From: an uncultured Alphaproteobacteria bacterium
GTDB lineage: Bacteria; Pseudomonadota; Alphaproteobacteria; RF32; CAG-239
Length of the DNA stretch: 64,000 nt
Reading direction: 5' to 3'
Assembly: GCA_944390315.1 (NCBI GenBank)
Contig: CALXPO010000007.1
Location: 6,252-70,251 of the forward strand
Of this stretch, positions 1 through 64,000 are shown piece by piece. Position 1 is the first letter of the stretch. Each line of letters begins with the position of its first letter. A program made the translations under genes and the position numbers. The notes beneath the pieces are model-generated. The model was not told where the DNA came from and searched no databases. It was given only the letters and a program-made list of their open reading frames with translations.

Positions 1-46
1 TACCAAAAGAACAAATAACTTAATTCACATATTTTATATATTAATT

Positions 47-72
47 AACCCCGAGCTGGCTCGGGGTTTTTT
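47..72 (+). terminator. Intrinsic-terminator-like hairpin AACCCCGAG-CTGG-CTCGGGGTT followed by a T-run
   Basis: A 9-bp perfect stem, 4-nt loop and T tail were read directly. The stem is the same CCCCGAG/CTCGGGG module that opens each 140-bp repeat unit downstream. Confidence 0.5.
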
Positions 73-350
73 ATTTAATGCCTTACAGAAACCCCCGAGT
101 TCACTCGAGGCTGAATGCAGGTATTGGAACAACACCGCTCCACGCCAACGCACGTGGTCAAACCGTAAGGTTTGTAGCTGATTTAGAACTCCCAGTTTAC
201 TGGGAGATATCTATTTAATGCCTTGCAGAAAACCCCGAGGTTACTCGGGGCTGAATGCAGGTATTGGAACAACATCGCTCCACGCCAACGCACGTGGTCA
301 AACCGTAAGGTTTGTAGCTGTTATAGAACCCCCAGTTTACTGGGGGATAT
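72..350. repeat. Tandem duplication (2 x 140 bp; units 72-211 and 212-350) of a hairpin-rich intergenic repeat
   Basis: TATTTAATGCCTT recurs at 72 and 212 (period 140) and the units are near-identical by eye. Each unit has four short hairpins: CCCCGAG/CTCGGGG, CCACG/CGTGG, CAAACC/GGTTTG, CCCCCAG/CTGGGGG. Confidence 0.9.
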
Positions 351-377
351 ATAAAGTAGTAATTGTACGATTTTAAG

Positions 378-875
378 CTAGCACGAACATGCCATTGATA
401 CAGAAAGTATTTTATTGTCTTTATCTGAAGTTTTCTTGTCAAATTGAGAAGCAAACTGAAATTTATCAATGCCGTTTATAGTCAAAATTTTAGAATTTTG
501 CAAAATAGTCGGCAATTCTTCGCTCAAAAAGACACTTCTCGGATCGGCATTATCAACAAATGCCGTTACATTTCCCGAAGCAGCTTCGATAAAACGGTGA
601 GAAGCCAAGCGCCACACTTCCGCTATTTTTTGGCGATCATGTTCATTTTCGACGCCGGCATCTTCCAAACCAAATTCAATGAGTTTTTTTCCGCATGCCG
701 TATCATCAATCATAATCATTTTTGGATTATCTTTTAGAAATGCAAGCGCTCTATCCTTATTTACGGTTGTCGGTTGATAGCTTATGGAATAAAGCACAAC
801 GCTGTCGCGGGCACTGCTCACATCAGCCGTGCCCGCAACTTCAACCGCAATTCGTAACAAATTACTGTCTATCAC
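378..875 (-). CDS. Hypothetical 165-aa protein with ADP-ribosyl cyclase/CD38-like motifs (function tentative)
   Basis: The ORF overlaps the clpB stop by 14 nt. VWRLASHRFIEAASGNVTAFVDNADP...SVFLSEELP and MIDDT resemble the FW..AS..FA.AA.G.V.V..NGS...E.P.L and TLEDT blocks of cyclase/CD38 enzymes as I recall them. Confidence 0.5.
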   Translation of the reverse strand: MIDSNLLRIAVEVAGTADVSSARDSVVLYSISYQPTTVNKDRALAFLKDNPKMIMIDDTACGKKLIEFGLEDAGVENEHDRQKIAEVWRLASHRFIEAASGNVTAFVDNADPRSVFLSEELPTILQNSKILTINGIDKFQFASQFDKKTSDKDNKILSVSMACSC

Positions 876-3450
876 TTTTTCTTATCTCTAACTCGTTATT
901 ATTAACCACAATTTCGGCGGTATCATTTTCTCCGATTTCACCGTCAAGAATTGCAAACGCCAGTTTATTCTCAACTTGATTTTTTAGCAAGCGTTTTAAT
1001 GGACGAGCGCCATAGACTTCGTCATAACCGTTATCTGCAATCCATTTCATCGCGGCATCGCTGACATGCAATTTAATATTGCGCTCGGACAAACGTTTCT
1101 CAATATTACCGATTTGAATTTTTGTAATTTGTTTAATACAATCTTTATTCAAACGATGGAAAATACTAATTTCATCAATTCGGTTAATAAATTCGGGACG
1201 GAACGCAGCCTTTACCACTTCCATAACCGCAGCAGTTACGGCTTTTTTATCGCTGTTTTCGTCAGCACGAGCCAAAATATCGGAACCGAGGTTAGAGGTC
1301 ATAATGATAATGGTATTCTTAAAATCTACCGTACGACCTTTACCATCGGTCAGACGACCGTCATCAAGCACTTGCAGCAATACGTTAAAAATATCGGGAT
1401 GTGCTTTTTCGACTTCATCGAACAAAATTACCTGATACGGACGACGACGAACCGATTCGGTTAAAATACCGCCTTCTTCATAGCCGACATACCCCGGAGG
1501 TGAACCGATAAGACGAGCCACGGCGTGCTTTTCCATATATTCGGACATATCGATTCTGAGCATGGCCGTTTCATCATTAAACAAGAATTCTGCCAAGGCT
1601 TTGCTCAATTCGGTTTTACCGACACCGGTCGGACCTAAAAATAAGAAAGACCCAATCGGTTGGCGATGATCACCGATTCCCGCACGGGAACGACGAACGG
1701 CATTAGCAACGGCAGCAATAGCTTCTTTCTGCCCAACAACACGTTTGGCCAAATAATCTTCCATATGCAAAAGTTTTTCTTTTTCGCCTTCGAGCATCTT
1801 ATCAACCGGAATACCCGTCCACTTAGATACAACTTCGGCAATAGATTCGTCTGTGACAACTTTTTCAGCATGTCCTTTGCTTTCTTTTGCCAAATTTTCT
1901 AACTCGTGCATTTGTTTTTCCAAAGACGGAATAACGCCGTACTGTAATTCTCCGGCTTTTTCAAATTGTCCGTTTCTTTGGGCAATGGCAACTTCGATTT
2001 TGGCTTTATCGAGTTTATCTTTGACTTCGGTCAAATCAGACAAACTTTTCTTTTCGGCCTGCCATTTACTTTCGAGCTCACGAGCTTTTTCTTCCAAATC
2101 GGCAGTTTCTTTTTCAACCTCTTGCAAACGTTGCTTAGACTGAGCATCTGTTTCTTTCTTCAAAGCCTCGTGTTCAATTTTGAGCTGCATAATCTTACGA
2201 TCAAGATTATCCAAATCTTCCGGTTTGGAATCTATGGACATTCTTAAGGCACTGGCGGCTTCATCCATCAAATCGATAGCTTTATCGGGCAAAAATCTAT
2301 CGGTAATATAACGATTGGATAAAGTTGCTGCCGCAATCAGAGCCGAATCAGAGATTCGGACACCATGGTGCAGTTCAAATTTTTCTTTAATACCGCGCAA
2401 AATGGAAATTGTTTCTTCAACGCTTGGTTCACCGACATAGACCGGTTGGAAACGACGAGCCAAAGCCGCATCTTTTTCAACATATTTTTTGTATTCGGAC
2501 AAGGTGGTTGCGCCTAAGCAATGCAATTCACCGCGCGCCAAAGCCGGTTTAAGCAAATTAGAGGCATCCATCGAACCCTCGGAAGCTCCGGCACCAACGA
2601 TGGTGTGCATTTCGTCGATAAACAAAATGATACCGCCGTTCGCGGCTTCCACATCTTTCAAGACCGATTTCAAACGTTCCTCAAATTCGCCACGGAATTT
2701 TGCACCGGCAATCAAAGCCCCCATATCCAATGCAAGCAACCTTTTCCCTTTTAGGCTTTCAGGAACATCATTATTGACAATACGCATTGCCCATCCTTCG
2801 ACGATGGCTGTTTTACCAACCCCAGGTTCACCGATAAGTACCGGATTATTTTTGGTACGTCTCGACAAAACCTGAATTGTTCTTCTGATTTCGTGTTCAC
2901 GACCGATAACCGGATCGAGTTTACCTTCCTTTGCTTTTGCGGTAATATCAATTGCAAATTTTTTCAAAGCCTCAAAAGTATCTTCTGCCGATTCGCTGTC
3001 GGCCAAACGCCCCTTACGATATTCGGCAATTGCCTGATTGAGACGTACGGCGTCAACACCGTTTCTTTTCAAGATATCATAAGCCTTGTTACCCGCAACG
3101 GTAGCCATTGTTTGCAATAAACGTTCAACCGTAACGAATTTATCATTAGCTTTAGTAGCAATATTTTCGGCATCAAGCATCAAAGCGCTGAAATCTTGTG
3201 ACATTACCGTTTGCACGGCACTACCCGAAATTTGCGGTACTTTTGCCAATTCATCTTGAACATCTTTTGTAATCAGTTCAACATTACCACCTGCTTTTTC
3301 AATCAGAGATTCAACCACACTGTCTTTGGCATCTAACATGGCCGCCAACAAATAAAGCGGGGTAACATACTGATGACGGCGAGCCACCGCCATATCAATA
3401 GCATTTTTAATCAGTTCTTGCGAACGGGTCGTAAATTTTTCTGCATTCAT
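862..3450 (-). CDS. clpB: ClpB disaggregase (AAA+ chaperone)
   Basis: Two AAA+ modules (Walker [14 protein letters not shown] and [13 protein letters not shown]) are separated by a long coiled-coil M-domain. AAGGAG lies 9 nt upstream of ATG 3450 (MNAEKF...). The ORF extends to 3477. Confidence 0.95.
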
Positions 3451-3581
3451 ATTTTTTATACTCCTTATACCTAACATATAGGGAACAATCTATTCAAAAA
3501 TCAAGAGAACGGCAAAAATAAATTGCTTTGTTAAAGAATAATGCTAAAAATAAACAAAAAACATTTCAAAGGGTTAAGAAT

Positions 3582-4703
3582 ATGAAAGCTCTGTTTTGCG
3601 GTTTTTTTGATCCGTTTACGCTGGGACATAAAGAAGTTGTCGGTCAAGCCTTAAAAAAATACGATGAAGTTATCATCAACATCGGTTTTAACGAAAACAA
3701 ACAAGCGATGTTTTCGGTTAAAGAAAGAATGAAACTTATTACCGACGCCCTCGCCGACTGTCCGAACCGAGAAAGGATAAAGCTAAATGCCGATCCGAGA
3801 ATGACAATCGACATTGCCGCCAATTTGGGCGCCAATATTCTTATTCGCGGTATCAGACAAGGCAGTTCCGATTTTGAAAGCGAACAAAATCTGGCTCAGG
3901 TTAATGCTCATTTGGCAGCCATTCGCGGCTTTGAACTCAAAACCGATTTTATCGTACAACAAAATCCGTTTTTGTGCAGTATCTCATCAACTTCGGTCAA
4001 AAGGCTGTGCGAAATGAAAGAATTTATTGCTGCCGCCTCCTTTGTTCCCGAAAACGTCCATAAAAAACTGATGGAAATCTATTTGTACCCGCTGTGGCAA
4101 AGTCTGTTTGTTCCCGATTGCCCACAAGCCAAAGAATTTTGGCAACAGCTGGTAACGATGTATAACACCCGATTCTACCATAGTTTATCGCATTTGGGAT
4201 ATATGTTAAATATGCTGAAAATATATCTCAACCAACCGACTATTTTTCCGGATTTTTCCGCACACAAAAATCTGCTGTTGGCAATTTTCTTACACGATGT
4301 CGTCCACGAAACCGGAGATAAAGAAAAAAACAACGAAGCAGCTTCCGCCATTTGGGGAGAAAGACTTTTATCGTATCTTGACCAAGATATATCATACGAT
4401 GAGGTCAAAAAACTGATTATGGCCACCACTCATAAGCAAGAGGACTTGAACGGCGCACAAGCCTTAATTGCCGATTTAGATTTAGCTTTATTCGGTATAG
4501 GCGAAAAATCGATTTCAAAACGTACCAATCATCAAATCCGAAAAGAATATTCATACATGGACGATCAAACCTACAATCAAAACAGAAGAGAGCTTTTGAA
4601 CCGATTTTTGCAACGCTCCCGCATCTTCCAAACCGAATTTTTCTACCGCCGTTTTGAACAACCCGCTCGCAAAAACATAGAACATCAAATAATGAAACTG
4701 TAA
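3582..4703 (+). CDS. coaD: Phosphopantetheine adenylyltransferase (CoaD) fused to a C-terminal HD-type phosphohydrolase-like domain
   Basis: The N-terminal ~160 aa carries GFFDPFTLGH and the ISSTSVKR...FVPENV ending typical of PPAT. The same frame continues ~220 aa with YHSLSHL and FLHDVVHE. ATG 3582 is chosen over the ORF start at 3528. Confidence 0.8.
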   Translation: MKALFCGFFDPFTLGHKEVVGQALKKYDEVIINIGFNENKQAMFSVKERMKLITDALADCPNRERIKLNADPRMTIDIAANLGANILIRGIRQGSSDFESEQNLAQVNAHLAAIRGFELKTDFIVQQNPFLCSISSTSVKRLCEMKEFIAAASFVPENVHKKLMEIYLYPLWQSLFVPDCPQAKEFWQQLVTMYNTRFYHSLSHLGYMLNMLKIYLNQPTIFPDFSAHKNLLLAIFLHDVVHETGDKEKNNEAASAIWGERLLSYLDQDISYDEVKKLIMATTHKQEDLNGAQALIADLDLALFGIGEKSISKRTNHQIRKEYSYMDDQTYNQNRRELLNRFLQRSRIFQTEFFYRRFEQPARKNIEHQIMKL

Positions 4704-4705
4704 CC

Positions 4706-4734
4706 AAGAGGCTCCGATTCACTCGGAGCCTCTT
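4706..4734. terminator. Bidirectional hairpin between convergent genes
   Basis: AAGAGGCTCCGA-TTCAC-TCGGAGCCTCTT forms a 12-bp perfect stem. It sits between the coaD-fusion stop (4703) and the lipoprotein gene stop (4738). Confidence 0.7.
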
Positions 4735-4737
4735 ATT

Positions 4738-5130
4738 TTACTTTATGGTTTTATAAAATTCCTTACCGCGTTCGTCATATTGATAATAGATTAATAAATC
4801 GCGTTTGTTGATGGTATTGGCATCAATGGCAGCTTCGGGAATACCCCACAGAATCGAAATCGGCCAAGTCAGCAGGTTAAGGAAACCATAGAGATTTTGT
4901 TCCGATTGTGCAGCCCGACCGTTACCCAAATAAAAATTTCCGAACCCCGGAAAAATATTGAGTATTCCTGCGGCCAACGGACTGGCTGGCTTATCCCACT
5001 CACCGACAGGCGTATCAACAGTAACTCCTTTATACTCCAACGTCCTGAGTTGTCTTTGTTCATGATAAGTTAAAGACTGACATGCCGAAAGCAACAAACA
5101 CAGCCCCCAAAAAGATAAAATTTTAGTCAT
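4738..5130 (-). CDS. Putative lipoprotein
   Basis: Signal peptide with lipobox LLLSAC, followed by a hydrophobic glycine-rich C-terminal half. Confidence 0.65.
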   Translation of the reverse strand: MTKILSFWGLCLLLSACQSLTYHEQRQLRTLEYKGVTVDTPVGEWDKPASPLAAGILNIFPGFGNFYLGNGRAAQSEQNLYGFLNLLTWPISILWGIPEAAIDANTINKRDLLIYYQYDERGKEFYKTIK

Positions 5131-5521
5131 CTCAAACTTCCTTTTAGTTATTTATTAAAAAAAACACCACCTTGATGAGAGGTGGCAGGAAGTTGAAACC
5201 TACTAACAGTAATAGTGTAGCGTATTTGGTATATAAATACACCTTATTAACTACCTTCCTGCCCTCAGGCAAAAAGATAGCTTTCACATCTGCAAATACA
5301 GATAACTGTTACGAGGGTTTCAAACCTCACATCGGTCATCAACCGATGCCCTTAAAAAATAACAAAAACCACCGTAATAGTCAATCCTTCCGTTCCTAAA
5401 ATCTTCTTTTTGGTCCTTTCAATCTCTTTTTTCTTTCAATTTTACCCTTTTTCCCTCAGACCTTATTTTACCCAGATTTTCTCGTTCTTCAAATCTCTCT
5501 TTTGCCCTCATCTATCCAAAC

Positions 5522-5556
5522 AAAAAGCCGCCGACAAAATGCCGACGGCTTTTTTA
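5522..5556 (-). terminator. rpoC intrinsic terminator
   Basis: On the minus-strand RNA, AGCCGUCGGC-AUUUU-GUCGGCGGCU forms a 10-bp stem (two G-U pairs) followed by UUUUU. It lies 18 nt downstream of the rpoC stop. Confidence 0.75.
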
Positions 5557-5573
5557 AGTTTCAGTTCAACTGC

Positions 5574-13941
<8,368 letters not shown>

Positions 13942-14032
13942 CTTGTATGATTCCTCATGGTTAAATTCTGCGACAATGCTATCAAAAAATTTTGAATCCC
14001 GACCGCAGAAGGTTAAGTACATATATGTTTTA

Positions 14033-14080
14033 AACAGAAAAACCTCATCAAACCCTCGGGGAGCGTCCCCTCTTGATGAG
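14033..14080 (-). terminator. Attenuator-like stem-loop in the rpoB leader
   Basis: On the minus-strand RNA, CUCAUCAA(GAGGGGA-CGC-UCCCCGAGGGU)UUGAUGAG is followed by GUUUUUCUGUUU. It lies about 100 nt upstream of the rpoB ATG. Confidence 0.5.
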
Positions 14081-14093
14081 CTTTAGATAAAAT

Positions 14094-14164
14094 AATTGCA
14101 TGCAATTGTTGCGATTCGCAACCAAATTCACGCGGATATTACTCCTCTCTCTCGATTCTTACAA
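14094..14164 (-). promoter_or_regulatory. Candidate rpoB promoter plus two abutting perfect palindromes
   Basis: On the minus strand, TTGTAA (14164-14159), a 17-nt spacer and TAATAT (14141-14136). Downstream of it lie GTTGCGA-T-TCGCAAC (14108-14122) and AATTGCATGCAATT (14094-14107). Confidence 0.35.
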
Positions 14165-14279
14165 GCAAAAAAAATGCCTCAATATCATTTTTTTATCTTT
14201 CTCGGTACAGATAAAAAAACTTGACAAACTATTTAAAATTAGACATCCATATCTTATCTAATCAATTAATTTAGTTATT

Positions 14280-14840
14280 ATGAACAAAGAAGAAAAATTT
14301 AAGATTTGGGATGCAACAAATCCAAGCATCCTTGAAGTAAAAGAGTATTTGAATCGCATCAGCGCCATAACACCGCTTCAACTCGTTTTCAAAACACAAG
14401 ACGGAACACTGATATTTGACAATCATATCCGCAATCTTCCTTTTATCGGCGTTCTGATTGAAAATATAATTTTCTATGCAAAAGGCTTTTCCAATCAGGA
14501 CGGATGTGACTTAGAATCTCATGATTTGACCGTCGGCGACATCAATAATTGGATAAAGCAAAACATTGATGCCTTTGCTCCCAACGCACATCTTGCTTAT
14601 GAAAACAATGCTGTGTTGCTCTATCTTCACCAAGATGAATTGCGCCAAATTGCCGAAATTTTCCATTATCACCAAACCTTCAAAAAGGATTTGAGATTAC
14701 CAAAATTGCATAACAGGCTCATTCCATGGTTTAAGGAAAAACCAAATTCCACCGATGCCTACCACATTGACGGAATAACCCGTGCAAGTTACTTTTTGGA
14801 ACACTTCGGCGATTTTTGGATTTGCTCAAAAAAATCTTAA
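14280..14840 (+). CDS. Hypothetical protein (186 aa, ORFan)
   Basis: Clean ORF in an otherwise non-coding gap. No motif recognised. Confidence 0.55.
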   Translation: MNKEEKFKIWDATNPSILEVKEYLNRISAITPLQLVFKTQDGTLIFDNHIRNLPFIGVLIENIIFYAKGFSNQDGCDLESHDLTVGDINNWIKQNIDAFAPNAHLAYENNAVLLYLHQDELRQIAEIFHYHQTFKKDLRLPKLHNRLIPWFKEKPNSTDAYHIDGITRASYFLEHFGDFWICSKKS

Positions 14841-15022
14841 AAACAAACAAACTTATGCTCGGAACTGCTAAAGCACTTCCGAGCATTTTTCTTAAGGACA
14901 AACCTGTTATTTTTGCAATTGTCAATTTCTCTATTTTATTGTGAATAATCCTGAAATTTGTTGTACCTATCAAAATATTAATGCTAAAATTGTTTAGTTT
15001 TTTTAAAAAGAAAGAAAACCAA

Positions 15023-15544
15023 ATGTCTAAATATATTCTTGTTATCTTACTTCTGGCAATCAACGCTTGTACAACAACAAACGTCAGCACCACGCAACCG
15101 ATATCTTCAACAGTACCTCAAGTCACAGTCAGACCCGCCGCCTCTCTTGCCGATACAAAGGTCAATCACGCGCAAACACAATCTCCGAAAGTATCTTATG
15201 ATCCAAAAGTCGCTGATTATATTAACCAAAATCAGTCGGCTCAGATTTTAAAAACAGCTGCGCCCGAATTTGCTTCTAAAACTTTGGCTCCTCACTGTAC
15301 CGTCGAAAAATTTGTTTCCGGACTAAATTCTTCCCAAACCGAAATCACAAAAACATCTGCCTCAACCATTGAGATAAAGACTTTCGGAACAAAAATCGGC
15401 AACGGCAACATAAAAATTACCGCGCATGGAAAAAATGCCGAAATTTCATCGGCCGTTATCGGTAAATTCAAAAGAACCGATACCAATATCTTAAGAAAAT
15501 TTGCACAGAATATTTGTAACGCAGTTGATGAAAAACTCAAATAA
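15023..15544 (+). CDS. Putative lipoprotein
   Basis: MSKYILVILLLAINAC gives a signal peptide plus lipobox. The ORF extends upstream to 14981. Confidence 0.65.
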   Translation: MSKYILVILLLAINACTTTNVSTTQPISSTVPQVTVRPAASLADTKVNHAQTQSPKVSYDPKVADYINQNQSAQILKTAAPEFASKTLAPHCTVEKFVSGLNSSQTEITKTSASTIEIKTFGTKIGNGNIKITAHGKNAEISSAVIGKFKRTDTNILRKFAQNICNAVDEKLK

Positions 15545-15556
15545 AGGATTCCCTCT

Positions 15557-16960
15557 ATGGAAAAAAATTTTTATGAAATTTTAGGTATTGAAATTGATGC
15601 CAAACCTGCCGAAATCGATATGGCTTTTCATAATTTGGATGCACAATTTCATCCGGCTGTCGAAAAAAATCTCGGGCGCAAAGAAAAAGCTGCAAAAGAA
15701 AAAGAATTTTCCATTATAAAACAAGCCTATGATACCTTAAGCAACCCAGATCTCAAATATCAATACGACTTGAAACTTTTGGCACAGCTACGACAGGAAC
15801 TTGCCACTTCCTCTGCCCGAAGCGCCGATACACAAACAGAAGACACCGATGAAAATGAAGAATTGTATACTGACGAAGAAGAAGATAATGATGATACGGA
15901 GAAGGACGACAGTAATACTGACAGTATTGAAAATGATGATACAAATAATTCTGCAAATATTGTTCCCGATACATCACCGGTCAAATATAAAGAAATTAAT
16001 TTTTCAATCAACAGCCCCTTTTTGAAAATTCTGTTGCCTGGCATTACCCGCCCCTTCATATGGCTGGCAGCTTTTCTTTTGATTATGTTTAGCATCAATA
16101 ACTTTAAGGATTTTTCCCATAAATATACCTTAGTCAGCGAAGTATTGACCGACACGACTTATTACACCCAAAATTCTGAAGGCAAACGGGAACATGTGCT
16201 GAAAAAAGGAAAACGAATAGAAATTCTTTCTAATACCTCCGACGGAAAAACTCTTGAAACCGACTACGGTAAATTGCCTAAAGAAAATTTATCCGCCCCA
16301 AAAAACGACTATCTTATTTCGTGGTGGGCTGAGCTTTATAAAAACTTATTTCCGTTGCTGCTTGTGGTGACCCTTAATCTGATATTATTGCGTATCATTG
16401 CCGCACTGAAAGCCGATTATGTGAACAAAAAATATAGTCAAAATCATAATGTTTCTCTTAATACAAATAATATAATTTATTGCACCAAAGAAATAACCTC
16501 CGTATGGAGAACTTGTTTGGTCATTCCTTTGGCATACGGAATTATGATTTTACTGCGCAATCAACTTGACGCTTGGGCTTTGGCATATGCTTTTTCGGCG
16601 GGAGATAATGCCCTGCTAAATCATATTTTGGAATTTTATCAGGAAAAGCCTTTTCTATTTATGCTGACCTTTTTCATCATAGCAGACATTATTCTCGGTT
16701 ATGTCTTTATTTCATGGACATTGAACAAATATAATTGTCCGTATTGCCACGCCCCGTTCAGCTTTTTTGTTGTCAGCACCTACGATACCGACGTAAACAC
16801 CTTTAACAAAACTGAGTACCGCAGTGAACAAAGAAACGGACGAACAGTGCAGGTCCCCTATATTGTCGCCTACAAAAATTACAATCATCATGTTATCAAA
16901 CAATGTAGCGTCTGTGATGAAACTCAACACAAAGTTTATGAAAAAACAGATAAAATTTAA
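15557..16960 (+). CDS. J-like domain (HPA instead of HPD) membrane protein with C-terminal CxxC...CxxC zinc ribbon, paralog 1
   Basis: The N-terminus NFYEILGIEIDAKPAEIDMAF..FHPAVEKN...QAYDTLSNPDLKYQYD is a J-domain fold signature lacking the Asp. An acidic D/E/T/N tract, about 4 hydrophobic segments and a C-terminal NCPYCHAPFSFF...CSVCDE follow. AAGGA RBS present. Confidence 0.8.
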   Translation: MEKNFYEILGIEIDAKPAEIDMAFHNLDAQFHPAVEKNLGRKEKAAKEKEFSIIKQAYDTLSNPDLKYQYDLKLLAQLRQELATSSARSADTQTEDTDENEELYTDEEEDNDDTEKDDSNTDSIENDDTNNSANIVPDTSPVKYKEINFSINSPFLKILLPGITRPFIWLAAFLLIMFSINNFKDFSHKYTLVSEVLTDTTYYTQNSEGKREHVLKKGKRIEILSNTSDGKTLETDYGKLPKENLSAPKNDYLISWWAELYKNLFPLLLVVTLNLILLRIIAALKADYVNKKYSQNHNVSLNTNNIIYCTKEITSVWRTCLVIPLAYGIMILLRNQLDAWALAYAFSAGDNALLNHILEFYQEKPFLFMLTFFIIADIILGYVFISWTLNKYNCPYCHAPFSFFVVSTYDTDVNTFNKTEYRSEQRNGRTVQVPYIVAYKNYNHHVIKQCSVCDETQHKVYEKTDKI

Positions 16961-16984
16961 GATTTTTTCTCTTAGGGAAAAAGC

Positions 16985-18040
16985 ATGGAAAAAAATTTAT
17001 ATAAAATTTTAGGTGTAGAAACAGACGCCTCGCAAAATGAAATTGATATGGCCTTCTATAATCAAAAAGTTAAATATCATCCTGCCGTTGAAAAAGAAAG
17101 CAACGCCAAGCAAGAAAAGGAATTTGCAAAAATTGAAGAAGCCTATAAAATTTTGAAAGACCCGGATAAAAGAAAAGAATATGATGCAAGTTTACTCTCG
17201 TCATCTTCAGCCGAAACCAAGCCGTCATCTTTTACCAAAGCGCAAGATGTTCTGGCGATGAGTGCTGCCGCCGATAAATCCGTTACGCCGGCAATTACAC
17301 AAAAACCTTTTTTGTGCGTCAGCGGATTGTTAATTGCATTCTTAATTTTTAAAATGTTCGGTCCTGAATTTTCTCAAAGCAATTTAGCAAATAACTTTGT
17401 TAAAACAATCTACGATAACGATACCCAAAGTTTCAATTATATCGCTGTAATTTCTTTTATGTTCTGGTTGGCAATCGGCATAAGCGCTAATTGGTTATAC
17501 TTAAGAGTTGCGGCTTTGATTGAAATCAGACGTCTGCAAAATCAAAGCAAAAAAATTTCCGATAACGGCGACATCATCAGTTGCACTCTTCAAGAAGCTA
17601 ATTTTCTAAAAGCCGCGACGATTGCCGTAACCGTATTCTTTCTAACAGCAATCATCGGCACCAAAATAGATTTTCTTTTTGCAGACAATACATTGAAAAA
17701 TACCGCCCAAGAGCTTCCGCCGATTGATACCTTGCCCTACAAAATTTACATTTTTACACTTTTAAGCATAATTATATGCTACATTACCATAAGATTCTCC
17801 CTAAAAAAGTATACTTGTCCTTTCTGTCATGTACCTTTCAGCTTTTTTGTGATTGACCAATATGATGACAATTACCGCACATACAGTCGCACCGAATATC
17901 GCACCGTTAACCGCAACGGCCGTTCGGAACGCATTCCGTATATTGCCGCTTACCGCGAATGTGATCGCCACATCACCAGAAAATGCAAACAATGCGGAGA
18001 ACAGAAGCAAACAGTTACGGTTCATCGCGAACGCATATAA
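16985..18040 (+). CDS. J-like domain (HPA) membrane protein with C-terminal zinc ribbon, paralog 2
   Basis: NLYKILGVETDASQNEIDMAF..YHPAVEKE...EAYKILKDPDKRKEYD, four hydrophobic segments and a C-terminal TCPFCHVPFSFF...CKQCGE. Same architecture as the upstream gene. Confidence 0.8.
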   Translation: MEKNLYKILGVETDASQNEIDMAFYNQKVKYHPAVEKESNAKQEKEFAKIEEAYKILKDPDKRKEYDASLLSSSSAETKPSSFTKAQDVLAMSAAADKSVTPAITQKPFLCVSGLLIAFLIFKMFGPEFSQSNLANNFVKTIYDNDTQSFNYIAVISFMFWLAIGISANWLYLRVAALIEIRRLQNQSKKISDNGDIISCTLQEANFLKAATIAVTVFFLTAIIGTKIDFLFADNTLKNTAQELPPIDTLPYKIYIFTLLSIIICYITIRFSLKKYTCPFCHVPFSFFVIDQYDDNYRTYSRTEYRTVNRNGRSERIPYIAAYRECDRHITRKCKQCGEQKQTVTVHRERI

Positions 18041-18054
18041 TTTAGGCTAAATAG

Positions 18055-18195
18055 ACATCCCCGTAAACCGTGATTTCAAATCAGTTGCAAACCTTGCGGT
18101 TTAACCACACTCCGTAACATAAAGCAGTATTTTTCCCCTAACATTATGGCTTAGCCCCGAGTAAATTCGGATTTTTCTTGAAGGCAACTAATAAA
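18055..18195 (-). repeat. Degenerate copy of the 140-bp repeat (inverted relative to 72-350)
   Basis: CAGTTGCAAACCTTGCGGTTTAACCAC and AGCCCCGAGTAAATTCGGATTTTTCTTGAAGGCA align to the reverse complement of unit 212-350. Confidence 0.75.
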
Positions 18196-18235
18196 AACTC
18201 CCCGACCTCAACAATCGAAATCGGAGAGTTTTTAC
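18191..18235 (-). terminator. Terminator downstream of the 18255-18551 lipoprotein gene
   Basis: On the minus-strand RNA, AACUCUCCGA-15 nt-UCGGGGAGUU forms a 10-bp stem (one G-U) followed by UUUUU. On the plus strand the same stem has a C-A mismatch. Confidence 0.6.
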
Positions 18236-18254
18236 ATTTTTATACAATAAACTT

Positions 18255-18551
18255 CTATTTGGCATTCATCAAACTGTTAATAATGTTAGATGTAATACTT
18301 TGAGCTTCAGAATCAATTCCCGCCGCTTCAAGCGCCATTTTTTTCAAACAAGTATTAACAATCTCATCTTTTGTAACCGATACACTTTGGGCAAAAAGAG
18401 TACCGTTTTGCAGTTTGGTTTGAGCTTCCGTCAAAGCACAAGCTCTGAATTTATCCTGAGCAGAAGCGTTGCTGTCAACCGTCATATATTTATCCAATTG
18501 CGAACAAGCGCCCAATAACAACATACATCCCAATATTATACTTTTTTTCAT
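18255..18551 (-). CDS. Putative lipoprotein
   Basis: MKKSIILGCMLLLGACSQ contains a lipobox, and AGGAG lies upstream of ATG 18551. The ORF extends to 18575. Confidence 0.65.
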   Translation of the reverse strand: MKKSIILGCMLLLGACSQLDKYMTVDSNASAQDKFRACALTEAQTKLQNGTLFAQSVSVTKDEIVNTCLKKMALEAAGIDSEAQSITSNIINSLMNAK

Positions 18552-18751
18552 TTTTATCTCCTCTAAAAGTACCACACACTTACATATTTAAATTAAAACT
18601 GTTTAATATTTTACTGTAAAAAAAACGAAATAAGCGTTACGTTCTATTTTTATCACCCTGTACAAAATTTTAAATTAAAAAAAACATTAGCAATGACAAA
18701 AAGATAATGTTCACGCGTGGATACCGACTAAAATTCACGCAGCGAAACAAA

Positions 18752-18781
18752 AACCCGACTGATATAAAAATCAATCGGGTT
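18752..18781 (-). terminator. Terminator after rplL
   Basis: On the minus-strand RNA, AACCCGAUUGAU-UUUUAUA-UCAGUCGGGUU is followed by UUUUGUUU. It lies about 40 nt downstream of the rplL stop. Confidence 0.65.
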
Positions 18782-18819
18782 AATGTTTTAAATAAATCTC
18801 AAAGATAAGTTAAAAAGAA

Positions 18820-19188
18820 TTACTTCAATTCAACTTTAGCACCGGCAGCTTCAAGTTTCTTTTTAATTTCTTCAGCTTCAGCCTTAGGAGCATTTTCTTT
18901 AACAGTCTTCGGAGCACTATCTACCAAATCTTTAGCTTCTTTCAAGCCCAATTGAGTGATAGCTCTGATTTCTTTAATAACGTTAATCTTGTTATCGCCT
19001 GCAGCAACCAAAACAACTTCGAATTCATCTTTTTCTTCTTCGGCAGCAGCGGCAGCACCACCGGCAGCAACAGCTACGGCAGCAGCGGCAGAAACGCCCC
19101 ATTTTTCTTCCAACATTTTAGAAAGGTCAGCAGCTTCCATAACAGTCAAAGCTGACAATTCATCTACTAACTTGGCTAAATCGGCCAT
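18820..19188 (-). CDS. rplL: 50S ribosomal protein L7/L12
   Basis: 122 aa with the Ala-rich hinge [18 protein letters not shown] and a C-terminal [11 protein letters not shown]...[14 protein letters not shown]. Confidence 0.97.
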
Positions 19189-19249
19189 TTTTTTTCTCCA
19201 ATAAATAAAATTAAATTTTTTAAGTTAAAAACCACAAACAAGCAACGGG

Positions 19250-19732
19250 TTAAGCTGCTTCTTTCTCTGAATATGCTTTGGTAACACGAGCCAACTGAGC
19301 AGCAGGAGCTTGCAACAAACCAATAATTTTGGCGCGCAGTTCGTCGACAGAAGGAATGCTTGCCAAGCGATTGATTTCATCAAGGGAAAGAAGACCTGTT
19401 CCCATAGCTCCACCAAGGATAACAAACTTTTCATTACCTTTTGCAAATTCTACACAAGCCTTGCAGGCAGAAACCGGATCTTTAGCAAAAGCAATTGCTG
19501 TCGGACCTGTAAATTGATCTGCCAAATCAGCAAACTTAGAATCTTTCAGAGCGAGACGAGTGATGCGGTTTTTCGTTACTTTGAACCCAGCACCGGCTTT
19601 ACGGATGTTGTTTCTCAATTCAGAAACCTCAGCTACGGTAAGTCCCTTATAATGAGAGATTACAATAGACTCAGACTCATCAAACAACTGCTTAAGTTCA
19701 GCGAGCAATTGTGCTTTTTCGTCACGATTCAC
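19250..19732 (-). CDS. rplJ: 50S ribosomal protein L10
   Basis: VNRDEKAQLLAELKQLF is an L10-type N-terminus. GTG 19732 is preceded by GGAGA. The ORF extends to 19768. Confidence 0.9.
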   Translation of the reverse strand: MNRDEKAQLLAELKQLFDESESIVISHYKGLTVAEVSELRNNIRKAGAGFKVTKNRITRLALKDSKFADLADQFTGPTAIAFAKDPVSACKACVEFAKGNEKFVILGGAMGTGLLSLDEINRLASIPSVDELRAKIIGLLQAPAAQLARVTKAYSEKEAA

Positions 19733-19768
19733 TTTTCCATCTCCAAAAAAACATCTTCTAAAATTCAA

Positions 19769-19990
19769 AGATGCATATTTTACATTTTCGCTTCCAAAAC
19801 GAAAGCGAGGTTAAACTGTCCAGGAGAAAAAAACGATTTAAAAATCTTACTTACTCCGTCTGCGTAGGAAATTAAGATCTGGCAACAAGAGAACGCGTCG
19901 CCGTGACGACCACCTACGGTCTTGGACAGGCTGAACGACACTTTATTTCGTTCGTAGATTGTAGATAAAACTTTATTTTTCAAATGTCAA
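19769..19990 (-). promoter_or_regulatory. Structured, locally GC-rich rplJ leader (candidate L10/L12 autoregulatory RNA)
   Basis: On the minus strand there is a GAACGA/UCGUUC hairpin and CGUAGG...CCUACG long-range pairing around a GC-rich core (GGUGGUCGUCACGGCGACGCG). The position matches known L10 leader regulation. No covariance model was run. Confidence 0.3.
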
Positions 19991-20021
19991 GAATATTTTC
20001 AAACTCTTTTTATGAGTTTAA

Positions 20022-20807
20022 TTATTCATTTTGAGATGTCTTTGCTCGACTAAATTCTAACAAATGATTGTTATCATCATTGTTGTTGAGTTTGATTTTT
20101 CCCAAATGGATGGCATCTTTTGCCGCTGAGGAATGACACCTTTCGACAATTGGAGATTTTGGATTTTCTTTAAATTGTTTTAATCTCGCTTCAGCTTCTT
20201 TCGTCGGCAGCCCCGCTTCTTTCATTTTGTCAATAGCATAGCAAAGTTCGTCTTCGGTAATCAAAAAAACATGTTTTTGCCAATATTCTTCTTTTCGGCG
20301 ATTATCCAGTTTTGCCCGAATATCTGCATTTTCATCAAGTTTTCTCGGAAAAGGCTCACCGGGGTCGCCAAAAATCATTGTATAATTACCTCCGAGCCCG
20401 CTATTACCATATGGTCCATAGATTCCGTGTATTATATTGGTCTTTGGCATATCTTTAGAGGAAATAAGAGCCACATTAACTTCAAAACCGCCATTATTTT
20501 CCGGCTCACGTACAATATTAAATACAGTATTTTTATTTAAACTTTCTATGGGAACAACCGCATCGCTGCCAATGTCACGATCTGTCTCCAAACAAAAGAC
20601 TTTTCGACCAGGATTTCCTTCAGCTTCAATCAGTTTTCCATATTCTTCATCCATTTTCTTTGAAATTTTTTGAATATCTTCACGTGACACATCGGACAGC
20701 ACTTTAGAGCCGATCACCAAAGATGAGGAATCCGTATGCCGTTGTAAATGTTCTTCATTGTCTGCACAAGGAGCTAATTTTAATTTTTCAACCATAGATT
20801 CCTCCAT
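20022..20807 (-). CDS. Hypothetical protein (261 aa, ORFan) inserted between rplJ and rplA
   Basis: Clean ORF with no signal peptide and no motif recognised. Confidence 0.6.
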   Translation of the reverse strand: MEESMVEKLKLAPCADNEEHLQRHTDSSSLVIGSKVLSDVSREDIQKISKKMDEEYGKLIEAEGNPGRKVFCLETDRDIGSDAVVPIESLNKNTVFNIVREPENNGGFEVNVALISSKDMPKTNIIHGIYGPYGNSGLGGNYTMIFGDPGEPFPRKLDENADIRAKLDNRRKEEYWQKHVFLITEDELCYAIDKMKEAGLPTKEAEARLKQFKENPKSPIVERCHSSAAKDAIHLGKIKLNNNDDNNHLLEFSRAKTSQNE

Positions 20808-20960
20808 AAATAGTGTTTCATTGCTTGATTGTTTTTATAATAACAGTATTTTATATTTTTAGCAACATTTTTGACAAAAAGTAAACAAAAAATATTAAAA
20901 TACCGAATATCTGATTTTTAAAACCCTTTTTCTCTCAACACAGATACACAGGAAACAAAA

Positions 20961-21080
20961 GAATTCAAATCAGCTGCCAATCTACGATTTGATTACGCCC
21001 GTCGGCGTGGAGCAGTATTGTCCGCACCCAGAACATGCGGCTCGGAGCAAACTCTAATTTTTGTAAGGCAATTTATAATC
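20961..21080 (-). repeat. Degenerate copy of the 140-bp repeat
   Basis: TCAGCTGCCAATCTACGATTTGATTACGCCCGTCGGCGTGGAGCAGTATTGTCC...TTTTTGTAAGGCAATTTATAA aligns to the reverse complement of the unit. Confidence 0.7.
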
Positions 21081-21130
21081 TGTCCGACAATTTATGACCA
21101 AAGAAACCGCCGGCAGTTTTCTTATTACAA

Positions 21131-21159
21131 AAAAAGCGAAGAGATTCTCTTCGCTTTTT
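21131..21159 (-). terminator. Terminator after rplA
   Basis: The GCGAAGA-GATTC-TCTTCGC stem is flanked by an A-run and a T-run. It lies about 25 nt downstream of the rplA stop. Confidence 0.7.
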
Positions 21160-21181
21160 AAACTTTTATGCCAAACAAATA

Positions 21182-21865
21182 TTAAAGATTTGCAAGGTCG
21201 ACATGAACACCGGCACCCATAGTGGAGCTGATAGAAATTTTCTTCATATAAGTTCCTTTGGCACCAGCAGGTTTAGCTTTGATAACAGCATCAATCAATG
21301 CTTTAGCATTTTCATAAATAGCTTCTTCGCTAAAACTTACTTTACCGACACCTGCGTGAACAATACCTGTTTTTTCGGCACGATATTGGACTTCACCGGC
21401 TTTAGCCTTTTTAACGGCACCGGCAACATCCATGGTAACAGTACCGAGTTTTGGATTCGGCATCAAACCTTTAGGTCCGAGTACACGAGCTACACGACCG
21501 GCCAAGCCCATCATATCGGGAGTGGCAATGCAGCGATCAAACTCGATTTTGCCTGCCAAAATGGAATCAATCAGATTTTCGGCACCGACAATATCAGCAC
21601 CGGCAGCTTTAGCTTCGTCAGCTTTTTCACCCTGAGCCAAGACAGCAACGCGAACTTTTTTACCTGTACCGTTAGGCAAAGAGCAAACACCGCGAACCAT
21701 TTGGTCAGCATATTTCGGATCGACGCCAAGGTTAATAGCCAAATCAACAGTTTCGTCGAATTTGGCATTAGCATTTTCTTTAACCAACTTGACAGCTTCT
21801 CTCAAAGAATAGAGTTTAGATTTGTCAATGGTTTTATATGCATTTACAATTCTTTTTCCTGACAT
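21182..21865 (-). CDS. rplA: 50S ribosomal protein L1
   Basis: [45 protein letters not shown] is an L1 signature. The ORF extends to 21889. Confidence 0.95.
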
Positions 21866-21869
21866 CGTC

Positions 21870-22310
21870 TTACTCCACAACCTTAACACCCATAGAAACG
21901 GCCTGACCTTTTACCATATTCATGGCAGCTTCAACGGTTGAGCAGTTCAAATCAGGCATTTTGGCTTCGGCAATTTCTTTAACCTGAGCCATTGTAATCT
22001 GACCGGCAACAACTTTACCCGGTTCTTTAGAAGCAGATTTAATCTTAGCTGCTTGCTTGATGTAATAAGAAACAGGAGGCAGTTTTGTAACGAAAGTAAA
22101 CGATTTATCTTCGTAAGCCGTAATAACAACCGGCACAGGAATACCGGGTTCCATTTTTTGGGTTGCGGCATTAAAAGCCTTGCAGAATTCCATAATATTC
22201 AAGCCTTTTTGACCCAAAGCAGGTCCTACCGGAGGAGAAGGATTAGCCTTACCTGCGGCAATTTGGAGCTTGATAAAGCCTAAAATTTTCTTTTTAGATT
22301 TTACAGCCAT
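21870..22310 (-). CDS. rplK: 50S ribosomal protein L11
   Basis: [34 protein letters not shown] is an L11 signature. ATG 22310 (MAVKSKKK) is preferred; the ORF extends to 22325. Confidence 0.95.
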
Positions 22311-22541
22311 TTTATTACCTTTCAAATAGGTTTGTGGTAAGATTATGGCAAATCTCCCACAAGATTATTACATAAAAACGATTCTTCCAAACGGACTCAC
22401 CCATTTGGAATATCGCGTTTTGTATAACACAATCATTTCATTTTGCAAGCATTTTTTAGTCAGCATTATAAAATTGACAAATAATTTCATTACATTATAC
22501 TTTTTACATATTTAATTTATTATGTCTAATTAGTAATCAAA

Positions 22542-22724
22542 ATGAAAAGGGAAAATGTAACTTATTATGAAGCCGAAGGGGAAAATTTAATTATTTTCTG
22601 TTCTTCTTTAGCTGCAATGACGGCCGAAGGCAAAAAAATTGTTGCCAATTTTCACGGAAAAACATTAGTTATCTTCGGACAAAAAACTCAATACGAGATT
22701 ATTTTGATGTTCGATACTAACTAA
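22542..22724 (+). CDS. Small hypothetical protein (60 aa)
   Basis: The ORF is followed by its own strong hairpin terminator. No clear RBS. Confidence 0.3.
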   Translation: MKRENVTYYEAEGENLIIFCSSLAAMTAEGKKIVANFHGKTLVIFGQKTQYEIILMFDTN

Positions 22725-22741
22725 TTAACAATTTAACAATC

Positions 22742-22779
22742 AAGACACTGCCGTTTACAATAAAACCGCAGTGTCTTTT
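22742..22779 (+). terminator. Hairpin terminator
   Basis: AAGACACTGC-16 nt-GCAGTGTCTT gives a 10-bp perfect stem followed by TTTT. Confidence 0.55.
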
Positions 22780-22871
22780 ATCCATTATCTTGCTTTATAA
22801 ACCAACATTTCATGCCAAATATTTTATTTTAAGGCACACTCAGCAAAAGCTCTGTTTAAGTAAATGTTATT

Positions 22872-23342
22872 CTATTCTAAAAATGAAGTACAATGCGGAC
22901 AGCGAGTTGCTTCTTTGACAACTTCTTCTTTACAAAACGGACAAATTTTTGTTTTAACTTCTTCTTTAGTCTCTTTTTTCAGCATTTTTGCTTCAATTTC
23001 ATTGATGGCCTTAATCAAGACAAAAACGGCAAAAGCTATCAGAACAAAACTGATAAACGCATTCAAAAAATTCCCGACATTAAGCGTCGTAGCTCCGGCC
23101 TCAGTTGCCTGAGCCAAGGAGGCATATTTTCCCTCATGTCCGGGGACATCTTTCAATACAAAAAACAAATTTGAAAAATCCATACTTCCCAAAAGCAATC
23201 CAAGCGGGGGAAGAACAATGTCTTTAACCAAAGAATCTACGATTTTGCCAAATGCTGCGCCGATAATAACACCGACAGCCATATCTATAACATTGCCGCG
23301 CATGGCAAATTTTTTGAATTCATTAAAAAAAGATTTTAACAT
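22872..23342 (-). CDS. mscL: Large-conductance mechanosensitive channel MscL with C-terminal CxxC...CxxC tail
   Basis: FKKFAMRGNVIDMAVGVIIGAAFGKIVDSLV is an MscL signature. The extra C-terminus reads ICPFCKEEVVKEATRCPHCTSFLE. Confidence 0.9.
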   Translation of the reverse strand: MLKSFFNEFKKFAMRGNVIDMAVGVIIGAAFGKIVDSLVKDIVLPPLGLLLGSMDFSNLFFVLKDVPGHEGKYASLAQATEAGATTLNVGNFLNAFISFVLIAFAVFVLIKAINEIEAKMLKKETKEEVKTKICPFCKEEVVKEATRCPHCTSFLE

Positions 23343-23482
23343 TTTTTATCTCCATATAAAAACGACAAGAACGAACCTGCCCCATACTCAGTTTATTCTA
23401 CACAACGCTTTTGTCATCTTATCTGATTAAATATTATCTAAAAATAGATTATATCTTTTCCCATCTTTGATTCTTTAATAAA

Positions 23483-23620
23483 TATCTCCCCATTAAGAGA
23501 AGTCTAAATCAACTTTAAGGCATGAAATCCGGTTATGTAGAGCTGCCGGAGGACCGCCACCGACACCTTGGCATTCAGCCCCGAGTAAACTCGGAATTTT
23601 TCATATAACACCAATAATAA
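23483..23620 (-). repeat. Divergent copy of the 140-bp repeat
   Basis: GCATTCAGCCCCGAGTAAACTCGGAATTTTTC and the upstream segments align loosely to the reverse complement of the unit. Confidence 0.6.
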
Positions 23621-23645
23621 AAAAAGCCGCCCATGGCGACTTTTT
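23621..23645 (-). terminator. Terminator after nusG
   Basis: On the minus-strand RNA, AGUCGCC-AUG-GGCGGCU (one G-U) is followed by UUUUU. It lies 16 nt downstream of the nusG stop. Confidence 0.55.
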
Positions 23646-23660
23646 ACTTTGAAAAGCATT

Positions 23661-24194
23661 TTAATTGACTTTTTCCACCTGATTAAATTCAAGTTCGACC
23701 GGTGTTGCACGACCAAAAATTGAAACAGACAATTTCAAGCGGGCTTTTTCGGCATCGACATCTTCAACCAAACCGATGAATGAAGCAAACGGACCGTCGC
23801 ATACTCTAACCTGTTCACCCACTTCAAAATTAACCACGGTCTGCGGACGTTCAACTCCTTCTTCAATTTGTTTGATAATGCGGTTAGCTTCGGCATCGGA
23901 AATGGCTTGAGGTTTATTACGCGAACCCAAAAATCCGGTTACGCGCGGTGTATTTTTAACAACGTGCCAACTGTCGTCGGACATTTCCATTTTGACCAAA
24001 ACATATCCGGGGAAAAACTTACGTTCGGAATTAACTTTTTTATTTTTCTTAACTTCTACAATATTTTCGGTTGGTACCATTACCTCCAAAATTTTGTCTT
24101 CCATTCCTTTCAAGACAGCCTGTTCTCTGAGAGATTCGGCCACTTTCTTTTCCGAACCAGAGTACACATGTACAACATACCAATGAGCAGCCAT
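23661..24194 (-). CDS. nusG: Transcription termination/antitermination factor NusG
   Basis: The WYVVHVYSGSEKKV N-terminus and a C-terminal KOW motif (GEQVRVCDGPFASFIGLVEDVD). Confidence 0.96.
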   Translation of the reverse strand: MAAHWYVVHVYSGSEKKVAESLREQAVLKGMEDKILEVMVPTENIVEVKKNKKVNSERKFFPGYVLVKMEMSDDSWHVVKNTPRVTGFLGSRNKPQAISDAEANRIIKQIEEGVERPQTVVNFEVGEQVRVCDGPFASFIGLVEDVDAEKARLKLSVSIFGRATPVELEFNQVEKVN

Positions 24195-24207
24195 TGCCTA
24201 CTTTCTC

Positions 24208-24405
24208 CTAACCAAAAATCAATTTAACGATAAAGCCGAACACTTGGTCGATACAAAAGAAGAAGGCAGCTGCAATTGCCACCAAAATCAATACCATCAA
24301 AGAAGTCTGCATAACCTCTTTTTTGGTCGGCCATGTAACTTTTTTAACTTCCTGTTTAACCTGCTTAAAAAACAGCACCGGACTAACTTTTGCCATCAAC
24401 TTCAT
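24208..24405 (-). CDS. secE: Preprotein translocase subunit SecE
   Basis: Short protein directly upstream of nusG with KQVKQEVKKVTWPTKKEV plus a single TM segment. The start is uncertain (ATG 24405 or 24396); the ORF extends to 24480. Confidence 0.85.
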   Translation of the reverse strand: MKLMAKVSPVLFFKQVKQEVKKVTWPTKKEVMQTSLMVLILVAIAAAFFFCIDQVFGFIVKLIFG

Positions 24406-24571
24406 CCAATCATCAAAATTGTTATACCTAAAGAAGGCAGTACACAAGCCAAAATAACGTCGGATTGACGCAGAATGCACAAATACTGCCTAATTTTTGT
24501 TGCAAACATAAACTATTACTGTCAAAATTGCAATACCTTTTTTTCACCCTTTGACAACCTCTTAAAAGGGG

Positions 24572-26350
24572 CTAATCCGTTTGCAAATTCCATAGTCGGG
24601 CAAAGTCTCCGTTTTTATCCAAAAGCTCAGCAGGTGTCCCATCTTCAATAATTTTTCCGTCTTTCATCACAATAATTCTATCCATTTGTTGTAAAGTCGA
24701 CAATCGATGCGCCACCGCAATCACCGTTTTATTTTTCATTTGCGCCGCCAAATTATCCCCGATTTGAGCCTGAGCCAAATTATCCAAAGAAGAAGTCGCT
24801 TCATCCAAAATCAAAATCGGACTGTTTTTTAAGATAGCTCTCGCAATAGCTATCCGTTGACGTTGTCCGCCCGAGAGTTTAATTCCTCTCTCACCGACAA
24901 GCGTATTATATCCCTGCGGCTGCTGATTGATAAAATCGGCAATCTCTGCATCCCGAGCGGCTTTTTCAATTTCCGCTTTTGTTGCCCGCGTTTTACCATA
25001 GGTCAGATTTTGCTTTATCGTACGGTTAAACAAAACGGCATCTTGCGGAACAAACGCAATATTTTGCATTAAACTTTGATGTTTAACTTGCCCGATATCC
25101 TGCCCGTCTATAACGATTTTTCCGTTCTGCGGCTCAAAAAATCGGAGTAACAAATTTATCAGCGTTGTTTTACCGCCGCCCGACATACCGACAATACCGA
25201 CCTTTTGTTTCGGCTCGATTGTGAAATTAAAATTCTTAAAAATTTTTCTTTTGCCCTCATAGCCGAAAGTGATATTTTTAAATTCTATCTTTCCTCTTGT
25301 AACTTTTAAATTTCGGGCATTCGGCAAATCAACAATTTCGTGTTTTTGCAAAAACGGCATCATAGATGCGGCAACTTCGCCGAAATAGTGGTTCATACTG
25401 GCAATTTCTCCCATAAAACGATTAAAATTACTCAAAGCATCACGCTGCAACAACAAGACCAAAGTCAGCTGCTCCACTCCGATGATTCGCTTATACCATA
25501 GCCAAAGCGCCAAAGCCGAACCGGATATTTCAAAAACCGCCAACAACAGACTTTGAACGGCGACAATGCTTTGCATTTTGAAAACTTCAACAAAACGTAC
25601 CCGCCAAGCATTATCAAATTTCTTTAATATTCTTTTTCTTTCCGAATTCTCTTTTCCAAACAGTTTTACGGTTACAATATTAGAAACACTGTCGGTTTGT
25701 TCACCAATATAGTTGTCCCAACGATCTTTTGTGCGCTTGTTCATATTCACCAGAACAAAACTCGTTTTATAAGAATAGTAACTTGAAATCAGTCCGAAAA
25801 TAACAGTCATCAACACGAACCACAAGTTCACCCGTCCGATATAATAAAAGCAAATCATCAGCAAAAACAGGCAGCTTCCCATGCGTGAACAAAAAATATG
25901 CAATTTTGACATTCCGTCTTTCAAACCCAAGATTTTTTCGGAAAGTTGTCCGGCTTTTTGCGAATTCAAATAGTTTAACGAATGTTTGGCGATATATTCC
26001 ATCCCAAACAGCGAGAGCTTTGCCCGCATCGGATTACGAACATATACGGCTTCCACATATTCCCGTACGAACCTCAACAGCGAAGTCAACAAGAACATTG
26101 CAATCAGCATTGTCAGATAAAAACTCAACTTTTTCCACTCTAACGTTTCGGGTGTAATTTCGGCAAAATAGCCGACAATTTTTGCAAACCACACCGGAAT
26201 GGATATTTTAGTCCAACTTAGTAAAAATGCACAAAATATGCCCAAGACTGCCCAAAGACGATAGCCTTTTAAGACATTCCACAAAAAGACAAAAGGATTG
26301 GGACTTATTTTTTCAATCGGCTTGCCGAAGATATCAAACTTTTCAGTCAT
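24572..26350 (-). CDS. ABC exporter, fused permease/ATPase (heterodimer partner 2)
   Basis: N-terminal 6-TM domain, Walker A GMSGGGKTT, signature LSGGQRQR and Walker B ILILDEATS. ATG 26350 overlaps the upstream stop (ATGACTGA). Confidence 0.92.
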   Translation of the reverse strand: MTEKFDIFGKPIEKISPNPFVFLWNVLKGYRLWAVLGIFCAFLLSWTKISIPVWFAKIVGYFAEITPETLEWKKLSFYLTMLIAMFLLTSLLRFVREYVEAVYVRNPMRAKLSLFGMEYIAKHSLNYLNSQKAGQLSEKILGLKDGMSKLHIFCSRMGSCLFLLMICFYYIGRVNLWFVLMTVIFGLISSYYSYKTSFVLVNMNKRTKDRWDNYIGEQTDSVSNIVTVKLFGKENSERKRILKKFDNAWRVRFVEVFKMQSIVAVQSLLLAVFEISGSALALWLWYKRIIGVEQLTLVLLLQRDALSNFNRFMGEIASMNHYFGEVAASMMPFLQKHEIVDLPNARNLKVTRGKIEFKNITFGYEGKRKIFKNFNFTIEPKQKVGIVGMSGGGKTTLINLLLRFFEPQNGKIVIDGQDIGQVKHQSLMQNIAFVPQDAVLFNRTIKQNLTYGKTRATKAEIEKAARDAEIADFINQQPQGYNTLVGERGIKLSGGQRQRIAIARAILKNSPILILDEATSSLDNLAQAQIGDNLAAQMKNKTVIAVAHRLSTLQQMDRIIVMKDGKIIEDGTPAELLDKNGDFARLWNLQTD

Positions 26351-28136
26351 CTTTTTTCTCCGTGTCAATTTTTTGTATTCTGCACAATTCGGCAAACAAA
26401 CCGTCTTTTTTATTTTTGAGTTGGTAATAATTTCCCTCTTCCGCAATTTTTCCTTTATCAAGCACTACAATCCTGTCCATTTCTTTTAAGGTTGACAACC
26501 TATGGGCCACCGCAATTACCGTTTTATTGGCAATCAGATTTGATATTGCCTGAGCAATAGCAACTTCCGATTCACTGTCAAGTGCAGAGGTTGCCTCGTC
26601 CAAAATCAAAATCGGACTGTTTTTCAAAATAGCTCTGGCAATGGCAATACGTTGCCGTTGACCGCCCGAGAGTTTGCAACCGCGATCACCGACCACACTT
26701 TTATAGCCATCGGGAAATTCACGTATAAAGTCATCGGCATAAGCCTCTTTGGCAGCTTCAAGCATCTCTTTCTCATCGGCACCGGGTTTGGCAAATAAAA
26801 TATTTTCTTTTATGCTTCGATGAAACAACATCGTTTCTTGCGGAACTAGAGCAATGTTATCATGAAGAGAGAATTGACTGACATTTGCAATATTTTGTCC
26901 ATCTATCAAAATTTCGCCTTTTTGCGGTAAATAAGCACGCTGTAACAAATTTATCAATGTTGTCTTTCCGCTGCCCGACAAGCCGACCACACCGATTTTT
27001 TCTTTTGCATTTATCAATAAAGAGAAATCTTTAAACACATTATTTTTATCGTTGTAAGCAAAAGATATATTTTTAAATTCGATTCTGCCGCCTTTAACCT
27101 GCAAACTTTTTTTATGACCTGTTTCATCCATATCGTGCGGATCAAGAAACGGCTTCAACCCCTCCTGAATGGAAGCCAACCTGTTTCTGGTATTACGGAT
27201 ATTATCAAAAAATTCTATCAGATAATTAAATCCCGTATTGACCGTAAATAAAACAAATACAATATCACCTAACCCGATTTGACCTTGTCCCCACAAATAA
27301 AGCGCGAACACAATCAGTGAAATTGAGCAAATATTGACAACAATCCCCATAACGGTATAAGCCGTTAATCCGACTCTCAACTCATTTTTCTTAACATCAA
27401 ACTGTTGTCTGAGCAAAACCGACAAACGGCTTTTTTCAAAATTCAGACCGGCGAACAATTTAACGGTCTGAAGATTTGCAATAATATCAACCAACCGACC
27501 GGCAAAAAGAGATTCTAAACGACTGCTGAGCTTGGACAGTCGCTCTGCTTTTTTATTGATAACGATGTTAAGAAAATAGGCGGCAATCGTGCACCCCAGA
27601 AACCAAACGGCCAACTTAAAATTTATGGATAACAAAATCGCACTTTTAATAACCAATTCGCAAACAATGGTCCACAAACTGACAAATACAATTGAAAACA
27701 CGGGAAGAACCGTTTCTATCTGCCCTATTTTATTGACCAAAGTTCCGGTTTGTTGCTCAGAAATATAGCGACACGAATGACCTTGCAAATATGTAAGAGC
27801 ATCTTCGGTTATTTGACGCTCAATCGGCATATAAATAAAATGTTGTCGAAACAAAAAAGAGCACATCGGCATAACACTGCCGACAACAAGGCAAACGGCT
27901 AATCCGGCAAGATACTTCAAAGCCGTTTTCAAAATCTGAAGACTGACACCATTTTTAACAAGTTCAATAAGTTGTGCAAAAAGCCAGTTACCTAGATTAA
28001 GAGCCAGCACGCTAAGAGAAATCAAAACGAGATAAAAAAACACATAATATTTTTGGTTAAAAATATATTTCAGTAAAAAAATCAAAGACGATTTTGGATA
28101 AACCAAAGACTGATTTTTCAAGAGTGGAGACGGCAT
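26343..28136 (-). CDS. ABC exporter, fused permease/ATPase (heterodimer partner 1)
   Basis: TM domain plus GLSGSGKTT, LSGGQRQR and ILILDEATS. Translationally coupled to the downstream paralog. Confidence 0.92.
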   Translation of the reverse strand: MPSPLLKNQSLVYPKSSLIFLLKYIFNQKYYVFFYLVLISLSVLALNLGNWLFAQLIELVKNGVSLQILKTALKYLAGLAVCLVVGSVMPMCSFLFRQHFIYMPIERQITEDALTYLQGHSCRYISEQQTGTLVNKIGQIETVLPVFSIVFVSLWTIVCELVIKSAILLSINFKLAVWFLGCTIAAYFLNIVINKKAERLSKLSSRLESLFAGRLVDIIANLQTVKLFAGLNFEKSRLSVLLRQQFDVKKNELRVGLTAYTVMGIVVNICSISLIVFALYLWGQGQIGLGDIVFVLFTVNTGFNYLIEFFDNIRNTRNRLASIQEGLKPFLDPHDMDETGHKKSLQVKGGRIEFKNISFAYNDKNNVFKDFSLLINAKEKIGVVGLSGSGKTTLINLLQRAYLPQKGEILIDGQNIANVSQFSLHDNIALVPQETMLFHRSIKENILFAKPGADEKEMLEAAKEAYADDFIREFPDGYKSVVGDRGCKLSGGQRQRIAIARAILKNSPILILDEATSALDSESEVAIAQAISNLIANKTVIAVAHRLSTLKEMDRIVVLDKGKIAEEGNYYQLKNKKDGLFAELCRIQKIDTEKKDD

Positions 28137-28274
28137 AACAAATACCTATGCAAACCAAGTAATGCGCCCAGCATAACATAAAAACTCACCCTCGGCAAGA
28201 ATCAAATAAAGCGCATAAAAAAACACTTGATTTTAATTTAATATTTGTGTAGATAAATAAAACGAACAAACGAT

Positions 28275-28350
28275 AGGGGTATAGCTCAGCTGGTAGAGCA
28301 TCGGTCTCCAAAACCGAGGGTCGTGAGTTCGAATCTTACTGCCCCTGCCA
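28275..28350 (+). tRNA. trnW: tRNA-Trp (anticodon CCA), CCA-3' encoded
   Basis: Hand-folded cloverleaf: acceptor AGGGGTA/TGCCCCT, D arm GCTC/GAGC, anticodon stem TCGGT/ACCGA with loop CTCCAAA, T arm GTGAG-TTCGAAT-CTTAC, discriminator G and CCA. 76 nt. Confidence 0.95.
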
Positions 28351-29853
28351 AAAAAATGAAAAACCGGTTGAGAGCAGCATCTCAACCGGTTTTCTTATTG
28401 AAAACAAAGGATTTTTTCCGTTCATACAGATGTTCGAAAAAATCAATTTTAAAATCTTTCGTTTTTCATCAAGATTCGAACTTTTGTAGATATTTGGAAG
28501 CTTAGACATCAACAATATTAAGTCTTTCAAGCTAATTAAGCTCTTATGAGCAAGACTGCTGTAATTGCTTAATTCGTTGTTGATTTTTTCCTTTTCTTTT
28601 AGTAATTCTTCTAATTTTTTATTATATAAATCCATAGTAATACTCTTTTCGCCATTCTCTTCACTACCCAAAACCAAGTCAACCAACTTCATTTCTTTAT
28701 TTTCAAGCTGTGTCAATTTTGTTAAAAGTAATGTCCGTTGTTGCCGATCCAATTCATGGCATTTCTTCAATTCTTTTTCGATATCCTTAATGGCTTTTTC
28801 ATACCACTTAGGCTCAGTTTTAGCCAGTTTACGCAAGATCTTGTCAACCTCTGCATCCAGAACCTTCTCATTAACATAAGAGCCTTTACATTGCGTGCAA
28901 AACAGATAACGGTGTTGTCGCTGTTTACCTTTGAAATCAGGTGTTAGCAATTTGCCGCAACAAGAGCATCTTGCAATGCCCTTGTATACGTCTTCATTTT
29001 TACGTTTTTTGGTGTTGAGTCGAAGACCCAACACCTCCTGACACTTATCAAACGTAGCTTTATCCGTTAACTTTGGGTATTGGTGCGGATAAAGTTTACC
29101 ATGAAACCGCATAAAACCATAATAAAATGGGTTTGACAACATATCACGTATTGTCTGTGTATGTGCTTTATTACAGCCTTTTGTGCGGAATCCCCATTCG
29201 TTGGCTTTACGCACTAAATCTGCTAATGTATAAACCCCTGTTGCACATTCCGTAAATAATTTGCGCACAATTATACCCATTTCAGGGTCTTCAACAATCG
29301 TTGCTTTATCAAATTCATCACGGGCATTTTGGTAACCAACAATGGCATAATGGGGAAATTTCCCCATTTTCGCCATTTTTTCGAAACTACGCTTAACATT
29401 GTCTGAAATACAGTTTGTGTAGTTTTCGGCTAATAATATGAATAAATGATATGTTAATAACTGACTGCTACTCGAATCTTGTGTCAACACCTGATTTTCC
29501 GTGTTAAAGTGCAATTCAACTTTTCCATCACGGCGCAATCCGTCAAGTATCGGCACTTCGTGGAAACTGCGCTGAAGTCTGTCGACCTTGTCACAAACAA
29601 TTGCGACACATTCCTTTTGTGCTTTTACAAAATTCAACATTTCATAAAACTGTTTGCGCTCCCCACGAGTTGAGCTTTCCACAATGGAAAATTCCTTTAT
29701 AACTTTCAGCCCTCTACACTCGCAATATGCTTGTAAACGCGAAAGTTGAGCGTCGAGGGAATAACCATCTTCCTGATCTTTTGATGATACTCTGGTTAAA
29801 ATAACAGCCTTTACGGCCGGTTTATAATTATTAAAGGTACTGTATTTTGTCAT
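28336..29853 (-). CDS. Large serine recombinase
   Basis: N-terminal resolvase domain (AVILTRVSSKDQEDGYSLDAQ...IVCDKVDRLQRS), a recombinase domain, the zinc ribbon CSCCGKLL...CTQCKG and a C-terminal coiled coil. The last 15 nt overlap the tRNA-Trp 3' end. Confidence 0.9.
   Translation of the reverse strand: MTKYSTFNNYKPAVKAVILTRVSSKDQEDGYSLDAQLSRLQAYCECRGLKVIKEFSIVESSTRGERKQFYEMLNFVKAQKECVAIVCDKVDRLQRSFHEVPILDGLRRDGKVELHFNTENQVLTQDSSSSQLLTYHLFILLAENYTNCISDNVKRSFEKMAKMGKFPHYAIVGYQNARDEFDKATIVEDPEMGIIVRKLFTECATGVYTLADLVRKANEWGFRTKGCNKAHTQTIRDMLSNPFYYGFMRFHGKLYPHQYPKLTDKATFDKCQEVLGLRLNTKKRKNEDVYKGIARCSCCGKLLTPDFKGKQRQHRYLFCTQCKGSYVNEKVLDAEVDKILRKLAKTEPKWYEKAIKDIEKELKKCHELDRQQRTLLLTKLTQLENKEMKLVDLVLGSEENGEKSITMDLYNKKLEELLKEKEKINNELSNYSSLAHKSLISLKDLILLMSKLPNIYKSSNLDEKRKILKLIFSNICMNGKNPLFSIRKPVEMLLSTGFSFFWQGQ
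28362..28394 (+). terminator. Terminator after tRNA-Trp
   Basis: AACCGGTTGAGA-GCAGCA-TCTCAACCGGTT gives a 12-bp perfect stem followed by TTT. It lies inside the 3' end of the recombinase ORF on the opposite strand. Confidence 0.7.
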
Positions 29854-29855
29854 AT

Positions 29856-31205
29856 TTAATCTCCATTTATGACAATATTTTCATTATTACAATGGTTCAA
29901 GTACTTTCTCTGCTGTTCGTCCAATTCGACCCAGCTTTGAAACCCTTGAATCGGCTCCTTATCTTCCGTTTCTAAATCTGCATTCAAATCTGGGCAAACA
30001 AATACCTCAGATTCTTGGCAGATTAGGTCGGGAAGCTCGATGACATTATTTTCGGCAATAGCCTGCGTAATATCATCATAAATTTGCTTTTTATAGTTTG
30101 ATTGCGGGACATAATTCTGCATCTCTCGAAACAGTTTTTGTGCCGTTGGGTTATCTTTAAGGTGTTCGGTTATAAACCGACACCCAATTTTTTCCATCAA
30201 ACAACGTAATGCCAAAATTTGTAAACGTTTCAGCGGTTTATATTTAGCAGATAAACGCATCCACATCGTTACAAGATCATCTTGTAAACAAACCAGAGGT
30301 TGCATTGCCTGCATTACAGACCGCCAATGATAAAGATTAAGAGTTTTAGCAAAATGGCTATTGAACAGCTCTTCAAAACTGCAAGATGAAGCGACTAGTC
30401 CTGCTCGTTCAAGAGCTGCTCTTATAGTCTTACCCGAATTAAGTCGTGTTTCGATACGAAACACTTGCATATTGCCGATTTTATTCAAATCAATGCTTTG
30501 GTATATGCGGTGAACGTTATCTTCTACCGACCTGCTCGGAGATTTTTTCTGCTGTTTTAAGTCTTTGATTTTATCATAAATCGCGAACTCATGGTATTTT
30601 GTATGAAAACGAATGCAATGTCCGTCATTTCGGTAATCGGTATGACCGCTGTCATAAATTTTGCTGACATTGGCTTTTTCGATATCCTTCATGATAAAAT
30701 CACACCAAACACCGTTTTTAAGCAAAATATTCTTGCTGTAGTGAATGCGGCAAACTTGTGCTTTTCTCAAAGCATCTTCTGCCACTTCAACTCCCATTAC
30801 GGCGAGAACTTTTTGCAGCGAAACAATAATTTGCGAAAAATCGTTATCTGTTACTTCGTGCAAATTCTCACCGTAAAGAAGCTTGGGAAGCGAGAGCTCT
30901 ATGTAGAGCCCCGCTTCAATTTTGTGACCGCAAAAATGCGTTTCAAGGGTAAGTTTTGGCTTGTAACGGCCAAAAATCTTATCTTGAGACGTAATGTTTT
31001 GCGTGGCCTTTTTGTTCACCTCCTGCTGATGTAACAGAACATCGTTTGCATTCGGTGAAAAAAGTTCCGGACGGGTAACGTAAAAAGCGGTTGCCCGAAG
31101 TCGGAGAGCGACAGTGTCACATATTGCTTTATGCTGCATCACCGTCATCTCATGTTTCCGGATAATTATCATTTGCAGGTTGAGGAGGGAGTTTTCCCTC
31201 CTCAA
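29856..31205 (-). CDS. Putative replication initiator (phage/plasmid gene II/X or Rep_trans-like)
   Basis: LSLPKLLYGENLHE, VCRIHYSKN, FAIYDKIKD and FRIETRLNS resemble motifs of rolling-circle/phage replication initiators as I recall them. The annotated start is TTG inside a hairpin, so ATG 31172 or 31148 are possible true starts. Confidence 0.45.
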   Translation of the reverse strand: MRRENSLLNLQMIIIRKHEMTVMQHKAICDTVALRLRATAFYVTRPELFSPNANDVLLHQQEVNKKATQNITSQDKIFGRYKPKLTLETHFCGHKIEAGLYIELSLPKLLYGENLHEVTDNDFSQIIVSLQKVLAVMGVEVAEDALRKAQVCRIHYSKNILLKNGVWCDFIMKDIEKANVSKIYDSGHTDYRNDGHCIRFHTKYHEFAIYDKIKDLKQQKKSPSRSVEDNVHRIYQSIDLNKIGNMQVFRIETRLNSGKTIRAALERAGLVASSCSFEELFNSHFAKTLNLYHWRSVMQAMQPLVCLQDDLVTMWMRLSAKYKPLKRLQILALRCLMEKIGCRFITEHLKDNPTAQKLFREMQNYVPQSNYKKQIYDDITQAIAENNVIELPDLICQESEVFVCPDLNADLETEDKEPIQGFQSWVELDEQQRKYLNHCNNENIVINGD

Positions 31206-31282
31206 TACGAATGAGTATTGCTATAAGAAAAACAAGAAAGTCAACCACCTCCTTTTCTTCCTCAGCGGTGATATAATAATTG

Positions 31283-31645
31283 TTATTTTTCATTTTGTAT
31301 TTCTTTATCCATCTGAGCTTTTCTGATTTTAAGTTTATCAGAAAGGGTCATTCTATTGAAAGCGGATAGATCTTTTGCTAGGATTAACTCCATTCGCAAC
31401 AGAATATCTGTATTGAACTGATTAAGTGATAATTTCATAGCATCTAGTGCTATTTCGTTATATGGGCAACGTAATTCTTTTACAACACTGTCTAACGAGG
31501 CAAGTTCTCTGCCAACCTCACAAGCAAACTCTTGGGCGCATACTAATCTGTCCATCATTTCTACAGTATGAGACTCTTCAGATTCAATCAACTTCATGAA
31601 CTCATCATTTCCGCTAATTGGATTATTTAAGTTTTCTTTCTCCAT
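31283..31645 (-). CDS. Hypothetical protein (~120 aa)
   Basis: ORF with GGAGA upstream of ATG 31645 (MEKENL...). The ORF extends to 31702. Predicted helical; no motif recognised. Confidence 0.5.
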   Translation of the reverse strand: MEKENLNNPISGNDEFMKLIESEESHTVEMMDRLVCAQEFACEVGRELASLDSVVKELRCPYNEIALDAMKLSLNQFNTDILLRMELILAKDLSAFNRMTLSDKLKIRKAQMDKEIQNEK

Positions 31646-31740
31646 TATTTTTTCTCCATATTTAAAATATTTTCCCAATAAAGAAGTCGTGAGCTTCCTC
31701 ACTTGTATGGATTCATATTCACGATGTCTTTATATCCGAC

Positions 31741-31774
31741 CAAAATGAAAACCTCATCTTGATCTGATGAGGTT
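31741..31774 (-). terminator. Terminator after the split gene
   Basis: On the minus-strand RNA, AACCUCAUC-AGAUCAA-GAUGAGGUU is followed by UUUCAUUUU. Confidence 0.65.
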
Positions 31775-31863
31775 ATTCTATGACAGGAAGTTAGCGTTTT
31801 GTATTTGAAATACCGCGGTAAATTATAGAACATTGCGATATCATTTTACCATATAGCAAAAAT

Positions 31864-32853
31864 TTACTTAAACCCCTGATTATAATAGATTTCTATAACA
31901 GGAACTCTTTCTTTATAAGGAAAATTTCCTTGTTTGGCAGGAACATAAAAAGTATTTCCATCTTTCCGGCCTTCGTTTAGAATTCCTCGAAGCTGTGATC
32001 TTGAGTAGCCGGGAGTTAATTCTGAAGTACCAAAGTAATCATAAATTGCTTCCATTATATCCGGAAATTCACAATGTTCATAACAGGAAGATATTAAAGC
32101 TTTTTGAGCATCCTTTATAAATTTTTTTATTTTTACATTTTTTTTGCTTTTCTCAATTCCAACCCAACATTTGGATTTTAATTCTTGTAACTGCTCAAAA
32201 TTTACTTCAACGAAACTGAAACCTTTGAAACCACCCAGATCTGCTCTATATTCGTCACAAATTATATTTGAACGCCATTTTATTTCGTCATTAACAAGAT
32301 CGGAAAACTGAATTTCATCTCAGATATAATTTTCATCAATTCCTGATGGGTATGATAAAAGAATCCAATCGGAAGGATCCTCTCCATCCATTATGTCTTC
32401 AAGATATTGCGTTAGAGTGAACGCTTTGTGTGGATACTCTTTTACGTATGTATTAATTTCATCTTTGGAAGCGTTATACTCTTTCTGAAAGAGCTTTTTC
32501 CAATTTTCTTTGTCCGCATTCTTACGTAGATGTATGGTAGCAATATCGCTATATTCATCCCATACATCATTATGGAAATCGATTATGGATTCTATTCCTG
32601 TGATTTTCAATTGATTATTGATGTTCCATGTTCTTATTAATTCAAGAGCCTTAAAAATATCTTCCCTTTTAAATGGTTCTGATTTATAAAAATTTTTTCT
32701 TAAAATTTTTTCATTATTTGAAGGAAGCTGTCCATTCAAAAGAAATATCACAGCTTGATTAATAGGTATAAGATTATCAACATTCATTTTTTTGCCTTTC
32801 ATGTTAATTTTGTTATTAAAAAATAAGTTCTGCAACCTCCTAACATCTGACAC
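31864..32853 (-). pseudogene. 329-codon reading frame of unknown function interrupted by a single in-frame TGA (32320-32322)
   Basis: ORFs 32320..32853 and 31864..32055 are in the same frame (990 nt in total). I translated 32056-32319 by hand and found no other stop and no ATG. Confidence 0.6.
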
Positions 32854-33095
32854 CCTTACCTTTCAAGCTATGTTTAAGCATAAAAAAAACTCCACCATCT
32901 GTAAGGTAGAGTTTTAAAAAAATTACACCCCACCTCAGCTAAAGGTGGAGTTGAGTTTCTTAAAGCCGTTAGGACTCCTTCGACCCCTCCGGGGTCTAAT
33001 TGCAGCTGTAGCTTTGAAAGATTCCATCGCGGCTACATCTTGTGCGTATCATGCATTTTTAGCATTGTCAACATTAATTTTATTTTTTTTTAATT

Positions 33096-33425
33096 TTAAT
33101 ATTCATCAGCAAGCATAACCGTCAAAACGCGATTAGTGATTGTTTCGTCGCTCGGGTCTAGGCTGAGGTATTGATACTCAACGTCGTAATAATCAATTTT
33201 CCAAAAATAAGTTATGCCGTCAACGTCGAATGCACCAAAGTCATGCTCGCCGTTCGGATCGTTGTCTTTATTAAAATTGCTAAAATTGCGGACTTTTTCC
33301 ATGATCTCAAGCTGTTTATCTGTCGGCAATTTGGCAACTCCGCGCGTTATTAAAACCCGACCGCCGGTAAAATTTTGCCGCAAATTATCGTTTAGCTCGC
33401 GTATTTTCTTAATTTTCGTGTCCAT
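33096..33425 (-). CDS. DUF3768 family protein
   Basis: IRELNDNLRQNFTGGRVLITRGV...NDPNGEHDFGAFDVDG..YFWKIDYYD...TNRVLTVMLADEY closely matches the DUF3768 pattern I recall from alphaproteobacterial plasmids and ICEs. ATG 33425 is preferred; the ORF extends to 33479. Confidence 0.8.
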   Translation of the reverse strand: MDTKIKKIRELNDNLRQNFTGGRVLITRGVAKLPTDKQLEIMEKVRNFSNFNKDNDPNGEHDFGAFDVDGITYFWKIDYYDVEYQYLSLDPSDETITNRVLTVMLADEY

Positions 33426-33695
33426 TTTGCACCTTCCATTTAAAACAGAAAGAGCCGGAACTGCTTCCGACCCTTTCATTAAATGTGTTAAATTTCTTCT
33501 TTCTTCGCATTTTTTGCCCTTTTTATTATTTTATAATATCCACCCTACAAGAACTCAAGCGAAGAATGAGTGCTAAATTAATTTAAAAAAAATTAAAGGT
33601 TTAGTAAGTTATCATGAATTAACTTAACAATATAAAAGAGCTGATTACTTTATTTAAGATGTATAAAGATATTTCTGGGGAAAGGATTGAGTTTA

Positions 33696-36296
33696 ATGGT
33701 AGAAATACTAACGGATGGATTGGTTAGAAATGCAATTCAAGGTGTCGGAGGTTGTGAATCCAAAGGATATCCTGATACCCCAAACAAAACTATTAATGAT
33801 GTTACCTGGTACGAACAAAATGGTTATAAAGGAGGTACATCACCAGATCCTATTATTGAAAAGTTGTTGTCTAAAGCATCAAAATCTGGATCTGGTAGAG
33901 AAGGCAAGCCAGAGTTTATAATCTCAACACCAGATTTTTTTGTTGTTTTTGAAGATAAAGATGTCAAGGATGCTAAGCACTCATCCCAAGCAGATATTCG
34001 AGATTATATTGGAAAGGGGTACACAGCTGAACCTTATAAATATTCTATAGATGATGTTCTTCGTTATGTTGAATATCTGAAAACTGAAAAAGATGTTATA
34101 GCTGTTGCCAGTACATCTGATGGAACTATCAAAAATTTTAAAACAACAACTTTTTATATGCCTAAAAACGGTACATGGGATGATTTGCATGTCATTTGTA
34201 ATGGTGGGTATGATGTAGTAATTAAATCTACTACTGAATATAAAAATATCATAGATGAAATTAATGGAATAACCGAGCAAACATATGAACAACTTTATAA
34301 TGAACTAAGTAATTATGTAAATCAAAGTGCCATATTCATGGAAAAAATGGGTGTTGATGCAGCAAATGAACTCCAACTTGTGTCTTTTATTACATTAGCT
34401 CTTTCCAACAGTAAATCTAATCTCTATCGAAATGTTAAGAAATGGTCACAAACAGATTTTGTTGATTCTGTTGAAATTAAAGCACAAGATGTATTGGATG
34501 CTCTTATTGGTAATACAACTCAAGGTATTAGTGGTATTATTCGTACTGTTGATGAGCGCGGAAGAACAGTTTTACCTCAACCCAAATACGAACTTCTAAA
34601 GCAATATGCAGAAAACACTTTTAATGATAATCATATTACTGAACACGGAAAACCAGATAAAGATAATAATCCTACAATAATGAATCTATGGGATACTGAT
34701 AAAAAAGGTAAACCTCGTAAAAATAATTACTTTAAGAAGGGATATGGAACCATTCTTTCCCGTTTGGTTTGTTCTTTATATCAATATGTTACAACAAAAT
34801 ATGATTATTATAAGGATAAAGGTATAGATATTATGGGAGCATTTTATTCATTGCTTTCTCAATTTTACAAGGCTGATGCAAAACGTGGCGTTGTCCTTAC
34901 TCCTACTCATGTAACAGATTTATTTTGTGATCTCGCTGAATTTTTTTCAGAAAACAAACTAACAGAAAAAACAAAAATTTTAGATATTTGTACAGGATCT
35001 GGAGGTTTTCTTATTTCTGCATTACACAGAATTAATGATAATATTGAAAATAATGAAGCTCTTAATGAAGAAAATAAGAAAAAAGCAAAAGATAAAGCTC
35101 GTAAGAATGCACTAATTGGTAATGAATTAAGTCCTAAAATGTTTGTTCTTGCGTATGTAAATATGTTATTTCACCAGGATGGCAGTTCTCAGCTATGTAA
35201 TCACGATGGACTAACACTTCATGATGAAGGAGATTTTAGAGATATTTTTGGTATGGATGATGAAGATTCTTTCCAAGAAAAGGGAGCTGATATTGGCATG
35301 ATAAATCCTCCATATGATGGTTCAGAATATGACCAACTTCAATTTATATCAGCACTGCTATCATATTTAAAAAAAGATGGTATAGGTATTGCAATTGTAC
35401 CTGTCTCAAACCAAGGAAATAGTAGAAATATTGATAAAGCTCAAATTCTTAAAGAACATACACTTCTTGCAAGCATCTTAATGCCATCTAACCTTTTTTG
35501 GGGACCTGCAAATAGTGGAGCTGCTGTTGGAACATGTATTTTAGTATTTAAGGCACACAAACCAAATAATGATTATATTGCAGAGGGAGGAAAGGCTTAT
35601 CTTGCCGATTGGCGTGAAGATGGTTTTAAGGTTATAAACAAACACGGACGTTTTGAAGATAATAATAAATGGAAAAATCCTAAAAATGGTTACCGAAAAA
35701 TGTATCTTGAGGATATGAAAGCTACAATACTTAAGGATTATAATAAATTAAATATTGTAAAAACTGCTTATAGAGAAGCATTTGGAGAAGAGCAACCTGA
35801 CCCTTCTGTAGATTATATACCATCAATGCTGTTTAAGCCAGATATCCATGAGAATGGCATTAAGTCAACATTAGTAGCGGTACATACAAATCCACATGAG
35901 GAAGTTGTTCAACAAGTTTGGTCTAAAGATGGTGTTAGTCCTGATGGGGAAAAGCATCTTTCAGGAGATCCTAAATATTTATATGAATCAGTAAAGAAAA
36001 AAGCGTTAGATAATAATGGAAATATTATTCTAAATAAAAATGGTAAACCTAAAATGGTTACAGTAAAAGTTAAAAAGATAGATGGTGTAGGATTTCCTAT
36101 TCAAGAAACAAAGAAAGAAATTATTTATGATAATGAAGATTGGAACATTTTAAATTATGTTAAAACAGATTATCACGAACTTTCAAATAATGATTTTATA
36201 AAAACGATTAGAAATTATAAGTTATTTCAGTACATGCTTCAGAATAATATGCTTTTTGAAGATATTTCATCTGTAGAAAATCGCGAGGAATCATGA
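33696..36296 (+). CDS. Fused restriction endonuclease / N6-adenine DNA methyltransferase (BcgI-like type IIB/IIG RM subunit)
   Basis: N-terminal GKPEFIISTPDFFVVFEDKD is a PD-(D/E)xK-like motif. MTase motifs are GVVLTPTHVTDLF, ILDICTGSGGFL (SAM binding) and NPPY. A ~240-aa C-terminal extension follows. AAAGGA RBS lies 9 nt before ATG 33696, and the stop overlaps the S gene start (ATGA). Confidence 0.85.
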   Translation: MVEILTDGLVRNAIQGVGGCESKGYPDTPNKTINDVTWYEQNGYKGGTSPDPIIEKLLSKASKSGSGREGKPEFIISTPDFFVVFEDKDVKDAKHSSQADIRDYIGKGYTAEPYKYSIDDVLRYVEYLKTEKDVIAVASTSDGTIKNFKTTTFYMPKNGTWDDLHVICNGGYDVVIKSTTEYKNIIDEINGITEQTYEQLYNELSNYVNQSAIFMEKMGVDAANELQLVSFITLALSNSKSNLYRNVKKWSQTDFVDSVEIKAQDVLDALIGNTTQGISGIIRTVDERGRTVLPQPKYELLKQYAENTFNDNHITEHGKPDKDNNPTIMNLWDTDKKGKPRKNNYFKKGYGTILSRLVCSLYQYVTTKYDYYKDKGIDIMGAFYSLLSQFYKADAKRGVVLTPTHVTDLFCDLAEFFSENKLTEKTKILDICTGSGGFLISALHRINDNIENNEALNEENKKKAKDKARKNALIGNELSPKMFVLAYVNMLFHQDGSSQLCNHDGLTLHDEGDFRDIFGMDDEDSFQEKGADIGMINPPYDGSEYDQLQFISALLSYLKKDGIGIAIVPVSNQGNSRNIDKAQILKEHTLLASILMPSNLFWGPANSGAAVGTCILVFKAHKPNNDYIAEGGKAYLADWREDGFKVINKHGRFEDNNKWKNPKNGYRKMYLEDMKATILKDYNKLNIVKTAYREAFGEEQPDPSVDYIPSMLFKPDIHENGIKSTLVAVHTNPHEEVVQQVWSKDGVSPDGEKHLSGDPKYLYESVKKKALDNNGNIILNKNGKPKMVTVKVKKIDGVGFPIQETKKEIIYDNEDWNILNYVKTDYHELSNNDFIKTIRNYKLFQYMLQNNMLFEDISSVENREES

Positions 36297-37447
36297 TTAG
36301 TGAAACAAACAAAATTTCTAGCAATATCAGTTTATCAGATAGAAAATGGAAAACATTTAAGATACCATCTCTTTTTAATGTAACAGCAGGTGTTTATTAT
36401 AGTGATTCAGAATATAATGAAGGAAATACTCCTTATGTATCTGCATCCGCTGAAAATAATGGCATAGGTAAGTGGATAGATATAAAAGCTGATTTTGCAG
36501 GAAATATGATTATAACAGGAAAAATTGGTTGTGTAGCTTTTTATCAAAAAGATCCGTTTTGTGCTACTAGTGATGTTAATGTTCTTATTCCTAAATTCAA
36601 TATGAATGAATCCGTAGGTATTTTTATTGTGCGGATGATTAATTCTAACAATTTTAAGTGGGATTATAATAGACAATGTCGACAAGGAGACATGAAACGC
36701 ATGTCTATACAGCTTCCTATTAATTCTAGTGGAGAACCAGATTATCAATTTATGGAAGATTATATTAATTATATTAAAAATCAAGCAGATATCACTGATT
36801 TGATAGAGATTGCAGGCGATGAATCTCCAGAGAAACTTAGATGGTTAAATAATAATATTGATATTGCTGATTTTAAAAAATTTTTAAAAAGCTCTAATGA
36901 TATGAAAATCCAAAACTCGACTATTCATAAAAATAATAATTTATCCAACTTATCCAATAAAAAATGGAAAGAATTTAGATTAGCTAACTTATTTAATTGC
37001 AGGATGGGAAATGGTATTGACGCTTCAAAAGTTACAGTTTCGGATACCTCACAAATAAATTATGTATCCCGTAGCAGTAATAATAATGGAATAATAATGA
37101 AAGTTGATAAAATTGATTCTTATGAACCATACGAAGCAGGAAAATTAACATTAGCATTGGGTGGAGAGTACTTAGGTAGTTGTTTTGTACAACCCGAAGA
37201 ATTTTATACAGCACAAAATGTTGCGGTGCTAGAATGCAATGAAGAAATATCCTTAAAAGCAAAACAATTTATTGCAACAATGGTGCGTAATGAAGCTAAA
37301 ATAAAGTATTTTGCCTTTGGACGAGAATTAAATACCCATTTTAAAACCGATTTTACAATTCCTTTACCTGTGGATTCTAAAGGAAATCCTGACTATCAAT
37401 TCATGGAAGATTATATTAACCAAATCGAGAATAATTTAACACTTTAA
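36293..37447 (+). CDS. Restriction-modification specificity (S) subunit with two target-recognition domains
   Basis: Duplicated architecture with conserved spacers GEPDYQFMEDYINYIKNQ and GNPDYQFMEDYINQIENN, each following a variable TRD-like half. Translationally coupled to the RM gene. Confidence 0.85.
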   Translation: MISETNKISSNISLSDRKWKTFKIPSLFNVTAGVYYSDSEYNEGNTPYVSASAENNGIGKWIDIKADFAGNMIITGKIGCVAFYQKDPFCATSDVNVLIPKFNMNESVGIFIVRMINSNNFKWDYNRQCRQGDMKRMSIQLPINSSGEPDYQFMEDYINYIKNQADITDLIEIAGDESPEKLRWLNNNIDIADFKKFLKSSNDMKIQNSTIHKNNNLSNLSNKKWKEFRLANLFNCRMGNGIDASKVTVSDTSQINYVSRSSNNNGIIMKVDKIDSYEPYEAGKLTLALGGEYLGSCFVQPEEFYTAQNVAVLECNEEISLKAKQFIATMVRNEAKIKYFAFGRELNTHFKTDFTIPLPVDSKGNPDYQFMEDYINQIENNLTL

Positions 37448-37501
37448 GACTAGGCTCCATGCGATAAGGCATAGAGCCAGAAAAAAACGAATCGATAGGT
37501 T

Positions 37502-38560
37502 TTACCCCTTCAAAATGTAGTATGTGCCTTTGGTGGAGCCTTGTTTTTCAAGCAAGTCCTTTTTAACCAGATTTTGTACCGTTTTTTTGACGGTTTCGCT
37601 GTTTTTGCTTAACGTTTCCGCCATTTCTGCCACCGACCAATTTGTTTTTTCTTCAAATAGGTCTAAAACAGCTTGCTCGCCCTTAGTAATTCGGGTTGAG
37701 TCTGCTTTTATGGCAAAAGCAATTTTATCCTCTAAGTGCCGTTTCTGCTTAGCAAGCGAGGTAATAAAAAATGTCAGCCACGGCTCATAATTTACCTTAT
37801 CGCTCCATATTGTCTTTTGCGTAGCGCGCAAAGCTCTGTAATAGGCGTCTTTGCTTGCCTCAATAATTGATTCAAGCGATGAATAAGGCATATAATTATA
37901 GCCATGTTGTAGCATAAGCAAGGTCGTTAATGCACGTGACATTCTACCGTTGCCGTCTGTAAAAGGGTGTATAGATAGAAAATGCACAACAAACACGCCA
38001 ATAGTGATAATCGGGTGGAAATAGCCGTCGTTAAAGTTTACATTCGTCCAATTAACAAGCTCTTGCATTAAACGCGGTGTGTCAAACGGCGTGGCTGTTT
38101 CAAAAATCGTGCCAATCTCTTTGCCATTAGCATCAAATGCTGCCACGCGATTTGAATCTTTTTTATATTCGCCGCGATGATGCTCGTCTTTGTCAGAATA
38201 TGAAAGCAAAATTTTATGCAACTGCCGAATGTAGTTTTCTGATAAATTTATTTCTTTGTAATTTTCAAAAATCGTTGAGACTAAATCGGCATAACCGGCG
38301 ACTTCTTGCTCATCGCGCGTTTGAAAAGATTTTTTGCTGATGCGGTTAAAAACTGCTTCAACCTCTGTATCGTTTAGCTTATTTCCTTCAATACGATTAG
38401 AAGAGCCGATAGATTCAATCGTAGCAATGCGTTTCATGGCTTTTAATTGCTCCGGCTTAACCTTAATACCGCCGCTGTTAAACGCGCCGTTAAACGTGTC
38501 AATTTCTGCTATTTTCTTGAGCATATCGGGGGTAATTGTAATATCTGTCATATTGGGCAT
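37502..38560 (-). CDS. Fic family protein (class II, N-terminal inhibitory motif) with C-terminal winged-helix domain
   Basis: The Fic active-site motif HPFTDGNGRMSRAL, the N-terminal SNRIEG matching (S/T)xxxE(G/N), and a C-terminal wHTH-like VKKTVQNLVKKDLLEKQGSTKGTYY. Confidence 0.9.
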   Translation of the reverse strand: MPNMTDITITPDMLKKIAEIDTFNGAFNSGGIKVKPEQLKAMKRIATIESIGSSNRIEGNKLNDTEVEAVFNRISKKSFQTRDEQEVAGYADLVSTIFENYKEINLSENYIRQLHKILLSYSDKDEHHRGEYKKDSNRVAAFDANGKEIGTIFETATPFDTPRLMQELVNWTNVNFNDGYFHPIITIGVFVVHFLSIHPFTDGNGRMSRALTTLLMLQHGYNYMPYSSLESIIEASKDAYYRALRATQKTIWSDKVNYEPWLTFFITSLAKQKRHLEDKIAFAIKADSTRITKGEQAVLDLFEEKTNWSVAEMAETLSKNSETVKKTVQNLVKKDLLEKQGSTKGTYYILKG

Positions 38561-38584
38561 TTTTATATCCTTTTACTGTAATAT

Positions 38585-38635
38585 TTACCGAAATATTACC
38601 GAATAATTCCCGAAAAGTCAATAAAAATTACCGAA
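38585..38635 (-). promoter_or_regulatory. Phased TTACCGAA direct repeats upstream of fic (candidate operator array)
   Basis: TTACCGAA at 38585, 38596 and 38628, and TTCCCGAA at 38607, giving spacings of 11, 11 and 21 bp. They lie 25-75 nt upstream of the fic ATG, together with a GTCAATA/TATTGAC inverted repeat. Confidence 0.45.
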
Positions 38636-38653
38636 TATTGACATTTTTTTCAT

Positions 38654-38686
38654 AAAAAAGGCTTCATGCCTTAGGTCATGAAGCCG
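38654..38686 (-). terminator. Terminator after the 113-aa ORF
   Basis: On the minus-strand RNA, GGCUUCAUG-ACCUAAGG-CAUGAAGCC is followed by UUUUUU. Confidence 0.75.
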
Positions 38687-38748
38687 ACATAATAATAACA
38701 CCAGTGTTAAGTTAACTTAATATGTGGTTATCATTTTTAGCCTCGCTA

Positions 38749-39090
38749 TTATACAGATACAATGGCATCGTCAATAATAACGGAGTTAATATACTCTTCT
38801 ACCGGTTTGCCTGTCTTTTTCGATTTTTTAGTTCCGTATGGGATATGAAAACCTATGAATCTTTCAGGGAAAATCGTTAAAAATTTTTTGAGCTCCATTT
38901 TTAAATAGCCGGTGCGGCAACTACCGAAAATGTAAAATTTTTTATTTATATTTTCAAAAATAAGCCAACTAGCAGCTTCTTCGTTATCACGTATTTTGCA
39001 AAAAGCTACCTGGGTAAAGAGGTTGGCATAATTCTTTAACGCAAAGTTATATGCTCTTTTGTCGCAGCATAAGTAATATGTTTCTCTCAT
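38749..39090 (-). CDS. Hypothetical protein (113 aa)
   Basis: ORF with its own terminator, divergent from the tyrosine recombinase gene. No motif recognised. Confidence 0.5.
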   Translation of the reverse strand: MRETYYLCCDKRAYNFALKNYANLFTQVAFCKIRDNEEAASWLIFENINKKFYIFGSCRTGYLKMELKKFLTIFPERFIGFHIPYGTKKSKKTGKPVEEYINSVIIDDAIVSV

Positions 39091-39227
39091 TTTTTAACCT
39101 CGTAAAAAATTAAGCTGACTTTCCTTACATATAAAATTATTAAAAGGCGTCCTAAAAACTCGACTCATTATAGAATTTATATTTTATAATAAGTCTTGAT
39201 TTTTCAATGGGTTGTAGAAAACAGAAC

Positions 39228-39268
39228 TTGATCTATTTTACAAACTCATTATAATTTGTTTGTAAAAT
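39228..39268 (+). promoter_or_regulatory. Sigma70-like promoter overlapped by a perfect 11-bp inverted repeat
   Basis: TTGATC (39228-39233), a 16-nt spacer and TATAAT (39250-39255). ATTTTACAAAC (39235-39245) and GTTTGTAAAAT (39258-39268) flank the -10 element. Confidence 0.4.
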
Positions 39269-39298
39269 CAGATATTTATAATAAGTTTGGAGGTCAAA

Positions 39299-39898
39299 AT
39301 GTCGATAGGTAAGCAAGCAAAGGTCTTAACCGATAAACAGCAAAATTTAACAATGACGCACTTGGCAAATACGCGCTATCCGCTACGCAATAAAATTATA
39401 TTTTTGCTTAGCTTCAAAGAGGGCTTGCGCGCTAAAGAAATATCAAAACTTGCTTGGGGTATGGTGTGCAACTCCGACGGCAAAATTGCAGATGTCATCA
39501 ATTTAAGCAACAATGCAAGCAAAGGTAAATATTCGGGGCGCATTATACCAATGCATAAAGAGCTTAAAATTTTGCTTGCAGAGATGCTGGCAGAAAAGCA
39601 AAACGACGAATATTTCAGTTTGGACAAGCCTGTTATTGCGACCGAGCGAGGGGAGCATACGACACCGCAAGTTATCGTAAACTTCTTCTACAATTTATAT
39701 AAGACAATCGGCTTTAACGGCTGCTCGTCGCATAGCGGTCGGCGCACATTTATTACAAACGCGGCAAAACATATAAGTTTGGTCGGTGGCACACTTAATG
39801 ACGTACGTATGCTTGCCGGTCATTCATCGCTTGCAACTACCCAACGCTACATTGCTTACGACACCGAGGCACAACGAAAAATTGTTGAGATGAGTTAA
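39299..39898 (+). CDS. Tyrosine recombinase, catalytic domain only (~199 aa)
   Basis: Catalytic signature: GLRAKEI (Arg I), HSGRRTF (HxxR), LAGHSSLATTQRYI (His/Tyr). GGAGG RBS lies before ATG 39299. Only about 40 aa precede the first catalytic Arg. Confidence 0.85.
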   Translation: MSIGKQAKVLTDKQQNLTMTHLANTRYPLRNKIIFLLSFKEGLRAKEISKLAWGMVCNSDGKIADVINLSNNASKGKYSGRIIPMHKELKILLAEMLAEKQNDEYFSLDKPVIATERGEHTTPQVIVNFFYNLYKTIGFNGCSSHSGRRTFITNAAKHISLVGGTLNDVRMLAGHSSLATTQRYIAYDTEAQRKIVEMS

Positions 39899-39904
39899 AC
39901 GTAA

Positions 39905-41812
39905 CTATATAACTTCTAGAAATGATGCTTGTTCATCAGCGAGAAATGTAGCAGAACCTTTAACTTTATCATATAATTTAAACAAACGTGCTTTTGCTCT
40001 ACTTATAACAACACTATATGTCATTGGTCTTATAACTAAGGAGCCATTATCTTCTGTTTTTTCCCCTTCTTCACCAATAGCAATAGTTTTCCCTAAAACG
40101 TATGCTACTGTTTTTTGGGTATTTGAATTGATCAACCCTTTATTTTTCAACTCTTTATAATATTTCCAGGGTTGATTCTTCTCATCTGTATTAATTGGTA
40201 CTGTCGGTTTTTTTAATTCTATAATAACCAACCTTTCAATACCATTTTCTTCATTATTTTCATCATAGGAAGGTCGTGAATAAAAATTACTGCAATTTCC
40301 ATCAGGCAAAACGACAAAATCTGGTCTATTTTTAGATACACCATCTACTTCTGAACATTTCATAAACTTCTTTATAACTGTTGCTATTGCTTGGTTAGAT
40401 GTATATTCTATTGATTCAAATTCAGGACCAAAAATCCATAACCCTCTATCAAACAATGGTTGCAGTTCATGTACTTCATCCGTATCATCCCTATTAATTT
40501 TTCTTTCTAATTCATTTATTAATTTAATTCTAAATTCAAGCTCATCTAAAACAAGTTTAGTGGCTTCTATTCCCCATTTTTCAAGTATTTTGGAAAGGTT
40601 GTCATAATCAGCAGAAGACATTTGTGACAGCAATTCAACTAATTTATATTTCGACTCAGATTTTTCCATTTTCAATAAAACATCAGAAACTTTTTCCAAA
40701 TGCTTTTCTGACAAGGAAGGACATTGAGTTATAATTTCATGTAATGTTTTCTTCCATTTATACGCATTAACAGTTCCTATTTGTGAAAGCGTATTTCTTC
40801 TTTCGGAAGCTAAATTATCAACAGTTTCTTTTGCTAAGGCTATACTTTTTCTATTAATATAATTTGATATTTCCTCATTAACTAACTCTTGTAAGTCCTT
40901 AATACTGTCTTGTACAAAACCAGACCAATCAGGAAGCACAAAATTTCTTAAATCATTATCTCTGTCTTCTGTCGTTGCTTTAACAATAAAACCTAAAGAT
41001 TTGGCTTCCTTAGTTCTCTTATCTATATCTAAATCTCCATTCCAAGAAAACTCCCCAACTAAACGTCCGTTTACCTGCCAAGCAATGCCATGTAATTTGG
41101 ATGTAGCATCTGATTGTCCCGTTTTAATAACAAGTATCTCAATATTCTCTTTTTCAATATTTATTGTGTCAACTTTATTTTGCTTTATATCTCTAAAAGA
41201 AACTTTATGGTTGTTTACATAAACCTCAAATGTTGGATCAAATAAAAATCTCGTTCCAAGCTCATCAATAATATTTTTTTCTGGTATTTCTATATTTTGT
41301 GATTTTTCCACAAAAATACCCGTTCCTTGATTTTGGATAATATTTTTTGTTTCTATTTTAGTCACATTAATAGGTATATCCTTAAATGACTTTATTACTT
41401 TATATCTATTAGATTTATCGTTATCCTTGGTTTTCGTTTCAACTTGATAAGAGAAGTTGAAACAAAAGGCAGCGTGTCTTCCTCTTCCATTCTTTCCAAA
41501 TACCCTTCTTTTGTGTACTTCTCCGTTATATATGACTTCTACAAAAAATCCTTGCTTTTTAGAGCGATCATAAGAGTATGTTAACCACCTTTCTTGAAAT
41601 TCCTTATCAGACATGCCATACCCATTATCAGTAATACTAAAATGTGGGTCATCCATAGAAGGCCATATTATATCAACTCTCGTTGCCCCAGCATCCCATG
41701 CATTAGCTACTAATTCAACAATAGCGGTCACAGGATCTTTCAAAATTTTATTTCCAACAACATCCGTTAAAAATCTATCAGTTTCATAAGCAAATGACAA
41801 TTGTTCATTCAT
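39905..41812 (-). CDS. GHKL (HATPase_c/MORC-like) ATPase fused to a C-terminal PD-(D/E)xK (DUF4263/Shedu-like) nuclease domain
   Basis: N-box IVELVANAWDAG (aa 31-42), G1 box ITDNGYGM (aa 60-67) and GKNGRGRHA (aa 106-114). The C-terminus reads LWIFGPEFE...NRPDFVVLPDG...RLVIIELKKP...QPWKYY (aa 458-552). Confidence 0.75.
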   Translation of the reverse strand: MNEQLSFAYETDRFLTDVVGNKILKDPVTAIVELVANAWDAGATRVDIIWPSMDDPHFSITDNGYGMSDKEFQERWLTYSYDRSKKQGFFVEVIYNGEVHKRRVFGKNGRGRHAAFCFNFSYQVETKTKDNDKSNRYKVIKSFKDIPINVTKIETKNIIQNQGTGIFVEKSQNIEIPEKNIIDELGTRFLFDPTFEVYVNNHKVSFRDIKQNKVDTINIEKENIEILVIKTGQSDATSKLHGIAWQVNGRLVGEFSWNGDLDIDKRTKEAKSLGFIVKATTEDRDNDLRNFVLPDWSGFVQDSIKDLQELVNEEISNYINRKSIALAKETVDNLASERRNTLSQIGTVNAYKWKKTLHEIITQCPSLSEKHLEKVSDVLLKMEKSESKYKLVELLSQMSSADYDNLSKILEKWGIEATKLVLDELEFRIKLINELERKINRDDTDEVHELQPLFDRGLWIFGPEFESIEYTSNQAIATVIKKFMKCSEVDGVSKNRPDFVVLPDGNCSNFYSRPSYDENNEENGIERLVIIELKKPTVPINTDEKNQPWKYYKELKNKGLINSNTQKTVAYVLGKTIAIGEEGEKTEDNGSLVIRPMTYSVVISRAKARLFKLYDKVKGSATFLADEQASFLEVI

Positions 41813-42032
41813 TATAGAGCTCTTTCATAACATATAACTAGTTGCACTTTATAACATTCCGAAAATATATCAATGTTTTTTTATGGCATTTTCAACTTGT
41901 TTATTTTATAATTTTTTACATTTACTTCATAGAAACATGTCAAAAATATCTCTTCAATTCAACAAAAGCAGATGCTATCGCATCAAGATCATCGTCTGTA
42001 AAGGTTCTAATGACACTATGTTGGTGCTGCCA

Positions 42033-42066
42033 ATAAAAAAAACCGCTCAAAAGAGCGGTTTTTTTA
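42033..42066. terminator. Bidirectional hairpin terminator
   Basis: AACCGCTC-AAAA-GAGCGGTT gives an 8-bp perfect stem flanked by an A-run and a T-run. Confidence 0.7.
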
Positions 42067-42144
42067 TTGCATTCTTTGAAAGGTACTTAAACTCACGGCA
42101 AAATAAATTCATCTTTCAACAAAAAAGCCGAGAGTTGGCTGGAA

Positions 42145-42327
42145 TCAGATAAAAATTGCAACTACCATAGTAAAGGCAACTAAAGATAAAAAGATAAACA
42201 ATAAGGATACGATAAATTTTTTAAACTGTTCCCAATTTTTGGGAAGAATATCTGTAATGACAATTCGGTTATAATCCATATTATCTATGGCCTCACATAT
42301 TTTTTCTATTTGTTTTAATATATTCAT
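42145..42327 (-). CDS. Small membrane protein (60 aa)
   Basis: AAGGA RBS lies 5 nt before the ATG. C-terminal TM segment LLFIFLSLVAFTMVVAIFI. Confidence 0.4.
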   Translation of the reverse strand: MNILKQIEKICEAIDNMDYNRIVITDILPKNWEQFKKFIVSLLFIFLSLVAFTMVVAIFI

Positions 42328-42667
42328 TTCATTCCTTATCTAGCTTTAATTATATAATTTTGCATAATTTACTGACCTATATTAAGGAGTATATAATAGT
42401 ACGGCTGGGAGATGTCAAATTATATATAACAAATAGCTTGCAACAAACGAGAAACCTAAGAATGTGCCATATTAATAAAGTTCAATAGTAAAACAAATAA
42501 TTAGAAATATCAAAAAACAATCATGCACTTTTTATTCCTGAAAATTAACCTTATATTTCAAAAAAATAAGGCATTCACAACTTTTAATTAAACTCAATCA
42601 AAATTGATTGCTCCTTAATCGGTATTATTGTAATATCATTTCATCATCGATTTTACGAGTGTTTGAA

Positions 42668-43093
42668 ATGCCATATAATCAAGTAACGACCATTGACGAT
42701 AAAGAAATTTGGCTGACTGCCGAAGAAAAAAAACAGGTTGATAATTTTCACAAAAGCCGCATAGCTTTTGCCTTTTTAAGTGACGGCAGATGCGCTCTTA
42801 ACATTCATGATGTCAGGGAACATAAAATTTATCTTCAAGAAGATTTTGGTGTATCATTTGCAGAATTTGAAAATTTAATCAGAGGTTTTATCATTCGCGG
42901 AAGAATTGTCTTTTACAAAAGCTCGGCATTTCTTCCCATTGAAAATATATCCCCACAACATTTTGCCGTTGTCTATGAGAAAGCCGTTGAATTTTTTGGC
43001 AAGGGTGAATACGAAGTTTGGAACGGATTAAAAGTCGGTAAATTAGGAGAGCAATGGCAACCCATACAAAAAATGAAGAATGTTTTTCTTTAA
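42668..43093 (+). CDS. Hypothetical protein (~141 aa)
   Basis: ORF 42608..43093, with ATG 42668 (MPYNQV) the more plausible start. No motif recognised. Confidence 0.5.
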   Translation: MPYNQVTTIDDKEIWLTAEEKKQVDNFHKSRIAFAFLSDGRCALNIHDVREHKIYLQEDFGVSFAEFENLIRGFIIRGRIVFYKSSAFLPIENISPQHFAVVYEKAVEFFGKGEYEVWNGLKVGKLGEQWQPIQKMKNVFL

Positions 43094-43231
43094 AAATAAT
43101 CTATGAAAAACAAAATACGTCGGAAATAAAAACATAAGCGAAACAACTTCAAAAGAAATTTTAATTTGAAGTGTCTTTTAAACTTTGAAGCCCTACACAA
43201 TGATAAATGAACAAATATTGGAGAAAAAAGA

Positions 43232-43672
43232 ATGAGAAAAGCCTTATTAATAATTGATGTACAAAAATCTGCGGTTTCCAAACCGGAACTTGTTCAAGAC
43301 ATTGAAAAATTGCAAAATAAATATGAGACGGTTTTTATATCAAAATTTACCAACAAAAATTCTCCGCTATTGCCACTCTTGAATTGGCAGGGCTACAATG
43401 ACGAAAATCTTGCCTTCACACCCCAAAAAGATGCAATAATCTTCAATAAAACAGGTTATTCTTCATATTTGCAGGAAATGAAAAATTTTGATGAAATTGA
43501 TATTTGCGGATTTGATACGGATGCCTGCGTTTACAAAACTGCCATGGATTTAATCGAACAGGGTATTCGTCCGATTATATTAAAAAACTATTGTTTCAGC
43601 GCAAATCAAGAATTTCACTCAGCCGGACTGAAATTGATAGAAAGAAATATCGGAAAACACAATATCCGGTAA
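43232..43672 (+). CDS. Isochorismatase-family cysteine hydrolase (short, 146 aa)
   Basis: KALLIIDVQ at the N-terminus and ICGFDTDACVYKTAMDLIEQG containing the catalytic Cys motif. Confidence 0.7.
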   Translation: MRKALLIIDVQKSAVSKPELVQDIEKLQNKYETVFISKFTNKNSPLLPLLNWQGYNDENLAFTPQKDAIIFNKTGYSSYLQEMKNFDEIDICGFDTDACVYKTAMDLIEQGIRPIILKNYCFSANQEFHSAGLKLIERNIGKHNIR

Positions 43673-43706
43673 TTAAAATTTCATTCCGGACAAACTTGTT
43701 TTTATT

Positions 43707-43762
43707 CATTTAACCTAATATTTGTGTACTGGTCTTTATACATTTAACGTAATATTGGTGTA
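43707..43762. repeat. Imperfect 22-bp direct repeat (period 34 bp)
   Basis: CATTTAACCTAATATTTGTGTA (43707-43728) and CATTTAACGTAATATTGGTGTA (43741-43762). Confidence 0.6.
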
Positions 43763-43899
43763 TTTTACAAAAGGTTATTTTATCCGTATTTTTAACACCT
43801 AAGCATCTTCGGAATAACTTTTGTCTCCACTTCATAAGTGCATAAAACCATATAGAAATTTTGTAAAAACAGAGCAACCTATATGAAAAAAAATAATTT

Positions 43900-45006
43900 T
43901 TATCCTTCTTCCATATGCAACAATACAGAGATGCTTATCATCATAACGATTAATGTTGGTGTCCATACTGCCAGAAACGGTGAAATATAACCATTAATTC
44001 CGAAAGCATAAATCACCTGTGACAAGAAATACACTAAAAATCCGGTTGTAATTCCGCCGACAATCAAGTACATCACCCCACCGCGGCGATTATTGGGACG
44101 GAGAGCAAATACGGCTGCCACCAACAACATCGCACAAAGTAAGAAGGGAGAGTTCCACAGCGACATATATCTCATTTGGTGCCTCAGAGCCGAGAAACCG
44201 GACATTTCGTAAAAATGAATCGTATCCGGCAAATCCCAAAAAGAAATGGCTTCCGGATCAATAAAATTTTCTTTTATTCTATCTATGGTCAAAGTTGTTT
44301 TATAATCCACATTATTCACCTTAACCACAGGCTGTCCCGCCTCATAAATTTTAACATCTTTGAGTTCAAATTTATCTTTTTTAAGTTCAGCGGCATAAGC
44401 CTCCACACGTTTTTTGAGTTGGGATTGTCGGTCTATCTCCAAAACACTGACGGTCCTGAGCAACAAAACGTCACCTTCCTGTCGCACGGATTTGGCTTCC
44501 AAAACCAAAAAAGTATCATCATCAACCGCTTCTCTAATCCATAATCCTTTGTTTGAAAAAAGGACTGCTTTGGGATTTTTGGTTTTGAAACGATAATCAA
44601 GTGTTTCGTATACTTCATAAAGATACGAAGAAATAGGATTAATGATTGTAATATTAACAATACCTACCAAGAATACGGTCACTAAAAGCGGAGCCAAAAA
44701 TCCCCAAATAGAAACACCGGCGGCGCGAATAATAACAAATTCATTATTACGACTGATTTTCCAAAAGGTAACCATTGCCGCAATCATCATAATAAAAGGG
44801 AAAACCATTTCAAACGTACGCGGCATTTTGGAAAAAGCCATTTTCATGACAAACCACATATCAACATCGGGACGATCGGCAGTCCGGCGTAGCAATTCGA
44901 TAACTTCAAACATCAAAATGACACCGGTAACCATCAGCAACACGGCTATAAAATTAATTAAAATCTGTTTGGTCAGATATCTTCCCAAAATTGAAGTCGG
45001 CTTCAT
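43900..45006 (-). CDS. LPS export ABC transporter permease, LptF/LptG (YjgP/YjgQ) family
   Basis: 368 aa with an N-terminal 3-TM block, a periplasmic beta-rich middle and a C-terminal 3-TM block. The start ILGRYLTKQIL is typical of the family. Confidence 0.8.
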   Translation of the reverse strand: MKPTSILGRYLTKQILINFIAVLLMVTGVILMFEVIELLRRTADRPDVDMWFVMKMAFSKMPRTFEMVFPFIMMIAAMVTFWKISRNNEFVIIRAAGVSIWGFLAPLLVTVFLVGIVNITIINPISSYLYEVYETLDYRFKTKNPKAVLFSNKGLWIREAVDDDTFLVLEAKSVRQEGDVLLLRTVSVLEIDRQSQLKKRVEAYAAELKKDKFELKDVKIYEAGQPVVKVNNVDYKTTLTIDRIKENFIDPEAISFWDLPDTIHFYEMSGFSALRHQMRYMSLWNSPFLLCAMLLVAAVFALRPNNRRGGVMYLIVGGITTGFLVYFLSQVIYAFGINGYISPFLAVWTPTLIVMMISISVLLHMEEG

Positions 45007-45073
45007 TTTTATCTACCTTGATTAAAGACTGAATTTTAACATAAACAAAATATGCCAAAACATCAAGTACAGT

Positions 45074-45748
45074 TTATGCGTTGCGAAGTTCTTCGGCTTC
45101 TTTATACAAATCGTTAACCAAAGTTTGCAATCCATTTAATTGTCTTACTTTTTTCATGCGCTCTCCGGAAATAATGCGGCGAATTTTTTCAACCGTATCT
45201 TCTAGAGTTTCATTAACAACGACATAATCAAACTCATTCCAATGGCTGATTTTTTCCAAAACCAGATTCATTCTTTTTTCAATAACTTCTTTGCTGTCTG
45301 TTCCTCTTCCCTCTAAGCGACGGCGAACTTCCTTAATTGACGGCGGCAACAAATAAATGGTTACGACATCGGCACCCGCTTTTTCACGCATTTGACGTGC
45401 CCCCATCCAATCCAAATCAAACAACACATCCTCACCGACATTGATAAAACTGTCCACTTCGGAACGTAATGTACCATAGCGGCTGCCGTATTGAGAATCA
45501 ACATATTCATAAAAAGCATCTTCGGCTTTAAGTTTATCATATTCCTCGTCGGAAATAAAATAATAGTCGACACCGTTCACTTCATTATTGCGCGGCGCTC
45601 GCGTCGTTACCGACACCGAGAATTTAATATGTGGATCGCGAGCTAAAATTTCTTTTATCACCGTACCTTTACCTGCTCCCGAAGGACCTTCGATAATAAA
45701 CATTGCCCCACGGCGGACTTTACGCAAATAATTAATGACGTCTTCCAT
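45074..45748 (-). CDS. gmk: Guanylate kinase
   Basis: P-loop IEGPSGAGKGT and TTRAPRNNEVNGVDYYF. An alternative start lies at the internal MFII. Confidence 0.92.
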   Translation of the reverse strand: MEDVINYLRKVRRGAMFIIEGPSGAGKGTVIKEILARDPHIKFSVSVTTRAPRNNEVNGVDYYFISDEEYDKLKAEDAFYEYVDSQYGSRYGTLRSEVDSFINVGEDVLFDLDWMGARQMREKAGADVVTIYLLPPSIKEVRRRLEGRGTDSKEVIEKRMNLVLEKISHWNEFDYVVVNETLEDTVEKIRRIISGERMKKVRQLNGLQTLVNDLYKEAEELRNA

Positions 45749-45751
45749 TTT

Positions 45752-46639
45752 TTACTCCATATTTTGTACTTGTTCTCTGAGTTGTTCAATAACGGCTTTC
45801 AGTTCCATTCCGTAGTTAATAATTCGAATATCCGATGCTTTTGAACAAATGGTATTCGTTTCACGATTAAATTCCTGACACAAAAAATCAAAACGTCGAC
45901 CGAGCGTTTGATTAGCTTCCAACAATTGTCTGGCTGTTTTAATATGAGCCAGCAAACGATCAATTTCTTCTTTAATATCAGCTCTGTTAACCAACAAAAC
46001 GGCTTCTTGAGCCAATCTATCCTCATTAATTTCCGAATTGTCCAAAAGTTCTTTTATTTGTTTATAAAGCCTTTGTTTTAAAATTTCGGGTTGCGCCAAA
46101 GCCAAGCGACCGACTTGCAAAACCAGTTGTTCAATCTTATCCACCTGCTGCGTCAAAACCGATTTAATTTTTAATCCTTCCTGCCTGCGATCAGCCTGCA
46201 GGCGAATACAACATTCTTCAAAACCAGCGCGCAAATTACGATTTATGTCCGCCATTTCATCATCATTAAAATTACCTTTTTGCAACTCCAACACACCATC
46301 GAGAGCAAAAAGCTCCCCTACGGTCGGAGCCTGTATATCATTTGGATACTTTCGATGCAATTCTATCGCTGATTGTGTAATTTTTTCGAGCAGCAGTCGA
46401 TTAACTTTGACTTCCTCATTATTTTTTTCTACCATAACATCAAGCGAAACAGTTAAGCTGCCGCGCTCAAAGCAATTAGCAGCGATATTGCGCAAATTAA
46501 GGCTTATTTCATCCAACCACAGAGGTAATCTGGTCTTGAGGTCTAAATTTTTACCATTGACGCTTTTGATTTCCCATACCCATGAAAGCGAAAAATTTGC
46601 TCTTTCCATATTGCCACTTTGGCGGGCAAAACCGGTCAT
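45752..46639 (-). CDS. yicC: YicC family stress-induced protein
   Basis: The MTGFAR N-terminus and a C-terminal CQEFNRETNTICSKA...EQLREQVQNME. The ORF extends to 46669. Confidence 0.88.
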   Translation of the reverse strand: MTGFARQSGNMERANFSLSWVWEIKSVNGKNLDLKTRLPLWLDEISLNLRNIAANCFERGSLTVSLDVMVEKNNEEVKVNRLLLEKITQSAIELHRKYPNDIQAPTVGELFALDGVLELQKGNFNDDEMADINRNLRAGFEECCIRLQADRRQEGLKIKSVLTQQVDKIEQLVLQVGRLALAQPEILKQRLYKQIKELLDNSEINEDRLAQEAVLLVNRADIKEEIDRLLAHIKTARQLLEANQTLGRRFDFLCQEFNRETNTICSKASDIRIINYGMELKAVIEQLREQVQNME

Positions 46640-46734
46640 ACTTGATATTTGCAAAAAAAATCTCCTCAAAATTATTTTTTTGATTATTATATAATCTAAT
46701 GATTAACAAAATTTATATAACGGAAAGCAAAAAA

Positions 46735-47499
46735 ATGGAAACAAAATTTAAGAACGTGTTAATTACCGGAGCATCTTCCGGCATTGGCGAAGCTATGGCA
46801 CAATATTATGCTGCCTCAGGTACCGAAAATTTATTTATCTGCGGACGCAACAAAGAACGTTTGGAGACCGTTAAACAAAAATGTGAAAAATTTGGGACAA
46901 AGGTCTACGCATCGTTGATTGACGTCACCGACAAAGAAAAAATGCGGGCGTGGATTATTCAAAGTAATAAAAAAGCTCCCTTAAATTTGGTTTTAGCTAA
47001 TGCCGGCGTCGCTTCACTCAAAGAAGAAGACGAAAATATTTATAACACCTTTAATACAAATGTCTTCGGAGTACTCAATACAATTCAACCAGCAATCAAC
47101 CTCTTTGCCAAACGCCGCGGCAAATCAGTCAAAGCCATTGCCATGCTCAGTTCAATCGCAGGTTATCATGGACTGGCCGGTTGTCCTTCATATAGCGCCA
47201 GCAAAGCCTGCGTCAAAACTTACGGCGAAGCTCTGCGTGTTTACTGGGCACCCAAAAACATTCAAGTCAGCGTGATTTGCCCCGGTTTTATCCGTTCACG
47301 TATCACCGAAAAAAACACTTGCCCGATGCCGTTTTTCATGGAAGCAGATAAAGCCGCTCATATTATTGGACGCGGCTTAGAAAACAATGTCGGTCTGATA
47401 GCTTTTCCTTGGCCGATGCGCTTTGCCGTTTGGTTGCTGTCAGTTTTGCCTAATCCGATTAGTAGTTATATTTGCTCCAAATTACCATACAAAGTCTAA
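46735..47499 (+). CDS. Short-chain dehydrogenase/reductase (SDR)
   Basis: TGASSGIG cofactor motif, NAG, and catalytic YSASKACVK. The ORF extends upstream to 46699. Confidence 0.88.
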   Translation: METKFKNVLITGASSGIGEAMAQYYAASGTENLFICGRNKERLETVKQKCEKFGTKVYASLIDVTDKEKMRAWIIQSNKKAPLNLVLANAGVASLKEEDENIYNTFNTNVFGVLNTIQPAINLFAKRRGKSVKAIAMLSSIAGYHGLAGCPSYSASKACVKTYGEALRVYWAPKNIQVSVICPGFIRSRITEKNTCPMPFFMEADKAAHIIGRGLENNVGLIAFPWPMRFAVWLLSVLPNPISSYICSKLPYKV

Positions 47500-47562
47500 T
47501 ACCGATTCGAATTTTCAACTTTTAAAAGTTAAAGACATAAGGAAACAAGACGATTAAACGCA

Positions 47563-47599
47563 AAGAGGGGAAATTTGCTTTATACAAATCTCCCCTCTT
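47563..47599. terminator. Bidirectional hairpin
   Basis: AAGAGGGGAAATTTG-7 nt-CAAATCTCCCCTCTT pairs at 14 of 15 positions. It lies between convergent genes. Confidence 0.7.
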
Positions 47600-47613
47600 A
47601 TTTTATTTCTGCG

Positions 47614-47820
47614 CTATTTCATGGATTTAAACCCGAGCACGACTATAACCACCAAAGCGGCAACAGAGAATAGCCACGGACCATACGCAAAAACAAACAA
47701 TGCCAGAATGTAGACGGCCAAATTTTTATAATCTTTCTTTTTCAAAAGATTAAAAATCGGCACCAGCAAAACAATCAAGACAATGATTAAAATCAAACCT
47801 AATATTATCAAAAGATTCAT
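47614..47820 (-). CDS. Small membrane protein (~68 aa, two TM segments)
   Basis: Hydrophobic ORF. ATG 47820 (MNLLIILG) is preferred; the ORF extends to 47850. Confidence 0.45.
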   Translation of the reverse strand: MNLLIILGLILIIVLIVLLVPIFNLLKKKDYKNLAVYILALFVFAYGPWLFSVAALVVIVVLGFKSMK

Positions 47821-47879
47821 ATTGAACGCAATTAAAAAGGAGAAGCACAATCAATGCCTCTCCTCGCAAACAATGCATT

Positions 47880-48359
47880 TTAGTTCACTTTCTGCCAACC
47901 GGAAGCCTCAACAACCGTTAATTTATTAGCAGAAAAATCCGCCTTGTTTAGGACCAGTTTGGCATCTCCCTTAGAAAGTGAGATAGTATCATCACTTTCG
48001 GTAACGGCATAGCCGCCGGCACTAACAAGTTGATTGTTAACTTCACTTACCCAACCGTTGAAGAAAGATACAATAAGCATATCTTGCCCCTGAGCGATTC
48101 TAACTTTGACGCAAGGAGAATTTTCTTTTGTATCAAAGTCTTCCACTACGGTCATAAATCCGATAATCCGGCCGGCATCATTTTTTTCAACCAAGGCATA
48201 ACCTGACACACTGTCACAAGCCATTTTGAAAAAAGCCGGCATAGCCACTTCGACTTCACGGGTTGAAAAGGCGGAGATAATCACTGTTTTTTCATTTTCC
48301 TGAGCGATGGCAGTCATACTTATCAGTATGGCAATTGCCAAAAATACAAATTTTTTCAT
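47880..48359 (-). CDS. Secreted hypothetical protein
   Basis: Signal peptide MKKFVFLAIAILISMTAIAQ. No motif recognised. Confidence 0.6.
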   Translation of the reverse strand: MKKFVFLAIAILISMTAIAQENEKTVIISAFSTREVEVAMPAFFKMACDSVSGYALVEKNDAGRIIGFMTVVEDFDTKENSPCVKVRIAQGQDMLIVSFFNGWVSEVNNQLVSAGGYAVTESDDTISLSKGDAKLVLNKADFSANKLTVVEASGWQKVN

Positions 48360-48463
48360 TTTTAAAGTATTAATAATTTAACAATAGCTTAGTAGGTAGA
48401 GATACAATATCACAACCACAAAATTTGTCAATTTATTTTGTCAAAAGAAAAACACAATAGATG

Positions 48464-48490
48464 CAAAAAAGGGCAGAAAAAATCTGCCCT
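48464..48490 (-). terminator. Terminator after the DsbA-like gene
   Basis: The AAGGGCAGA-AAAAA-TCTGCCCTT stem is followed by a T-run on the minus strand. Confidence 0.7.
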
Positions 48491-48514
48491 TTGTAAATTG
48501 AAAATATTAAGCGA

Positions 48515-49261
48515 TTATTTTAATCCGTTAATACTTTGTTGAATTGTATCACTGTCAAGTGTTTGCAATAATTCACCATTCAAAATCATTGTCGGTACGC
48601 CATTGACCTGAATTTTGCCGGAAAGTTCATTATTAGCATTCATAATATTGCTGATTTTTTCACTTTCAACATCAGCTTTGAATTTTTCAATATCCAAACC
48701 GATTTTACCGGCAAGTTCATCAATTTTTTGATTATCCAAAGGACCTTCTACCGTAAACAAGGCATTGTGCATTTCTACGAATTTTCCTTGTTCGGCAGCT
48801 GCCAAAGCAGCTCTTGCGGCATAATCAGAGTAAGGAGCAACGAAGGCCAACGGTTTAAATACAAATTTAACATCTTTATTATTAGCCATAACTTCATTCA
48901 ATTCAGGGAACAATCTGTGGCAGAAACCGCATGCATAATCATAGAACTCAACCAAAACAATTTTGCTGTCTTTATCACCGACAACAGGAGAAGTAGGATC
49001 ATTATTAACGGCTTCCAAATTATCGGTAATCAACTTCTTAGCAGCCTCAATTGCTTCTAATTGAGCTTTTTCCTGATAGGCTTGCATAGCATTGATAATC
49101 ATTTCAGGTTTTTCTTTAAGAACATTTTCCATCTGTGTGGCAAAATCAACATTTGCTTGAACAGGTGCTTTTTGACCTTTTTGACATGGGAACATAACCA
49201 TATACAAAGCTGCACAGGCTACGATCAAAGCCAAAATTGAAATAACAAGTGATTTTTTCAT
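48515..49261 (-). CDS. DsbA-family thiol:disulfide oxidoreductase (membrane-anchored)
   Basis: N-terminal TM anchor and the thioredoxin-fold active site YDYACGFCHRL (CxxC). Confidence 0.85.
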   Translation of the reverse strand: MKKSLVISILALIVACAALYMVMFPCQKGQKAPVQANVDFATQMENVLKEKPEMIINAMQAYQEKAQLEAIEAAKKLITDNLEAVNNDPTSPVVGDKDSKIVLVEFYDYACGFCHRLFPELNEVMANNKDVKFVFKPLAFVAPYSDYAARAALAAAEQGKFVEMHNALFTVEGPLDNQKIDELAGKIGLDIEKFKADVESEKISNIMNANNELSGKIQVNGVPTMILNGELLQTLDSDTIQQSINGLK

Positions 49262-49420
49262 AATATATTATCCTCAAAAATTGTTATATAACAAATCAGC
49301 TTCAATTTAACCAAATAAAATTAGTTTTACAAGTACAAAAATATTGTTTTTAAAAATCCAGTTTTTTTTAACTTTTTATATGTATTCTATAAAAATAATA
49401 ACTCAGTTACGGAGACAAAA

Positions 49421-50083
49421 ATGTTTCACATCAAATTTCCAATGATATCGCAATCACGAACGCTAGAGAACAAACTTGATAATTTTCACGACAAGATAAT
49501 TGATGCGGCAGCACTTTTTCACAGATCAATAAAATTTTTTCTTGGTGAAAATGAAAATCAAAATGAATGTAAAGCGATTAACAAGCAAATCAAGCATATT
49601 GAACACGAGGCAGATCAACTTCGCCGCGATATAGAGAACGAGCTTTATTCACGAAATTTGCTTCCAAACTTACAAGCCGATATTCTGCAACTCATTGAGA
49701 GTCTGGATAAAATCACAAATCAGATTGATGACGTCATTTATAAATTTTATATTGAAAAGCCTCAAATTCCCAATAAATTTCATAACAAATTATTGGACCT
49801 GTGCGAACAGGTTGCAGACTGCGTCGAAAATATGGCTATTGCTTCAAGAGCATTTTTTAAGGACAAAAGCGTTGTACGTGATTATACTCACAAAGTTTAT
49901 ATTAAAGAACAAGAATCCGATTCCAGTTACAACGATCTCAAAAAGGCTATTTTTGCCTCAGATATGGATTTAGCAAACAAACTTCAACTGGACTTATTTG
50001 TTACCGAAGTCACGAATATTGCGGATATTGCCGAAGATTGCGCTGATGAATTACTGATTTTCACCTTAAAAAGAGATATTTAA
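49421..50083 (+). CDS. PhoU-like / DUF47 family phosphate-transport regulator
   Basis: Helical 220-aa protein whose stop overlaps (TAATG) the start of the downstream PiT transporter gene, which is the conserved pairing. Confidence 0.7.
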   Translation: MFHIKFPMISQSRTLENKLDNFHDKIIDAAALFHRSIKFFLGENENQNECKAINKQIKHIEHEADQLRRDIENELYSRNLLPNLQADILQLIESLDKITNQIDDVIYKFYIEKPQIPNKFHNKLLDLCEQVADCVENMAIASRAFFKDKSVVRDYTHKVYIKEQESDSSYNDLKKAIFASDMDLANKLQLDLFVTEVTNIADIAEDCADELLIFTLKRDI

Positions 50084-51132
50084 TGTTAAGTTTTTTAATT
50101 TTTTTGAGTAGTGGTTTATTCTTAGGCTGGTCATTAGGAGCCAATGATGCCTCAAATATTTTTGGAACTGCCGTCGGCACCAAAATGGTAAAATTTCGCA
50201 CGGCAGCTTTCATATCTTCCATATTTGTTATTTTAGGTGCAGTCTTAGGCGGTGACGGAGCCGCACAGACTCTTAATAAACTGGGAAGCGTCAATAGCGG
50301 AGCCGGCGCATTTATGGTAGGTCTGGCAGCCGCTTTTTCTATTTACTGGATGACCAAAAGCAAAATTCCCGTATCAACCTCACAAGCCATAGTCGGAGCC
50401 ATTATCGGTTGGAATCTCTATAGTGGTAAACCGACGGATTTAAGCATTTTTTCAACCATTGTCGGCACATGGATTTTTTGTCCGATTCTTTCCGGTATTT
50501 TTGCCGTTGCCATTTATTTTATGACGCGTTTTATCATCATAAAAACTAAAATTCCGCTCATAAGGCAGGACATGTATACCCGATTTGGATTAATTTTAGC
50601 CGGAGCTTTCGGCGCCTACGCTCTGGGAGCCAATAATATAGCTAACGTCATGGGAATTTTTGTTACCTCAAACCAGTTTCATGCGGTTACTTTTTTCAAC
50701 TTTATTGAGCTTAATGCGGAACAAGTGCTTTTTTTACTCGGCGGAATTGCTATTTCAGTAGGCATTTTTACCTATTCGAAAAGAATTATGATGACTGTCG
50801 GTAATAACATATGCATCATCAGCCCTCTGGCAGCTTGGGTCGTCGTTATTGCTCAATCCTTTGTTTTATTTTTATTTGCCTCACAGAATTTTCATCTGTT
50901 TTTGGAACAACACGGTCTTCCCTCGATTCCTTTAGTTCCTGTTTCGAGTTCTCAAGCCGTAATAGGCGCTGTTATTGGCATCGGCTTAATAAAAGGCGGT
51001 CACGGAATAAACTGGGGCTTACTCGGACAAATTTTTATCGGTTGGGTAGCAACACCCGTTATTGCCGCCGGACTATGTTATATTTCTTTGTTTTTCTTAC
51101 AAAACGTATTCAATTTAACCGTTTATTATTAA
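50083..51132 (+). CDS. Inorganic phosphate transporter, PiT family
   Basis: The GANDASNIFGTAVG and SSSQAVIGAVIGIG signature repeats, with about 10 TM segments. Confidence 0.9.
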   Translation: MLSFLIFLSSGLFLGWSLGANDASNIFGTAVGTKMVKFRTAAFISSIFVILGAVLGGDGAAQTLNKLGSVNSGAGAFMVGLAAAFSIYWMTKSKIPVSTSQAIVGAIIGWNLYSGKPTDLSIFSTIVGTWIFCPILSGIFAVAIYFMTRFIIIKTKIPLIRQDMYTRFGLILAGAFGAYALGANNIANVMGIFVTSNQFHAVTFFNFIELNAEQVLFLLGGIAISVGIFTYSKRIMMTVGNNICIISPLAAWVVVIAQSFVLFLFASQNFHLFLEQHGLPSIPLVPVSSSQAVIGAVIGIGLIKGGHGINWGLLGQIFIGWVATPVIAAGLCYISLFFLQNVFNLTVYY

Positions 51133-51134
51133 TT

Positions 51135-51575
51135 TTATTCCCGATGATACGGATGATGATTGATAATTGTTTGAATACGATAAATTTGTTCTGCCAAAAC
51201 AACGCGCATCAACATATGAGGCAAGGTTAATTTGCCAAAAGACAGAACCAAATCGGCTCGTTCCCGAGTCGATGGCAAATGTCCGTCAGCTCCGCCAATA
51301 AGAAAACAAATATCTGAACAACCGTTTAACATCCAATTCTCAATTTTTGCCGCCAACTCAAGCGATTTCATATTTTCACCGCGTTCATCCAGAACAACGA
51401 CTTTCGAACCTTGGGGAATAGATGAAATTAAAAACTTAGCCTCATCAACCTGATTTGAATTATCTTGTTCTTTAATCACAATATCCCAGCTACTGCGCTT
51501 AATATACTCGTCTATCAATTCTTTTTCAGGCGATCCCTTTTTACATTTTCCGATAGCGGCTATCACAACCTTCAT
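51135..51575 (-). CDS. rlmH: 23S rRNA (pseudouridine1915-N3)-methyltransferase RlmH
   Basis: SPOUT-fold protein of 146 aa ending LPHMLMRVVLAEQIYRIQTIINHHPYHRE. Confidence 0.9.
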   Translation of the reverse strand: MKVVIAAIGKCKKGSPEKELIDEYIKRSSWDIVIKEQDNSNQVDEAKFLISSIPQGSKVVVLDERGENMKSLELAAKIENWMLNGCSDICFLIGGADGHLPSTRERADLVLSFGKLTLPHMLMRVVLAEQIYRIQTIINHHPYHRE

Positions 51576-51791
51576 TGTTTTCTCCTGTTACTCTTAACAA
51601 TCTTCCATTTGCTCCAGATTAACTCAATTTCAAATTTGGCATATTTAAAATAATCATAGAATATAAAAAGATTAAACGAAAAAATTGCAAACGACGCAAA
51701 TTATCACATTAAAAAAACAACTTCTGTTTCACAAACTTGGTAAAAGAGCAAAAACATAAATTATTAACCTCAATGCACGATACATATTAGC

Positions 51792-51813
51792 AAAAACCCC
51801 GAAATATTCGGGG
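51792..51813 (-). terminator. Terminator-like hairpin downstream of rsfS (also a partial copy of repeat hairpin 1)
   Basis: CCCCGAA-ATA-TTCGGGG with a T-run on the minus strand. The flanks AAAACCCCGA...TCGGGGCTTAAGG resemble the start of the 140-bp unit. Confidence 0.55.
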
Positions 51814-51892
51814 CTTAAGGATAAATCATTGTCATGCACTGACGAGCAGCAAACGGAAAAATCACATATATTTCACAATTGCCGAAATATAT

Positions 51893-52267
51893 TTATTCTT
51901 TGCGAAGGTTTGCGGCAGAGTTCCACATTTTTTCCAAATTATAAAACTCTCTGACTTCAGGTCGAAACAAATGGACAATAACATCATAAGCATCTATCAA
52001 CACCCAATCACCTTTTGTTTCACCTTCACTAACCGATTTGAAACCGGATTTTTTCAAATTTTCTTGAATTCTCTGCGCCAAAGAAATCACATGCCTGTCA
52101 GAAGTTCCCGAAGCAATAACCATTTCATTGGCAATAGATGTTTTTCCCCTTAAATCGATAACCACCACATCTTCGGCTTTACCATCTTCAAGACTGGAAG
52201 TTATGATATTTAAAATCTGGGCTTCTTCGTTTTTATTTTCTTTTTGTTTTGATTTCGTATTTTTCAA
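51893..52267 (-). CDS. rsfS: Ribosomal silencing factor RsfS
   Basis: VVVIDLRGKTSIANEMVIASGTSDRHV...GDWVLIDAYDVIVHLFRPEVREFYNLEKMW. Confidence 0.92.
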   Translation of the reverse strand: MKNTKSKQKENKNEEAQILNIITSSLEDGKAEDVVVIDLRGKTSIANEMVIASGTSDRHVISLAQRIQENLKKSGFKSVSEGETKGDWVLIDAYDVIVHLFRPEVREFYNLEKMWNSAANLRKE

Positions 52268-52285
52268 AATATTTACTCCTGATAA

Positions 52286-53377
<1,092 letters not shown>

Positions 53378-53395
53378 TTACTGATAAAAATAAAG

Positions 53396-53421
53396 GGGGT
53401 ATAGGACCCCCTCCATCATAA
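53396..53421 (-). terminator. Terminator after rpmA
   Basis: GGGGGT-ATAGG-ACCCCC with a T-rich run on the minus strand. Confidence 0.7.
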
Positions 53422-53434
53422 AATTAACTAAAAG

Positions 53435-53686
53435 TTATTCGGTAACAACGGATACGAAAGTCTTATCACCGGACTTTTTAAAAGAAACTTTTCCGTCAGT
53501 TGTTGCAAAAATAGTATGATCTTTGCCCATACCGACATTTTCACCGGGATGATATTTTGTACCACGTTGACGAATGATGATATTACCGGCAATAACGGCT
53601 TGACCGCCGGATTTTTTCAGTCCGAGACGACGACCTTCGGTATCGCGTCCGTTATCACTGCTACCACCTGATTTTTTATGTGCCAT
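53435..53686 (-). CDS. rpmA: 50S ribosomal protein L27
   Basis: [10 protein letters not shown]...[19 protein letters not shown]. Confidence 0.97.
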
Positions 53687-53713
53687 TACTCAAATCTCCT
53701 CAAAAAACTATTG

Positions 53714-54010
53714 TTATGCGATTTCGGCAATTTTAACAATAGTAATATTCTGTCTGTGGCCGTTTTTACGACGATAATTTTGTCTTCTTTTCTTTTTGAA
53801 GACAATAACTTTATCAGCCTTAGCCTGTTTCAAAATAGTTGCTTTAACAGAAGCGCCGGCAACAAAAGGTTTACCGACATTGTCACCCAAAGCCAACACT
53901 TCGTTAAAAACGATTTCGCTGCCTTCGTCACCGGGAAGTTTTTCAACTTTAATAACGTCTCCGGAAGCGACTTTATACTGTTTTCCGCCTGTTTTAATTA
54001 CTGCGTACAT
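53714..54010 (-). CDS. rplU: 50S ribosomal protein L21
   Basis: MYAVIKTGGKQYKV. The ORF extends to 54019. Confidence 0.96.
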   Translation of the reverse strand: MYAVIKTGGKQYKVASGDVIKVEKLPGDEGSEIVFNEVLALGDNVGKPFVAGASVKATILKQAKADKVIVFKKKRRQNYRRKNGHRQNITIVKIAEIA

Positions 54011-54134
54011 TTTTTCCACCTAAACTTTATTTTGATTATTTAAACACAAAACGTTGTTTGCAATATACATAACTTTTTTTTGCTGTCAACAACATTTTGC
54101 GGTTAACAGCATTTTAATAAAAGGTTTTGTCAAT

Positions 54135-54611
54135 TTACTTGTTCAAAATTCGGAAGAGCTGAGGTTTCATAAACTTGCCTTGCCAAATACCGCGTTTTTC
54201 ATTTTCGGCTTCATTTTCCGATGCACTGTAATCAGAATATTTATTTTTATAAACAACAGCCCAACCGGCACGAACCATTTCTTCATTAATATTTATCTTT
54301 TCGCCTATTTTATTTGTAACATAACAAGTACATAAGCTGCGACGATAGCGGTCAATATCTTTTTCGACACAAGTAACTTTTCCCATATCCACCAAGGTTT
54401 GCAAATAGGTCTTAGCCTCAAGACCGCACGGATATTTTTTAAGATTTTCGAGACGACAATCCTGATAATATTCGGGAGCATCGATTCCCTCTAATCTGAT
54501 TCTTTTCTTTCCCATCTCAAGACTATCCCCGTCGACAACAGTCACATTAGTTGCTGCAGAAGCGGCAGATGTCAACAAAACACAAAACATGATAAAAAAG
54601 AAATTTTTCAT
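54135..54611 (-). CDS. Secreted thermonuclease (staphylococcal nuclease/SNase family)
   Basis: Signal peptide followed by VVDGDSLEMGKKRIRLEGIDAPE and the C-terminal ENEAENEKRGIW. Confidence 0.85.
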   Translation of the reverse strand: MKNFFFIMFCVLLTSAASAATNVTVVDGDSLEMGKKRIRLEGIDAPEYYQDCRLENLKKYPCGLEAKTYLQTLVDMGKVTCVEKDIDRYRRSLCTCYVTNKIGEKININEEMVRAGWAVVYKNKYSDYSASENEAENEKRGIWQGKFMKPQLFRILNK

Positions 54612-54770
54612 TATTTACCTCTTGGTCTTTTAACGTTGCTATATATTATAATGGTAACCTTTTTATTATGCAAACACAAATTTATTATAGCGAAAAGCAA
54701 AAAAAACTTTGTGTTTTTATAATTTTGTCTTATTATAGCCTCAGTTTAAAATCGATTTTAATAAGGATGA

Positions 54771-64000: not shown

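Follow-up and report, generated by a model that had tools for sequence, protein, structure and literature searches.

Described fusions of GHKL ATPases and Shedu-type nucleases

Fusions of a GHKL ATPase to an RE-fold nuclease were named paraMORC3 in 2008 by Iyer, Abhiman & Aravind (PMC2292703), who described proteins in which a GHKL and S5-like module is followed by a C-terminal nuclease with an E-D-ExK motif and a RecB-like QxxxY signature, encoded by stand-alone genes that have no conserved neighbours and are found sporadically in Proteobacteria and Bacteroidetes. The same combination appears in the 7,687-protein set of Gu et al. (bioRxiv 10.1101/2023.08.10.552793; Mol Cell 2025), where proteins with a GHKL N-terminus (HATPase_c_3 + "N24") are a class within Shedu type 1D. 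In canonical Shedu, by comparison, SduA (B. cereus 8TI8/8TI9; E. coli SduA) is an immune nuclease of the PD-(D/E)xK type made of one protein, whose N-terminal domain is regulatory and which has no ATPase. VcSduA from the WASA lineage of Vibrio cholerae (AWB73059.1) was shown in 2025 to provide anti-phage defence that needs both the ATPase and the nuclease; the mutations E27A (ATPase) and K557A (nuclease) abolish this defence, and VcSduA protects against phages directly, in E. coli as well as in the native host (PMC12137116).

We consider here a gene carried by a stretch of 64,000 nucleotides, called the window below, that encodes a protein of this kind. The preliminary description of the window took the gene for a candidate undescribed fusion, with no characterised system known to have the same architecture, and this claim has to be abandoned in view of paraMORC3, Shedu type 1D and the experimentally tested VcSduA. 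The family of the window protein fits paraMORC3 in architecture, motifs, stand-alone status and spread, and to judge from the published description the two are probably the same family; its homologs are patchily distributed over Proteobacteria, Bacteroidota, Verrucomicrobiota and other phyla, with one archaeon. Our verdict from the sequence is that the window protein represents a diverged subfamily of a known single-gene defence nuclease, and novelty would be limited to this sequence subfamily being distinct from VcSduA. No experimental characterisation of a member of the subfamily was found in the accessible literature.

Domain organisation of the window protein

The complete gene (39905..41812, minus strand, ATG start, the end coordinate including the stop codon) is present in the ORF list as the preliminary description had it and encodes 635 aa, for which the whole-protein AF2 model has a mean pLDDT of 80.4. 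Conservation was read from an alignment of 40 homologs from many phyla at 40-83% identity.

The first domain, aa 1-195 (41228..41812, minus strand), is a GHKL (Bergerat-fold) ATPase that matches Pfam HATPase_c_3 with 62.6 bits against a cut-off of 25 (E 5.3e-17). Motif I consists of E33/N37/D40, motif II of D62-x-G64-x-G66 and the ATP-lid of G106-x-x-G109-x-G111, and all nine residues are invariant in the alignment. The ExxxN, DxGxG and glycine-rich lid motifs that characterise the GHKL superfamily are thus all present, together with the Pfam match and a transducer/middle domain following the Bergerat fold. A full-length profile run against PDB sequences gave 60 listed matches, all of them GHKL proteins, among which the N-terminal domains of HtpG/Hsp90 and MutL.

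The preliminary description had placed a single middle region of about 330 aa, including a helical segment, after the ATPase; the helical part is confirmed, but AF2 and Foldseek divide the region into an alpha/beta part (about 196-300) and a helical part (about 305-440). The former, aa 196-300 (40913..41227, minus strand), is a GHKL-associated middle (transducer/S5-like) domain with the invariant residues H241-G-x-A-W...R250...G253...W257...D264-x-R266. The AF2 model reaches a pLDDT of about 90 across aa 10-300, and in Foldseek about 400 columns, covering the N-terminal and middle domains, were aligned to TRAP1/Hsp90 (E 5e-13) and to MORC2 (3e-11). The helical linker/clamp region, aa 301-440 (40493..40912, minus strand), is formed of helices between 305 and 439 according to DSSP of the AF2 model, contains a conserved C364 and a conserved K419...D423-E424...R428 helix in the 40-homolog alignment, and is co-linear with the corresponding region of VcSduA in hhalign.

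The C-terminal domain, aa 441-635 (39905..40492, minus strand), carries the PD-(D/E)xK layout E446...D498...E532-x-K534...Q547-x-x-x-Y551, and these six residues are likewise invariant among the 40 homologs. The motifs quoted in the preliminary description are all found at the residues given there, both for the ATPase (IVELVANAWDAG at aa 31-42, ITDNGYGM at 60-67 and GKNGRGRHA at 106-114) and for the nuclease (HELQPLFDRGLWIFGPEFE at aa 448-466, NRPDFVVLPDG at 495-505, RLVIIELKKP at 527-536 and QPWKYY at 547-552), and their presence and invariance are far beyond what chance would be expected to produce. Its assignment of the two ends of the protein to a GHKL ATPase and a PD-(D/E)xK nuclease holds, the first by the Pfam, PDB-profile and Foldseek matches and the second by the invariant D...ExK...QxxxY and by the fold matches reported below.

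Relationship to canonical Shedu, Shedu type 1D and VcSduA

The window family shares with canonical Shedu the motif layout E...(hydrophobic W/F)...D...ExK...Q and the residence in defence islands, and in two rhizobial genomes a homolog of the window gene is directly followed by a gene for canonical SduA. The similarity of the nuclease domains themselves is remote. Searched alone, the C-terminus of the window protein scored 17.3 bits against Pfam SduA_C (PF14082/DUF4263), below the cut-off of 27 (E 5e-3), and a match to HSDR_N_2 (E 2e-3) was also sub-threshold; within the family, SduA_C matched 8 of 40 members at E < 1, the best value being 8e-4. PADLOC 2.0, proposed in the preliminary description as a check on prior classification, made no Shedu (SduA) call for the window protein or its family. 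Modelling of the fold had been proposed as well: the domain-only AF2 model was mediocre (pLDDT 66.5) and its Foldseek matches in the PDB were weak (best E 0.036), but nearly all top matches were PD-(D/E)xK nucleases. No SduA chain was found among the best 50 of these matches, so that the predicted model supports only the general PD-(D/E)xK fold, and a profile of the C-terminal domain gave no match among PDB sequences at E up to 10. Aligned by hhalign to 28 canonical Shedu domains, the window nuclease gave a marginal E of 3.9e-3 (probability 8.5%), compared with a control noise floor of about 0.006-0.4, with only the ExK strand and the C-terminal helix aligned and a reversed control at 0.44.

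A bridge to Shedu is provided by WP_088217884.1 (H9), encoded on the S. meliloti plasmid accessoryA, which scores above the Pfam thresholds for both HATPase_c_3 (1e-25) and SduA_C (27.9 bits against 27). H9 aligns with the window family in hhalign at E 3.4e-33 across 544 columns, and tblastn with the window protein recovers it at E 6e-17 over 94% of the query, with about 22% identity. Because H9 passes SduA_C and is homologous to the window family over its full length, it probably ties this family to Shedu. As in Shedu type 1D, HATPase_c_3 and an Hsp90/MORC-like middle domain are joined to a Shedu-type nuclease, with the difference that the nuclease of H9, our type 1D example, barely passes SduA_C whereas that of the window family falls below it. 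The resemblance to Shedu/DUF4263 put forward in the preliminary description is therefore real but remote, being linked through a Pfam-positive intermediate and sub-threshold in direct searches, and the nuclease domain is likely a remote but strongly diverged homolog of DUF4263.

A search of 1.84 billion proteins with the nuclease-domain profile yielded 629 representative clusters and indicates that the domain hardly occurs outside this architecture: the 150 strongest matches, those listed, included no bridging architecture and all had the same architecture or were fragments of it. VcSduA, sought by its E/K spacing among the listed matches of the same search, was not found.

The VcSduA sequence used here was recovered by way of the bioRxiv supplement and homology searching. 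Like the window gene, VcSduA is a single gene located on a genomic island, and its product (673 aa against 635) has the same order of GHKL ATPase, middle domain, helical region and PD-(D/E)xK nuclease. By BLASTP, the window protein and VcSduA share only short co-linear patches without significance (E >= 0.01). In hhalign of the two families, 396 columns aligned co-linearly with a probability of 87% and an E of 3.7e-6 (0.027 in the reversed-profile control); this alignment paired D498, E532, K534 and Q547 of the window protein with D527, E555, K557 and Q575 of VcSduA, so that K534 corresponds to the residue mutated in K557A. The equivalence of window E33 with VcSduA E27 is based on the position of motif I (ExxxN) in both alignments. 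The two differ in motif I itself, which reads FEAVINS in VcSduA and VELVANAWDAG in the window protein, and in the E-to-K spacing, which is 530 residues in VcSduA against 496-504 in the window family; moreover, VcSduA has no Pfam HATPase_c_3 match whereas the window family does, and its nuclease is nearer to canonical Shedu than the window nuclease (hhalign E 9e-6 against 4e-3). The motif I variants AN[ASG]WDA (ANAWDA/ANSWDA/ANGWDA) occur in none of the 557 listed matches of the authors' VcSduA model. On these comparisons, the window protein is placed outside the VcSduA sequence family and yet is, by predicted homology, its remote full-length relative.

Genomic context and probable function

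Upstream of the ATG, the 5' region (41813..42032, minus strand) contains an AAAGAG Shine-Dalgarno-like element about 8 nt before the start codon and, by consensus scan, a weak promoter-like site (41873-41846) of a kind no commoner than in shuffled sequences. This region ends at a bidirectional intrinsic terminator (42033..42066, both directions; A8-CCGCTC-AAAA-GAGCGG-T8) with a dG of -21.3 kcal/mol and a z of -4.9, to which none of 200 shuffles was equal in stability and which is predicted to insulate the gene from upstream transcription. On the other side lies a convergent gene (39287-39898, plus strand) for a tyrosine-recombinase catalytic domain (Phage_integrase, E 9e-16), and 6 bp separate its end from the ORF's stop codon. 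The terminator and the recombinase had both been reported in the preliminary description, according to which the gene appears to act alone, and this view is borne out by the survey of homologs: no neighbour family is conserved across 68 homolog loci (at most 4 occurrences, from four congeneric Algoriphagus species) and synteny is lacking with the relatives at 83% and 74% identity. On the strength of the same 68-locus survey, the idea of a conserved partner gene or operon was rejected.

The gene belongs to an island with a GC content of 0.30-0.34, against 0.37-0.44 outside it, whose other contents include DUF3768, SoFic, recombinases of the serine and tyrosine types and a Type IIG-like RM system. 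An imperfect direct repeat of 20 nt at 28232, 43709 and 43743 was considered as a candidate att site of the island, but may be due to chance in AT-rich DNA. Enrichment of defence genes near homologs, which the preliminary description had proposed to look for, is indicated: neighbours at +/-1 and +/-2 gave 496 PADLOC model matches, against 120 for ORFs of these loci that lie 7.5 kb or further off, a control that is crude because the models are redundant, the residue totals unequal and the ORFs called heuristically. The models matched by these neighbours include RM I, MADS, Pbe/Ssp, GajB, DRT, LmuB and SduA, and their Pfam domains include ResIII/DEAD, UvrD, GmrSD, Mrr, TIR and integrases. Eight full-length homologs are on plasmids, several of them conjugative; phage records gave only N-terminal GHKL-like fragments.

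Taken with the architecture, this context makes it likely, with fairly good confidence on our part, that the product of the window gene is an immune nuclease acting alone, a member of the GHKL-Shedu (Shedu type I-D / paraMORC3) superfamily whose gene is carried by a defence island acquired horizontally. Its role is most likely to protect the cell against phages or plasmids.

It is rather unlikely, by our estimate, that the role is mainly one of competition between mobile elements (plasmid/ICE exclusion, or addiction-like stabilisation of the island) rather than anti-phage. Conjugative plasmids do carry homologs, both recombinase types and DUF3768 occur in the island of the window copy, homologs of the serine recombinase are present in the same islands of L001 and L002, and nuclease-based anti-plasmid systems exist, one of which, DdmD, is among the weak fold matches. 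However, the validated sister VcSduA gives direct protection against phages in E. coli and in the native host (PMC12137116) and the neighbours of homologs are mostly anti-phage systems; this possibility is moreover a variant of the main explanation and not a true alternative to it, phage and plasmid targets not being distinguished here.

That the protein is instead the endonuclease of an RM system, as a Type II REase with a GHKL module, like the BbrUII/HgiDII enzymes, working with the nearby 869-aa N6-MTase or with an unlinked MTase, appears improbable. The enzymes of the NCBIfam BbrUII/HgiDII family (NF050001) are of similar size (about 660 aa) and have a related N-terminal GHKL ATPase (profile positions 25-210), which accounts for a match at E 2.4e-25, but this match is confined to the GHKL N-terminus (aa 31-211, 89.2 bits against a cut-off of 550) and nothing similar is found beyond the ATPase. 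PADLOC REase_II models also matched (E 4e-11), an MTase and S-subunit pair is located 3.6 kb away (33687-37447), and paraMORCs were placed mainly in RM systems by Iyer et al., who nevertheless describe the nuclease-bearing paraMORC3s as stand-alone (PMC2292703). BbrUII/HgiDII enzymes work with a cognate methyltransferase, whereas neither an MTase nor any other partner is conserved beside homologs of the window gene in the 68 loci. The neighbouring MTase itself is best matched by Type IIG REase-MTase fusions having their own S subunit, has Fic and recombinase genes, on other strands, between it and the window gene, and is absent, like the other neighbours, beside the relatives at 83% and 74% identity. 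Partnership with this MTase was rejected on the grounds of the 68 loci and of the close relatives.

A housekeeping function in DNA repair or chromosome maintenance, as a MutL/MORC-like ATPase with its own nuclease, is very improbable: the N-terminus resembles MutL/PMS2, the gene is stand-alone with no RM partner and Iyer et al. speculated on a repair role for stand-alone paraMORC3 (PMC2292703), but the spread over phyla is patchy and includes an archaeon and plasmids, the position is non-syntenic even in close relatives, the gene lies in a low-GC island flanked by recombinases, homolog neighbourhoods are rich in defence genes, MutL models match just some 50 residues (TIGR00585: 34.7 bits against a cut-off of 180, aa 23-74), and the MutL C-terminal domain is absent.

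Predicted mechanism and extent of the subfamily

For the immune nuclease that we favour, dimerisation, gating by ATP, the nature of the DNA substrate and the immune phenotype itself are inferences, and the mechanism proposed below is modelled on VcSduA and on GHKL engines such as MutL, Hsp90, MORC and topo VI-B. The protein would form a homodimer, and ATP bound to the N-terminal Bergerat domains would shut the N-terminal gate; E33 would be the general base, N37 would serve Mg2+ and D62 adenine, and G106-G111 would form the lid. The closed gate would form, together with the middle and helical domains, a clamp around DNA, and the conformational cycle would license the PD-(D/E)xK site (D498, E532, K534) to cleave the DNA of invading phages or plasmids, after which ATP hydrolysis would reset the enzyme. 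No methyltransferase partner would be required, and discrimination between self and non-self would therefore depend on the form of the DNA sensed, for which canonical Shedu offers free ends and replication intermediates as possible examples.

Full-length homologs form at least 1,538 protein clusters, and the clade extends over at least 580 species genomes, and the only annotations given to its members, where they are named, are "ATP-binding protein" and "hypothetical protein". We propose tentatively, as a minority view of these data, that the clade is a separate and currently undetected branch of ATP-gated Shedu-like nucleases, whose trigger or DNA recognition may differ from that of canonical Shedu and VcSduA, because the nuclease domain is private to this architecture and diverged from DUF4263. 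Censuses of defence systems would under-count GHKL-Shedu nucleases, because a large and widespread subfamily receives no Shedu call from PADLOC, is unlisted by the VcSduA model and falls below the SduA_C threshold; the practical value of the finding is in cataloguing.

The most conserved segment of the family, ELQPLFxxGLWIFGPEFExIExTSN (aa 446-473), is predicted with low confidence by AF2. In B. cereus Shedu the motif II loop is sequestered, and by analogy this segment may be a candidate conformational switch through which active-site assembly is coupled to the GHKL cycle.

Gene and domain architecture

The preliminary description placed a GHKL ATPase fused to a nuclease in a minus-strand ORF of 635 aa (39905-41812(-)), and the ORF list contains exactly this reading frame, with all the quoted motifs at their assigned residues, a correspondence that is not due to chance. 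Pfam HATPase_c_3 matches aa 29-153 of this window protein (E 5.3e-17, 62.6 bits for a cut-off of 25) and, in an alignment of 40 full-length homologs from many phyla (40-83% identity), the ATPase residues E33, N37, D40, D62, G64, G66 and G106/G109/G111 are invariant, as are E446, D498, E532, K534, Q547 and Y551 in the C-terminal part.

A full-length AlphaFold2 model, generated from this alignment of 40 sequences (mean pLDDT 80.4), falls into four parts: aa ~1-195 form the Bergerat ATPase, aa ~196-300 a second alpha/beta domain, aa ~305-440 a long stretch of helices and aa ~445-620 a C-terminal alpha/beta domain. Using Foldseek against the PDB, the ATPase and second domain aligned over ~400 columns with TRAP1/Hsp90 (E 5e-13) and MORC2 (3e-11), which identifies the second domain as the middle (transducer) domain associated with GHKL ATPases. 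In the full-length model, D498 lies just ahead of one beta-strand, E532-x-K534 ends another and Q547/Y551 are carried by the next helix; D...ExK...QxxxY is a RecB-like signature. The expectation that the C-terminal nuclease would model as a PD-(D/E)xK fold agrees with this arrangement, in which the core topology can be recognised, although the Foldseek matches of the domain to the PDB are weak (best E 0.036); nearly all of them are PD-(D/E)xK nucleases, among them the BspD6I small subunit, McrC, the FokI cleavage domain, Mus81, DdmD and LmuA. The separate model of the domain, from which these matches come, is poorer (pLDDT 66.5). Conservation across the whole window family (the sequence relatives of the window protein) is highest in aa 446-473 (40394-40477 of the window; ELQPLFxxGLWIFGPEFExIExTSN). 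This segment has low model confidence, with a block-mean pLDDT of ~60-80 in the full model and values mostly <50 in the domain-only model, and may be a mobile or regulatory element.

Both gene boundaries proposed earlier were recovered. Upstream lies a bidirectional terminator hairpin of textbook form (42033-42066; A8-CCGCTC...GAGCGG-T8, dG -21.3 kcal/mol, z -4.9) and downstream a convergent gene (39287-39898(+)) encoding a 203-aa tyrosine-recombinase catalytic domain devoid of the N-terminal core-binding domain. The end of this gene is 6 bp from the stop codon of the window gene with no terminator in between, so overlapping convergent transcripts are to be expected.

Relation to described GHKL and Shedu nucleases

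The fusion had been presented as undescribed, which the literature contradicts. Iyer, Abhiman and Aravind defined in 2008 the paraMORC3 class, made of a GHKL and S5 module with a C-terminal, RecB-like RE-fold nuclease (E-D-ExK), the genes of which often stand alone and are sporadic in Proteobacteria and Bacteroidetes (PMC2292703), and type 1D of the Shedu classification of Gu et al. includes homologs with a HATPase_c_3 GHKL fold and an Hsp90/MORC-like 'N24' middle domain (bioRxiv 10.1101/2023.08.10.552793; Mol Cell 2025). Adams, Blokesch and colleagues (PMC12137116) studied VcSduA, a GHKL-DUF4263 protein whose gene is located on VSP-II in V. cholerae of the WASA lineage. It confers protection from T1-like phages in E. 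coli and from phage X29 in V. cholerae; the defence is direct, not abortive, and is lost with the ATPase mutation E27A or the nuclease mutation K557A.

For comparison, the first 399 aa of VcSduA were taken from the bioRxiv supplement, and the full protein and its family were recovered by homology search. Compared pairwise by BLASTP, the window protein and members of the VcSduA family showed no significant similarity, only short co-linear patches near DxGxG and ExK; motif I of the window family, AN[ASG]WDA, is found in none of the 557 proteins from the authors' VcSduA model, and the catalytic E and catalytic K are 530 residues apart in VcSduA as against 496-504 in the window family. By these sequence criteria the two families are distinct. 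Profile comparison nevertheless shows them to be homologous: with hhalign, the two family alignments match co-linearly from the middle domain through the end of the nuclease (396 columns, probability 87%, E 3.7e-6), for an E of 0.027 with a reversed-profile control. This match places D498/E532/K534/Q547 of the window protein on D527/E555/K557/Q575 of VcSduA, and the GHKL cores align separately (E 1e-5, 30 columns).

Direct detection of canonical Shedu (SduA, without ATPase) falls short of curated thresholds. Pfam SduA_C scores 17.3 bits on the window nuclease domain for a cut-off of 27 (E 5e-3), with HSDR_N_2 scoring about equally, and reaches E <1 in 8 of 40 window-family members; classification by PADLOC, one of the checks proposed earlier, returned no SduA call for the window protein. 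Against a canonical Shedu domain profile built from 28 PF14082 proteins, the window nuclease aligned by hhalign through the ExK strand and C-terminal helix with an E of 3.9e-3 and a probability of 8.5%, which is marginal since the reversed control gave 0.44 and other controls reached 0.006; the VcSduA nuclease is nearer to this profile (E 9e-6). VcSduA itself has no Pfam SduA_C or HATPase match at E up to 1. The link is provided by WP_088217884.1, a 586-aa protein of an S. meliloti plasmid, which a tblastn search with the window protein retrieves (E 6e-17, 94% of the query). It matches the window family profile over 544 columns (E 3.4e-33) and passes both Pfam HATPase_c_3 (E 1e-25) and SduA_C (27.9 bits versus 27, E 3e-6). 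Through this intermediate, the window protein can be assigned, as a predicted diverged member, to the GHKL-Shedu superfamily, and the resemblance to DUF4263 noted earlier was right in kind.

Distribution, neighbourhood and predicted role

Relatives of the window protein number at least 1,538 among 90% clusters and, where named, are called only 'ATP-binding protein' or 'hypothetical protein'. They were confirmed at at least 580 sites in a species-representative genome collection, in Alpha- and Gammaproteobacteria, Bacteroidota, Verrucomicrobiota, Planctomycetota, spirochaetes, one cyanobacterium and one Methanoperedens archaeon, the closest among the matches listed (83% and 74% identity) belonging to uncultured Alphaproteobacteria MAGs. 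Eight full-length homologs are plasmid-borne, several on conjugative plasmids; phage records contain no full-length homologs, only N-terminal fragments. One of these, a 'hypothetical protein' of Yersinia phage P37 (MT239398.1 / NC_070907.1, 1693-2109), is 33% identical to the window GHKL N-terminus only (aa 15-153, E 3e-12) and could be a phage-carried stand-alone GHKL-like fragment. With E limited to 1e-3, a nuclease-domain profile searched against 1.84 billion representative proteins retrieved only 629 clusters, and all 150 matches listed are proteins of this architecture (~630-700 aa) or fragments of such proteins, so that this domain is essentially private to the GHKL fusion.

ORFs were called in 79 loci, and four neighbours per side were clustered for the 68 recognisable homologs. 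As the preliminary description held, the gene stands alone: across the 68 loci, the most widely shared neighbour family occurs in 4, all from congeneric Algoriphagus species with one common island. The window and its 83% and 74% relatives have no adjacent gene in common, only a distal large-serine-recombinase homolog and a DUF3768 gene, which indicates that the window gene moves as a single-gene cassette.

The 150 ORFs at +/-1 and +/-2 of homologs matched 496 PADLOC models (E up to 1e-5), including Type I RM, MADS, PbeA/SspE, GajB/HEC-06, DRT, LmuB and canonical SduA, and Pfam identified ResIII/DEAD, UvrD, GmrSD, Mrr and TIR domains and integrases among them; 150 ORFs at least 7.5 kb distant in the same loci matched only 120, with lower family counts. 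The defence-island enrichment sought around homologs is thus supported by sequence matches, the control being crude (heuristic ORF calling, redundant PADLOC models, unequal residue totals of the two sets). GHKL-type and canonical Shedu co-occur as neighbours, since a canonical Shedu gene lies directly 3' of the homolog in Rhizobium leguminosarum (L038:11841-13364) and a Mesorhizobium strain (L055:11907-13148), with matches to PADLOC SduA (1.7e-132) and B. cereus SduA 8TI8, the Mesorhizobium copy having an apparent frameshift close to its C-terminus. On the conjugative S. meliloti plasmid accessoryA (L080, 91195-100889), WP_088217884.1 has a DEAD/DEAH helicase, a tyrosine recombinase and an IS21 transposase as neighbours.

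The earlier interpretation holds for architecture and function class and fails on novelty: the window gene is predicted to be a new, currently poorly detected member of a known group, the GHKL-Shedu / paraMORC3 defence nucleases encoded by single genes. A role mainly against plasmids or between mobile elements, which would be a variant of this defence reading, seems to us rather unlikely. A Type II restriction enzyme of BbrUII/HgiDII type working with a methylase partner is quite improbable, the likeness being limited to the ATPase (89 bits versus a cut-off of 550) and no methyltransferase being conserved near homologs in the 68 loci, and a housekeeping MutL-like repair role is very unlikely for a gene that is patchily distributed, lies on islands and plasmids and lacks conserved synteny.

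The analysis establishes which residues are conserved, the folds, the homologies and the genomic context; for the oligomerisation, gating, substrate and phenotype of this predicted defence nuclease we propose the following, largely by analogy with VcSduA and GHKL engines. The protein would form a homodimer in which ATP-driven closure of the N-terminal gate, with the middle and helical domains, would clamp DNA and license its cleavage by the PD-(D/E)xK site; hydrolysis of ATP would then reset the enzyme. Because no methylase partner is conserved, self and non-self might be discriminated by the form of the DNA, such as the ends or replication intermediates suggested for canonical Shedu, or by another trigger. 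The window family extends defence-system catalogues and, as a divergent second lineage, can be compared mechanistically with VcSduA.

The low-GC island of the window

The window gene lies within a stretch at ~31-44 kb with a GC content of 0.30-0.34, compared with 0.37-0.44 outside, between core genes for ABC transporters to its left and for LptG, gmk and YicC to its right. The stretch also carries a large serine recombinase next to tRNA-Trp, a DUF3768 gene, a Type IIG-like methyltransferase with its S subunit, a SoFic-like Fic gene and the short tyrosine recombinase. The gene of an 869-aa N6-adenine methyltransferase overlaps by 4 bp that of a specificity subunit with two TRDs, which follows it (33687-37447(+)). 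PADLOC matches the pair best to Type IIG REase-MTase fusions (4.5e-38) and Type II specificity subunits (1e-31) rather than to classical Type I systems. No Pfam model matches the N-terminal ~370 aa of this methyltransferase; the D..E.K-like string that they contain, STPDFFVVFEDKDVKD, suggests a fused nuclease and a BcgI/Type IIG-like RM system. The Fic-domain protein (37502-38560(-)), with a C-terminal winged helix and a strong PADLOC SoFic match (5.4e-49), is a second candidate defence gene of the same island. To the left of the RM genes is the DUF3768 gene (33096-33479(-), E 5.6e-33), and the island of the relative at 74% identity (L002) holds a copy that is 52% identical to it. The 505-aa large serine recombinase gene (28336-29853(-)) overlaps the 3' end of tRNA-Trp (28275-28350), and an imperfect 20-nt direct repeat is found just upstream of this tRNA (28232-28251) and twice near the right low-GC edge (43709-43728 and 43743-43762); these repeats may mark the limits of an integrative island of ~15.5 kb or have arisen by chance in AT-rich DNA.
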